From contig NC_043011.1 in assembly GCF_006345805.1 (NCBI RefSeq), forward strand, positions 8,246,001-8,310,000: 64,000 nucleotides of DNA. Reading direction: 5' to 3'. The position numbers and the translations under genes were made by a program. Under the pieces are notes generated by a model. It saw only the letters and a list, made by a program, of their open reading frames with translations. It had not been told where the DNA came from and did not search any database. Origin of the DNA: Octopus sinensis. Its lineage: Eukaryota. Shown piece after piece: positions 1-64,000 of this stretch; positions within the stretch are counted from its first letter, which is position 1, and each line of letters starts with the position of its first letter.

Positions 1-896
1 CTTTGTCAGTGAACAGGTCGCGGTCTCAAAGCGACGAAAATATTTTAGCAAATTAAATTTAAATGTTGAAGTGAATCTATCGGTTGTTTTGTGTGTTTTT
101 TAAATGGCTTATAAACCCCTTCCACGCTACACTTAGACATGTTTTCTGTTTAAGACTCTGACTAAGTCTGGGCAACGTCATACATTAGTTAAGACTGTTA
201 GATCATTCGTTGTTCATTGTCATTGCGAAAGAAAGTGTATAAATCATATATTTTTATCAATCACCTTAAATCGAATGAGAAATGTCACGGAATATTACCT
301 ACGTTATAACTGATAGATTCATTTCGTTTTGTTGTTGTTGTTGTTGTTGTTGTTCTTCTTCTTCTTCTTCTCCTTCTTTTCCTCCTTCTTTTCCTTCACC
401 ATCTTTTCCTCCTCCTCCCCTCCTCCTCCTCTTCCTTCTTCAATTTGCCTTTCATCTCTTTCTTTCGAGATCGATAAGTACCAGTCGCGCACTGGAATCG
501 ATGTAATCAGCTGACTCTCCACCCCACCTTACCCACCCAAAATGTTAGGCCTTATGCCCATAATAGAAACGATTATTATTATTGTGATTATTATTATCAT
601 TATTATTATTAATGTTGTTGTTGTTGTTGTTGTATTTTGGAGGTATATATTCAGAAACCAAATGCGACATAATCGCTGTCTTGTTAAACCATTAATATGT
701 AAACTGGATTGGAGAGCCATTTCGGTAACCAAATTAGTTCGATATTTGTTGCTTTAATCGCTACCAAATACTACTTCTTTATATGTTGTTGTTTAACCCC
801 TCAAGACTGTTTAGCCAAGGATGGAATGTCTTTCTATATAGAGTGTTTCAGACAGACCAATTTGATTGTGACATAATAATAATAATAATAATAATA

Positions 897-1206
897 GCGA
901 GAACTGTTCCTGTTATTGTGGGAGTCCTAGGTATGATAAGAAAGAGGTCAGAAACAGCTAGATAAGATCCCAGGAGACCCATGCCTCAGAGAAATCAAAA
1001 GATTGTGCTGACAAGTACTGCCCACATCCTTAGAAAAAAAACCTATCAATTTAAATGTATCTTTTGTATTACACGAAGATATTTCACTACAGTCCCAGCC
1101 ACTTTCCCTCCCCAAGCTTTTAGTGATACTGTGACATCTATTATCCTCCACACGACCCAGGACGCCGGGTGTATCTCGGCGAGTGATTGTAACAAACATG
1201 CAGACT
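897..1206 (+). mobile_element. 3' fragment of an R4/Dong-like non-LTR retrotransposon (C-terminus of the restriction-like endonuclease plus 3'UTR), frameshifted
   Basis: Frameshift-joined translation RTVPVIVGVLGMIRK...LDKIPGDPCLREIQKIVLTSTAHILRK matches my recollection of the R4/Dong C-terminal pattern (VPVxxGALG...IQKxVLLGTAxILRK). Flanked by (TAA)n on both sides. Confidence 0.7.
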
Positions 1207-1213
1207 AAAATAA

Positions 1214-1247
<34 letters not shown>

Positions 1248-1250
<3 letters not shown>

Positions 1251-1420
1251 GAAGGCCTGAAATTTAGAAGAAGGGATTATGTCGACCCCAGTGCGTAACT
1301 GGTAATTATTTGATCGACCCCGAAAGAGTGGAAGGTAAAGTCGACCGGGTGGAATTTGAAAACGTAGCTACAGATGAAATATCGCTGAGCATTTCATCCA
1401 GCGCTCTAACAATTCTCCCA
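1248..1420 (-). mobile_element. SINE family A copy, diverged
   Basis: Reverse complement of the family-A body (GTCGAC...CCTTTCGGGGTCGAT...GTACCAGTTACGCACTGGGGTCGAC). Confidence 0.7.
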
Positions 1421-1893
1421 TCGTCATAATGATGACGATGATGATGATAATGATGATGATGTATGAGCTTTTTGCCGAACGACCCACACAAATGATTTTT
1501 TTATTGGGATCAGATGTTCGTGCCGCTCATTAGTTCGCTCTCTCTCCATTGTTGTCTGAACAGGTGCAGCATGTTCCACAAGTCTGGAGTCGTGAAGTGA
1601 TCGCAGAACAAGGTGAGATGAAGTGTTTTGCTCAAAGACACAATGTACTACTCGACCTAGGAATTGAAACCACGATCAACTTTTTTGTAAAGTGTAATTA
1701 TTTTTCTTTTGAAGTGCTTTTTCTCTGTAATATTTTGTCTTCAAGAGAGAGAGAGAGAGAGAGTTTACAAATATTCTCAGAACTTTTTCATTCGGCTTTG
1801 GAGTTTTTAATTATGTTAAGTTAACCCTAAGCAAGAAAGTGCTGCTTTGAACCCCACCTCACCCAATTGCTCTGTTTGGTTTAACTGATTTAT

Positions 1894-2280
1894 ATGTGGT
1901 AAGTAGCTTGCTTACCAACCACATGGTTCCAGGTTCAATCCCACTGCGTGGCACCTTGAGCAGGTGTCTTCTATTCTAATCTTGGGCCGACCAAAGCCTT
2001 GTAAGTGGATTTAGTTGACGGAAACTGAAAGAAGCCCGTCGTACATATGTGTGTGTGTGTGTGTGTGAGTGTGTACGTCAGTGTTTCTTCCCCCCACCTC
2101 GCTTGATCAACCGATGCTGGTGTGTTTACATCGCCGTAACTTAGCAGTTCGGCAAAAGAGACTGATAGAATAAGTGCTAGGCTTACAAAGAATAAGTCCT
2201 GGAGTCGATTTGTTTGACTAAAGGCGTTGCTCCAGCATGGCCACGGTCAAATGACTGAAACAAATGAAAGAATAATAGAG
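1894..2280 (+). mobile_element. SINE family B (tRNA head, CORE-like segment, internal microsatellite)
   Basis: TGTGGTAAG head, GGTTCAATCC B-box, GGCACCTTGAGCAGGTGTCTT CORE-like motif, internal (TG)n, and 3' GCTCCAGCATGGCC...AAATGACTGAAAC shared with many copies in the window. Confidence 0.85.
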
Positions 2281-4105
2281 TCAGTGCAGAAACGATTACC
2301 AGATAAAGCTACTGGGATAATCCTTGTTTATTTCTGGATGAGAAATTAAGACTGGTTTACAGAAATCTTTGAATAGCTGGAGTTTTCACAATTTCTCGAT
2401 GCTTCACAACTGGATAAAAAAGAGAGGACGATATATCAGATTACGACTTATTCACCTATACAAACCGCCATGAAAACTTAACGGATGATGTTTAAGTGCG
2501 CTTTAGGTATATGTGAGTCCGTTAGTAGATCATTTATCCATCCGCACTGAAAAAGAAAATGTAGATACAGGGACTAACATTTTAGAGGAATTGATTGACA
2601 CGAACTTGAATTTCTAGACAAAGGCATTGTTCTAATACAAAAGCTTTTGTGATTCTGGCGACCTGAAAATACTGCAAGCAAATACTTAAATATTTGGCTA
2701 GCTGATAACGTTTTTATTTACATTTTCAAATTCATATATGGTCGAAACTGGATTAGGCCATATAAAAGCCTTGTTAGGTAAACAAAGAAGCAGGCTTTAA
2801 AATCGATGAACGTACTAATCTAGGATTAAAACACGAATATTCCTCGTAATATTCTTGCTATTGATAACAGTCGTGTAATCATTCCATCTCGTTTAGAACA
2901 TTAATATTCTCAGGTAATAAAAGGTATTTTATGATATCTTTATACTTTGTAATTATCTTCGATAAATTAGGTAACTTGGATATAAAATGAAAACCAATTT
3001 TCCTTCTGAAAAGTCTACATAAATATCTATAGAAATATCTTCAAGAGTTGTCCATTTCGGAATTTACTATTTCAAAATAGTAAAAAGGTATAAATGAAAG
3101 TTCTACTTCTTCGAAATACATAAGTGGCTGCTTCTGAAAGCTTTAATATAGAGGGTCACATTACTTTTTATCACCTTTTAAATTCCAGATATATTTAGAC
3201 AGTGAAGCAGTAAGATGTATTTCTGCATATTTGAGTATACACATGCTGCGGGAAGTTTTTTTCTTTTTCCTTTTACTTTTCTTTTTGTAATTTTTAAAAG
3301 TCTATCCAGTGAGCCTTAGATAACTTTTTATTCGCGTGTGTTAATGAACTTCTTCCTAATATCATTCATTATATGGTCATTCGTTCTACGCAAACTGAAT
3401 AGTCCATCATCACGATAATTACCACGTGGTTTCGAGCGAACCTTTTAACCACACAATTATGCCTACTCCTATATAAATATTTTTGCGTACACGAACACTC
3501 AAACATAAACACATATACATCCAGACATATTAACATACATGTAAATTTACTGTATGTCAATCGCATAAGTGTGTGAATAAATGATCATTATTTAAACACG
3601 ACGCGTGTTTTTTTCTCTCCGTTTCTTTGTCATCCTCTCTTTGTCTTCCTCTCTTTTTCTTTCCACCCACTCTTTCTTTCTCTCTTTCCTTCTCTCTCTC
3701 TCTCTCTCTCTCTCTCTTTTCGTGTGTGCGTGTGCGTATGTGAGTGGAAGAAAACTAAGTATGCTTACGTCAATGACTCGTTACCGATTTATCTGCCCTC
3801 TGTGCCGAACCAGATACACTAAACTGCAAAATATTACACAAAATGAAGGACGGGCAAGAAAAGAAAACAAAACCACGAATATAAAATAAAAAGGCTTCGT
3901 AAAAAAATGTTTCATTGATTTTTTTCTTTCTTTTTATTCACTTCTCTCACATACTTATACACACAAACAAATACACGCATATAGTCACACACGTGCACGC
4001 ACACACAAACAAGCACATGCGCATATACACACACATGGTCGCAAATTCACCTCCTTTCCTAATGATTCACATAGACAACACAAACATACTAAGACACGAG
4101 CAGTT

Positions 4106-4159
<54 letters not shown>

Positions 4160-4365
4160 GTATCTTCTATATATTAGTGAAACAAAAGGCTATGAAAACA
4201 ACAGCAACAACAGTAGAAATGACTATGGCGATGAAAAGAACAAAGACTATTGCATTTAGGAACTGCATTACTCCTTTGACGAGTCGGCGAAGGAGCTAAA
4301 AATAACAAACAAATCAGATCTCTATCAAATCACCTCAACAGCAAATATCCTGTTATAAATATTCT

Positions 4366-4580
4366 GCGTCGCGCTGGCAGAATCGTTAGCACGCTGGACG
4401 AAATGCTTAGCGGTCTTTCGCCCGTCGCTACGTTCTGAGTTCAAATTCCGCCGAGGTCGACTTTGCCTTTCATCCTTCCGGGGTTGATAAATTAAGTACC
4501 AGTTACATACTGGAGTCAATCTAATCGACTGGCCCCCTTCCCCAAAATTTCGGGTCTTGTGCCTAGAGTAGAAAAGAATA
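4366..4580 (+). mobile_element. SINE family A, near full length
   Basis: GCTGGCAGAATCGTTAGC head, GAGTTCAAATTCC B-box, body GAGGTCGACTTTGCCTTTCATCCTTCCGGGGTTGATAAATTAAGTACCAG, tail GCCTAGAGTAGAAAAGAATA. Confidence 0.85.
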
Positions 4581-4939
4581 TTCTGTGTCAAAATCCCAGT
4601 TCTGTAAGGATTATTACAAAACTGAAATAAATGGCAGAAGAAGGGGTTAGAGTCTTCTCTCTTACATTAGAGATTTCCTTACTTCTTTCAAAATGATTGT
4701 TAACAAACTTGGTAGGATTTGGGGGATAGCGCTCATTTCTGAGTTAGATCATTTTATATTCGGGTACATATTCAGCTGCCTAATGTCAACAACAGTATGG
4801 AGGTATAATATGCCATATGATTTACTTCAGAACTTCCTTTGTATCCGTAGAGTTTATAAAAATACGAGAGAGGAAATATAATTCACAATGCACTTTATGC
4901 AGAACCATTATCATCGTTTTGACACATCACGCACCGAGA

Positions 4940-5135
4940 GATGGATGGATGGATGGATGGATGGATGGATGGATGGATGGATGGATGGATGGATGGATGG
5001 ATGGATGGATGGATGGATGGATGGATGGATGGATATCGGTGCTTGATGTGTCGAAACGATCGTAATGATTTTGTATAAAGTGTAACGTGAATTTTATTTC
5101 CTGTCTCATATTTATATATATATATATAATATATA

Positions 5136-5171
<36 letters not shown>

Positions 5172-5215
5172 TGTATGTATGTATGTATGTATGTATGTAT
5201 GTATGTATGTATGTG
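4940..5215. repeat. (GGAT)n, (TA)n and (TATG)n microsatellites
   Basis: Seen directly. Source of the WMDG/YIHT ORFs. Confidence 0.95.
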
Positions 5216-5835
5216 TGTACAAGGGAAAGCTGGTGGTATAAATTCAATGAACAATTAATAGAATGCCTTAAGTCAATGCCTTATAGTCAATGCCTTAAGA
5301 TATACTAGAGCGCCTAACTGTTAAGTCCTACAGAAAACTTCACACAATAAAGAAGTACATTACTCAAGCAAAAACCCGCTTTCATCGTTATTTTTGCATA
5401 TCTTTACGTCTGCTAACGTTTGTTTAGTCTTGCATGAAGCCACATATGCTTATGAAAAATTTTCAACATTCATATGTATTTATCATACAGTAACTATGGT
5501 GGTGTTTCACTAGTTATCAAAACGTCTATAACAAATTTCTCGGTGTATTTGATCCTGATTATATGTTCCAGGAATAAACACAGCCAACGTCAATATTGTT
5601 ACACATCTCTCCAGCAGCCAATACCACAAAATACTGTCAAATATTTGAAATATATTTAATTGAATAAGAATTCAAAACAATAGAAATTCTAGTCTTCTGC
5701 CTATGATAAGAACAATCGTTATATTATACCTGTCTCGTAGACTGGTCAGATACAAGCACGCTGTCTTCTAAAACATATAAATACGCACATATATAAATTC
5801 ACACGTATATATACGGATACATGCATGCAAATACA

Positions 5836-5886
<51 letters not shown>

Positions 5887-6052
5887 TATTCAAAGGAATT
5901 CCAGCTCTGTCGTTTTTTATGTTTTATTTATATTCTTCATAATATTAATGTAGAATATAGAATCTATAGTATAAATAGTATATATTGTGTAAAATGAAAT
6001 GAAGTATTGATTGTCTTATTGAATAGATGAAATATTGAATATCAAATATTAA

Positions 6053-6096
6053 GGGACTAGTATACTTTCTTGCGTTTAAGCAGTCTTCAAGGTCCC
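6053..6096 (-). ncRNA. Type I hammerhead-like ribozyme motif with variant core
   Basis: Minus strand reads GGGAC-CUUGAAGA-CUGC-UUAAAC-GCAA-GAA-AGUAUACU-A-GUCCC. Stem I is 5 perfect bp and stem III is a perfect palindrome. The core has one extra U and a C/A mismatch at 10.1/11.1. Confidence 0.55.
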
Positions 6097-6139
6097 AGGT
6101 TGTGACAGGAATTATTCAACTGTATATATATATGTATAC

Positions 6140-6355
6140 ATGTTTCAAAATTGTACAAAAAGGAAACAAAAATGAAAAGACCGAGACAGGAGAAAAGGCG
6201 GCAAATGAGGTGTATTAGTTTGACGCTGAATAAGAATAAAAGGGGCTTTGACGTTTCGAGCCTACGCTCTAAAAAAACGAGGAATGAAAGGAGAAAAAAG
6301 ATGGAGTGAGGGAGAAAATGTAGAGAGAAAAACACGTGTCTAGATTAACGGTTAT
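6140..6355 (-). mobile_element. TA-anchored family E insert (about 200 bp) with a decayed minimal hammerhead
   Basis: Minus strand has GAGC-GUAG-GCUC-GAAACGUC-AAAG at 6246-6269, but the CUGANGA half is lost. Downstream ATTCAGCGTC resembles TTCCTGAGCGT(C) in the 23285 and 50580 copies. Flanked by TA repeats. Confidence 0.6.
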
Positions 6356-6401
6356 ATAGATATGTATATATGTATGTGTGTGTGTGTATGTGTGTGTGTG
6401 T

Positions 6402-6695
6402 GGAGGTGCAATGGCCCAGTGGTTAGGGCAGCGGAATCGCGGTTTCGATTTCCAGACCGCTGTGTGTGTTTATTGAGCGAAAACACCTAAAAGTTCCACG
6501 ATGCTCCAGCAGTGGGTGGTGACGACCTCTGTTGTACCCTTTCGCCACAACTTTCTCTCACTCTCTCTTCCTGTTTTTTGAGTAACGCTGCGATGGACTA
6601 GCGTCCCGTCCAGCTGGTGGGAACACATACGCCACAGAAACCGGGAAACCGGGCCCATGAGCCTGGCTAGGCCTGAAAAGGGGCGACGTTTATCG
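6402..6695 (+). mobile_element. SINE family C (tRNA-derived head), short-tail variant
   Basis: GGAGGTGCAATGGCCCAGTGGTTAG A-box and GGTTTCGATTTCC B-box. Body shared with 42584-42875. Confidence 0.85.
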
Positions 6696-7036
6696 TTATA
6701 TATATATGTACACATAAACCTGGGTCTCTGCGTTACGAGGGACACAATTCTTGATTCGGAGTTTCAAAGGATTTATTTATTCATCAATCTGTCTCTCTAG
6801 AATGTCTCTGATATACATATGTTTATGCAAAAATGTGTGTGCACGCGTGAGTGTATATATATATATATATGTATGCGCAGTATATGCATATGTATGCGCG
6901 TGTTGTCGTACATAAAGGTTATGTATCTGTCTGTGTGTCCTGTTGACATAGACTAGATGATACATATGTAAGTACGCGACATTTATCTGAGCCAGACATC
7001 CTTCATATTAACCCTCTTACTGCGGTTTTTTCCTTC

Positions 7037-7136
7037 NNNNNNNNNNNNNNNNNNNNNNNNNNNNNNNNNNNNNNNNNNNNNNNNNNNNNNNNNNNNNNNN
7101 NNNNNNNNNNNNNNNNNNNNNNNNNNNNNNNNNNNN
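7037..7136. other. Assembly gap (100 N)
   Basis: Run of exactly 100 N, a typical placeholder for a gap of unknown size. Confidence 0.98.
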
Positions 7137-7425
7137 ACCTAACTCAGATACCAGGAAACCCCAAATGGCACAAATTCAAAAGATAGTGCTCATGGGAACT
7201 GCTCATATCCTACGCAAAATACTTTCTTTGTAATCTCAAGTTTTAAAGCAAACATAATTTTCGTATGGTCTTTTTAGACATTCACTAGTACAACACTAAG
7301 CACAAAACCAAATATATGGCACCCTAGGCATAATAATAACATGAACTTCCAACTTGTTGTCTCTTGAGGTCTCTGGGTGAGACTTGCAGCCAGCTTGTGC
7401 AAATGTAAAGCAAAAAGCAAACATA

Positions 7426-7427
<2 letters not shown>
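7137..7427 (+). mobile_element. 3' end of a second R4/Dong-like LINE
   Basis: Translation LTQIPGNPK/MAQIQKIVLMGTAHILRKILSL* (stop 7231-7233), then a 3'UTR and (TAA)n tail. The 5' part is lost in the gap. Confidence 0.7.
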
Positions 7428-7459
<32 letters not shown>

Positions 7460-7655
7460 CCTTTTTACTAAAAGCACAAGTCCTGAAATTTGGGGGGATC
7501 CAGTCGACACCGGTATTCCACTGGTACTTATTCCATCGACCCCGAAAGGGTGAAAGGCAAAGTCAACCGTGACGGAATTTGAACTCAGAACGTAAAGACG
7601 GACGAAATGCCGCGAAGCATTTTGCTTAGCGTGCTAACGATTCTGCCACCTCGCC
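7460..7655 (-). mobile_element. SINE family A copy
   Basis: Reverse complement of the family-A head and body. Confidence 0.75.
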
Positions 7656-7932
7656 GTCTTAATAATAAAATAAAAATAGCAACAACAACAAAAACTATGG
7701 CGACTATTGGGATAATAACGACGTCAATGCTATGTCCAGCAAGAATACATTTATCAAAATTTTTGTCCTGCAGAGCAAATTGTCATTCTACGATGATCTC
7801 TTGCACACCTCCGTGATATGTCACTTACTTCCTGTTTGGCAAACTCTCAAGAATTTCGGCCTCAATTCAATCGATTGTTTTCCTGTCGCCTTTCCAAAAA
7901 AAAATTGTGTAGTAGTAGTATCAGCAGTGATG

Positions 7933-7974
<42 letters not shown>

Positions 7975-8724
7975 TCAGCAGTGATGGTAGTGGTAGTAGT
8001 GGTGGTGCTGGTAGTAGTAGTTGAAACATCGTGTATCAATGACAGTCTGTCTAATGCATCCCCTTTTTAAAGACTTTCGAATGTGAAGGAGTGGCCAAGT
8101 GGTTAGTCTTTTTGGGATCACACTAGACTAAGCGACACAATGTGTGTTTTTTTTTAGCAAGGGCTCTGTTTCACACTGCCCCGATCCATTCACCTGAAAA
8201 CGTGTGGCAGCCAGGTCATAGTTGAGCCTTTTTTTTCCGGTTGTGAACTTGAAGGGGCCGAGAAGGTGTCCACGTTATATCTGCGACTACACTGGCACCT
8301 CAGAAATTTAACGAAAGCAGCGTACATATCAGCCTGTCATATTCGTTTGCGAACGATATCTATGGCTGGATATGTAATTTAAGGGTTACATGACGCTATC
8401 GACCCCCTTTCATTAGTACTTTATTTTATCGACCCCAGAACGGTGAAAAACATAATTGACCTCGGTGGTATTTGAACTCAGAATGTAAAGAGCAGAAATT
8501 CCGCTAAGGATTTTGTCCGGGGTAGTGGAGAGTAACGACGTTGCCAGGAGTTAACAAGTTCAGATCTGGACTAATTCAAGTTTCCATGAGTTTAACTTTG
8601 CCATTTACCCTTTCGGGGACCATAAATACTCGTTGAGCAATGGAGAGGTAATCTACTAAACCGATGACCCAAATTTTGCGGCGTTGTCCTCATAGCAGAA
8701 AGAATTATTACTGTTTATTAAGGC

Positions 8725-8933
8725 CAGAACCTATGAGAATCATTAGCACACCAGACAAAAGGTTTAATGGTATTTCATCAGTCTTTATGTTCTGAGTTCA
8801 AATTCCACCGCGGTCGATTTTGCCTTTAGTCTTTTCGGGGTCGATAAATGAAGTACCAGTTGAACACTGGGGTCGATATAATCTACTATACCTCTCCCAC
8901 CAAATTTGAGGCCTTGTGCCTCCAGTAGAAAGG

Positions 8934-8984
<51 letters not shown>

Positions 8985-9185
8985 ATTATTATCATTATTA
9001 TTATTATTATTATGAAGGTGAAGTGCGTACAGAGTGGTTGGCACGTCGGATAAAATGCTTCGTGGCTTTTCTTCCGGTTGTTTACTCTCTAGATTTAAAA
9101 TCCGCCGAGTACGACTTTGTCTCCCGTCCTTTCGAGATCGATAAAGTAAGTAAATTACTGGCTTTGTGCCAAAAATTGAAACCAT
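8725..9185 (+). mobile_element. Two SINE family A copies, each ending in an (ATT)n tail
   Basis: Copies at 8725-8935 and 9020-9185 both carry the B-box and GTCGA(T/C)TTTG...GTCGATAAA body. Confidence 0.7.
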
Positions 9186-9269
9186 CATTATTATTATTAT
9201 TATTATTATTTTGTTACTGTAGTTAGTAGCAGCAGCAGCGGCAGCAGCAGTAGTAGTAGCAGCAGCAAC

Positions 9270-9302
<33 letters not shown>

Positions 9303-9720
9303 TAACGTAGACGGAGGTGTTGACGAAGAGATATTAATAGGTGTATATGTTCTTAACGTTGTATTTCATATGAAACGATAATTATATTTTCCTTTTTCTC
9401 TTATTTTGTCTTCTCAATGAAACATTGAAAAGAACCGCCCTGACGAGACACAGCCTTTATAGCTTTACCTCCCCTTCCCTTCTCCTACAACACAACCCAG
9501 TCAATCTGTTATTTTACTACAAATAGGAAATTACGGCCTTCTTCAATCTCGGCTGTTTACTTGTTCCTAGCTGTGGCTGAAAGTCAGTTTATTAAGCCCC
9601 CACCCCCCACCCCACCAACACACACACACAAGCGTGCACGCACACACGCACACACGCACATACACACACACAGGCAGGTGTGACAGGCATTCGAAAAAAA
9701 AAAAAACCGATCTAGCATTA

Positions 9721-10115
9721 TATTTCTTTACTGCCCACAAGGGGCTAAACATAGAGGGGACAAACACGGACAGACAAAGGGAGTAAGTCGATTACATCGA
9801 TCCCCAGTGTGAAACTGGTACTTTGGCGGCGAGCTGGCAGAAACGTTAGCACGCCGGGCGAAATGCGTAGCCGTATTTCGTCTGCCGTTACGTTCTGAGT
9901 TCAAATTCCGCCGAGGTCGACTTTGCCTTTCATCCTTTCGGGGTCGATTAAATAAGTACCAGTTAGGCACTGGGGTCGATGTAATCGGCTTAATCCGTGT
10001 GTCTGTCTTTGTTTGATCCCTCTGTGTTTAGCCCCTTGTGGGTAGTAAAGAAATAGGTACTTTGTTTATCGATCCCGAAAGGATGAAAGGCAAAGCCGAT
10101 CTCGGCGGAAACATT
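9721..10115. mobile_element. Compound SINE family A: minus 3' fragment, plus full copy, minus fragment
   Basis: 9721-9823 on minus, 9826-10060 on plus (GGCGAGCTGGCAGAAACGTTAGC...GTAAAGAAATAGGTA), 10062-10115 on minus. Confidence 0.75.
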
Positions 10116-10463
10116 AAGCTCTCCGTTTATTGCATGGTTAATAAAAATGACCGTGGTTGAGGATAGAATGAGCTTTCCCCTCGTTCTGAAAATCAAAGAG
10201 ATTCAGTGCTGCAGAGAATGCATGTAAAGATGTCTATTCCGTTTGTATACAGCTGTTTCATAGGATCTTGTTATATAACAGATATCACACCAATAGATTT
10301 ATTATACACGTTATATGCGTGTTGATGGTCATGTAATATCTAATCTATAACTAACAAGATTATGGAACATCTGTAAACGAATGGATTATATATCGACTTG
10401 CTCACTTTACTTCACTTATCTGTTATGTGTGTGTGTGTGTGTGGTGTGTGTGTGTGTGTGTGT

Positions 10464-10494
<31 letters not shown>

Positions 10495-11017
10495 GTGTAT
10501 GTGTGTGTGTGGGTTTGTACAAGAATGAGAGAGAAAGAGAAACAGAGACAGAGAGACAGAGAGACAGAGAAAGTTGAAGTCAGTTGTCCCTACGTACAGA
10601 TTTCCAAACAACAAGAATGATAAAACGAGCGCAGGAAAAAAAAAATGAAAAAAATGATAAGCTTGTGTTTATCGTAATTGTTCCTACATTTGATCGCCAT
10701 AACAGTATTAGCAATAATGCTAAGTATAACAGTAGCTGACTACAAAGCTAGAAGCAGACTGGATGAGAAGACTCCATGACGTACTCGGAGCACATAAGTT
10801 TAGTCGTACATCTATTTGCACACACAAGATAGAATGTATGTGTGTTTATTATAATATATATATTATATATATATAATATATATATATATATATGTGATGT
10901 GTGTGTGTGTTGTGTGTGTTGTGTGTGTGTTGTGTGTGTTGTGTGTGTGTGTGTATTTAAAAAAGGAGATGTGGAACACGAGTTGTGATATATAAAAAAG
11001 GAAATGAAGAAAATGGT

Positions 11018-11249
11018 GACAAAATAATTTAAGTAAGGGAGAGTGTATTTAATCAGGTGAAGTTCTTTTTACCGGTTGCGCATTTGTTATGCTTATCAAA
11101 AGATATTTTTTTAAGAGAGATGAAAAAAATCTATCAAAAGGAACTATCTCTCAAAAAAAAAATCTTTTGATAAGCATAACAAATGCGCAACCGATAAAAA
11201 GAACTTTCACCTAATTAAATACACTCTCCCTTACTTAAATTCTTTTGTT
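11018..11249. repeat. Long imperfect palindrome (about 100-bp arms, 24-nt spacer), MITE/foldback-like
   Basis: AATTTAAGTAAGGGAGAGTGTATTTAATCAGGTGAAGTTCTTTTTACCGGTTGCGCATTTGTTATGCTTATCAAAAGAT pairs with ATCTTTTGATAAGCATAACAAATGCGCAACCGATAAAAAGAACTTTCACCTAATTAAATACACTCTCCCTTACTTAAATT. Confidence 0.9.
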
Positions 11250-11274
11250 AGCATTTTCTTCATTTCCTTTTTTA

Positions 11275-11338
<64 letters not shown>

Positions 11339-11341
11339 ATA

Positions 11342-11795
11342 TATATATTTCTTTATTCATGCCCACACAGGGAGCTAACAGAGAGGGACAAAAAAGTGGT
11401 TTTAGTCGATTACATCGACCCCCAGTGCATAACTGGTACTTATTGGTGGACCCCGAAAAGATGAAAGGCAAAGTTGACCTCGGCGGAATTTGAACTCAGA
11501 ACCTAGCGGCAGACGAAATACCTATTTCTTCACTACCCAGAAGATGCTAAAAACATAGGGGACAAATAAGGACAGACAAACGGATTAAGTCGATTAGATC
11601 AATCCCAGTGCATAACTGGTACTTATTTAATCGACCCCGAAAGGATGAAAGGCAAAGTCGACCTCGGCGGGATTTGAACTCAGAACGTAGCGGCAGACGA
11701 AATACCTATTTCTATTTCTTTACTACCCACTAGGGACTAAACACAGAGAGGACAAACAAGGACAAACAAATGGATTAAGTCGATTATATCGACTC
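11342..11795 (-). mobile_element. SINE family A body concatemer (2-3 head-to-tail units)
   Basis: The GAAAGGCAAAGTCGACCTCGGCGG body repeats at about 184-bp spacing, with GACGAAATACCTATTTC junctions at about 11513 and 11697. Confidence 0.85.
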
Positions 11796-12439
11796 CATAT
11801 TCATATGAAACTTCGAAGTCACTGTCAGAACTGCTCTTGTAAGTTTGGTGCCCCAGCATGGCCGCGACCTTCGCGCTAAAACATTTTAAGGATTTAAGAA
11901 TTATACAAAAACGTATTGAGTAATCATTCAGTATATTGTAAAATTGATTTTATTGTAACTCGATATAAAAACAATCATTAATACAACAACGTGTACGTTT
12001 GTCTGCTGTGTGTCCGTGTGTCCATCGTCTGTCTGTCTGTGCGTACGAGACTAATATGAATTCGCGCGTGCACTTACATAAATACGATGCATACACACAT
12101 ACAACAAGCTTCCTTACACTTTCCGCTGACCAAATTTAATGAGACGTCAACGGTTTGACTGAGACTTTAGTAGAAGACAGATACTCCAAAACATAACTCT
12201 TTCAATCTATGAAAACTAAGAGTATTGACTGAAGAAAGGACTCAATACAAGTGAATTGCATAAATATTACTGACTGTGATATCGAAGTTTCGCCAGTTAG
12301 GGCTTGTTAGAACTCTTACCATTACAATATTTATAGACAGGAAATATTGCCAAAACTCGCAATAAAAGTTTGTGAAGTATCAGCGTTCTATATTTTATCC
12401 AACTCTACATTCGACATCGAGCACTCTCTTCTGTTCTTC

Positions 12440-12880
12440 GTGGTTGTGTGGAAAGAAGCTTGCTTCCCAACCCCACGGTACCGGGTTCAGTTCCACTGCA
12501 TGGTACCTTGGGCATGTGTCTTCTGCTGTAGCTCCGGGCTGACTAGAGCCTTGTGAGTGGATTTTCTAGACGGAAACTGAAAGAAACCTGTCACATATAT
12601 ACATGAGTGTGTGTGTGTGCGTGTGTGTGTGCGTGCATGTGTGTGTTTGTGTGTGCGTGCGCGCGCGTCTTTGTGTCTGTGTTTGTCACCACACCATCGC
12701 TTGATAATCGGTGTCGTTGTGTTTGTGTCCCCGTAACATAGCGTTTCGGCAAGAGAGACCGATAGAATAAGTCCTAGGCTTTAAAAAATAAGTCCTGGGA
12801 TCGATCTGTTCGACTAAAATCCTTCAAGGCGGCAAGGCGGTGCTCCAACATGGCCGCAGTCAAATAACTGAAGCAAAAGA
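12440..12880 (+). mobile_element. SINE family B
   Basis: Same head, CORE-like segment, internal (TG)n and 3' end as 1894-2280. Confidence 0.85.
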
Positions 12881-12955
12881 ATATACATACATACACATAT
12901 ACGTGTGTGTGTGTGTTTGTGTGTGCGTATGTGTGTATGTGCGTGTGTGTGTAAG

Positions 12956-12989
<34 letters not shown>

Positions 12990-13095
12990 AAACATAAACC
13001 TTAAAAGGTATTTTTCAATATGCTGGCCGTTGATAGAATATTTTTCGAAAAAATTTATTCTATATTAGATATATATATATATGTATGTATATATG

Positions 13096-13476
13096 TGGAA
13101 TCACTCCGTCGGTTACGACGATGAGGGTTGCGGTTGATCCGAATCAACGGAACAGCCTGCTCGTGAAATTAACGTGTAAGTGGCTGAGCACTCCACAGAC
13201 ACATGCACCCTTAACGTAGTTCTCGGGGATATTCAGCGTGACACAGAGAGTGAGAAAGCCGCTTGAAATACAGGTACAACAGAAACAAGAAGTAAGAGTG
13301 AGAGAAAGTTGTGGTGAAAGAGCACAGCAGGGATCACCACCATCCCCTGCCGGAGCCTCGTGGAGCTTTTAGGTGTTTTCGCTCAATAAACACTCACAAC
13401 GCCCGGTCTGGGAATCGAAACCGCGATCCTATGACCGCGTGTCCGCTGCCCTAACCACTGGGCCATTGCGCCTCCA
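13096..13476 (-). mobile_element. SINE family C, full length
   Basis: Reverse complement of 51675-52062 with few differences. Confidence 0.9.
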
Positions 13477-13813
13477 CCTATATATGTATGTATATATGCA
13501 TGTATATATGTATACACATATATATATATAACAACAAAAACAAGTAAACAAACCCAAAAGATACATCAAACACAACAACAACAACAATGTTACCACCAAC
13601 AACAACAATAATACCATCACCACCACCACAACAACAACAACAAACAACAACAACAATAATAACAACAGCAGGAAGTAATGATACGGAAGAGGAAGAGGAC
13701 AGCAAATTAACGACAGCAACAACTTCAACAACAATAATGACGATAGTAATTTATGCTGTTTATATAATGTATTCCGGCTACTATTTTTATAATCTTAAAT
13801 AGTAATAATAATT

Positions 13814-13816
13814 ATG

Positions 13817-13856
<40 letters not shown>

Positions 13857-13857
13857 C

Positions 13858-13953
<96 letters not shown>

Positions 13954-14425
13954 GGTGGTGGTGGTGGTGGTGGTGGTGAAAAGGCTATTCCTTCCTATTA
14001 TAGGCACAAGGCCTGAAATTTGGTGGGAATGGTGGGGGTAGTCGAGTTATCTACATCCCCCCCACCAGCCCAGATTTCAACTGACACTTATCGTTTCTAT
14101 CGCCTCAGAATGCACAGTCGGACCAAATGCTGTTACGCACTTTGTCAGGCGCCGTAACCACTCTTCTCGTTCGCCCTCTTATAATAATTGTAATAATTAT
14201 ATAATATTAGTATCATCATCATCATTATTATTATTATTATTATTGTTATTGTTATTATCATCATCATCATCATCATCATTATTATTATTATTATTAATAT
14301 TATTTATTCATCATCATCATCATCATCTCCTATCTATCATCATTATTATTATCATCATCATCATCATCCTCATCATCATTATCATCAAATCATCCTCATC
14401 ATCCATCATTATTATTATTATTATT

Positions 14426-14457
<32 letters not shown>

Positions 14458-14505
14458 TATTATTATCATCATCATCCTCATCATCATCATCATCATCATC
14501 ATCAT

Positions 14506-14549
<44 letters not shown>

Positions 14550-14565
14550 TATTATTATTATTATT

Positions 14566-14606
<41 letters not shown>

Positions 14607-14851
14607 CATCATCATTATCATCATCATCATCATCATATCATCATTATTATTATATTATATTATTATTATTATTATTTTATTTTTCATTATTATTATTCCG
14701 CTGGAGTCGACTTCCTCTTTCATTCTTTCATGGTCGATAAATTAAATACCAGTTACGCACTGGGGTCGATGTAATCCACTTAATCCCTTCGACCCCCAAA
14801 TTTGAGACCTTGTGCTTCCAGCAGAAAGGATTATTATTATTATTATTATTA

Positions 14852-14886
<35 letters not shown>

Positions 14887-15160
14887 TTATTATTTCTTCT
14901 TCTTTTTTCTTCTTTTTTTTTCTTCTTTTTTTTCTTCTTCTTATTTTTCTTCTTCTTCTTTCTTCTTCTTCTTCTTCTTCTTCTTCTTCTTCTTTCTTCT
15001 TCTTCTTCTTATTCTTATTCTTCTTCTTCTTCTCTTCTACTTCTTCTTCTTCTTCTTCTTATTATTATTATTATTTTCTTTTTTTCTTCTTATTATTATA
15101 TTAATAGTGAACTTAATAGTGATGATGATGTTGTTGTTGATGATGATGATGATGATAAAA
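13814..15160. repeat. Cluster of trinucleotide microsatellites, (GTA/GTG)n, (ATC/ATT)n and (TTC)n, with SINE A fragments interspersed
   Basis: Seen directly. Source of the poly-V/T/I/S ORFs. Confidence 0.9.
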
Positions 15161-15431
15161 ATAGTAAATCTAAGTAAAACTATCAGGATCCGATGGTTCT
15201 GTGGTCACGGTAACGACAGGAATAAAATTATAAAATAAAGACGTGATATAAAAAAAATATATAAATAAGAAGAAATAAATGCGCAAAAAGTTCCCAAAAA
15301 AAAACAAAAAAAAGGCAAGAACTTACATAAATGATATTAAAACAGCAACGAATTGTATAAAAATAACAGAGATATTAAAAAGCAACAACATTCCAAATGC
15401 CATTCTTTCCAGTACAACATATTGACTCTAT

Positions 15432-15467
<36 letters not shown>

Positions 15468-16170
15468 ATTTATGGCAGGAAAGAGTGAGAGAGGGGGAAG
15501 AGATGGGGAGGGGGAGAGAGAGAGAGAGACAATAAAACTTTGTTATGAACCAGTGTAAACGTATATCTGGAGTGTGTTTGTACTTGCGTATATATGTATA
15601 TATGTGTATACGTATGTATATATAAATATATATATATGCATAAATATATATATATATATGTTTGTATATATATATATATATATATACTTGTACATATATC
15701 GTGTATATATTTGAATGACATCTATATGTGCGTCTGTGTATACATGTGTGTGTATATGTATACATATTTATGTATGTATGTATGTATGTATGTATGTATG
15801 TATGTATGTATGTATATATATATGTATGTGTGTGTGTTTGCGTGTGTATGTATGTATATAAATAGAGAGATAAATAGATAGATATGAAATGAATATTTTT
15901 GCAGACCGTGTATACACACACGTAAGTCTATCTATACAGGACGTTCATAGGTCCGTTATGTGTGTGTGTGTGTGTGTGTAGGGGGGAGTGGGGGTATAGG
16001 CGTAGGTGTGTGGTAAGAAGCTTGCTTTCCAAACCACATGTTTCTGGGTTCAGTCCCACTGCGTGGCAAACAGAGCAAGTGTTCCGAGCAATTGACATCT
16101 ATTGATTGCACCGAAGTGGAGTTGGCAGACGAAGAAGGACACATATCTGTCGTTCGCACACACACACACA

Positions 16171-16205
<35 letters not shown>

Positions 16206-16239
16206 CACATGCGCATATAAAATCATGTGAGTCTTTGCG

Positions 16240-16537
16240 TTTATCTCCCATCACCTTTTGACACCTGGTGTCGGTTTGTTAAAGTTCCTTTGACTTACTG
16301 TTTCGAGGAAAGACCACCAGTTACCTGGTTTCCATGGTGACGGAGTGTAGACCATCTCCCCTAAACGGAACGCCAGTCTGTTGCAGGGTTTACTTATTTG
16401 TAGCCGAGAGGACTGGAGTAACGTGAAAAGAAATGAAGTATTTCGCTCAAGAACACAGCACACTGCCCTGCTCGGGGATCGAAACCAGTGACTTTCGATT
16501 GTGAGTGCAGCACTCTAATCACTTGGACATGTGCCTT
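16240..16537 (-). mobile_element. Diverged tRNA-headed SINE related to families C/D
   Basis: The plus strand reads GCTCAAGAACACAGCACACTGCCC...GGGATCGAAACC...CTAATCACTTGGACATGTGCC, the reverse complement of an A/B-box head like that of 61126-61475. Confidence 0.6.
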
Positions 16538-16913
16538 TTAACGTTCTGAGTTTTATAAATTGTTGGGAATAACCAAAGAATTCTCCTATAGGATTCAGTC
16601 AGTTGCGATTTCGTTATGTCTTCATCGATTTTGTGAATGAAAATATTGTACCTCGTTTCGAAATTGTAACTCTTGGAATATTCTGTTAGACCTGGAAAAT
16701 CATTTGGTAACAGCATTTGGAACAGAGGGAAATCTAATCAAAACTCAATTTCAATGATGAATTTGTTTTGAAGTCTGTAAGTTCATATTGGATGTCACTA
16801 AACGCTTTCATGATGTCTTTTACTTCTGAAGCACAATGGTTTTATAAACATCAAGATGCCTTATTCTTTCGAAAAATCACAGAATGGACTTTCAAATGAC
16901 TTTTTGAAACATA

Positions 16914-17511
16914 CCGTATTTTCCGTTATACAAGTCGAATTTTTCAAACCAAAATTTATCTTTATATATAAAACTGAAGTTGTGTGAGAGTCTGTCTCCT
17001 ACGATTTAGATTCCTAACTATTCCCACATTTTGCGGTGCAGTTTAACCAAAACCGGGTATCTTATAGTCGTGATTCATATCGAGCCCTTCTGGGTATTAG
17101 CGCGCATCTACGAAGAGTCTACGATTTAAAAAAAAATTACCGTCATTTTTTTCCATTTTTAATGCATTTTTGGCATATATAAGGGAAGTAACTCTCTAAA
17201 AATTTATTATTAAATCTCAGAACGTAAAAAGCTACAGTAACACCCCTCCCCCTTTGTGGTTAGCCATATTGAGATGGCTATTATACTTTACATCTCTAAA
17301 AATGCTTATATAGTTATTTCCCTTACAAACCCGAGCAACGCCGGGCGATACTGCTAGTAACAAATAAATAAATGAAAAGTGAGATCGTCTTATTCATCAA
17401 ACTGACCCGATATATAAGCCAATCAAAGATTCCATATAAAATGCAGCCGGATTTGGAAAGATAGTAGCGATGTTTGAATGTTTATCCTATATATTACGTC
17501 GACTTGTATGG
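16914..17511. mobile_element. Possible Tc2/pogo-like MITE interrupted by a Helitron
   Basis: Left end TA-CCGTATTTTCCGTTATACAAGTCGA; partial inverted copy TCGACTTGTAT..GG-TA at 17499-17513; subterminal AAAAGTGAGATCGTCTTAT typical of such elements. Confidence 0.4.
16959..17357 (+). mobile_element. Non-autonomous Helitron, copy 1
   Basis: 5' TC preceded by A; 3' hairpin CCCGAGCAACGCCGGG (17330-17345) then CTAG followed by T; no TSD. A second copy lies at 36777-37179. Confidence 0.88.
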
Positions 17512-18345
17512 TATTTTGTAAAACTGAGGTTACCCTCTGCACACTGTTGTTTGAATGCAGAAACTAGTTGAAGTTCTTATACTCAAGCTAAGATGCGTAT
17601 AGTTCATTGATATCTTTTACTAACGAAGAAGGTAATTCGCTATATCATGGCAGTTTCATTCTAAATCTTTGATACGGATGGTTGCATCAGCTAAAATTAC
17701 TAAATCAAATACCCCACTCTTACCATATATAATATCTCTTTCTCTTGTGTCTCTTTTGTTCGTCTTCTTGAAATTCTGGGCAGTATTTTTCATTTCCTCA
17801 AATCTATTCAGAACCTGTTCTCCAGAAAGCATAACACACCTCACAAGTCTAATATTTTCACAACATTCTTTAAATTTTCATCGTTAATTAATACTCTTGC
17901 TTTAAAAACATTTTCATGCATTTTATAACCGTTAACAAAAAATGCTTTAAAATTTTAATTTTTCAATACAACGAGACTCTCTTTACATTGCACGGATGTT
18001 TTTGTAGAGGTTGGTTTAAATAATTTTCCAATCAAAGTCGTAATTTTATAGGATTTACTGATTAATGACAGATCCATTAATACAAAGATCAAGGAATGCA
18101 CTGGACCCAACCGGCAGGTTTTCCAGATGCAAAAATATGTCTGAACGAATCTACTCGGTTTTATAGATGCTAAAATTGTCGTAATTCCTCTAATAAAGGA
18201 TTCTTTTATGAAATGAGTGACATCATGTATGTCGTGGGTTTATCCATATCTAAAGAAAAGAACATACACGCGTAGAAAGAAGCTTTCAGTCGCACAGGCA
18301 TATCGAGAAAGAGAGGGAAGGAGGGAAAGAGAAAAAGTGAGTGAA

Positions 18346-18405
<60 letters not shown>

Positions 18406-18847
18406 TTTCTCGTTTCGTCGGTGTTTGCTGACAGAATAATTTCTTTTGTTCTTCTTGAGATATTTTATATCACCAAAAGAATTTGCAAATATTTGGAAAG
18501 AAAGTTAAAGAGACAAAATAGAACAAAGTGTCCACCATTCGAGAAAAGCTTCCGTTTTGTAGCCAGCGCCGAAGCAGTTTCACAGAACGATCCATTCATC
18601 GTCAAACTTTCACAACTTCATTCAACAAATATATTTTGTCTTTTGATTTCGGCCTTTTTTTTTGCCTCAGTCGTGTAATTCTGATCCAATCACTAGCTTC
18701 AATGTCTTAAAATCATGTGTTCTACTACGTGAGAAACTATTTTCACAAACAATGCACAACGTTTTACTTAAAGGGCCCGCCGTGAATAATAGTGCGTTTT
18801 CCCACTGCTCATTGAATTCGCGCTTACTTCTAACCTTCTCTTTTTCT

Positions 18848-19167
18848 TGACGTCATTTTGTGATCGGTAAGGTAAAAAAAAAAAAATAATAATAATAATA
18901 AATTAAAAATTAAAAATAAAAATAAACATGGCTGAATTTTCGAGAAAATAAAGTACAGACCCGCAAATATTCTCAAAGAATGAACAAAGCAAAGCCTTGT
19001 AGTACAGGTGTGTTTGCTGAAAATCAACTAACGAAAAGCCTCGATGGCCCAGGGCTGGTTGCCGCTTCAGGATCAAATAAGTATCAAACGTAGACAGAAC
19101 AATCATGGACAAGCGTTAAATACACCATTTCTAATCGTCCGGTGCGTCACTTCTGGCGCATGCGCCA
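18848..19167. promoter_or_regulatory. Possible promoter/enhancer motif cluster
   Basis: TGACGTCA (CRE) at 18848-18855, TGCGTCA, ETS-like CACTTCTGG, and a perfect palindrome TGGCGCATGCGCCA (NRF1/Ewg-type) at 19154-19167, in locally CpG-rich unique sequence. Confidence 0.3.
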
Positions 19168-19283
19168 TACGCTCGTCATGCTTGATTTAACCATAACAAC
19201 TTAAAATTGTGCATTTATGCTTAAATATGATTATGCGTGTGAGCGTGCGCATATCTTCGCATGTGATAAATAGATAGACAGAT

Positions 19284-19321
<38 letters not shown>

Positions 19322-19365
19322 AGAGAGAGACATAGAGACGGATAGATAGACAGACAGACAGACAG

Positions 19366-19396
<31 letters not shown>

Positions 19397-19427
19397 GGTA
19401 GGTAGATATATATGTAGGTAGGTAGGT

Positions 19428-19546
<119 letters not shown>

Positions 19547-19861
19547 GAACTCTGTGAATGCAAAATTGTATACATGTTCCCGGATCAGTGTTTAGCCGAA
19601 AAACCAGGTTCCAAATATACCTCTCGTTTCTTTTTAATATACGGTGCCCCAGAATGGCCACAGTCTAATGTCTGAAACAAGTAAATGATAAAAGATAAAG
19701 GATATTGTTTTAACTCGCCCGTTTTAACAGATACGATAGAGAACGTGGTTAAACGAAGATTTGCTTGTTAAGTCTCTTGTAGGTTGAGCGACAATTCGCG
19801 GGAACCATTTTGGAGTTTCGTCCGTGCAATGTGATGGCATAATTTTTCATGAGTTTAGCAA

Positions 19862-20630
19862 GGAGGTGAGCTGGCAGCAGCGTTAGAGCGCCGAGCGAAA
19901 TGTTTAGCGGTATTTCGTCTGCCGCTACGTTCTGAGTTCAAATTCCGCCGAGGTCGACTTTGCCTTTCATCCTTTCGCGGTCGATAAATTAAGTACCAGT
20001 TACGCACTGGGGTCGATGTAATCGACTTAATACCTATGTCTGTCCTTGTTTGTCCCCTCTATGTTTAGCCCCTTGTGGGTAATAAAGAAATAGGTATTTC
20101 GTCTGCCGCTTACGTTCTGAGTTCAAATTCCGCCGAGGTCGACTTTGCTTTTCATCCTTTCGGTGTTGATTAAATAAGTACCAGTCACGCACTGGGGCGG
20201 ATGTAATCAACTTAATCCGTTTGTCTGTCCTTGTTTGTCCTCTCTGTGTTTAGCCCCTTGTGCGTAGTAAAGAAATAGGTATTTCGTCTGCCGCTACGTT
20301 CTGAGTTCAAATTCCGCCGAGGTCGACTTTGCCTTTCATCCTTTCGGGGTCGACAAATTAAGTACCAGTTACGCACTGGGATCGATGTAATCGACTTAAT
20401 CCCTTTGTCTGTCCTTGTTTGCCCTCTGTGTGTTTAGCCCCTTGTGCGTAGTAAAGAAATAGGTATTTCGTCTGCCGCTACGTTCTGAGTTCAAATTCCG
20501 CCGAGGTCGACTTTGCCTTTCATCCTTTCGGGGTCGACAAATTAAGTACCAGTTACGCACTGGAATCGAATTAACCGACTGACCCCCTCCCTAATAATTT
20601 CGGGCCATGTGCCTAGAGTAGAAAAGAATA
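19862..20630 (+). mobile_element. SINE family A with one head and four tandem body units
   Basis: Units begin GGTATTTCGTCTGCC at 19909, 20093, 20278 and 20462 (periods 184, 185, 184). The last unit ends in the GCCTAGAGTAGAAAAGAAT tail. Confidence 0.92.
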
Positions 20631-20664
20631 TATGAGTTTTACATACATGCACGCATATATCTTC

Positions 20665-20975
20665 TTTTACTTCTTTCAGTCAGTTGACTGCAGCCATGCT
20701 GGAGCACTGCCTTTAGTCGCACAAATCGATCTCATGACTTATTCTTTATAAGCCTACGACTTATTCTATCGGCCTCTTTTGTTGAAATGCTAAATTACGT
20801 GGACGTAAACACACCAACATCGTTTGTCAAGCGATTGGGGGGAGGGGGACAAACACAGATACACAAAAGCATGCACACACCACACACACACATACATATA
20901 TATATACGACGGGATTCTTTCAGTTTCCGTCTACCAAATCCACTCACAAGGCTTTGGTCGGCCCGAAGTTATAGT
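20665..20975 (-). mobile_element. SINE family B, 5'-truncated
   Basis: Reverse complement of the family-B 3' half and CORE-adjacent segment. Confidence 0.8.
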
Positions 20976-21255
20976 AGAAATCCCTTAAACACACTGACAT
21001 TCGCATTCGAACATATACCCACACAGTGAATGTGAACGATATACGTCTAAAAAGAGTGAGAGAAATTGTATCAAATATATATACGGAGGGAGGGAAGACG
21101 TTTATAAAGATAAAAGCGGAAAACGAAAGAAATTTACTATCACAGATTTTTATATTCTAAAATTAAGTGAACATTTTCAAATTTGGTTTATTGACGTTTT
21201 TTTTTCTCTCTGAATCCGATTTTGTGATTTATTTATTCTAGGATAAGTTTTGAAA

Positions 21256-21500
21256 AATTCTGTTGTGTCTGGGGAGAGTCATTCTCTTGTATGTAACACA
21301 CTCACCGGTAAAATTTCCACTTATTTCTTATTTTTATTTTCCTAAAATTTTCGTTGCGTCTTGCAACCTTTTCAAGACTATTGTTAAATTATAAGGTACA
21401 AAAAGAAATGACTCTCCGCAGGCACAATAGAATATGCTTCAACACACGAACTCATATAAAGAATCTTGCAAACCAATTCCAAAAACGAAATTTAATAAGT
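21256..21500. mobile_element. Partial copy of a foldback repeat family
   Basis: ATTCTGTTGTGTCTGGGGAGAGTCATT and AATGACTCTCCGCAGGCACAATAGAAT form inverted arms. It contains one arm of the 22095 palindrome and the same one-sided tail (ATGCTTCAACACACGAACTCATATAAAGAATCTTGCAAACC). Confidence 0.7.
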
Positions 21501-21721
21501 TTTGAAAAATGTTATAGTGATTTAAAATTTGAAAATTTTTACCCAAGCAGAAACCAGGATTTGGAAACTAGCATTCTGTGCGTGAAAGCTATGTATCATA
21601 AAACGAAAGTAGACATAGCGGTGCCCCAGCATGGCCACAGCTCATGAGCTGAAACTAGAATCAATCAATCAATCATAGCAAAACGAAGTTTCAAACAAAA
21701 TGAAAGAAATTACGGCGTATG

Positions 21722-21785
<64 letters not shown>

Positions 21786-22094
21786 AGGACAACATGCGTG
21801 AGAGATTATACATATACAAAGAGGGTGTGAAATAGAGTGTGGTAACTATATATAGAGAGGAGAAGGCGAAAGAGGGAGAAAGCATGATGGTGACAGATAG
21901 AGAATGGGATTTGGTGATCTAAAAGTTGAATTATTTCAAGTAGGAAATTATATATATTTTTTTATTATTATTTACGGACAACCTTTTCTTAGGGACGCAT
22001 ATTTCGAAAATCAAATTCGTTTTTCTCGACTACGGACCGTTTCAGAGCCTTTCGAGGCTAAACACATACATATTCACATAAGTCTCATATATAG

Positions 22095-22268
22095 ACACAC
22101 TCACCGGTAAAATTTCCACTTTTTTTCTTATTTTTATTGTCCTAAAATTTTAGTTGCGTCTTGCAACTTTTTCAGGAGTCAAAACTATTGAAAAGGTTGC
22201 AAGACGCAACTAAAATTTTAGGACAATAAAAATAAGAAAAAAAGTGGAAATTTTACCGGTGAGTGTGT
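22095..22268. repeat. 80-bp-arm palindrome with a 14-nt loop
   Basis: 22095-22174 is the reverse complement of 22189-22268 with one mismatch. Confidence 0.95.
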
Positions 22269-23198
22269 TACATAAAAAGGCACAAACAGAAAATGACTCT
22301 CCCCAGACCAACAGAATATGCTTCAACACACGAACTCATATAAAGAATCTTGCAAAACCAAATCCAAAAACGAAATCTCATATATAGATATTTAGTAGAT
22401 ATACTCAGTCTCATGTATTGAGTTCTTTTCGTTCTCACACGCTCTCTCTCTCTCTCTCTCTCTTTAGAAATACAAGCGTTCACCTCTCCCACAACGCATA
22501 CACACACATTACTATGTGTGTGTGTATGTGTGTGTGTGTGTCTATTAAATACATACTTATACTGAATATCAACAGGTATTTAAGAAACGCAGCATACAAT
22601 ATAATTGGTGGCGGCGGTGGTGGTGGTATTAGGTTATGGTGGCGGAGTGTCACCGTGTGAATTAGAGCTTCAATCTTCCAGACACCGCCTACAGTTGCCA
22701 CTGGAACGGAGAGGAAAAGGCGAAAAGAATGTTTGGTCCACAGAGCGAGACGCTTCTCAATGAATGAACGAACGAATACATGAATGAATGGGATACAGGT
22801 GCAAGTGGTGGCGGCGGCGGTGGTGGTGGCGGTGGTGGCGGTGGTGGCGGCGGGTGTGGCTTCGGTGTTGTTAATAATGGTGTTGGTGCTTGATAAATGG
22901 TGGTTGTGGTGATACCGTTTTGGTTGTACGGGTTGGTAGTGCTGGTAGTCGTGACTGAGGTCGTGGTGTTGGCGATGGTGGAGGCGAAAGCGGTAGTATA
23001 ATCATTGAAAGTGTTCTTCAATATTTAAGACGCAGTTCTATGAATCCAGCAACATTTGGCTGCTATGTTTCGCAGAACCAGGGACCACGTTTTGTGGCGG
23101 TGATACTCTCTTTAGAGATAGCGTCTTACAGATTACTCAGTCACACACCAAGATACACATATATGTGTGTTTGTGTATTATACATACATATGTATATA

Positions 23199-23273
<75 letters not shown>

Positions 23274-23284
23274 ATATATATATA

Positions 23285-23475
23285 GGAAAGTTTACGAAAA
23301 TAAACAAAAGACGAAGACAGGTGGTGTACAAAACAAGCTGATGTAGTAGTAAACGCTCAGGAATAGAAAAAGTCTTTTACGTTTCGAGCCTACGCTCTTC
23401 TACAGAAAGGGACACAGAAAAAAACAAGGAGAGACTCAAGGAGAAAAAAATGGGTAGTCGCTAACGATCTATCTT
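23285..23475 (-). mobile_element. TA-anchored family E insert with a minimal hammerhead motif (23374-23409)
   Basis: Minus strand reads CUUU-CUGUAGA-A-GAGC-GUAG-GCUC-GAA-ACGU-A-AAAG. Flanked by (TA)n. Confidence 0.7.
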
Positions 23476-23739
23476 ATATATATATATATGTATATGTGTG
23501 TGTATGTATACGTACTTATGTGCCTAAGTTCCTACATACGAATTACATGTAGACAACGCTCTCACATACATGTATGTATTTAGGTGTGTGTGTGTACATG
23601 TGTGTCGACGTATAAACGTGGAGGTATACCTCAAACATGAGTTAAAAAATATGCCTCGCAACTATGGGAACCTCGTTTCGATTCCACGGTGAGGCCAACT
23701 GGGCATTACATTTCAGGGTAGACTATGTTTCTGAAAGTG

Positions 23740-24225
23740 AGGCACGCACCCAACACGTGAAAGTATTTTCTTGAAGCTTGGGGTATTTCAGAATGTGGCA
23801 TAAATAAGTTTATTTTTATTCTTGGTTTTAGTTCCCCCTGCGCTCTTGAGTACTGCTGATTGAGGCCGCTGTTTTCTACTGGTCGCATTTTTCTCTGTAT
23901 CCGGTTGTGTGAAATTTACCTTTCTTATATCGGGTTTTGAATGTTCTGCACCAGGTAGACTTCGGCTTTAGCGTTCGGTTATTTTCTCGTTCATTTCCCT
24001 TCCAATGGTGTTCATTTGAAAGCTGGTAGGGCGTAAGGAGTATGATATGCCCCAGTGGGATATTGTCCGAACCCGCGTCGCCACTGATATATCCCATGAT
24101 ATATCTACGGGACGGGTCCGAAAGGTGTACTTTCGCCGACCGACCCTACTGACTGTGACAGTCCATTACTTTTTCGTAGTGGACCAGCCCACTTCTCGCC
24201 TGGGGGAGTCCGCCACAACAGAGTA
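23740..24225 (-). mobile_element. Decayed 5' region of an RTE-like LINE (5'UTR and start of the AP-endonuclease ORF)
   Basis: One minus frame gives KTKNKNKLIYATF*N, resembling the KLxIATxN start of RTE endonucleases. The upstream GC-richer segment (GGGTCGGTCGGCGAAA...TGGCGACGCGGGTTCGGACAAT) resembles RTE 5'UTRs from memory. Confidence 0.4.
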
Positions 24226-24240
24226 AAAGAGAAAAGACAC

Positions 24241-24462
24241 CTCCGGTCATGAATGACCAGGGAATTGAACCTAGAGAGTTCCCTTCCTAGGTACTAGTCC
24301 GGGTAAGGTCGCTTGTGGAAGACCAGCAGTCGCTCCCCTCTCTCCCTCAAGGGAAAAGGCTAAGGCCGATACAGCTTGGCACCAGTGACGTTGCAGCACG
24401 TATCTACAGATCAGTAGCAACGTGAAATGAAGTGTCTTCCTCAAGAACTCAACACACGACAT
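24241..24462 (-). mobile_element. SINE family D fragment (RTE-like 3' hairpin GGTCATTCATGACC)
   Basis: Shares CGGTCATGAATGACC...GAAGACCAGCAG...GATACAGCTTGGCACC with 41783 and 61126. Confidence 0.7.
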
Positions 24463-24484
24463 TAGAGCAGTATTGTTCTTTTCT

Positions 24485-24720
24485 ACTCTAGGTACAAGAC
24501 ATGACATTTTCTGGGAGGCGCCAATCGATTAGATCGACCCTGGTATGCATCTGGTACTTAATTTATCGACCCCGAAAGGATGAAAAGCAAAGTCGATCTC
24601 GCGGGAATTGAACTAAGACAGATGAAATACCGCTAAGCATTTCGCCCGGCGTGCTAACGTTTCTTATTTCTTTACTGCCCACAAGGGGTTACACACAGAA
24701 GGGACAAACAAGGACAGATA
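24485..24720 (-). mobile_element. SINE family A, rearranged copy
   Basis: Family-A body and head followed by a second 3' segment, joined at GAAATA/AGAAACGTTAGC. Confidence 0.7.
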
Positions 24721-24734
24721 AAGGGATTATCTAG

Positions 24735-24885
24735 CGTTCTGTTGGTTTTTACTGTGTCTTTCCATGTCTCACTGGAATAGAGAAGTGTTGATACAACTAT
24801 GCTTTTATAGGCAGAGAAACCTTGTTTTGAGGCCGATGGTGTAAGAAGAACAAACAGTGCACATTCAATATGCCTTGCCAATTCT
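24735..24885 (-). mobile_element. RTE LINE reverse-transcriptase C-terminal fragment
   Basis: Translation SAYKSIVVSTLLYSSETW matches the RTE motif VYxAxVxSTLLYGSETW. Confidence 0.6.
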
Positions 24886-25243
24886 ATAATGTGTGTGTGT
24901 GTGTGTATGTGTGTGTGTGTGTGTGTGTGCGTGCGTGTGTGTATATGTGTTGTTCATAAGGCGCTCAAACTCTGAGGAACCAAGTCAAGGAAAATTGAGT
25001 CAAACGAGAGACCAACTAGAAATAGCAGTGAAGGTCCTATACAATGAGCTTTTACCTAAAAAAACTCCAATCGATAATATACTCTGCGGTACATTGTGCT
25101 TGAAAATATAAGACGGGATGGTTATGTCTGGAACGCCCTTTCTTCGTAAGTCTTCTGAGTTATGGCTGGACTGAGGGCTGAGGGCGGCGGGTTTAAACAG
25201 CTACGAATGAATGAGTAAATAGACAATCTTGTTGTTGTTGTTG

Positions 25244-25290
<47 letters not shown>

Positions 25291-25655
25291 TATTAATTGA
25301 GAACGTAAGGTAGACAAAAGCGATAGAGGAAATAGGGAAATGAAAAGAAAAAAAGAAAGAAAGTAATAATAAAAGAAGGAAAAAAAGGATGTGGGGGGGT
25401 GTAGGAAATAGGCAAAGAGGCATCTGAATATTATAAATACGTGTGTGCGCGCGCGTTCGTACGGACCTCCACCCTCGCACACATACACACATATTGCCGT
25501 TGCCGATATATATACGCGCATACCTGTATATTTGTATATGTACGTATATGTATATATGTGTGTGTATATATATATGTATATATATACATATATATATATA
25601 CTGAGAGAGAGAGAGAGGAGGGAGAGAGAGAGAGGTAAAAACATACAAACATACT

Positions 25656-25702
<47 letters not shown>

Positions 25703-25704
<2 letters not shown>

Positions 25705-25870
25705 TGAAGAACAGAATGCAAAATCGAAAATGAAGATGACAAGTTCACCATCAATGTTATTAGTCTGACACTTGAGAAAAAGGAAAGAATAAATTGCTTT
25801 AACGTTTCGGACATTGGCCTTTTCTCATATAGTAGGAAAAGAGAAGGAATAAAAGCCAAGATATTTCCAA
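25703..25870 (-). mobile_element. Family E relic with a degenerate hammerhead
   Basis: Minus strand has ...GGC-CAAU-GUCC-GAAACGUU-AAAG, then TTCTCAAGTGTCAGACTAATA similar to the other E copies. The CUGANGA half is unrecognisable. Confidence 0.45.
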
Positions 25871-26337
25871 AAAGAAAGGGAAGGAAGAAGAAAGGAGGGA
25901 AAAATTATTTCAGTCTCTCTCTCTATCCTCTGTGTGTGTTGCTTTTGCTGATGTTTAACCCCAGATTAGCACTGGCTGAGATGAGCTATTAACCAGGACC
26001 ATACTCACATATAATGACCATACTGACATATCATCCTGCAGTATAATCCAGGATGATACTCTCTCTCCAATGACTTCCTGCTCTTTTGAAGATGGCAGGA
26101 TTCGGTCCCGTTTTTTTCTTTAGCTAATCAAATAACCAGGTAAAAATCCCTCGTTGATTTGTGCTTATAGTGTGTCTCCCTCAAATACATTTCCGAAATA
26201 GTATCGTTGTCAAATGCTGCTTTAATCACTCGTATTATTCAAATTTCCTTCAGCAAACTAACACACCAACCAACCAACCAACCAACCAACGACTGTTTCG
26301 TTTTATGCATTTCATCATTGCGTATTTTCCATCAATT

Positions 26338-26568
26338 TGAGAAATACCTATTTCTTTATTACCACACAGAGGGGACAAACAAGGACAGACATAGGTATTA
26401 AGTCGATTACATCGACCCCAGTGCGTAACTGGTACTTAATTTATCGACCCCGAAAGGATGAAAGGCAAAGTCGACCTCGGCGGAATTTGAACTCAGAACG
26501 TAGCGGTAGACGAAATACCGCTAAGCATTTCGCCCGGCGTGCTAACGTTTCTGCCAGCTCGCCGCCTT
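26338..26568 (-). mobile_element. SINE family A, full length
   Basis: Clean reverse complement of head and body, ending at the GAAATAGGTATTTC junction. Confidence 0.9.
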
Positions 26569-26622
26569 ATTTGAGAAATACCGTGAACCTTATGCTTGGC
26601 TGTTGGGATGACATTTGGAGCG

Positions 26623-26704
<82 letters not shown>

Positions 26705-27021
26705 TGCGATAGGACTTACAAATTGCTAGTTTAGTATCCTGTTGGGAATTTTGCCAACAAGGGTGGGTTCCACGACTAAACGACGAGATGGAGAAGTTTT
26801 TGAGAAAAGCCCGACGTTTATTTTTATTTTGTTTTTTATCTTTTCCATTGTTTGTTGCAAACATTTGCACCAACTTTGTCCTGTTGGCATCTCCAAAACG
26901 TGTGGGTCGTTCTATACAAGGTTTTACCACTGAAAACCAATCAAGAATGTAGGAAACCTAAAAGCTTCCTGTTGAACCTACCTTCCTACAACGGAATCGA
27001 CAGAAGCATCCATTCTCTCTA

Positions 27022-27428
27022 AGGCGTCGAGCTGGCAGACTCGTTAGCACGCCGGGCGAAATGCTTAGCGGTATTTCGTCTGCCGTTACGTTCTGAGTTC
27101 AAATTCCGCCGAGGTCGACTTTGCCTTTCATCCTTTAGGGGTCGATTAAATAAGTACCAGTTATGCACTGGAGTCGATATAATCGACTTAATCCGTTTGT
27201 CTGTCCTTGTTTGTCCTCTCTGTGTTTAGCCCCTTGTGGGTAGTAAAGAAGCGTCTACCGTTACGTTCTCAGTTCAAATTCTGCCGAGGTCGACATTGCC
27301 TTTCATCATTTCGTGGTCGATATATTAAGTACCAGTTGCGCACTGGGGTCGATGTAATCGGCTTAGTCCCTTTATCTGTCCTTGTTTGCCCCCTGTATGT
27401 TTAGCCCCTTGTTGGCAATAAAGAAATA
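27022..27428 (+). mobile_element. SINE family A with head and two body units
   Basis: GGCGTCGAGCTGGCAGACTCGTTAGC head. The body repeats at about 27070 and 27250. Confidence 0.88.
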
Positions 27429-27569
27429 TGAGGCATCCATTCTCTTTCTTTCTCTCTCCGTCACTTTCTTTCACCCCTCTCTCTTTCCCTCCAGATATAT
27501 ACATTCAGACATACGGTGTGTGTGTGGGGGAGTACTGAATAGTCCATGGCTTTAAGTGTGTCGCGAAAG

Positions 27570-27743
27570 GCTTGGCTGGAGGTTCAACCTTCCGAGTCCT
27601 TATTACAGGGCTTAAAAAACTGAAGGACCACTGCAATGTGTCTGAATCTGTGAGCAGAATATGTTAAATAAAATCATAATTAACTGATTCTCCTGTATTT
27701 TCTTTTGCCTAATGCTAGGAACTTTTCAGCGCACACACCCTCG
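27570..27743 (+). mobile_element. Mariner 3' fragment with right TIR
   Basis: Frameshifted GLKKLKDHC..CLNL*AEYVK* resembles the mariner C-terminus GIxKLxxRWxKCIxxxGxYVEK. Ends AACTTTTCAGC..CCCTCG-TA. Confidence 0.6.
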
Positions 27744-28087
27744 TACAGACAGACTGAGTTTTAGTAATACTTTAGCAGGAAATCCTGGAAGATAAGGGGC
27801 ACGAAAAGGATACAAAAGTAACGTTATAGAGAATGGTTTCTTATTTTCATTTCCTAATTCCTAATTATTGTTGCATGAAATAGTATGAGAAATCGCAGAA
27901 ATAGTAAAGGAAAACAAATTGCCCCTTACCATTCCCAAGAAATATGGAATTTCGAGGATCAGGAATTAAAATTATTTTGCATACATACATACATATGTGT
28001 GTGCGTGTGTGTATGCGCGCGTGTTTTTGTGTATGGGTTATATCTGAGTATACGTACACATACAACACACACACACACACACACACA

Positions 28088-28135
<48 letters not shown>

Positions 28136-28895
28136 TTTTAGTCGGAACTGAAGGGCAACGCCCCATTACCTATTAAAGGCCATCCGATCAAGATGGGAAG
28201 TAGGGACCTTCCAACGGGAAATGTGGCAGTAATGATTGCAATGGAGTGGACTCTGCAAGTAAAAACCCAGAGTACATTCTATTTGTATCAAACCAAGTGT
28301 TGGCGGGAATAGAACCCATAGCGCAAAGAACCAGAGCTGATAATTGCATGTGATTCGGTCCGGCGGTGCTTACAGTCCCACCGAACCACCGTCAAGGAGT
28401 TTTGGATTTTTGTCGTTCCAGAGAGAATGAAAGCGAAGTTGTCCTCAGTAGAAATCGAACACATAGCGCAGGTAGTCAGAAAAAATTACGCCACGTATTC
28501 TCTCCTGACGCCTCGGCCATTTCGCTTGGGTGTGTTCAGGGTGGGCGTTTATGTTTCCTCATCCGGCTGTTGTTTACGTTCTATTTATTATTCTATATTC
28601 CGTAAGTTAGACAAATAGAAATGGCCAATTGCATCATCCTCAAAATAAGCATTCGTCGGTATGCGATCATTGACTGGCACCCCTGAAGGCAGTGTTCCGA
28701 CACACACAAGCCAGGGCTCACTTAAAGTCCTATTATTCAAATCAAAATTAAAGTAGCTGTGTGGTTAAGAAGTTCGCTTAGCAACCACGAGGCTTCGGGT
28801 TCAATCCGACTACGCAAGTGCCTAAGGTGTCTTCTACTACATAGTAAAAATAGAATTCAAAATATGAGTATATGTATTTTTTTTTTATTAATATT

Positions 28896-28998
28896 TAGCA
28901 GAAGTAACACAGTGACTCAAGGGCCGAGCGTTTCGTGCGTTTGATGAGTGCCAACGCACGAAACCCTTGGACCTTGAGTCACTCGGTCACTTCTGCTA
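28896..28998. repeat. About 100-nt imperfect hairpin containing a hammerhead-core-like motif
   Basis: Paired blocks TAGCAGAAGT/ACTTCTGCTA, AGTGACTCAAGG/CCTTGAGTCACT and GTTTCGTGCGTT/AACGCACGAAAC around the loop TGATGAGTGCC. Confidence 0.85.
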
Positions 28999-29016
28999 TA
29001 TATACATGTGTGTATG

Positions 29017-29048
<32 letters not shown>

Positions 29049-29056
29049 TGTACTCT

Positions 29057-29430
29057 GGCGTGGCCGTGTAGTAAGAAGCATGCTTCCCACCAACATGGTT
29101 CCGGGTTCGGTCCCACAGCGTAGCAACTTCTGCAAGTGTCGTCTGCTATAGCCACGGGTCGACCAAAGCTTTCAGAGTAGGTTTGATAGACGGAAACTGA
29201 AAGAAGCCTGTCGTGTATGTGTGTGTCTTTGGGCCTGTGTTTGTCCGCCACCACCACTTGACAACCGGTGCTGGTGTCTTTACGTCTCCGTAACTGAGCA
29301 GTCCAGCAAACGAAACCGATAGATTAAGGTATAGGTTTGACAAAATAAGCCCTGGGGGGTCGATTTGTTCGATTAAAACCTGACAAGGCGGTGCTGCAGC
29401 ATGGCCGCAGTCCGATGACTGAAGTAAGAA
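29057..29430 (+). mobile_element. SINE family B
   Basis: Head, CORE-like segment and 3' GGTGCTGCAGCATGGCCGCAGTC end. Confidence 0.8.
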
Positions 29431-30046
29431 ATATCACACACACACATATACATATATATATATACATACATACCTTCACATACGTGTATAGACGTGTAGG
29501 TGTATATATTTCTATTGCATTGTACTCCACCCTCAACTGACCCCTACTTAGCCCCCTCCCCCCAATTACGTACACCTTTTCCCATCAACGTCCCACAACA
29601 GCGCCGACGAAAATTCCCTCGTAAACAGTCCTGACTTACTCCCACCACAACCGTAAATATTATTTTTATTATTATTATTATTATTATTTCGCTCTCTCTC
29701 TTTTCTCTCCTTTCTTTCTTTTCTCTCTCCAGTCTTTCTTTCCTCTCCCAACTCCGCCCTAACAACTTCCTGCTCTCCCCCTTCCTCTCCGCCAACACCC
29801 CCACACCCCTCATTCTCTTTATTCTTTCCTTCTTTTTTCTCTCTCCTCTTCTCCTTCACCTACCACCCTTCTTCTCTCCATCCTACCCCGACTGGTTGCT
29901 AAACGCCACCTCTCACCTCCTCTCACCGCATAATATACCTCCAACCCCAACGACAGCTTTTTAAATGCTTTCATTGACAAGCTCTCAGCACTCTCGTGTG
30001 GAATATACATATATACACACACATATATATACTCTGCGACATATAC

Positions 30047-30089
<43 letters not shown>

Positions 30090-30107
<18 letters not shown>

Positions 30108-30252
30108 TATATGTACATGCATACATATATTTATATGCGTGTATATGTATGTGTATTTATTTTTAAATCGACGTTCGGAATGTAGCTAGCATATTTATAC
30201 ACACACGCATACCACAGACACACACACACACACATATATATATATATTATAT

Positions 30253-30293
<41 letters not shown>

Positions 30294-30404
30294 TATATGT
30301 ACATGCATACATATATTTATATGCGTGTATATGTATGTGTATTTATTTTTAAATCGACGTTCGGAATGTAGCTAGCATATTTATACACACACGCATACAC
30401 ACAG

Positions 30405-30440
<36 letters not shown>
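30090..30440. repeat. Local tandem duplication of about 186 bp, bounded by (TA)n
   Basis: ATGTACATATATGTACATGCATAC...AAATCGACGTTCGGAATGTAGCTAGC occurs at about 30101 and 30287. Confidence 0.9.
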
Positions 30441-30443
<3 letters not shown>

Positions 30444-31545
30444 CATACATAAATATGTATATATACCCATTCTTTTTCACTATTTAAACTTTATTTTAAA
30501 TATATATATACACACACACACATATACATATATATATATATATACATACATATATATATATATGTGTGTATATATGTATATATGTATATATATATTTATT
30601 TATATCTATATTATTTATCAAAATATTTAAGTTGTTCTTTTTAAACTATTTTCACATATATATATATATATATATGTACATATTTATTTGAAAACGAAGT
30701 GTAACAATAAAGAAAAAAAGAGCAAAAACAAAAACAAAAACATACATATATAAAGTACATTGAAAAAAGCAACAACGACAACAAGACCAACAACAACACT
30801 AAATGGAATATACGAATGAGATATACGCGGAAAAACCAGCAACACATTTTCGAGAGGTATGGACACTGTTACCACCACGACGAGATGGTCCTGTGGTTTA
30901 GGAGGTATTTAAGTGATGAAAAATAATCCATGTATATATGTATGTAAGTATATATATATATATATATAGATAGATAGATATGTATATAGATATATGTGTG
31001 TGTTTATACGGGTGTATGTGCAGCACTTTGAGAGCAGGAGTGTGTGTATGTGTGTAAGTGTGCAAATATATACGTGAACCTTTATAAATGCGTAACTGTC
31101 GATCAGTGTGTCTGTCTCTTTATTTATCGATATATTTACACACACGTACACACACGCACGAGATTCTGTTACTAGTTTGAAGCCAGAGGCTGCGGCCATG
31201 CTGGTGCAGTGCCTTATACCTGTTTGTATGCTTTTTTTTTGCGTGTGTAGATATGTCCACATACATATCCACCCGTATTACTTTTTCATCGGCCTTTTTT
31301 CGTCTTATCTTCATTGAGTTCTCCGTGTAAGTTACATACTCGCACACGCACACACACACACACACACACAAACGTATGCCAACACGCATTCACACAAACA
31401 CAAACACACATACAAATATATATATATATATACACTCACACACGTGTATGCTTGTCCATAATGGGTGTGTGTATATATATATAACATATTTAGTGGATGT
31501 ATTATACTCATTATGCTCTGTCTTTACCTCTGTGTGTGTATGGAG

Positions 31546-31593
<48 letters not shown>

Positions 31594-31751
31594 GAATTTG
31601 TTTTCTATTGTCCGTCGTGTGAGAGTAGAGATTTCTATTTCTCTCTATTACGGAAACACTCGCTGTCGATTTTATTTACCTGTCGTATCTCCCTCTCTTT
31701 CTTTGTCTCTCTTTCCTTCCCTTTCTCTTTATCACTATATACATGCTTACA

Positions 31752-31804
<53 letters not shown>

Positions 31805-32691
31805 CTCTCTCTCTCTATCTATCTATCTCTCTATCTATCTATCTATTTATGCATCTATCTATCTATCGATCAATCTATCTATCTATCTATTTATGTATCT
31901 AACTATCTATCTATCGATCGATCAATCTACTTATCTGTCTGTCTGCCCCCTCTCACTCTTTCTCTCTCTATGTATATATATGAATATGCTGTCTATTTAT
32001 ATTTAGCTTTCGCTCTTTCCTTTTGTATCTCTCTCCCTCACCCTCTCTCTCTATATATATAAATATCAATCTATCTATATGTATAATTTATGAATGTACG
32101 GGTGTACGTATGTATGCATCTGTTTATCTAGATATGTATATCTATAAATATATGTAAGCCAGCTAGCTAGCTAGCCAGGTAGCCAACTACCCTCTTAGCT
32201 GGTCACATATAAACCTGGCTAGCTTCGTCACACCCACCCCTTTCTCTCAACGCTTGTTTCAACCCCCGATACCCGATTGTTGCTCCAAAGATAAATATCT
32301 TTGCTACTGTACCCGGTGTATTTTATTAGGCCTATAGTAACTACTTCCTTATATATTTACTGCCTTGCGCGCTCACACGCACACACACGCGCTCGTTAAC
32401 ATATGTGCGTGTGCGCGGCTATACAAACACCCGCAAAACCCAAAAGCACATACGTACGCACCCGTATACAAATATCGATGAATGCCAGGAATGTATGCAT
32501 GCACACACGCACTCACACACACACAAAGACGCTCGTTTATATATTCATGTATGCATAACTACCTGTCCGTATACATGACATATGATATATATATATATAC
32601 ACCGGAGTAAACATAAATGTGAAAGAAGGTGGAAAAAGTACTCAAATACCAGAGGTAGAGTATATGCTTTATTTAAATGAGGTATATACAT

Positions 32692-32723
<32 letters not shown>

Positions 32724-32788
32724 TATATATATTATATAATTATATATATATTATAATATAATATATATATATATATATTATATATATA

Positions 32789-32828
<40 letters not shown>

Positions 32829-32829
<1 letters not shown>

Positions 32830-33019
32830 GGCGCAGGCGTGGTTGTGTGGTCAGAAGGTTGTTTCCGTACCACATGGTTCCGGGTTCCATCCCACTGCGT
32901 CGGACCACCTTGGGCAAGTATCATCTACTATAGCCTTGGCTCGATCAAAGCCTTGTGAGTCGATTAGTAGACGGAAACTGAAGGAAGCCCGTTGTGTATA
33001 CATACATACATATATATAT

Positions 33020-33059
<40 letters not shown>

Positions 33060-33243
33060 ATGTACTACGTATGTATAGGCGCAGGCGTGGCTGTGTGATA
33101 AGAAGCTTATTTCCCAACCTCATGGTGCCTGGTTCAGTCCCACTACGTAGCTTCTTGCAAGTGTCTTCTACGATAGCCTCGGGCCTTCTAAGTACATTTA
33201 GTAGACGGAAACTGAAAGGAGCCCGTCATATATATATATATAT

Positions 33244-33294
<51 letters not shown>

Positions 33295-33548
33295 TATTAT
33301 GTATGTATACACACACACGCACATATATATGCCTAAGTTTGTGTGTGTGTCTTTGTCCCCCCCCAACTACCTCTTAACAACCGGTGCTGTAACTTAGCGG
33401 CTCGGCATAGAGACTGCTAAAATCATTACCAGGCCTTAGAAAAAATAATTACTGGTGTCGATTCGTCTAATTACAGTAACAACAAAGATGTGCAAAACAC
33501 ATACGCACACACACACACACACGCATATATATTATATATATATATATA

Positions 33549-33586
<38 letters not shown>

Positions 33587-34238
33587 CACCACACACACAC
33601 ACACGCACACGCAGACAACAGGACAATGTAATTGCGTTGCAGCGTCGATTAACCTCGTCTTTACCTCCCGTGCAATACCTTTCACCCTGTTGTTTACCAC
33701 ATGGTTCCGGGTTCAGTCCCACTGCATGCCACCTTGCGCAAGTGTCTTCTACTATAGCCTCGGGCCAACCAAAGTCTTGTGAGTGCATTTGGTAGACGGA
33801 AACCGAAAGAAGCCTGTCGTTTGTATACGTATACATATATATTCTTTTATTCTTTTATTTGTTTCAGTCATTTGACAGCGGTCATGCTGGAGCACCGCCT
33901 TTAGTCGAGCAAATCATCCCCAGGACTTGTTCTTTGTAAGCCTAGTACTTATTATATCGGTCTTTTACCAAACCGCTAAGTTACGGGGATGTAAATACAC
34001 CAGCATCTGTTGTCCAGTGATGTTGGGGGGGGGGGGCAAACACACACATATACACACACATACATATATACATATATACGACGGGCTTCTTTCAGTTTCC
34101 GTCTACCAAGTTCACTCACACGGCTTTTGTCGGCCCGAGGCTATAGTAGAAGACACTTGCCCAAGGTGCACGCACGCAGTGGACAGAACCCGGAACCATT
34201 TGGTTGGTAAGCAAGCTACTTACCACACAGCCACTCCT

Positions 34239-34310
<72 letters not shown>

Positions 34311-34536
34311 TGTGTGGGTATATGTTTGTGTGTCTGTGTTTGTTCTCCCACCATCGCTTGACAACCAACGTCGTTGTGTTTACGGTCCCGTAAGTTAGCT
34401 GTTCGGCAAAAGAGACTGATAAAATGAATACTAGACTTACAAAAAAATAAGTCCTGGGGAGGGGGATCGATTTGCTCGACGAATGGTGGTGCTCCAGCAT
34501 GGCCGCAGTCAAATGACTGAAATGAAAGAAAAGAAT
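32829..34536. mobile_element. Cluster of nested SINE family B copies in (TA)n
   Basis: Plus copies at 32829-33000, 33077-33475, 33690-33830 and 34320-34536. A full-length minus copy at 33843-34240 lies between the two halves of the last plus element. Confidence 0.85.
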
Positions 34537-34948
34537 GAGACTACTTTATGTACCGCACACACGCATCAACACACATATGTGTGTGTGTGTGTATGTGCGT
34601 GCGTACGTGTGTGCGTACGTGTGTGTGTGTGTATGAGTACGTTATTCAGGCTTGTGTGTGATTATACTCTTCCTTATATCCGTCTGTCTGTCTAATCGAT
34701 CTGCGGTCATGCTGGGGCACCGACTTAGAATTTGTCATCCAGCAACTCGTAAATTTCTTTTTTTATTTTATTTAACACTTTTATCATTTCCTATTGTTGA
34801 ACTGCTACGAGAATGTAAATTGTTGCGGGGACGTAAATAAACCGACACCGTATATCAGTCGGTGCGATGTGGGGGGGTGAGAAACGCAAAGACACAGTGA
34901 AGCACGCACTCAGAAATGCACGTGTGTAGTATGCTGTGTTTGCATGCA

Positions 34949-34990
<42 letters not shown>

Positions 34991-36044
34991 GTGTGTGTGT
35001 GTGTGTGTGTGTATGTGCGTGCGTACGTGTGTGCGTACGTGTGTGCGTACGTGTGTGTGTGTGTGCGTATGTGTGTGTTGTATGTGTATGTGTTTGCGTT
35101 CGTGTGTGCACGAGTGCTTGAGTTTGTTTTGTGGGTGTTATCACGCCGCTTGGCAACCGGTGTTTGTTTGTTTACGTCTCGTAATTTAGCGGCTCTGCAA
35201 TATAGATTGACCGAATAAAAAGTAACAGAATGAGAGAATAAAGTCTAAATAAAGGAATATAGGCAATGTTTCGGTATAAGTACATGACGTCAGTCATGAG
35301 TGAGTCTGTGTGTATGTTATGTGTGTGAGCGTGTGTGAGTGTGTGTATGATATGTGTGTGATATGTATGATGTGTGTGATATGTTTGTGATATGTGTGTG
35401 AGAGTATATTTGACTGTCCAGCCCTGTCGAGCAGATGAAACGCAATGTCACTCATTCATGACGTCATAGATTATTACCGAAAGATTGCTAGAATATATTA
35501 AACGGGGCTCCTTTGACATTCTCTTGGAGATATCTTCCCGCAGTTTCGGTTTACAGTAAATGTTGTATTGTATACCGGATAGCCTATGGTTAATTGCATA
35601 ACATATGTAAATCAGGCGCGTTATCGCCGAGGAGTTAAGAAGTCTGCTTCGTAATTGGGAAGTCCTGAGTTCTGTCCCAATTCGTAGCATCTTCAGGAAA
35701 TGTTATTCTTCATAGCGTCGAGTGAACATATAAATTGTGACTGAAATTTTGTAAACGGAATCTCTATAGAAGTCCGTCACGTGTATTTACTTGTAATTCA
35801 AAAAGATACAGCCATCTCGTGAATTAACCAATAATTCTAAAAGATACTGCTTTGTCGTAATTGTTACCATGTTTCTGTGGAATTGCATTGCCCTGATTTC
35901 AGTTATTTACCAAAAGAATGCAGAAATTAGTAAAATAACTTAGTTCTTTTCAAGGTAGTTTTTGGAAGATTACACAAAATTTTGATGGAAGGTTTTAAGC
36001 TTAGATCACATTAACTCTTTTGTTACCATATTTCTACTGAAATC

Positions 36045-36391
36045 GTGGCACTTCGTCGGTTGCGACGACGGGGTTTCAGTTGATCCGATCAACGGAACAG
36101 CCTGCTCGTGAAATTAACGTGCAAGTAGCTGAGCACGCCACAGACACGTGTACACTTAACGTGGTTCACGGGGGGAGAGTCAGCGTGACACAGAGTGTGA
36201 CAAGGCTGGAAACAGGAAGAAAGAGTGAGAAAAAGTTGTGGTGAAAGAGTACAGCACGGTTCACCCGCCGGAGCCTCGTGAGGCTGCAGGTGTTTTTCGT
36301 TCAATAAACACTCACAACGCCCGTTCTGGGAATCGAAACCGCGATGCTACGACCGTGAGTTCGCTGCCCTAACCACCGGCCATTGCGCCTC
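36045..36391 (-). mobile_element. SINE family C
   Basis: Reverse complement of the family-C consensus with an internal deletion. Confidence 0.85.
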
Positions 36392-36776
36392 TACTCTGTT
36401 GAAATACACTATCTTTATTTCAGAAAGATTTCCCCTTAGGTACGCGCATGATGGGGGGGAGGGGGCACTTGGACTATCATAGTAAACATTCTTTTGTATT
36501 TTCGTTTCTTGTCATCCCGAAGTAATTAAACAAACACATTACTACTTAACTAATACAATAGTCCACCGTAACCCCCCCCCCATCCACTGCAACATACCAT
36601 CCAGTCCGCTACCACCAATATCACACTACTATTACCTGCTTCCAAAAGCAGCAGCGTCCCTTGTTTCTCTTACGTGGGAGATGACGAGGAGAGTTGTTTC
36701 TGAGTTATCCCCCTTGCCATTTGCTTGGTTTAATACGCCATCGTCCACTAATGTTTCTCTGTATTCGGTACAGATA

Positions 36777-37179
36777 TCTTTATATATAAAAGTAAGGTTG
36801 TGTGCTGTCTGTCTCCTACGATTTAGATTCCTAACTACTCCCACATTTTGCGGTGCAGTTTAACCAAAACCGGGTATCTTATAGTCGTGATTCATATCGA
36901 ACCCTTCTGGGTATTAGCGCGCGTCTACGATGAGACTACGATTTAAAAAAAAAATTACCATAATTTTTTTCCATTTTAATGCATTTTTTCGCTATTATAT
37001 AAGGGAAGTAACTCTCTAAAAATGTCTACGATGAGTCAACGATTTAAAAAAAAATTTACCATCATGTTTTTTTTCCATTTCTAATGCATTTTTTTGCTAT
37101 TTTTTGGCTATAACTCTCTAAAAATGCCTATATAGTTATTTCCCTTACAAACCCGAGCAACGCCGGGCGATACTGCTAG
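36777..37179 (+). mobile_element. Non-autonomous Helitron, copy 2
   Basis: A^TC start, CCCGAGCAACGCCGGG hairpin, CTAG^T end. Homologous to 16959-17357, but with an internal duplication replacing a central segment. Confidence 0.88.
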
Positions 37180-38129
37180 TTACTTGTAATAATTAACTTA
37201 TGGTCGTCCTTCTCACAATTTAACACAAACTTCATATTTGTAATGTTAGGGCTCTCAGTCCATGAAGGAGCAACTGTCTTGGCTGCATATACCTCATCAG
37301 TTCAGAAGATAATGAGCGAAAACGTAATTCCTAAGCCAACTGTTCGCTACAAAATCAATGCACATACTCTCTCTCTCTCTCTCTTTATGTATTTCATATG
37401 TTCTGTTTAAACTGAAAGATCGCACAGTTCCGATGCAGGGGAGGAAGGAATTGGCATACCTTTATATAAAATCATGTCAATGCTTCCTGACTAACATAAC
37501 ATAATATTCTTGACGGTTTGAGTAAACACTGTTTTAAAACTAATTTGACATAAAGCAATTGAATTTAAACATATCGCGATCAATTAATAATACATTTGTT
37601 GGCAGTTATCTTAATGAAACAGCTGTTGAGCACAATCAAGTTATGAACTCTATGTGAAACTTTTGGTAATCTGCTTTTATGCCAAATATGTTGGTCATTA
37701 AGATCGTTGTGGCCGATTACGTCAATACACGCAAGTCCATACTGCCTGGTATTTACTGCGATGTAATAACTTGTCTGAGGTTAATGACTTGTTAACAATT
37801 AAGGTGTTAATTAGTGTAGATTTATTCTTTGAAGTTTATACTTTAGTTCTCTCCCCCACTGCACATATTTCTTTGGACTTTTACTTGTTTTAGTCATATA
37901 ACTGCGGCCATGCTGGAGCACCACCTTGAAGAATTTTACTCAAACGAATCAACCCCAGCACACATTACCTTTTTTAACGCCTGATACTTATTTTATCGGT
38001 TTATTTTGCCGAACCGCTAGGTTACGATCAAAAAGTGGCTACCAAGCCGCTAGAGAGGAACGAACTCTCAAATTCTGACTGAGTGTTCGGTAATATTAAG
38101 CATAACGACCTCTCTATCCTTTTCACTCT

Positions 38130-38169
<40 letters not shown>

Positions 38170-38350
38170 GCACCCACATGTGTATGTGTGTGCGGTAAGA
38201 AGCTTGCTTACCAACCACATGGTACTGGGTTCAGTCCTGCTGCGTGGAACTTTGGGCAAGTGTATTCTGCTATAGCCTCGAGCCGACCAAAGCCTTGTAA
38301 GTGGATTTGGTAGAAGGAAACTGAGAGATGCCCCGTCGTGTATATATATA

Positions 38351-38391
<41 letters not shown>

Positions 38392-38647
38392 ACTAGCCAC
38401 TACACATTCTAGCTGCGAGAATGTTTAGCGACATTTCAGCTGTCTTTATATTTTGAGTTCAAATTTGTGTTCGATTTTGCCTTCCATTATTTCGATAATA
38501 TAAGGGGTCGATAAAATAAGGACCGGTTCGACACCTCCGAAATTTGTGGCTTTGTGCCAGAATGTGTAACTATTATATTAGGTGTGTGTGTGTGTGGGGG
38601 GGGGGTTTGAGAGAGAAGGAGAGAGAGAATAGCTGGATACATACATA

Positions 38648-39515
38648 CGAGGTCTGATCAAAAAGTAGCCGGACTGCTGCCATAGTAACGAAGCTGAAGC
38701 GCATAGAGAGAAGCCAGATTGACCCAGATTGACCTTGGACTAAGTTTTACTTCCGCTGCTTACAGCAGTGCTTGGAAAGGAAGGGTGTAGCGTACGATCA
38801 TCGCATTGACCGTGACAGAGAAAGTTGTCATGGTCATAGCTGCTGAAAGACGTGTGTAAAGTTGCAGAAAGTGTATGGAGAGGGGAGTGTATGAGTGGCA
38901 CACAAGTGTACGATTGGTTCAAACGCTTTCCAAGATGGCTGGAAAAAGTCGAAGTTGGGAAACGTTCCGGGAGACCCGCAACCAGCAGAATTGAGAAAAA
39001 CATCGCAGATGTTCATGCAGCTGTGAGGGGAAATGGTCGAACCACCTTCTGCGAGTTATCAGGAGAGGTTGTGCAGATTAGTTACAGTTCTGTTCAGTCC
39101 ATTATCACTGAAGATTTAGATGTGAGACTCGTGACTGCCAAGTTTGAGCCAAAACTGCTTCCAACTGACCAAAAAGATACTCGGGTTTCAGTTGCATAAG
39201 ACCTCCTTGATTGTGTCGAGAATGATGAAAACTCCGAAGACTTTGCGTAGGCCTCTGAGCACGCATCGCCAGCCTTTTGACAAAATATGATGCAGATTCT
39301 CTTCTCAACTTTCTCTGTCGTGGTCAATGTGACGGACAGACGCCACACACGATACTCCCAAGCACTGCTGCAAACGGTGGAAGTAAGCTAGAACGTGAAA
39401 GCATCATGTACATGGATAGCAGAGTTCAAGATCAATCAGTACCAAGCGGCTTTACTCTAACTACTTTAGCTTCGTTATTATGGCAACGGTCCGGATACTT
39501 AATGATCAGACCACG
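38648..39515 (+). mobile_element. Mariner-like DNA transposon derivative with TIRs and TA flanks
   Basis: Left end TA-CGAGGTCTGATCAAAAAGTAGCCGGAC; right end GTCCGGATACTTAATGATCAGACCACG-TA. The plus ORF remnant VYDWFKRF...RSGRP...AKFEPKLL is the mariner HTH/WVPxxL region. 39236-39515 is an inverted 5' end encoding EKRICIIFCQK. Confidence 0.8.
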
Positions 39516-40712
39516 TATATCCCATTCATAAACACACGACCAACGATCATACAAACACGAACCTACTCCCTTTCTCTCTATCTCTGTCTCTTACCGTTAC
39601 CGCCACACACGAAACTAAATAAAAATAAACTGGCACACCTTGAATGACGAGAGCACAACAACGTAGATACAATTACTTTCTGGGTTTCCTTGTTGTGGCC
39701 TACCTTGTATCGTCTTGAAAGACTGTTGGGAAGACAAGTGTACATTTTTGCCTACTACGAACGGGTAGGAACTTCTCCCACCCGCTGGCACTCGTTGTCG
39801 TAAACACCGCCAGCCCACACCAGGCCTGCCAACACACCCGTCGAAAGCAGCATAAAATAAAAAAAAAGAAAAAGTAAAGATACTTTCAACGAGTAACAAT
39901 GCTGTCAGGTCAGCTCAAGCCATGCGGAAGCAGTTGAGAAATTATTTCAAATACGTAGACTTAAGAATATGAACCGAAAACTTTGTTGTTGTTGTTGTTG
40001 TGGCGGCATTGTTTTCGTTGTTTGTTGTTTGTAGTTCATTGTTTAGGTTTTCTGTTTCATTTTTCGTGTTCTCTTCTATTTTATCTTTAGCTATATTTAT
40101 TTCCTTTTTCGTATTTTTGTTTTTTTTGTTTTTGCATTCTCTCCCCGTTCAGATCTTATTCACATAGACATTGTTGTCATAGCTTTCAAGTAATTGAATT
40201 AATTTTCTTTTTAAAAAAATCTCTTATTGAGCACTCATAGTAAAATTACAGCGAATTTTGACGTTTTTCTGCTTAAACATTGTTTTACGTTTTTGTATTT
40301 TAAGATTTTTACATTTATTGCATTTTGACTTTTGTAAGCTATTTTTCTTTTCTATTTGGCCTTTGTAGATGCATTTGAGTATGTCCTCTGAAGCATATGT
40401 TCATTATCAACACACAGGAATACTTACACACATACACACACATAAAGTGATACCCATAGTGTAGTGAAATAATGAGATCAATGATGGAAACATTAAAAAA
40501 ATTGTTTGAGCTGTTGCTTGGCAATCAAGCCATTTTTTTTTGTTTGTTTTGCGTGTTTGCTGGGCTTAATGAATTTCGTATATTGTGGCTCCTTTCTTTC
40601 CTCTTTTCCGTTTACGTTTTCATTTCTTTTATCATTTGTTCCTTCTCTTTATCTCTTTATCTCATTTCCATTCACCATCTCGTACTCTACGGGAATTCTA
40701 TATATGTGTATG

Positions 40713-40760
<48 letters not shown>

Positions 40761-40809
40761 GTGTGTGTGTTTGTGTGTCAATGCCATAATATCGTCAGTC
40801 GTTACAGCC

Positions 40810-40847
40810 TTGATGAACCCGTCTAGTTATAGGCGAAACTCAGAGTA
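40810..40847 (+). ncRNA. Decayed hammerhead-like motif
   Basis: (C)UUGAUGA-ACCC-GUCUA-GUUA-UAGGC-GAA-ACUC-A-GAGU-A. Stems II and III pair, but stem I is absent and there is a 4-nt insertion. Confidence 0.3.
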
Positions 40848-41782
40848 ATAAAAAAGTGGTTGACCCACAATGAAAGTATTCATGCTCACTGTGATACCGA
40901 GTTCCCTTTCTTCTGACAGCAAGCACTAAGATATGCGTGTGTAGTATATATATACACACATACACACACGCTAATATCGAACAGTTAGGATGGGTGTTCA
41001 ACACTCCATTGATGGATAGATATTCTTTATATGCGGGTTAACAAGGCTACTATTGGTTTCATGCCGAGAGAAGATTTCTCAGCAATTATCAAACCTGCCG
41101 CATGAGATATATATTGTGTGCTACGGTAATAGCTACTTCCCTGAATAATTAATAATGTTTCGTTAATTTAATTATATACAATATACCTGCTGATTTCAAA
41201 CAGCGTGGTAGTTAATTTTGCTTTTTATCTTTCCCAGTTCGATTAAACAGGTACCAGTTATGCACTGGGAAACGTCACAATAACCATCTCTGTCGTACCC
41301 AGAAAGACATAATACCGTGCATTTAACATTATTTGCCTACGACCAGAAAAGACTAATTACATTGTTGAGTGATTGTATCTTTGTATAGCTGAGGACAATA
41401 ATAATGCGATGTTTTCCATAGAATAATGTTGGAAATATATTTGTCTTGTGGTGGCAGAACAAGCTTCAAGCGACATATTTGAGCTAACGGCTGTGCAAGG
41501 ATAAGTTTTCTAAAATATTTAAGGACATTCGAAGGATTGCTTTGGTCCATTAGTAACACGTCTGTCCTTTATTTTACAAGAGATTTTGATTCAAGTTCCA
41601 AGGGTAGCCATAAACTCTTTCAATCCAAAGGCTTTATAACCCCATAATTACACAATGATGTTTATAGATTTTCTACCTCAAGATCCATTGTCTCCCCCAA
41701 GAAACCCCCAATTATTTCACGTTCTCTCGAAGTTTGCAAAGTCCTATGGCTTCGCCTAAATAATATATATATATATATATAT

Positions 41783-41959
41783 CCGGGACCCCCTTCGGTC
41801 ACGACACTGACCATGGGATTGCACCTAGAAAGTTACCCTCCTGGTCACAAGTCGGGGCATGGTTGTTTATGGAAGACCAGCAGTCGCCCATGCATACCGG
41901 CCTCCCCTCTCCACGCCACCAGTGTTATCCAAGGGAAAGACAAAGGTCGATACAGCTTG
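41783..41959 (-). mobile_element. SINE family D 3' fragment
   Basis: CTTCGGTCACGACACTGACCATGGGATTGCACCTAGAAAGTTACCCTC is shared with 61126-61475. Confidence 0.75.
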
Positions 41960-42225
41960 CCCGCATCTGTGTTTCCTGCCGAGAGGTAGGCTCATCTGGA
42001 ACCCCTGACAAGAAGAGATCCAGTTTAGTTTTAAAGAAACCCACATCCACACCATGCAGGTCTCTCAGGCATTTAGGAAGGATATTGAAGAGCTGTGGTC
42101 CCCTGAAACCCAACTGTTGCAGTATCTGGTCCTATATTTTGATGGTGATGTTGGGATCTTTGGCACCATGCAGTGGCGCCCCGTTCTGCTGTTGGGGTGA
42201 CTTTGAATGCCAAAATTCGGGACAT
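41960..42225 (-). mobile_element. CR1/Jockey-group LINE fragment (RT C-terminal tail)
   Basis: Frameshift-joined RTGRHCMVPKIPT...RYCNS/GFRGPQLFNILPKCLRDLHG..FFKTKLDLFLSGVPDEP matches the GPxLFNxLP...FKxKLDxFL...PD pattern. Confidence 0.7.
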
Positions 42226-42583
42226 GTATGCATGTATGTATGTACATACATACAATCATAATACATACATACATACATTCATACATACATACATACATAC
42301 ATACATACATACATACATACATACATACATACATACATACATACACTCACACACATGCATGCTTCTGTATTCATCGCAAAGTAAAACCATCCTACTGATA
42401 GTGACTAAGTACATTAGAGTCGTAACATCACGTTCAACATTTGATATGAATGATCAAGTTACAAGTGCTGAAAATCAATATGTCCGCATTAACCACTAAT
42501 CACGACTCAACAGAAGTGTGAAACAAGAAGCAAAAAAAAAGGCGCCAAATACGAAGACGACATAGTAAATGTTTAAATGTTGA

Positions 42584-42875
42584 TTGTGGCCTAGTGGTTA
42601 GAGCAGAATACTCACGGTCGAGCGATCGCGGGTTCGAAACTCAGACCGGGCGATGTGTGTGTTTATGAGCGAAACACCTAAGCTCCACGCGGCTCCAGCA
42701 GAAGGTAATTGCGAACTTCTTTCACCACAACTTTCTCTCACCCTTTCCTCTTGCATCTTGCAGCTCACCTGCGACGGACTGGCGTCCCGTCCAGGTGGGG
42801 AACCTATACGCCAAGGAAACCGGGAAACCGGCCCTATGAGCCAGGCATGGCTCGATAAGGAACAAACAAAACAAA
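42584..42875 (+). mobile_element. SINE family C, short-tail variant
   Basis: TGGCCTAGTGGTTAGAGC A-box and GGTTCGAAACTC B-box. Tail shared with 6402-6695. Confidence 0.8.
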
Positions 42876-43338
42876 TGTTGATAGCGTAATGCAGAATATA
42901 AATGCGGCAAGGATGTTCACTTCGAGGCTACGTGAATGCTAGTTTCACATATTCGTTGTTAACTCTTTATATCTCGAGTGCGACGAGGCGGACATTTCCC
43001 TACGAAATCACCGCGTAGGGGTTCTTTTTTTTCTCTCACATTATTTTCCATGTGGTTTGGGGTTAAGAATCCTGATTGAATGAAAATATGGGGAGTAAAA
43101 CTTAGGAAATGCAAACGGAAGTATAAAATGAAAAGCAATGATGAAAGAATAGTGTTAAAAAAAATATGAAAGATATTGGAAGAGATAAAATATAGAACGA
43201 AAGGAAATGAGTGAATGACAAGGATAAATTGAATGGGAAGAGGTACTAAAATGAAGGAGTTTTGTGAAAGAACAATTTGAAAAGAGACACTTTGAAAATT
43301 AAACAAGTTAAATGATTAGGGATGGGGTAATGAAAGGA

Positions 43339-43369
<31 letters not shown>

Positions 43370-43628
43370 GCAATTAAGGACAACTACTTAATAAGGAAAA
43401 CTTAACAAGAAATTGTCAGGTAGATAGCGTAAAAACCTCATAAGAGAAAAAATTTCGAAAATAATTATTTCTTATTGAAACATATAATTTATATATAGAG
43501 GGCATTATACATACATGCCAGGAGGCATTCTACATACACGCCATACGCTAAGAGGGACAATCAGTCATTTCTACCAAAAATATTACTAATCCTACCGAAT
43601 GCAATTTTTCAAAGAAAGACATTTAAAA

Positions 43629-43690
43629 ATATATAGACCTGTATCACAGTGATTTCATACTTACGTAATCATCAGCAGGCCTGAATATAC
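43629..43690 (-). ncRNA. Type I hammerhead ribozyme, unit 1
   Basis: GUAUAU-UC-AGGCCUG-CUGAUGA-UUAC-GUAA-GUAU-GAA-AUCAC-U-GUGAU-A|CAGGUCU-AUAUAU. The CUGAUGA, GAAA and UH core elements are intact. Predicted cleavage between 43642 and 43641. Confidence 0.88.
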
Positions 43691-44108
43691 TATAATAAAC
43701 AACGACCCTGCTTCGCTTAAGCCGATCAGCTAATTGATCAACATCAACGAAGCACATGGGTGAATTTATATATACTATATCCGGATGAATGGCAAACTTT
43801 TACGAATTGCATTTCGGGAGAGGAAAAGTTTTTTCGGAATAAAAATTTAGCAATTAAGGACAACTACTTAATAAGGAAAACTTAACAAGAAATTGTCAGG
43901 TAGATAGCGTAAAAACCTCATAAGAGAAAAAATTTCGAAAATAATTATTTCTTATTGAACATATTAATTTATATATAGAGGGCATTATACATACATGCCA
44001 GGAGGCATTCTACATACACGCCATACGCTAAGAGGGACAATCAGTCATTTCTACCAAAAATATTACTAATCCTACCGAATGCAATTTTTCAAAGAAAGAC
44101 ATTTAAAA

Positions 44109-44170
44109 ATATATAGACCTGTATCACAGTGATTTCATACTTACGTAATCATCAGCAGGCCTGAATATAC
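44109..44170 (-). ncRNA. Type I hammerhead ribozyme, unit 2
   Basis: Identical to unit 1. Predicted cleavage between 44122 and 44121. Confidence 0.88.
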
Positions 44171-44588
44171 TATAATAAACAACGACCCTGCTTCGCTTAA
44201 GCCGATCAGCTAATTGATCAACATCAACGAAGCACATGGGTGAATTTATATATACTATATCCGGATGAATGGCAAACTTTTACGAATTGCATTTCGGGAG
44301 AGGAAAAGTTTTTTCGGAATAAAAATTTAGCAATTAAGGACAACTACTTAATAAGGAAAACTTAACAAGAAATTGTCAGGTAGATAGCGTAAAAACCTCA
44401 TAAGAGAAAAAATTTCGAAAATAATTATTTCTTATTGAACATATTAATTTATATATAGAGGGCATTATACATACATGCCAGGAGGCATTCTACATACACG
44501 CCATACGCTAAGAGGGACAATCAGTCATTTCTACCAAAAATATTACTAATCCTACCGAATGCAATTTTTCAAAGAAAGACATTTAAAA

Positions 44589-44650
44589 ATATATAGACCT
44601 GTATCACAGTGATTTCATACTTACGTAATCATCAGCAGGCCTGAATATAC
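44589..44650 (-). ncRNA. Type I hammerhead ribozyme, unit 3
   Basis: Identical to unit 1. Predicted cleavage between 44602 and 44601. Confidence 0.88.
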
Positions 44651-44893
44651 TATAAATAAACAACGACCTGCTTCGCTTAAGCCGATCAGCTAATTGATCA
44701 ACATCAACGAAGCACATGGGTGAATTTATATATACTATATCCGGATGAATGGCAAACTTTTACGAATTGCATTTCGGAGAGAGGAAAAGTTTTTTCGGAA
44801 TAAAAATTTAGCAATTAAGGACAACTACTTAATAAGGAAAACTTAACAAGAAATTGTCAGGTAGATAGCGTAAAAACCTCATAAGAGAAAAAA

Positions 44894-44933
<40 letters not shown>

Positions 44934-45076
44934 CATACATATATACATACATATCTATAAGAAGAAGGAGAAGAAGAAGAAGAAGAAGAAGAAGATGAAG
45001 AATGAAAGAGAAGGAAGGGGGAGTAAATGGTTAATACTTGTAAATTATTGGGTGAAACAAATAAATGTAATATGGC

Positions 45077-45182
<106 letters not shown>

Positions 45183-46669
45183 GAGAATAATAAAATAAGA
45201 AGGAAAGAATGGAAAAGATTTCGGGAGTAAAGATGGGATGAATGAAAAAAGGCAGGACAGAAGGGAAGAAATAATGAACGAAATAGAGGAGAGAATAAAA
45301 AGTTAGAAATGAAAATGGATGAAAATAGGTGAGAGAGATGAATGATATTATAAAGAAAAAGAAGATAAGAAAGGAAAGAAGAGTAAGAAAAATGAAAGAA
45401 CAAAACAGAAGGAAAAAAAAGAATGAAAAATTAGAAAAGATAGAAAGACAGTACAAGATGAAGGAAAATGAAGTTAAAAGGAGTAAAAGAAAAGAAACGA
45501 TATTTTTGGAATGAAATGAAAGAAACAGATAGGAGAGAGAGGGGAGGAGGAGAGTGGGGGGAGGAGAGTGAAGGAAAGAACGAGGAAAAGAAGAGAGATA
45601 GATGAAATGAAGGAAACACCAATTGAAATAACAGACCTAAATACCATAAGCTCCATATTTAAAGTACTGATGTCTCATTGATGTTGGGTGTAACATACAC
45701 ACACACAAACATTACATGTGTGTGTGTGTGTATGTATTTATTGTGCGTGTTTTTGTGCAAAGAGCTTCATCTGTTTATTATCAAATTTGTCCCAAGCCAC
45801 CATGACCATCATCGCGCAATTTATACGTACCTAATGCTATTCACAGTAACAGTGGAGATGGTGATGATAGTAGTAGTAGTAGTATTAGTAGTAGTAATGG
45901 TAGTAATAGCAGTTATAGTAGTAATAGTAGTAGTAGCAGTTGTAGTAGTAGTAGTAGTAGTAGCAGTACTAGTTGTAGCAGCAGTTGTAGTACTAATAGT
46001 AGTAGTAGTAGTAGTAGTAGTAGTTGTTGTTGTAGCAGCAGCAGTTGTACTACTACTACTAATAATAGTAGTAGTAGTAGTAGTAGTAGGAACTGTGGTG
46101 GTGTAAAAGATAAAAATCTGAAATGACCGCCACGTCCCATGCTGTTAACTTCTTTTCTTTTTCTTGCGGATACTCGATATTCTTTATGACTCCAAATAGT
46201 CTCTTTGTGCGTGTGGAGTGTCTCTGTCTCGATGGAATTGTTGGAGCACAAAGTGGACGAATCTCAATACCCACGATCATCTTCAAGCCCCTTGAATCCG
46301 TTAGGATGAAGGGTGGAACTTGTTTACAGAACGAAGAACCCCAGTCCGAATGTTTTGCAACAATGGGCTCCGTGCAAGTCAAACCGGATGATGGATTTGA
46401 TGCACAGGCAAGGGAAACTTACGGCCCACTGCTGAATGGGTTTGGACATATTTTCTGCTGCCAGATGTCAATGCCAAAGCCCTTTAGTCGATTCGAAGTC
46501 CATGGTACCGTGCAGAAAGATCGAACTTGATTCTGCGATTTAGTTTTACCTGATTGCTATTCTGAGATTTTAAATCTATGTAAAGTGAGTGAGAAATGAA
46601 GGAAAAAGTTAAAAGAAAATCTTGAGGCGGAAACAAATCAGGTGTAAGAAAATAAATGAAAGGGTGAAG

Positions 46670-47140
46670 AATGTGTGTGTGTGTGTGTCTGTATGTATAT
46701 GTGTGTGTCTGTGTGTGTGTATGTGTGTGTATATGTGTGTGTATGTGCGTGTGTGTATGTGTGTGTGTGTGTATGTGTGAGTATGTGTGTGTGTGTGTGT
46801 ATGTGTATGTGTGTGTGTGTGCATATGTGTGTGTATGTGTGTGTGTCCGTGTGTGTATGTGTGTGTGCATGTGTGTGTGTATGTGTGTGTGTATATGTGT
46901 GTGTATGTGTGTGTACGTGTGTGTACGTGTGTGTATGTGTGTGTATGTGTGTGTGTACGTGTATGTGTGTGTGTATGTGTGTGTATGTGTGTCTATATGT
47001 GTGTATGTATGTGTATGTGTGTGTGTATGTGTGTGTGTACGTGTGTGTGTATGTGTGTGTGCATGTGTGTGTATGTGTGTGAATGTGTGAGTATGTGTGT
47101 GTGTATGTGCGCGCGTGTGTGTGTGTATGTGTGTGTGTGT
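46670..47140. repeat. Long complex (TG)n/(TATG)n microsatellite
   Basis: Seen directly. Source of the CV/HT ORFs. Confidence 0.95.
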
Positions 47141-47270
47141 TATTAACCCTGTATCACTTTTGTGGTCAGCTCTACGAGCAAATATGATGATGCTATGCAC
47201 TTTCATGACTAATCCTTAGCCTCAAACTCAGATCGTTCCGTCTGTTTATTTATTTATTTATTTATTTGAT

Positions 47271-47683
47271 GGCGCAGGTGTGGCTGTGTGGTAAGTAGCT
47301 TGCTTACCAACCACATCGTTCCGGGTTCATTCCCACTGCGTGGCACCTTGAGCAGTTGTCTTCTACTATAGCCTCGGGCCGACCAAAGCTTTGTGAGTGA
47401 ATTTGGTAGACAGAAACTGAAAGAAGCCCATCGTACATGTATATATATATATATGTATGTGTGTGTATATATTTGTGTGTCCGTGTTTGTCCCCCCCCCA
47501 ACATCGCTTGACAACCAATGGTGGTGTGTTTACGTCCCTGTAACATTAGCGGTTCGGCAAAAGAAACCGTTAGAATAAGTACTAGGCTTACAAAGAATAA
47601 GTCCTGGGGTCGATTTGCTCGACTAAAGGCGGTGCTCCAGCATAGCCGCAGTCAAATGACTGAAACAAGTAAAAGAGTAAGAG
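47271..47683 (+). mobile_element. SINE family B, full length
   Basis: GGCGCAGGTGTGGCTGTGTGGTAAG head through the AAACAAGTAAAAGAGT tail. Confidence 0.92.
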
Positions 47684-47860
47684 TTATTTGTGTATGTGTG
47701 TCTAAGATATCAAAAAATCTTTAACTTTTCCAACTCGAATTTCTTCGGACTTTCAAACGTCCATCTTTGTGATATTTAGGCTGTTTTCGTGGACACATCT
47801 CATATCCAGGGGCAACTCCCGGCCAGGTCAACTTTACATTCCCTCCTGTCTGATGTCGGG

Positions 47861-47864
<4 letters not shown>

Positions 47865-47900
<36 letters not shown>

Positions 47901-47918
47901 TTTCTTTCATTCATTCAT

Positions 47919-47958
<40 letters not shown>

Positions 47959-48249
47959 TCCTCCTTTCTTTCTTTCCTTCATTCTTTCTTTCCTTCTTTC
48001 TTTCCTTCTTTCATTCTTTCTTTCCTCCTTTCTTTCTTTCCTTCTTTCATTCTTTCTTTCCTCCTTTCTTTCTTTCTTTCCTTTTTCCTCCTTTCTTTCT
48101 TTCTTTCTTTCTTTCCTTCGTTCATTCTTTCTTTCCTTCTTTCCTCCTTTCTTTCTTTCTTTCTTTCTTTCCTTCGTTCATTCTTTCTTTCCTCCTTTCT
48201 TTCTTTCTTTCTTTCTTCTTTCTTTCCTTCGTTCATTCTTTCTTTCCTC

Positions 48250-48284
<35 letters not shown>

Positions 48285-48285
48285 G
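47865..48285. repeat. (TTTC)n satellite with higher-order variant blocks
   Basis: Seen directly, including recurring TTCCTTCGTTCATTC blocks. Confidence 0.95.
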
Positions 48286-48655
48286 CTCTCTTTCCTCAAT
48301 AACTGTCCAACGTCCACTAAATGGTGAGTACTAAAAGCAATAGAAGAAAGATAAAGACCATTCCAAAGAAAGCAACATGAGATCACATTTCTAGTCTCTT
48401 ACGAAAATTCTTGGACAGGTGCATAGTATTCTCCGACCAGGTTAGAGCAAAGAAGAAATGAGTAAGATTTCAGGTAGATTGGTTGTTAATTTTGGCAGGT
48501 CGAGTGACCACATAGATGCCCCTCCTTTTTAGATTGTAATGAAATAAAATCTTTATTTTTACTCGTATCACTGGCATCCTTGGCAACGACTTGAATTTCA
48601 CAGCTTTTGGTCCAAAATTTCTTACTGTACATTTCCGCAAATAATAATAATAATG

Positions 48656-48697
<42 letters not shown>

Positions 48698-48784
48698 GCA
48701 ACAACAACAACAACAAAAACAACAACAACAACGACGACAACAACAACAACAACAGCAACGACAATAATGATAACAATATTTCTT

Positions 48785-48990
48785 TCTGCTATAGGCACAA
48801 GGCCTGAAATTTTGGGAGGAAGGGTTAAGTTGATTACATCGACCCCAGTATTCCCCTGGTACTTAATTTGTTGACTCCGAAAGGATAGGAGGCAAACTTG
48901 ACCTCGGCGGAACTTGAACACAGAGCGTGCAGCGGACGAAATGATGCTAAACATTTTGTCCGGCGTGCTAGCGACTTTGCCAGCTCGCCA
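48785..48990 (-). mobile_element. SINE family A ending in an (ATT)n/(GTT)n tract
   Basis: Reverse complement of the family-A head, body and tail. Confidence 0.75.
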
Positions 48991-49046
48991 CATTAAGAAT
49001 GATAATAATAATAATACTAAGACTAAGACTAATAATAATAATAATA

Positions 49047-49080
<34 letters not shown>

Positions 49081-49085
49081 AATAC

Positions 49086-49471
49086 TGGATGGAAGCACTC
49101 CGTCGGTTACGACGATGAGGGTTCCGGTTGATCCGATCAACGGAACAGCCTGCTCGTGAAATTAACGTGTAAGTGGCTGAGCACTCCACAGACATGTGTA
49201 CCCTTAACGTAGTTCTTGGGGAGATTCCACGTGACACAGAGAGTGACAAGGCCGGCCCTTTGAAATACAGGTACAACAGAAACAGGAAGTAAGAGTGAGA
49301 GAAAGTTGTGGTGAAAGAGTACAGCAGGGATCACCACCATCCCCTGCCGGAGCCTCGTGGAGCTATAGGTGTTTTCGCTCAATAAACACTCACAACACCC
49401 GGACTGGGAATCGAAACCGCGATCCTACGACCGCGACTCCGCTGCCCTAACCACTGGGCCATTGCGCCTCC
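49086..49471 (-). mobile_element. SINE family C, full length
   Basis: Near-identical reverse complement of 51675-52062. Confidence 0.92.
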
Positions 49472-49473
49472 AA

Positions 49474-49517
<44 letters not shown>

Positions 49518-49944
49518 TACTACTACTACTAATAATAATAATAATAATAATAATAATCTCAGGCTTCACGCCTATGACGGGAAAAAACAACTATTATTAT
49601 GACACTTTTTTAAAGGGTCGAGAGGCTTTATTCGACAGCCGGATATGTGGAAGCGGCATGGAGAGGTCATCTGTTTGTGCGTGAGAACTTATTGATTTCT
49701 CTGGCAGATAAGAGAAGCTGGTGCTGGAGCAGGGAACACAAGAGATAAGGGCTGTGAGAATTGAGAACTAGTATGATTACATTATGACATATGCTAGGTG
49801 GGATGGGGCCTGGAGTAAAATTAGCTGAACCAGCGACGAAGAACGCATCTAGGGTGGCGTATTGAGGTGGATCACTGGAAGTGTTGAATTTAATTAAACG
49901 GTTTATTATTCCATGCATATAGAGTCTAAAGCATTGATATGTCA

Positions 49945-51010
49945 CGTGGTTTGAGGTTCAGTCCATCTGCGTGGCACCTTGGGTAAGTGTCTTCTACTAG
50001 ATCTGCGGAGCAACTGTCTTCTGAGTGAATTTGGTACGCGGAAACTGTGGAAGCCCGTCATATATATATTTATTCTTTTATTTGATACAGTCATTTGACT
50101 GCGGCCATGCTGTAGCACCGCCTTTAGTCGAACAAATCGAGCCCAGGATTTATTCTTTGTCAGCCAAGTACTTATTTTATCGGTTCTTTTTGCAGAACCG
50201 CTAAATTACAGGGACGTAATCACACCAACATCGGTTGTCATGTGATGGTGCGGGACAAATACTGACACACAAACACATACATACATATATATCTATATGG
50301 TCATTATTAGCGAAACTCGATTATAGAGTTAACAAATTTTTTAATCACTCGGGTGCCTATTAACAGTGTGCCTTAAGAATTCCTTTTTGCGTAGTAGAGG
50401 TTTAACTGCCCTTTTTTGCATGTAAGATGTCCTCCCTCCATGCATAAATCTTTATACACCCTGATGTGTATGTGTATACACACACACACACACACACACA
50501 CATGATAAACTCTCCTGTCTTTAAAAAACATTATTCCTCTACCTTACTACTTCCGTCTTTCAGTATGTAACCTCGTGAGTACCACTGGCGATTTTTTTTC
50601 CTCTGTCTTCCCTTCTCTGGATCTTTCCTTCTCCTATGTTTCCGACGAAGAGCTCCGCTCGAAACGTTAAACCCTCCTTCTTCCCTTCTTTCCTGAGCGT
50701 CCAATAATACTTTATTTGTTCCACGTCCTCGCGTTGTTGTGTTTTTTTGTTTTCTTGTTTGGATTAACTTTATATATATAATATATATATATATACTTGT
50801 CTGTGTTTGTTACGCATGTACTACCTCAATGATTCACAACCGGTGTTTCATTGTTTTATGTACCTGTATGTTAGAAGTTGAGAAAAAGTGAGCGAGAGAA
50901 TAAATGTTAGGCTTAAAAGTAAAGTACTGGAGGGGTTGTGAACAAACTACTCTTTCAAGATGTACTCCAGCATGGCCGTAGTCCAACGACTAAAACAAGG
51001 AAAAGAACGA
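49945..51010 (+). mobile_element. Split SINE family B hosting nested inserts
   Basis: The 5' half (49945-50060) and a degenerate 3' half (about 50790-51010) are separated by an inverted B fragment (50070-50275), other sequence and a family E insert. Confidence 0.55.
50580..50770 (+). mobile_element. TA-anchored family E insert with a minimal hammerhead (50638-50672)
   Basis: GUUU-CCGACGA-A-GAGC-UCC-GCUC-GAA-ACGU-U-AAAC, then TTCCTGAGCGTC. Ends AACTT-(TA)n like the 23285 copy. Confidence 0.7.
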
Positions 51011-51674
51011 AAGATGACCTTAGTTTAACATGTTAGGAATTGACACCATTTGTTTGGTAGCATTTTAAAATTCGCTGATTGTCCATCGAAGGATATCTTC
51101 GATTAAGCATATGTAGCAACTGATTGGTTTTATACTTGAGTTTTGCGTGTGGAGTTTATTTTGCTGTTCCTTTTCCTTACCTGGAACTGGTTTATTAAAA
51201 ATATATCACCTTTCAGTATCACTTCCTCCTCATTGGATACCAGTAATAACTTCGGTACAATTACAGATATTGGATCCCGTTCTTCTGGTACTCTTATAAG
51301 TGGTCTTTTGCATTTTCAAGTTCGGTGAAAACAGCAATCGCTACACAAGACATAAACGCAACATCAGACAGTGTTTGTGACGAGAATTTCCTGGCGAAGA
51401 TTCCTAAAAAAACAGCCATCCGAAATGCTTCAGTTGTCTCTGGATATCTCGAATAGTAAGCTTCATGCTGGCTTTCCCGTGTTTCATTTGTCTCTGATAT
51501 CTTAGGTAGTGAACTTCTTGTCTGATCGAATCCTTATAGCGCCATTCTGTTACCTCACCGATTATGTCCCTCTCCAGCTTGCTCTCACCTCAAACACATC
51601 TTATTTCTATGGTAATAACGACGTCCTTCATCTTATCCTTAACCTCCCGTTCACCTATTAGTCATAACACATCT

Positions 51675-52062
51675 GGAGGCGCAATGGCCCAGTGGTTAGG
51701 GCAGCGGACTCGCGGTCGTAGGATCGCGGTTTCGATTCCCAGACCGGGCATTGTGAGTGTTTATTGAGCGAAAACACCTAAAAGCTCCACGAGGCTCCGG
51801 CAGGGGATGGTGGTGATCCCTGCTGTACTCTTTCACCACAACTTTCTCTCACTCTTACTTCCTGTTTCTGTTGTACCTGTATTTCAAAGGGCCGGCCTTG
51901 TCACTCTCTGTGTCACGCTGAATATCCCCGAGAACTACGTTAAGGGTACACGTGTCTGTGGAGTGCTCAGCCACTTACACGTTAATTTCACGAGCAGGCT
52001 GTTCCGTTGATCGGATCAACCGGAACCCTCGTCGTCGTAACCGACGGAGTGCTTCCATCCAT
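51675..52062 (+). mobile_element. SINE family C, full length with probable TSD
   Basis: GGAGGCGCAATGGCCCAGTGGTTAGGGCAGCGGACTCGCG tRNA-like head and GGTTTCGATTCCC B-box. Flanks are CATAACACATC and CATAACATATC. Confidence 0.93.
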
Positions 52063-52337
52063 CCATAACATATCAAGCTTGTCCTGATACTACGAACAGA
52101 CATTTATAACACATTCTAGTGGATACGCGGGATGCTTATCAACCTCAAGAGTAAAGAATTATAATCTCTATATTTTATCTTTCCTAGTCTTCAACCACTT
52201 GCAATTATAACTTTTAAAGCTTCTGTTAACTCTAATCGAACAACTTCTGATATTTTTTGGTGAACTCACATTCATAACACATCATATCACATTCATTAGA
52301 CGTTCTGGACCAAAATACACCGACGCTCTGAACAAAA

Positions 52338-52737
52338 CTCTTTTACTCTTTTCAGTCATTTGACTGCGGTCATGCTGGAGCACCGCCTTTAGTCGAGCAA
52401 ATCGACCCCTGGACTTATTCTTTTTGTAAGCCCAGTACTTATTCTATCGTTCTGTTTTGCCGAACCGCTTGTTTACGGGGACGTAAACACACCAGCATCG
52501 GTTATCAAGCAATGCTAGGGGGACAAACACAGGCACACAAACACACACATACACATATATATATACATATATACGACAGGCTTCTTTCAGTTTCCGTCTA
52601 CCAAATCCACTCACAAGGCATTGGTCGGCCCGGGGCTATAGTAGAAGACACTTACCCAAGATGCCACGCAGTGGGACTGAACCCGGAACCATGTGGTTGG
52701 TTAGCAAGCTACTTACCACACAGCCACTCCTGCGCCT
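52338..52737 (-). mobile_element. SINE family B, full length
   Basis: Reverse complement of 47271-47683. Confidence 0.92.
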
Positions 52738-52915
52738 AAAAAGCAAATCTAATGTAAAATCCTCAAAGGAATACGGTTTTCACAGCTGGGACGGTGCTGA
52801 TAATCTCGTTGATATCGCTGCAAACTCGAACATCATCGAGTGCACTTCAACGAAGGCCATCTGCTGGATTAACAAGTTCTCATTCATCAACGCAACCCAG
52901 TCTTTATCTTACTGA

Positions 52916-53143
52916 GGTACCTATTTCTTTATTACCCACAAGGGGCCAAACACAGGGGGGACAAACAAGGACAGACATAGGTATTAAGTCGACTAGATCG
53001 ACCCCAGTGCGTAACTGGTACGTAATTTATCGACCCCGAAAGGATGAAAGGCAAAGTCGACCTCGGCGGAATTTGAACTCAGAACATAACGGCAGACGAA
53101 ATACCGCTAACGGTGTGCTAACGTTTGTGCCAGCTCGCCGCCT
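52916..53143 (-). mobile_element. SINE family A
   Basis: Head (GGCGAGCTGGCACAAACGTTAGC on minus) and body, ending at GAAATAGGTAC. Confidence 0.88.
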
Positions 53144-53848
53144 CTAAAGACCATCTGTCAGAAGTGGGATCTTACAGAGGTACCATCTCCTCAAACTGCT
53201 TGCTGTGCCGTTAGTACAGCGGCCTTTGTTTTTTCGGAGCTAATTCCTTGTTTCCTTATATTAATGTCCTATCACCAGTCCTTTTTCTCGCCCATATTGG
53301 TTCGTGCAACAAATAACGAACAGAATACTAAATACTTTTTCCTGTCCCCAGTGCTTCGCGTTTATGTCACAAACACATACACACATATACCACAAATGCA
53401 TACACGCATGCGCATAAACACACATATACTCATATTCTTATAAGAACGCTAGTAAACACACACAAAATCACAAATCCCTGCGCTCTCTTTCCCCTTTCTA
53501 TCTCACTAATTATACATACATACATACACTCATTCATACATACATGTATGCATGTGTATAAATGCAATATACACACGTACGTGCGTGTATATATATATAT
53601 ATATATATGTGTGTATATATATATATATACGTACATACGTACACACACACACACACACACACACACCACACACAAACGTAGACACGCACACAACAGGTGT
53701 GTCACGACAATAGATTTGTTTTATTGAAACATTCATAACGCCATTTAATTGCTTCTCTTCCATAACTTAATCATTTCCGTTCACCATGTGCTTACTCACT
53801 TCCTCCTCAAACCAGCAAGCTACTACAACTACTACTACTACTACTACA

Positions 53849-53886
<38 letters not shown>

Positions 53887-53892
53887 CTACTA

Positions 53893-53930
<38 letters not shown>

Positions 53931-54616
53931 ACTGTGCGTTAGCCTTTATCGTAATTCGTCTGATATTGAAATCATCTAAAATCAGACTTCAGCCATTTTT
54001 ACTGTGGCTTTCACAACATCGAAGTCTTATTTAGGTTTATTTTACGCTTTTTCTCATTTATTTATTTATTTATTCATTCGTCTTAGTATTGTTATGATGG
54101 TGGTTGGTGGAAAATATTGTTATCGAAGTTTTGATATTGATTTTTGTTCGAATGCCTCTATGATTTCTTAAGAGCTCTGAGCAACAACTAAATTATATCC
54201 ATCGCACATATCTGTCTGTTCATCTATTCTTTCCATCCCAAACCTCGATTGAACCATCCTTAGATGGTGAGGAAGGGATAAAGAATTTTGTTTAATAATC
54301 GATTAGTTTCTGCGTTCGATTCTACTCTATGACAACTAGGGTCATTGCCTTCAATCTTTTTTCATTTTTTTGAATTTCGGATCGAGCTAATTCTTATTAA
54401 TGAAATTAATAAATGGATATTGTGTGGCAAATGATCGTCGAATAAATTGGCCTTGTTAGTTAAGGATCCAGTTTTGTCATGTTTCATACTGATGTTGTCA
54501 AAGAATTAACGTTATGGATATATATGTCCGTGGGGTACTCAGCCATGTATACGTTAATTTAATGAAAAGATAGTTCGGTAAACTTCTTTTAGTTTTTATT
54601 TGATAGAGATAAAAAG

Positions 54617-55020
54617 GGAATTTATGGTTGCGAAGTTTGGATTCTGAACAAATTTGAAGGGAATATAATTAATGCGTTTGAATTGTGGGTGTAGAGGAGA
54701 ATGATACGAGTCTCCTACAGTAATCATTGAACAAATGAATCGGTGTTAGAACTAATAGGTGAAAGATGGCTACAACTGAGCATTGTGAGAAAACAAAAGC
54801 TTATCCATTACGGCCATATTGAAAGAGAAAGAGATTTGGAAACCATTACCATAGAAGGGCGAATAGAGCTTAGTCGTTCAAGAGGCGGGGTAAAGAAAGC
54901 AATGTAAGGACAATATCACGAGTTGATTGGACAAGAGTGGCAAGGGAGCTGGGAATCTTTCGCTCAGTCGAGATGACTTTCGTTGTAGTTTCATTAATGC
55001 GCTACAGGCGGCGTCCGACA
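54617..55020 (+). mobile_element. RTE LINE 3' fragment (RT C-terminus), decayed
   Basis: Translation IYGCEVWILNK...AFELWV*RRMIRVS...TNESVL...KQKLIHYGHIER...IEGRIE matches the RTE YGCETW/AFEMWxYRRML/YFGHI motifs, with in-frame stops. Confidence 0.8.
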
Positions 55021-55190
55021 CATGTTGAAAAAAGACGATGTCGACGACCAACTAGTTCGTTTGTTCGGAGAAGAAAAAGTTCCTTGTTGGAACCGACTGA
55101 GGATCCATCACCATCGTTACCAACATCAACATCCTCAATATTATCAACGTCATCTTCGTCATAATTCTCTTCGTCTCCGCATCATCGTCG

Positions 55191-55229
<39 letters not shown>

Positions 55230-56105
55230 CGGCCTGTTTGCTCTTCTCAAGTAGAGAGCTAACCACGTCTTCACGCTCACCTTATTCTTGCTGTCTTACC
55301 GCAGCCCCACATCCTGCACTAACCACTTTGCCCTTCTCTTATATAATAAATAAGGGTCTTCTGCAAGGTTTACATCTGGCAGGTTTTCATTCCCCAACGT
55401 ATTGGCCAAATAAAAGCGTTTAAAATGAAGACGTTTAGCAGGATGTTTCGAAGTCGGAAGCATCTGGCCGTGAAACGGACTTCTTCTCACCCACGCGGAC
55501 ATATTCGCTGGTTGAGCATTACGTAAATATTTTCGCGTACTTACTGTAAATGACAAGTTATCCGACTGATCATACGCAGATGTTTATATCGATTAAACAA
55601 ATCGAATTAAAGCGATTGGCCGAATGTTGTGTGTGTGTGTGTGTGTATGTCTGTGTGTGAGTGTGTGCGTGTGCATGTGTATGCGTGTGTGTGTGTATGT
55701 GTGTTTGAGAGAGAGAGAGAAAGAGAAAGAGTGAGTGTAAGCGAGAGAGAGGGAGAAAGAGGGAAAGAGGGAGGGAGAGGAATACAATTAGGAAGATCGG
55801 AAGGATAATTTGATTGTCAAGTCATTACGCTAATTACGGGAGTTTTAAACCCCCTGAATTAATTTGTGTATGACTAAAATATATTTCATAGCAAAGGAAA
55901 TGACATCAGCGCTCGTTCTCTCCCTCTTTCGTTCGTGTTTTCCTTCTTTATTTCTTTCGTCCTTTCATCCACTTCTTCTTTCTTCCTTTCTTTCTTTCTT
56001 TCTGTCTTTCTCTCGTTTTTACTTTCTGTCTTCTTTTCTTTCTTTCTCTCTTTCTATATTTATCCACGTATCTATCTGCATAACTACCAAACTATATCTC
56101 TCCCT

Positions 56106-56491
<386 letters not shown>

Positions 56492-56492
56492 A

Positions 56493-58905
56493 GGCAGGGC
56501 GCTGTGAAGGTGCCATCACGGCGGCGGAAGTGCAGGAAGCGTTGGCAGAATGCTCGAGGGACAAATCGCCGGGTTTGGATGGTCTACCCTACGAGCTTTA
56601 CAGTTTGGAGACGTCTTGGCAAGAGGAATGTAATAGATAACTTTAGGCCCATCACTCTGCTTAATGCAGACTTGAAAAGTTTGTCCAAGGTGTTAGCCAA
56701 GAGGTTGGCGCTTGTCATCGAGAAACTGGTCGACAAGGCGCAAACGTACGCCGTGCCGAGCCGGAGCATCCATGACATCCTCCACCTGATGGGCTACATC
56801 ATAGACAGGGTAGTTAAGGAACATGGGTGGGGCGCTGATCAATTTGGATCAATCGAAAGCTTTCGATAGGGTAGACCATCGATACTTGGAGGCTGTCCTC
56901 AGAGCGGCTGGTTTCGGTCCCGTCTTCCGCGGCTGGATAGTCGCTTTATACAGAGGCATCCGTTCAGTAATTCGCGTAAATGGACATCTATCGAGACCTT
57001 TCGACATTACACGTTTGGTCCGTCAGGGATGCCCCCTCTCGTCGTTTCTATACGTATTGACTCTCGAGCCATTATTGCGGAAGCTGGCAAATCTGAGGGG
57101 CATCCCGCGAGAACTGGGATGCGGGACGAGCGTGTCTGCATACGCGGACGACGTCACCGTCATAGTGTCAAGCCATGAGCACATCGAGCAGGTCGGCGAG
57201 ACACCGAAAAACTACGAAGCGGTGACAGGAGCGAAAATCAACCGGGAAAAATCAATGAGCTTGCGACCTGGAGAAGCAAGCCCATGCCGTCCACCAGCGC
57301 CTCCGTCGTGGGACGCTGGACCGACGGTCCGGTCGAGTTGCTCAGGGTCTGATTTAGTCCGAACCTCCAAATGGAGAAGAACTGGAACAAGATAACGAGT
57401 AGGGTGGTCACTCTTGCCCAGCAATGGGCCGAGAGGAAACAGTCCCTAAAAGGTCGGGCGGAGTTGGCGAACTCGTACATCGCGTCCGTTATCTACTACC
57501 GCCTGACCGTCGTACGTTGTCCCGACCCTACCATCACCAAACTAGAACGCATTTCTTCCGCTTCCTGTGGAAAGTATGCGTCCCGATGGTCAGGCGATCC
57601 ATTTGCTGTCAACACCCGTTAAAAGGAGGACTGGGCATGCCGTGGTTGATGATGCGCAGACACGCGCTGAGACTGCGACATCTCAGACTCTTCGTAGACG
57701 ACGGTGAACAGGTGTGGTCGCCGTTTGTGAGGCACGCTTTCCCGCAGCTCGTCTCCATGACCGAACTGCAGTCGTGGATCAAAAAGAGGCCGAGGAAGGG
57801 CGAATGGCACCGCGAGTGTCGCGTTGCTCTCAATCAACTCTGCCGCCCCGGGTCGACCTTGAGTGACTCCAACACAACCCAAACATTCTATAGGGGATTA
57901 GTGGAGAGGAGGTACGACGACGAGCTCGGGGCGAACCTGGACGTCGACGAGGAGTACCTGACCCGCCTGTTCAGGACGACTTTCGGGCCAGGACCCATGG
58001 ACAACTTCCAGAGATCCCTGGCCTGGCAATGCTACCGAGAAGCGCTACCCGTTCGGGATAAGCTCTACAGACACGGCTCAAGAAACACGGGGCCGACCTG
58101 CACGAGATGCGGGAAGAGCGACGAAACCATTCTGAACGCACTCGTGCAGTGTCCAACAATCTCCGACCTGTGGGCTTATGTCGAACGGCCGCTGTCACGT
58201 GTGGGACGAGTCGGTTTATCGGCCGAGTCTATCATCAATATTGTGACGCCTCCTTCCTTCAAACGGGAAGGAAGAGCTATTTTCATCATCCTTGTGGAGA
58301 TGGCGAAAGAATGTATCTGGTGGACGCGTCTGAAAGGATTGGAGACAAACACTTTCCTCTCTGGTCAATCTCTCATCAACTTCTTCAAGTACCACTTGAA
58401 AAGGAAAGTGAGAGTAGAGAGGTAAGTTTTGTCTAGCGAATGTTTTAAAAAAAGATGGATGAGTGTAGCAAGGATGGCACGTATGAATGACGAAGCCACC
58501 TTGAGCATAATCCTATGAACCCAGAAATTGAAAACAGAGGGTTACCTACTTGCAAACAAATGTGGTAACATGTAACGATATTGACTGAGGTTACCTTAGT
58601 CTTATCCGTAGGCTTTTCTTCCCACGGATAAACCTTATCTGCTTCCCCCCTTACACCTTACATCATGACACTGTGATACACGATCCCTATTGATAGTTTT
58701 TTTCCCCTTTTTCCTTTTTTTTTCTTCTTTTTTCTTTTTTCTTTTCTTTTATTTCTGTTCCGTTTTTTTCTTTTTTTTTTCTTCTTTCCCTTTTTCGATC
58801 CCTTTTGATCGAAAACCTACCCCACTTCTTTTTTCCCCAAAAAAGAAAAGCTCTACTTCGTAATCTGTCCCGTCTGTGTGCAGCTCTGTGTGGCTAATAA
58901 AAAAA
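56493..58905 (+). mobile_element. 5'-truncated Tx1/L1-clade non-LTR retrotransposon (RT plus C-terminal Cys motif), frameshifted
   Basis: Motifs [36 protein letters not shown], GxRQGCPLS, YADDVT and CTRC...ETILNALVQC; T-rich 3'UTR; AATAAA at 58896 with a short A tail. Several frameshifts. Confidence 0.92.
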
Positions 58906-58907
58906 CA

Positions 58908-59175
<268 letters not shown>

Positions 59176-59591
59176 TAAACTAAATGATAATAGTCTATTG
59201 AATCCTGTATTATTTTCGGAGTTTTCAAGATATTGGCTTCTACTACAAACACCACGACTAAAATTGGAGAATTATAGTCGATTAGATCAAACTTAGTGCT
59301 TGATTGGTCCTATATTTGATCAAGCCCCCATCTAGGATATAAACGATATGAGCGACTTTGGTGGGATTTGAACTATTTTATTTTAAATATCGAATATTAA
59401 CTTCAGTCTTAATTTCCAACGTAGGCACGCTGCCATATTTATTTAGGAAGATGCGAAAATATTGGAGCAGCAAGACTCTCTCAATAACTGCTTCGTAATG
59501 CCTTGGCGCTGATTCAGATTTCTTGTGGGTGTTGAGAAACCACTGGGATTCTTTTGCGTGATAACTTGCCATTTACACTTTAGCACACCGT

Positions 59592-59899
59592 CTAATCTTA
59601 ACCCTAACTGTAACCCTAAACCAAAACCTATACCCAAACCCTAACAATAAACTCTAAACTTTAACCCTAACCATAACTATAAACCCTAAACCTAGTCCTA
59701 ATCCTAAACCTTAATCCTAACACTAATACTAAGCTGCAACCCTATACCCTAACTTTAACTCTAAGCCCTAACCCTAATCCTACCCTTTCGCCAATCATAA
59801 GTCACAAACATAACTCTAACACCCATCCCTAAACCCTAACTCTCACCCGAAACCTGAAACCTTAACCCCAGCCCATATGCTAAACCCTAACCCTAAACC
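59592..59899. repeat. Degenerate (CCCTAA)n telomere-like tract
   Basis: Many exact AACCCTAA units among 6-7-mer variants. Confidence 0.75.
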
Positions 59900-60184
59900 A
59901 AATTAAAGCTCAGATCAGGCTACTTCTCGGCGGTAGGCCGCACGTTAAAATAGCACCGAAACTAGTTAGGTATTGAATTTTCGAAACAGTCAACAAAGAA
60001 TTCTTTTTGTCATCTCTTGATCAGCAAGAAATAACAGTCAAGTCTGCTTCGAACTAAACTCACCTTTCATCTTGTAAAATCGTTAGCACAACATTACACT
60101 TGTGTCCTCTAAGGCACTAAAAAGTGTTGTTACATCCACATTTATCAAAGACTGATTTAGGTATATATTACCTATATCCACAGA

Positions 60185-60453
60185 ATTAAATGGAACGGCC
60201 TTTGAATTAAGACGAAATATTTACAGGACTAAATTTCAGATGAACAAATTCGGGATCCTTTAAGTAGATCCCTTAATTTTCTAGAAACAGCAACCAAGTC
60301 TACCTTGCTATGGGGGTCACATTGGATAATATAAAGACATCCGATGAGTAAGTCATTAAAGACAAGGTTGGTCGCCAAAGATTGAACACTTTTCGTCATA
60401 GGTCTATTGGAGATGAGACTAACCACCGCCGCCACCGCGGCAACAGTAGCCAT
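60185..60453 (-). pseudogene. Possible decayed class A GPCR fragment (TM1-TM3-like)
   Basis: MATVAAVAAVVSLISN-RPMTKSVQSLATNLVFNDLLIGCLYII...KLRDLL...SSEI*SCKYFVLIQRPFH resembles the N1.50, NLxxxDLLxG and IxxPLxY motifs. One in-frame stop and no clear DRY. Confidence 0.25.
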
Positions 60454-61125
60454 ATCAGGGTCCTCTAAATGTTTCTGTCCGTTTGTTGGCCATTTTGTAA
60501 ATGTGTTGGCCATTTTGTAAATTTGGATAAGTTCGAATGCTTTGAGGCATGAGCAACAAAAAAAAAACACACTCTTCAAATCCCACATCCTGGGATTTGA
60601 TCAGCCCTTACTGAGTTACCTGGATGGCGATGAATAGCGTTGGAAGGCCTAAAGCACTTTAATGACCCAAGAAAACATTACTTGTTATGTTTCGAGGTGC
60701 ATCGCAAGATGATACAAAAACTAAATTAGGGAAACGATTATTTCTAATAAGAAAACTGATGGAATACTAACCATTTTCTTTGTAATTGATTGAATTTGAA
60801 ACAACGAATGACAAAATTTGTCCCCTTATTTCTAATTTTCTAGTATAAACTCCTAGTATACGACTCGAATTATTTTTATCGACCCCATACTGGAAATACA
60901 AAATTCTCTCCTTAACTAAATTTGAAGTGAGAACATGGATGGACGCAAAAAACAAAACAAAACAAATAAGTTGGCATAAGTTTATGGCTGTTAGGGGTTC
61001 GGCTACACCGCTTGAGGGAGCCAAGTGAGGGTCGGGATATTTTGGTAAAGATATATTTTTTCATAAATCGTTCAAATAATCTTCTTTTGTTCAGTTTAAA
61101 ATATACTGCCTACACACTACCTGTA

Positions 61126-61475
61126 AGGGTAAAGCTCCCTTCGGTCATGAATGACCATGGGATTGCAGTTAGAAAGTTACCCTCTGAGGCACAAGTCCGG
61201 GTAAGGTTGTTTATGGAAGACCAGCAGCCGCCCATGCATACCAACCTTCCCTTTCCGCTCCACTGATGTTATTCAAAAGACAAGCAAAGACCGATACAGC
61301 TTGGCACCTGTGATGTCACAACTCATTTCTGCTGCTGAGTGAACTGGAGCAACGTGAAATAAAGTGTCTTGCTCAACAACATAACACACAGACCGGTCCG
61401 GGAAGTGAACTCACTGACTCATGATTCTGAGACCGACGCTCTAACCACTGAGCCATGAGCCATGAGCCATGCGCT
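61126..61475 (-). mobile_element. SINE family D, near full length
   Basis: Minus-strand head TGGCTCAGTGGTTAGAGC (with triplicated CATGGCT) and GAGTTCACTTCC B-box-like motif. The 3' part has the GGTCATTCATGACC hairpin. Confidence 0.8.
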
Positions 61476-61937
61476 TTCTACTTGTATTTACCTGTAACCC
61501 ATATATAAATCATGTAGATGACAGTGATCACGAAAATGCTTAGTGAGCAGTTTGAAAGATAGTCTAAATTTCACATCTAGTCACGGCATTTTGCTAATTG
61601 AATTAGCATCGACATTCTATACCCGACTTGGATTTATAAACAGTTGAAATGGAGCCCATATTCTATATCTGACATGAGCCTGCAACAAGTTGAAATGTGG
61701 CCTGCATTTCACACCTAACCTGGATATATTACCTGTTGAGATGGAGCCTACATTTCCCATCTAACCAAGACATTTCATCCGTACTTTGCCGGACAAAAAT
61801 ATTACATTATTTCAAAGCGTTATTTTCCGAAACGACAACGAATCGTTTTTGCATATACATCTGTCACTTCTGTTCTATCAATATGTTTTTCAGTTACAAA
61901 CCTAAGCACACACACACTCACACACACACACACACAC

Positions 61938-61981
<44 letters not shown>

Positions 61982-62449
61982 CACACACACAAATATATAC
62001 TGATAGAAGAAAGAACATAGATATGTAAGCAAAATGATTCGCTACCATAACAGCATTTGGGAGTAATGTATATGTGCGAGTGAGAAAGTAAGGAAGAAGG
62101 GGAAGAGGAAGAAATGGAAAATGGCCAGCCACATTTCTGCTGCATTTCTTACAGAAATCCTTATAACAATTCCATATTTCACATATGGAAGACATCGTAC
62201 GTTCTTGGAGAAATTTCTGAATGAAAAAGCCTGTCTGGAATTTTTCATATCACGAAAGCTTCCAGAATGAAAGACGCCCTGGGTAGACTAAGAAATTACA
62301 CCTGATATCCCGTTATAATTAATTTCGATCTTTTTATAATGGGATTATGTTGTTATTGTTGTTTTATGGGCTCTGAATAAAGCTTTTGTTGAGCCAAAAT
62401 ATCAGCTGTTGCCAATTTATGAAAAATTGTATATTGTACTGTAATGACA

Positions 62450-62451
62450 TC

Positions 62452-62490
<39 letters not shown>

Positions 62491-62752
62491 CGTGCGATTT
62501 TGTGTGTATGTACACATACGTACATCCACGCGTATAGCTCTCTCTGTTTCTTTATACACATATATACATATATATGTATATATATATGTGTATATATATG
62601 TATATATATGTATATATACGTTTGTATATATATGTATATGTATATATGTGTATATATATATGTATATATATGTATATATATGTTTGTATATATATGTATA
62701 TGTATATATATGACTGCATATATGTGGGTATATATGTATATGTATATATATA

Positions 62753-62800
<48 letters not shown>
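62450..62800. repeat. (TG)n followed by a complex (TA/TATG)n microsatellite
   Basis: Seen directly. Confidence 0.95.
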
Positions 62801-62803
<3 letters not shown>

Positions 62804-64000
62804 ACTCATGCACATTTATAAGTGTATTTATAGGTTTATATGTCTAAGTTCATGTTTATGCATCCTAGTTCAAACTTGTATTTCGACCATGACCCCTCTT
62901 ATATCAAATTGTGACATTCACCCAATCGATGAACAGAAATCGACAAAGTAACTGGCATAAAGCTGCCTGCCCTGTGGCGGAACGGCATTAACTAAAAAAA
63001 AAAAACCCTACAGGCGGTATCCCAGTATGGCCGCAGTTGAGCGCCCTTAACCCTGTTAATTAACATAATTACAATAATTACACAGTTTCAAAAGTGAAGT
63101 TGTTTTCTGATTTTGCAGTTTACTTCTTGTTGTATTCGTAATATTTTATTTCGGTGGAAGGAAACGAGATTGGGGCGTGGTTTCATCGAAATATATTAAT
63201 TCATTATAAAATTATAATTTTATTCGTCCGGTTATGTGACTATAAGCTAATTCGAAAAGACTAAATGAAAGAGAAGAGTTTGAATGTATATGAGGAAAAG
63301 AGAGTAAACCATTAAAAAGTACATTAAAAAACAAAATCGCAAGCACACACACGCATACATACACGCACACGTACACACAAGGGTCTGTAACGCATGCGCA
63401 CAAGGGACTCCTGGCCTGATGGGAACCCAAGTAAATGTTTTTTAATGGAAATTCAGTCGTTGTTCTTTTATCCCCTGAATATTTTTTGCGGTTGTCTTTT
63501 GTTTCAATTATTAGACTGCGGCCAGAATTTTAGTCGAACGACTCGACTCCCACAAATTAGCTCTGAGGCCTGGTCCCTTATTCTATCGGTCTCGTTTTTC
63601 GAAACGTTAGGTTACGGGGACGTAAACACGCCAACGCTGGTTATCAAACGGAGGTTATCGAACGCGCACGCGGCGGGCCTCTTTTTTTGCGTCCTGAGTT
63701 AAAATTCCGACGAAATTGACTTTGCCTTTTCTGCATCAGAGATCGATAATAAAAGTACAGATAAAGTATTGAGATCGATGTAATCGATTTTACCAACTCC
63801 CATCAAGAAGTGTTGGCTCAGTGCCAAGATTTGAAACTGTTATTGAGTTGGTGTTTGTTCGTGAAGTTGTAGAACATCTCGCATGCCGGATTAAATGCTT
63901 AGCGACATGCAATTTGTGTTGCAAGATTCCTGATGTGATATAGTGTGTTGAAACAGATATTATTTCGGGACGGTCATTTTTTTTTACCAAATAACACACG

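What the first reader, a model, noticed from the sequence alone, without database searches (positions are those of the whole stretch)
43366..44893. 480-bp tandem array with an intact hammerhead ribozyme in every unit: candidate retrozyme / circRNA system
Seen: about 3.2 head-to-tail 480-bp units, near identical, without an ORF, inserted in (TA)n. On the minus strand each full unit contains AGGCCUG-CUGAUGA-UUAC(GUAA)GUAU-GAA-AUCAC-U-GUGAU-A|CAGGUCU. This gives a 7-bp stem I extended by 6 bp beyond a UC bulge, an invariant core, a GNRA loop II and an AUA cleavage triplet. Established: type I hammerheads in tandem genomic repeats define metazoan non-LTR retrozymes, the newt, schistosome and cricket satellite hammerheads, and Penelope-like element terminal repeats. 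Multimeric transcripts of such repeats self-cleave into monomers that can circularise. Inference: a minus-strand transcript would release two 480-nt monomers (44601-44122 and 44121-43642). The array ends do not coincide with the cleavage site and overlap by about 86 bp, as expected from rolling-circle reverse transcription of a circular RNA. I cannot tell whether this family has been described.
Basis: partly seen in the sequence, partly recalled or inferred. Interest (0 to 1): 0.93.

Follow-up and report, generated by a model that had tools for sequence, protein, structure and literature searches.

The report
Hammerhead-ribozyme tandem repeat (animal retrozyme)
A 1.5-kb block of three and a bit copies of a 480-bp non-coding unit, each carrying a hammerhead self-cleaving RNA motif, sits inside a (TA)n microsatellite in what is probably an octopus genome; it looks like one more member of the known "retrozyme" class of small circular-RNA mobile elements, with an unusual mismatch next to the ribozyme core.

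Summary
At 43366-44893 there are 3.18 head-to-tail 480-bp units, 99-100% alike, non-coding, that split an in-phase (TA)n tract. Each full unit carries, on the minus strand, every invariant hammerhead core nucleotide, a 7-bp helix I, a GUAA-capped helix II and an AUA cleavage triplet.

"Intact hammerhead" overstates it:
- Positions 10.1/11.1 are U·U, not the conserved G-C.
- Helix III cannot form as drawn and is marginal alone (-0.2 kcal/mol).
- No Rfam hammerhead model matches, even at E≤10.

The near-palindromic helix III gives a stable double hammerhead between two copies (-12.1 kcal/mol). This is the dimeric mode described for newt and axolotl repeats and Penelope-like elements.

The 480-nt monomer is far more self-paired than shuffles (z = -5.8). 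A hammerhead descriptor expects about 0.003 chance hits per window.

Best reading: a non-LTR retrozyme-type element, probably from an octopod. Its size, copy number, GC content and (TA)n target are all within published ranges. I found no relatives in any searchable collection, so conservation, copy number, expression and cleavage remain untested.

One new detail: both array ends fall exactly on the only two AAAAA|TTT sites of the unit.

Verdict: new member of a known kind, moderate interest.

The parts
43366..44893 (-). Whole insertion: 3 full units plus an 88-bp partial unit (1528 bp). The functional polarity is inferred to be the minus strand.
   Evidence: TRF, unit register, junctions and in-phase rejoined (TA)n.
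43339..43365 (.). Left half of the split (TA)n target microsatellite.
44894..44959 (.). Right half of the split (TA)n target microsatellite (imperfect, with TACA variants).
43635..43682 (-). Hammerhead motif copy 1 (helix I 5' strand to helix I 3' strand). Predicted cleavage between 43642 and 43641.
44115..44162 (-). Hammerhead motif copy 2. Predicted cleavage between 44122 and 44121.
44595..44642 (-). Hammerhead motif copy 3. Predicted cleavage between 44602 and 44601.
43642..44121 (-). Predicted 480-nt monomer RNA (5' C at 44121, 3' A at 43642). Highly self-paired when folded as a circle.
   Evidence: Circular MFE -119.3 against shuffles -87.5±5.5, z = -5.8.
44122..44601 (-). Second predicted 480-nt monomer RNA.
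   Evidence: Coordinates follow from the cleavage sites.
44807..44893 (-). Terminal partial unit (87-88 bp, bounded by the two AAAAA|TTT sites of the unit). It repeats the segment at the other end of the array.

Best explanation
The array is a genomic copy of a non-autonomous, non-coding retroelement of the metazoan non-LTR retrozyme type, in a probable octopod genome.

Inferred life cycle:
1. The minus strand is transcribed as a multimer.
2. Two neighbouring hammerhead motifs, 480 nt apart, pair through their near-palindromic helix III (AUCAC-U-GUGAU) into a double hammerhead.
3. [quoted passage not shown]
4. A host tRNA-type ligase circularises the monomers into a compact, highly base-paired circle.
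5. The reverse transcriptase and GIY-YIG nuclease of a Penelope-like element, which favours (TA)n targets, copies the circle (or an uncleaved multimer) for more than one turn into a nicked (TA)n tract. This gives a permuted, greater-than-unit-length tandem insert.

Shown here: the array, its precise insertion in (TA)n, the complete invariant core, helices I and II, the stability of the dimeric helix III, and the unusual self-pairing of the unit.

Inferred: transcription, cleavage, circularisation, and the mobilising enzyme.
For: Array and ends.

Core and helices, in three identical copies on one strand: C3-A9 is CUGAUGA, G12-A14 is GAA, with A15.1/U16.1, H17 = A, a 7-bp helix I and a GUAA loop 2.

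Chance expectation is about 0.003 per window: 1 relaxed hit in 38.3 Mb of random sequence.

Folding of the hammerhead:
- The hammerhead fold is within 2 kcal/mol of the MFE.
- Helix III alone is -0.2 kcal/mol, but two copies give a 5+U·U+5 helix of -12.1 kcal/mol. The cofold MFE of -34.5 is the double hammerhead.
- In a 601-nt dimeric transcript the double-hammerhead fold is -152.6 against an MFE of -154.4.

Self-pairing of the monomer: z = -5.8 for the hammerhead polarity (16 G·U pairs) and -4.3 for the complement. Twelve flanking controls ranged from +0.2 to -2.9.

Other features: non-coding; GC 32.5%.

Literature:
- Metazoan type-I hammerheads have helix I about 6 bp, helix II about 4 bp, and a short palindromic helix III that works as a dimer in tandem repeats (PMC4209133).
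- Retrozymes occur as tandem repeats in molluscs and other invertebrates (PMC7229834).
- Retrozyme consensus lengths are 51-972 bp, and 75% of families have at most 7 units (10.64898/2026.07.22.740005).
- (TA)n is a preferred target of Naiad PLEs, and a nuclease-linker motif was proposed to mediate such microsatellite bias in Neptune PLEs (PMC8557442).
- Octopus genomes carry PLEs (PMC13282606).
- Hammerheads with helix II replaced by a linker can still cleave (PMC544870).
Against: - No Rfam hammerhead model matches, even at E≤10 on a 101-nt piece.
- 10.1/11.1 is U·U instead of the 'highly conserved G10.1-C11.1' pair (PMC4209133), which removes the G10.1 base of the A9/G10.1 metal site (my own knowledge).
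- Helix II has only 3 Watson-Crick pairs.
- The three copies are identical, so there is no evolutionary evidence for the motif.
- No related sequence turned up in any collection I could search.
- No PLE reverse transcriptase or GIY-YIG domain lies in the 64-kb window.
- Tandem arrays of a hammerhead-free SINE-like unit also occur here, so tandemness alone does not prove a circular template.
Confidence: 0.65

Rival explanations
1. It is a relic. The unit descends from a hammerhead-bearing retroelement (a retrozyme or a Penelope-like pLTR), but the ribozyme is crippled by the U·U at 10.1/11.1 and the short helices II and III. The array is now an inert tandem repeat that may have grown by unequal crossing-over or replication slippage.
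For: - U·U at 10.1/11.1, and no Rfam match.
- Helix III pair probability is about 1.5%.
- Other tandem arrays without a hammerhead occur in the window.
- No PLE lies nearby.
Against: - All 13 invariant positions are intact in every copy.
- The units are 99-100% identical and the insertion in (TA)n is clean, which points to a recent event from an active master copy.
- The dimeric helix III is stable.
- Minimal hammerheads lacking helix II still cleave (PMC544870).
Confidence: 0.2
2. It is a tandem of Penelope-like element terminal repeats (pLTRs) left after loss of the internal ORF, rather than a dedicated non-autonomous retrozyme family.
For: - The (TA)n target, the partial-tandem architecture and a hammerhead in the repeat are PLE traits (PMC8557442, PMC4209133).
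- Xenopus retrozymes are sister to pLTRs.
Against: - There is no RT or GIY-YIG remnant in the unit or the window.
- The PLE-type minimal hammerhead has an extra base after A9, G10.1-C11.1 and a long helix II. That pattern is absent here and nowhere else in the window.
- The distinction from a retrozyme is partly semantic if retrozymes derive from pLTRs.
Confidence: 0.12
3. The motif is a chance resemblance in an ordinary minisatellite or satellite unit.
For: - There is no Rfam hit and no evolutionary conservation data.
- One other weak descriptor hit occurs in unique sequence at 41389 on the + strand.
Against: - The expected number of chance hits is about 0.003 per window and about 2.5e-5 within one 480-bp unit.
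- The motif coincides with a retrozyme-like unit size, strong strand-biased self-pairing, a palindromic helix III and a (TA)n target.
Confidence: 0.03
4. The copy number, or the array itself, is an assembly artefact: one unit or a dimer expanded, or a longer array collapsed, by the assembler.
For: Units differ only by 1-nt indels in homopolymer or low-complexity runs, the typical long-read error pattern. The surroundings are microsatellite-rich, with 20% of the window in tandem repeats.
Against: Both junctions with unique-phase (TA)n are clean, and the partial fourth unit is exact. This does not affect the identity of the unit.
Confidence: 0.1

Closest known systems
Metazoan non-LTR retrozymes, e.g. 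Mytilus galloprovincialis 350-390-bp repeats (Cervera & de la Peña 2020, PMC7229834)
   Same: Both are tandem non-coding units with one type-I hammerhead each, low GC and a highly self-paired predicted circle. Both hosts are molluscs. In both, the hammerhead lacks the archetypal loop 1-loop 2 nucleotides.
   Different: - The unit is 480 bp, above the 170-400 nt of that paper but inside the 51-972 bp of the 2026 preprint.
- 10.1/11.1 is U·U.
- Helix III is weak, so the motif probably depends on a dimer, whereas most invertebrate retrozyme hammerheads were reported to cleave as monomers.
- Expression and circles are not shown here.
Newt satellite 2 / axolotl retrozymes (dimeric type-I hammerheads)
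   Same: Both have a short, palindromic helix III that is stable only as a double hammerhead between tandem copies. Both are tandem genomic repeats.
   Different: Those are vertebrate elements with different sequence and unit size, and they have canonical G10.1-C11.1.
Dolichopoda cave-cricket pDo500 satellite (PMC2837043)
   Same: The unit is about 500 bp (463-505 bp) with one hammerhead. Single- and double-hammerhead modes have been proposed. Multimeric transcripts are processed to monomers.
   Different: It is a high-copy satellite (about 5% of the genome) with documented conservation and compensatory changes. Here only one 3.2-copy array has been seen.
Penelope-like element pLTR minimal hammerheads (PMC4209133)
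   Same: Both use a type-I topology and dimeric action and sit in partial-tandem architecture. (TA)n/microsatellite insertion bias is known for Naiad PLEs and has been proposed for Neptune PLEs (PMC8557442).
   Different: There is no RT-EN ORF. Helix II is short, not 6-8 bp. There is no single bulged base after A9 with a G10.1-C11.1 pair. A real, though weak, helix III is present.
Plant LTR retrozymes
   Same: Both are non-autonomous, release a circular RNA by hammerhead cleavage, and are mobilised by a borrowed reverse transcriptase.
   Different: Those carry type III hammerheads in LTRs, a PBS and PPT, 4-bp TSDs, use Ty3/Gypsy machinery and are 600-1000 nt long.

Membership tests
Hammerhead ribozyme (type I) | Invariant core C3 U4 G5 A6 N7 G8 A9 ... 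G12 A13 A14 | tested here: met
   CUGAUGA ... GAA in all three copies.
Hammerhead ribozyme (type I) | A15.1-U16.1 pair and H17 (not G) at the cleavage site, followed by the helix I 3' strand; helix I open-ended | tested here: met
   GAA-A...U-A|CAGGUCU. Helix I is 7 bp plus a 6-7 bp extension after a UC bulge, with pair probabilities 0.91-0.999.
Hammerhead ribozyme (type I) | Highly conserved G10.1-C11.1 pair closing helix II | tested here: not met
   10.1/11.1 is U·U. Helix II is 3 bp (U-A, A-U, C-G) plus a GUAA loop. The conservation is stated in PMC4209133.
Hammerhead ribozyme (type I) | Helix III closed by a hairpin, or formed in trans as a double hammerhead | tested here: met
   Alone, the hairpin is 4 bp plus a 3-nt loop at -0.2 kcal/mol. 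In trans it is 5+U·U+5 at -12.1 kcal/mol, and the cofold MFE is the double hammerhead.
Hammerhead ribozyme (type I) | Match to the Rfam hammerhead covariance models (clan CL00010) | tested here: not met
   No hit at gathering score. No hit at E≤10 on 1.65 kb or on 101 nt.
Hammerhead ribozyme (type I) | Site-specific Mg2+-dependent self-cleavage | not testable with these tools
   Needs in vitro transcription of monomeric and dimeric constructs.
Metazoan non-LTR retrozyme | Short tandem repeats, each unit with one type-I hammerhead; no LTR and no ORF | tested here: met
   3.18 units of 480 bp. The longest open frame is 54 aa. The array abuts (TA)n directly.
Metazoan non-LTR retrozyme | GC content below 50% | tested here: met
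   GC is 32.5%.
Metazoan non-LTR retrozyme | Monomer RNA predicted to be stable and highly self-paired | tested here: met
   Circular MFE is -119.3, z = -5.8, with 63% of bases paired. Flanking controls gave z from +0.2 to -2.9.
Metazoan non-LTR retrozyme | Multiple dispersed genomic copies with the hammerhead conserved | not testable with these tools
   There is no other copy in the window. Nothing was found in the metagenome, viral, prokaryote or protein collections. The source genome is not searchable here.
Metazoan non-LTR retrozyme | Expression as linear and circular RNA of unit length | not testable with these tools
   No transcriptome access.
Metazoan non-LTR retrozyme | Co-occurrence with Penelope-like elements in the genome | tested here: inconclusive
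   There is no PLE RT or GIY-YIG domain in 133 ORFs of at least 85 aa in the window. Octopus genomes are reported to carry PLEs (PMC13282606), and the window shares a SINE with O. sinensis.
Penelope-like element (pLTR pair) | RT plus GIY-YIG ORF between the direct repeats | tested here: not met

The most novel reading that the evidence does not exclude
This is an active cephalopod retrozyme family whose hammerhead works with a U·U in place of the near-universal G10.1-C11.1 pair and only as a double hammerhead, which is why covariance-model screens miss it. Its insertions are sequence-directed at both ends: they start and stop at AAAAA|TTT sites of the template and land in (TA)n. That would be the first junction-level evidence for how a Penelope-type enzyme copies a circular or multimeric retrozyme RNA.
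Probability: 0.25. Interest if true: 0.55.

Novelty: new member of a known kind. Interest (0 to 1): 0.38.

Why it matters
If the element is active, it would extend hammerhead circRNA retroelements to cephalopods. I found no paper in the held library that describes them there; the only relevant mention is a count of 235 Rfam 'hammerhead 1' hits in the giant squid genome (PMC6962438).

It would also give a natural test of how much the 10.1-11.1 pair matters in a full-length, dimer-acting hammerhead.

It would show that Rfam-based screens under-count such ribozymes.

The clean (TA)n insertion, together with both ends at AAAAA|TTT, is a concrete and checkable clue to the still unproven link between retrozymes and the Penelope-like integration machinery.

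If the element is inactive, it is an ordinary young tandem repeat.

Tried and rejected
- **Rfam.** I searched the whole window at gathering score, then the array and a 101-nt piece at E≤10. No hammerhead or any other ribozyme family appeared, only noise such as miRNA models on the (TA)n tract.
- **Relatives.** All of these were empty:
  - exact look-ups of the 37-aa and 41-aa unit ORFs;
  - a concatenated six-frame peptide query against 5.8 billion proteins;
  - exact and gapped hammerhead patterns in the metagenome, viral and prokaryote-genome collections.
- **Other copies in the window.** blastn of the unit against the window found none.
- **PLE linkage.** A Pfam screen of 133 ORFs found only a LINE-type RVT_1/zf-RVT. 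A PLE-type minimal-hammerhead descriptor got no hits.
- **Second descriptor hit at 41389 (+).** Its stems are all A-U or G·U, it lies in unique sequence, and Rfam finds nothing there. I treat it as chance.
- **Independent covariance model.** I wanted to build one from the cricket pDo500 alignment, but the supplement text is garbled (dots collapsed) and unusable.
- **A correction to my own reading.** After I thought the complementary strand was unstructured. With its own shuffles it gives z = -4.3. Both polarities are self-paired, the hammerhead polarity more so.
- **Literature on activity of 10.1/11.1 variants.** No usable paper in the library.

Full report
**1. What is there**

Tandem Repeats Finder reports a single array at 43365-44894 with period 480, 3.2 copies and 99% matches. 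In register, the units start at 43366, 43846, 44326 and 44807 and are 480, 480, 481 and 88 bp long.

The only differences between units are one-base indels in homopolymer or low-complexity runs. There are no substitutions. This pattern could be long-read assembly noise.

The array is bounded by (TA)14 on the left and an imperfect (TA)n on the right. Removing exactly 43366-44893 (1528 bp) rejoins an in-phase (TA)n tract. So this is a clean insertion into a microsatellite, and any target-site duplication is hidden in the repeat.

The unit does not code. In a circularised unit the longest stop-to-stop frames are 54 aa on the + strand and 51 aa on the - strand. There is no other copy of the unit in the 64-kb window.

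**2. The hammerhead motif**

The minus strand carries AGGCCUG CUGAUGA UUAC GUAA GUAU GAA AUCACUGUGAU A|CAGGUCU three times, identical each time.

These features are present:
- All invariant core nucleotides (C3-A9 and G12-A14).
- The A15.1/U16.1 pair.
- A non-G at position 17.
- A 7-bp helix I (one G·U), which continues for 6-7 A-U pairs beyond a UC bulge.

Three points qualify the word "intact":
- Positions 10.1/11.1 are U·U. Helix II is therefore three pairs under a GUAA loop, whereas G10.1-C11.1 is described as highly conserved (PMC4209133).
- AUCAC-U-GUGAU cannot close on a one-base loop. The best hairpin is 4 bp plus 3 nt, worth -0.2 kcal/mol, with pair probability about 1.5%.
- No Rfam 15 hammerhead model matches. 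This holds at gathering score on the window and at E≤10 on the array or on a 101-nt piece. By contrast, a squid genome paper counted 235 Rfam 'hammerhead 1' hits (PMC6962438).

**3. Is the motif chance?**

I wrote a type-I descriptor with these requirements: helix I of at least 5 bp, CUGANGA, helix II of at least 3 bp, GAA, A...U helix III of at least 3 bp, and H17.
- With a 10.1/11.1 mismatch allowed, it hits only the three array copies on the minus strand.
- The strict form hits one unrelated site at 41389 (+), whose stems are all A-U or G·U.
- In 38.3 Mb of second-order Markov sequence modelled on the window there were 0 strict hits and 1 relaxed hit.

That corresponds to about 0.003 expected hits per window and about 2.5e-5 inside a given 480-bp unit. 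Even so, chance is a poor explanation.

**4. How it would work**

The hammerhead fold of the 76-nt region costs -11.8 kcal/mol against an MFE of -13.8.

Helix III is nearly palindromic. Two copies pair into a 5+U·U+5 helix worth -12.1 kcal/mol. The cofold minimum of two motifs (-34.5, against 2 × -13.4) is exactly the double hammerhead.

In a 601-nt transcript with two motifs, enforcing this trans helix costs only 1.8 kcal/mol relative to the MFE.

This is the architecture described for most metazoan type-I hammerheads: helix I about 6 bp, helix II about 4 bp, and a short palindromic helix III that is active as a dimer in tandem repeats (PMC4209133). It was shown experimentally for amphibian retrozymes (PMC7229834).

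The U·U is a real departure. However, engineered hammerheads whose helix II is replaced by a non-pairing linker can still cleave (PMC544870). So it lowers confidence in activity without excluding it.

**5. The rest of the unit**

Folded as a circle, the 480-nt monomer of hammerhead polarity has an MFE of -119.3 kcal/mol. Dinucleotide shuffles give -87.5±5.5, so z = -5.8, with 63% of bases paired and 16 G·U pairs.

The complement gives z = -4.3 with 7 G·U pairs. Twelve flanking 480-nt controls range from +0.2 to -2.9.

A compact, highly self-paired RNA is a stated property of retrozyme circles (PMC7229834, PMC7761336). GC content is 32.5%.

**6. Context and host**

A broken LINE-type ORF set at about 56.1-58.4 kb has RVT_1 and zf-RVT domains. 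Its closest named relatives are in Argonauta hians, Octopus sinensis and O. bimaculoides.

A 20-kb O. sinensis locus shares a 90-135-bp SINE-like element with at least 15 places in the window at 72-89% identity. The window is therefore most likely from an octopod. This is an inference, not proof.

No Penelope-like RT or GIY-YIG domain occurs among 133 ORFs of at least 85 aa, and there is no PLE-type minimal hammerhead.

Octopus genomes are reported to hold PLEs (PMC13282606). (TA)n is a preferred target of Naiad PLEs, and a nuclease-linker motif was hypothesised to give the microsatellite bias in Neptune PLEs (PMC8557442).

A 2026 preprint finds that retrozymes co-occur with PLEs and are related to their pLTRs. 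It reports consensus lengths of 51-972 bp, with three quarters of families reaching at most seven units (10.64898/2026.07.22.740005). The present array is inside all of these ranges.

**7. A new detail**

The octamer AAAAATTT occurs exactly twice in the unit, at positions 83 and 476. Both ends of the insertion fall precisely at the A|T boundary of these two sites.

The insert is therefore [88 bp + 392 bp] × 3 + 88 bp. Its ends lie about 190 nt from the cleavage site (unit position 276/277).

A linear monomer released by the ribozyme cannot have been the template. A circle or an uncleaved multimer could have been. The matching sequence at both ends suggests that initiation and termination (or a template jump) were sequence-directed. 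I could not test this on other copies.

The window also contains tandem arrays of a ~184-bp tRNA-derived SINE-like unit without any hammerhead. So tandem organisation by itself is weak evidence for rolling-circle reverse transcription.

**8. Relatives**

I found none. Exact ORF look-ups, a six-frame peptide search, and exact or gapped hammerhead patterns in the metagenome, viral and prokaryote collections were all empty.

The source genome and cephalopod transcriptomes are not searchable with these tools. Conservation, copy number and expression, which are the decisive evidence, remain open.

In the held literature I found no description of hammerhead repeats or retrozymes in octopus.

**9. 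Verdict**

The retrozyme interpretation is the best one, at about 0.65. The main rival is a recently amplified but catalytically crippled relic, at about 0.2.

The element is a new member of a known kind, in a lineage where the kind has not been described as far as I could find. It has a non-canonical 10.1/11.1 position, probable dependence on a dimer, and informative junctions.

Noticed in passing
window 11386-11792, 19909-20563, 27077-27425: Tandem arrays (2-3.6 copies, 83-93% matches) of a ~175-186-bp unit with a tRNA-like B-box (GAGTTCAAATTCCGCCGAGG). The same SINE-like element is scattered at 15 or more places in the window and is shared at 72-89% identity with an Octopus sinensis locus (L001:3237-3365). 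ARAGORN calls no tRNA.
   Followed up: partly
window 56084-58422 (+): A LINE-type retrotransposon remnant split into three overlapping frames, with RVT_1 twice and zf-RVT. The closest named proteins are from Argonauta hians and Octopus species, and the best hit is 79% identical in an ENA metagenome contig.
   Followed up: partly
window 41383-41449 (+): A second, weak hammerhead-descriptor hit (CUGAGGA core, 36-nt helix II region, stems of A-U and G·U only) in unique sequence 2 kb from the array. Rfam finds nothing there. Probably chance, although the random expectation was low.
   Followed up: partly
window 43366 and 44893 (array ends); unit positions 83 and 476: Both insertion junctions lie exactly at the only two AAAAA|TTT sites of the unit. 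I have no explanation for this.
   Followed up: partly
window 43480, 44656-44668, 44777: All inter-unit differences are 1-nt indels in homopolymer or low-complexity runs, with no substitutions. This suggests assembly or sequencing error rather than divergence.
   Followed up: no
window 59597-59777: A degenerate interstitial telomere-like repeat (AACCCT/CTAACCC variants, 69-72% matches).
   Followed up: no
window 42586-42660 (+): A tRNA-like head (GGCCTAGTGGTTAGAGC...GGTTCGAAACTC) of another SINE-like element, 700 bp upstream of the array.
   Followed up: no
window 7037-7136: A run of 100 N (assembly gap). Overall, 20% of the window is tandem or simple repeat (179 TRF rows).
   Followed up: no
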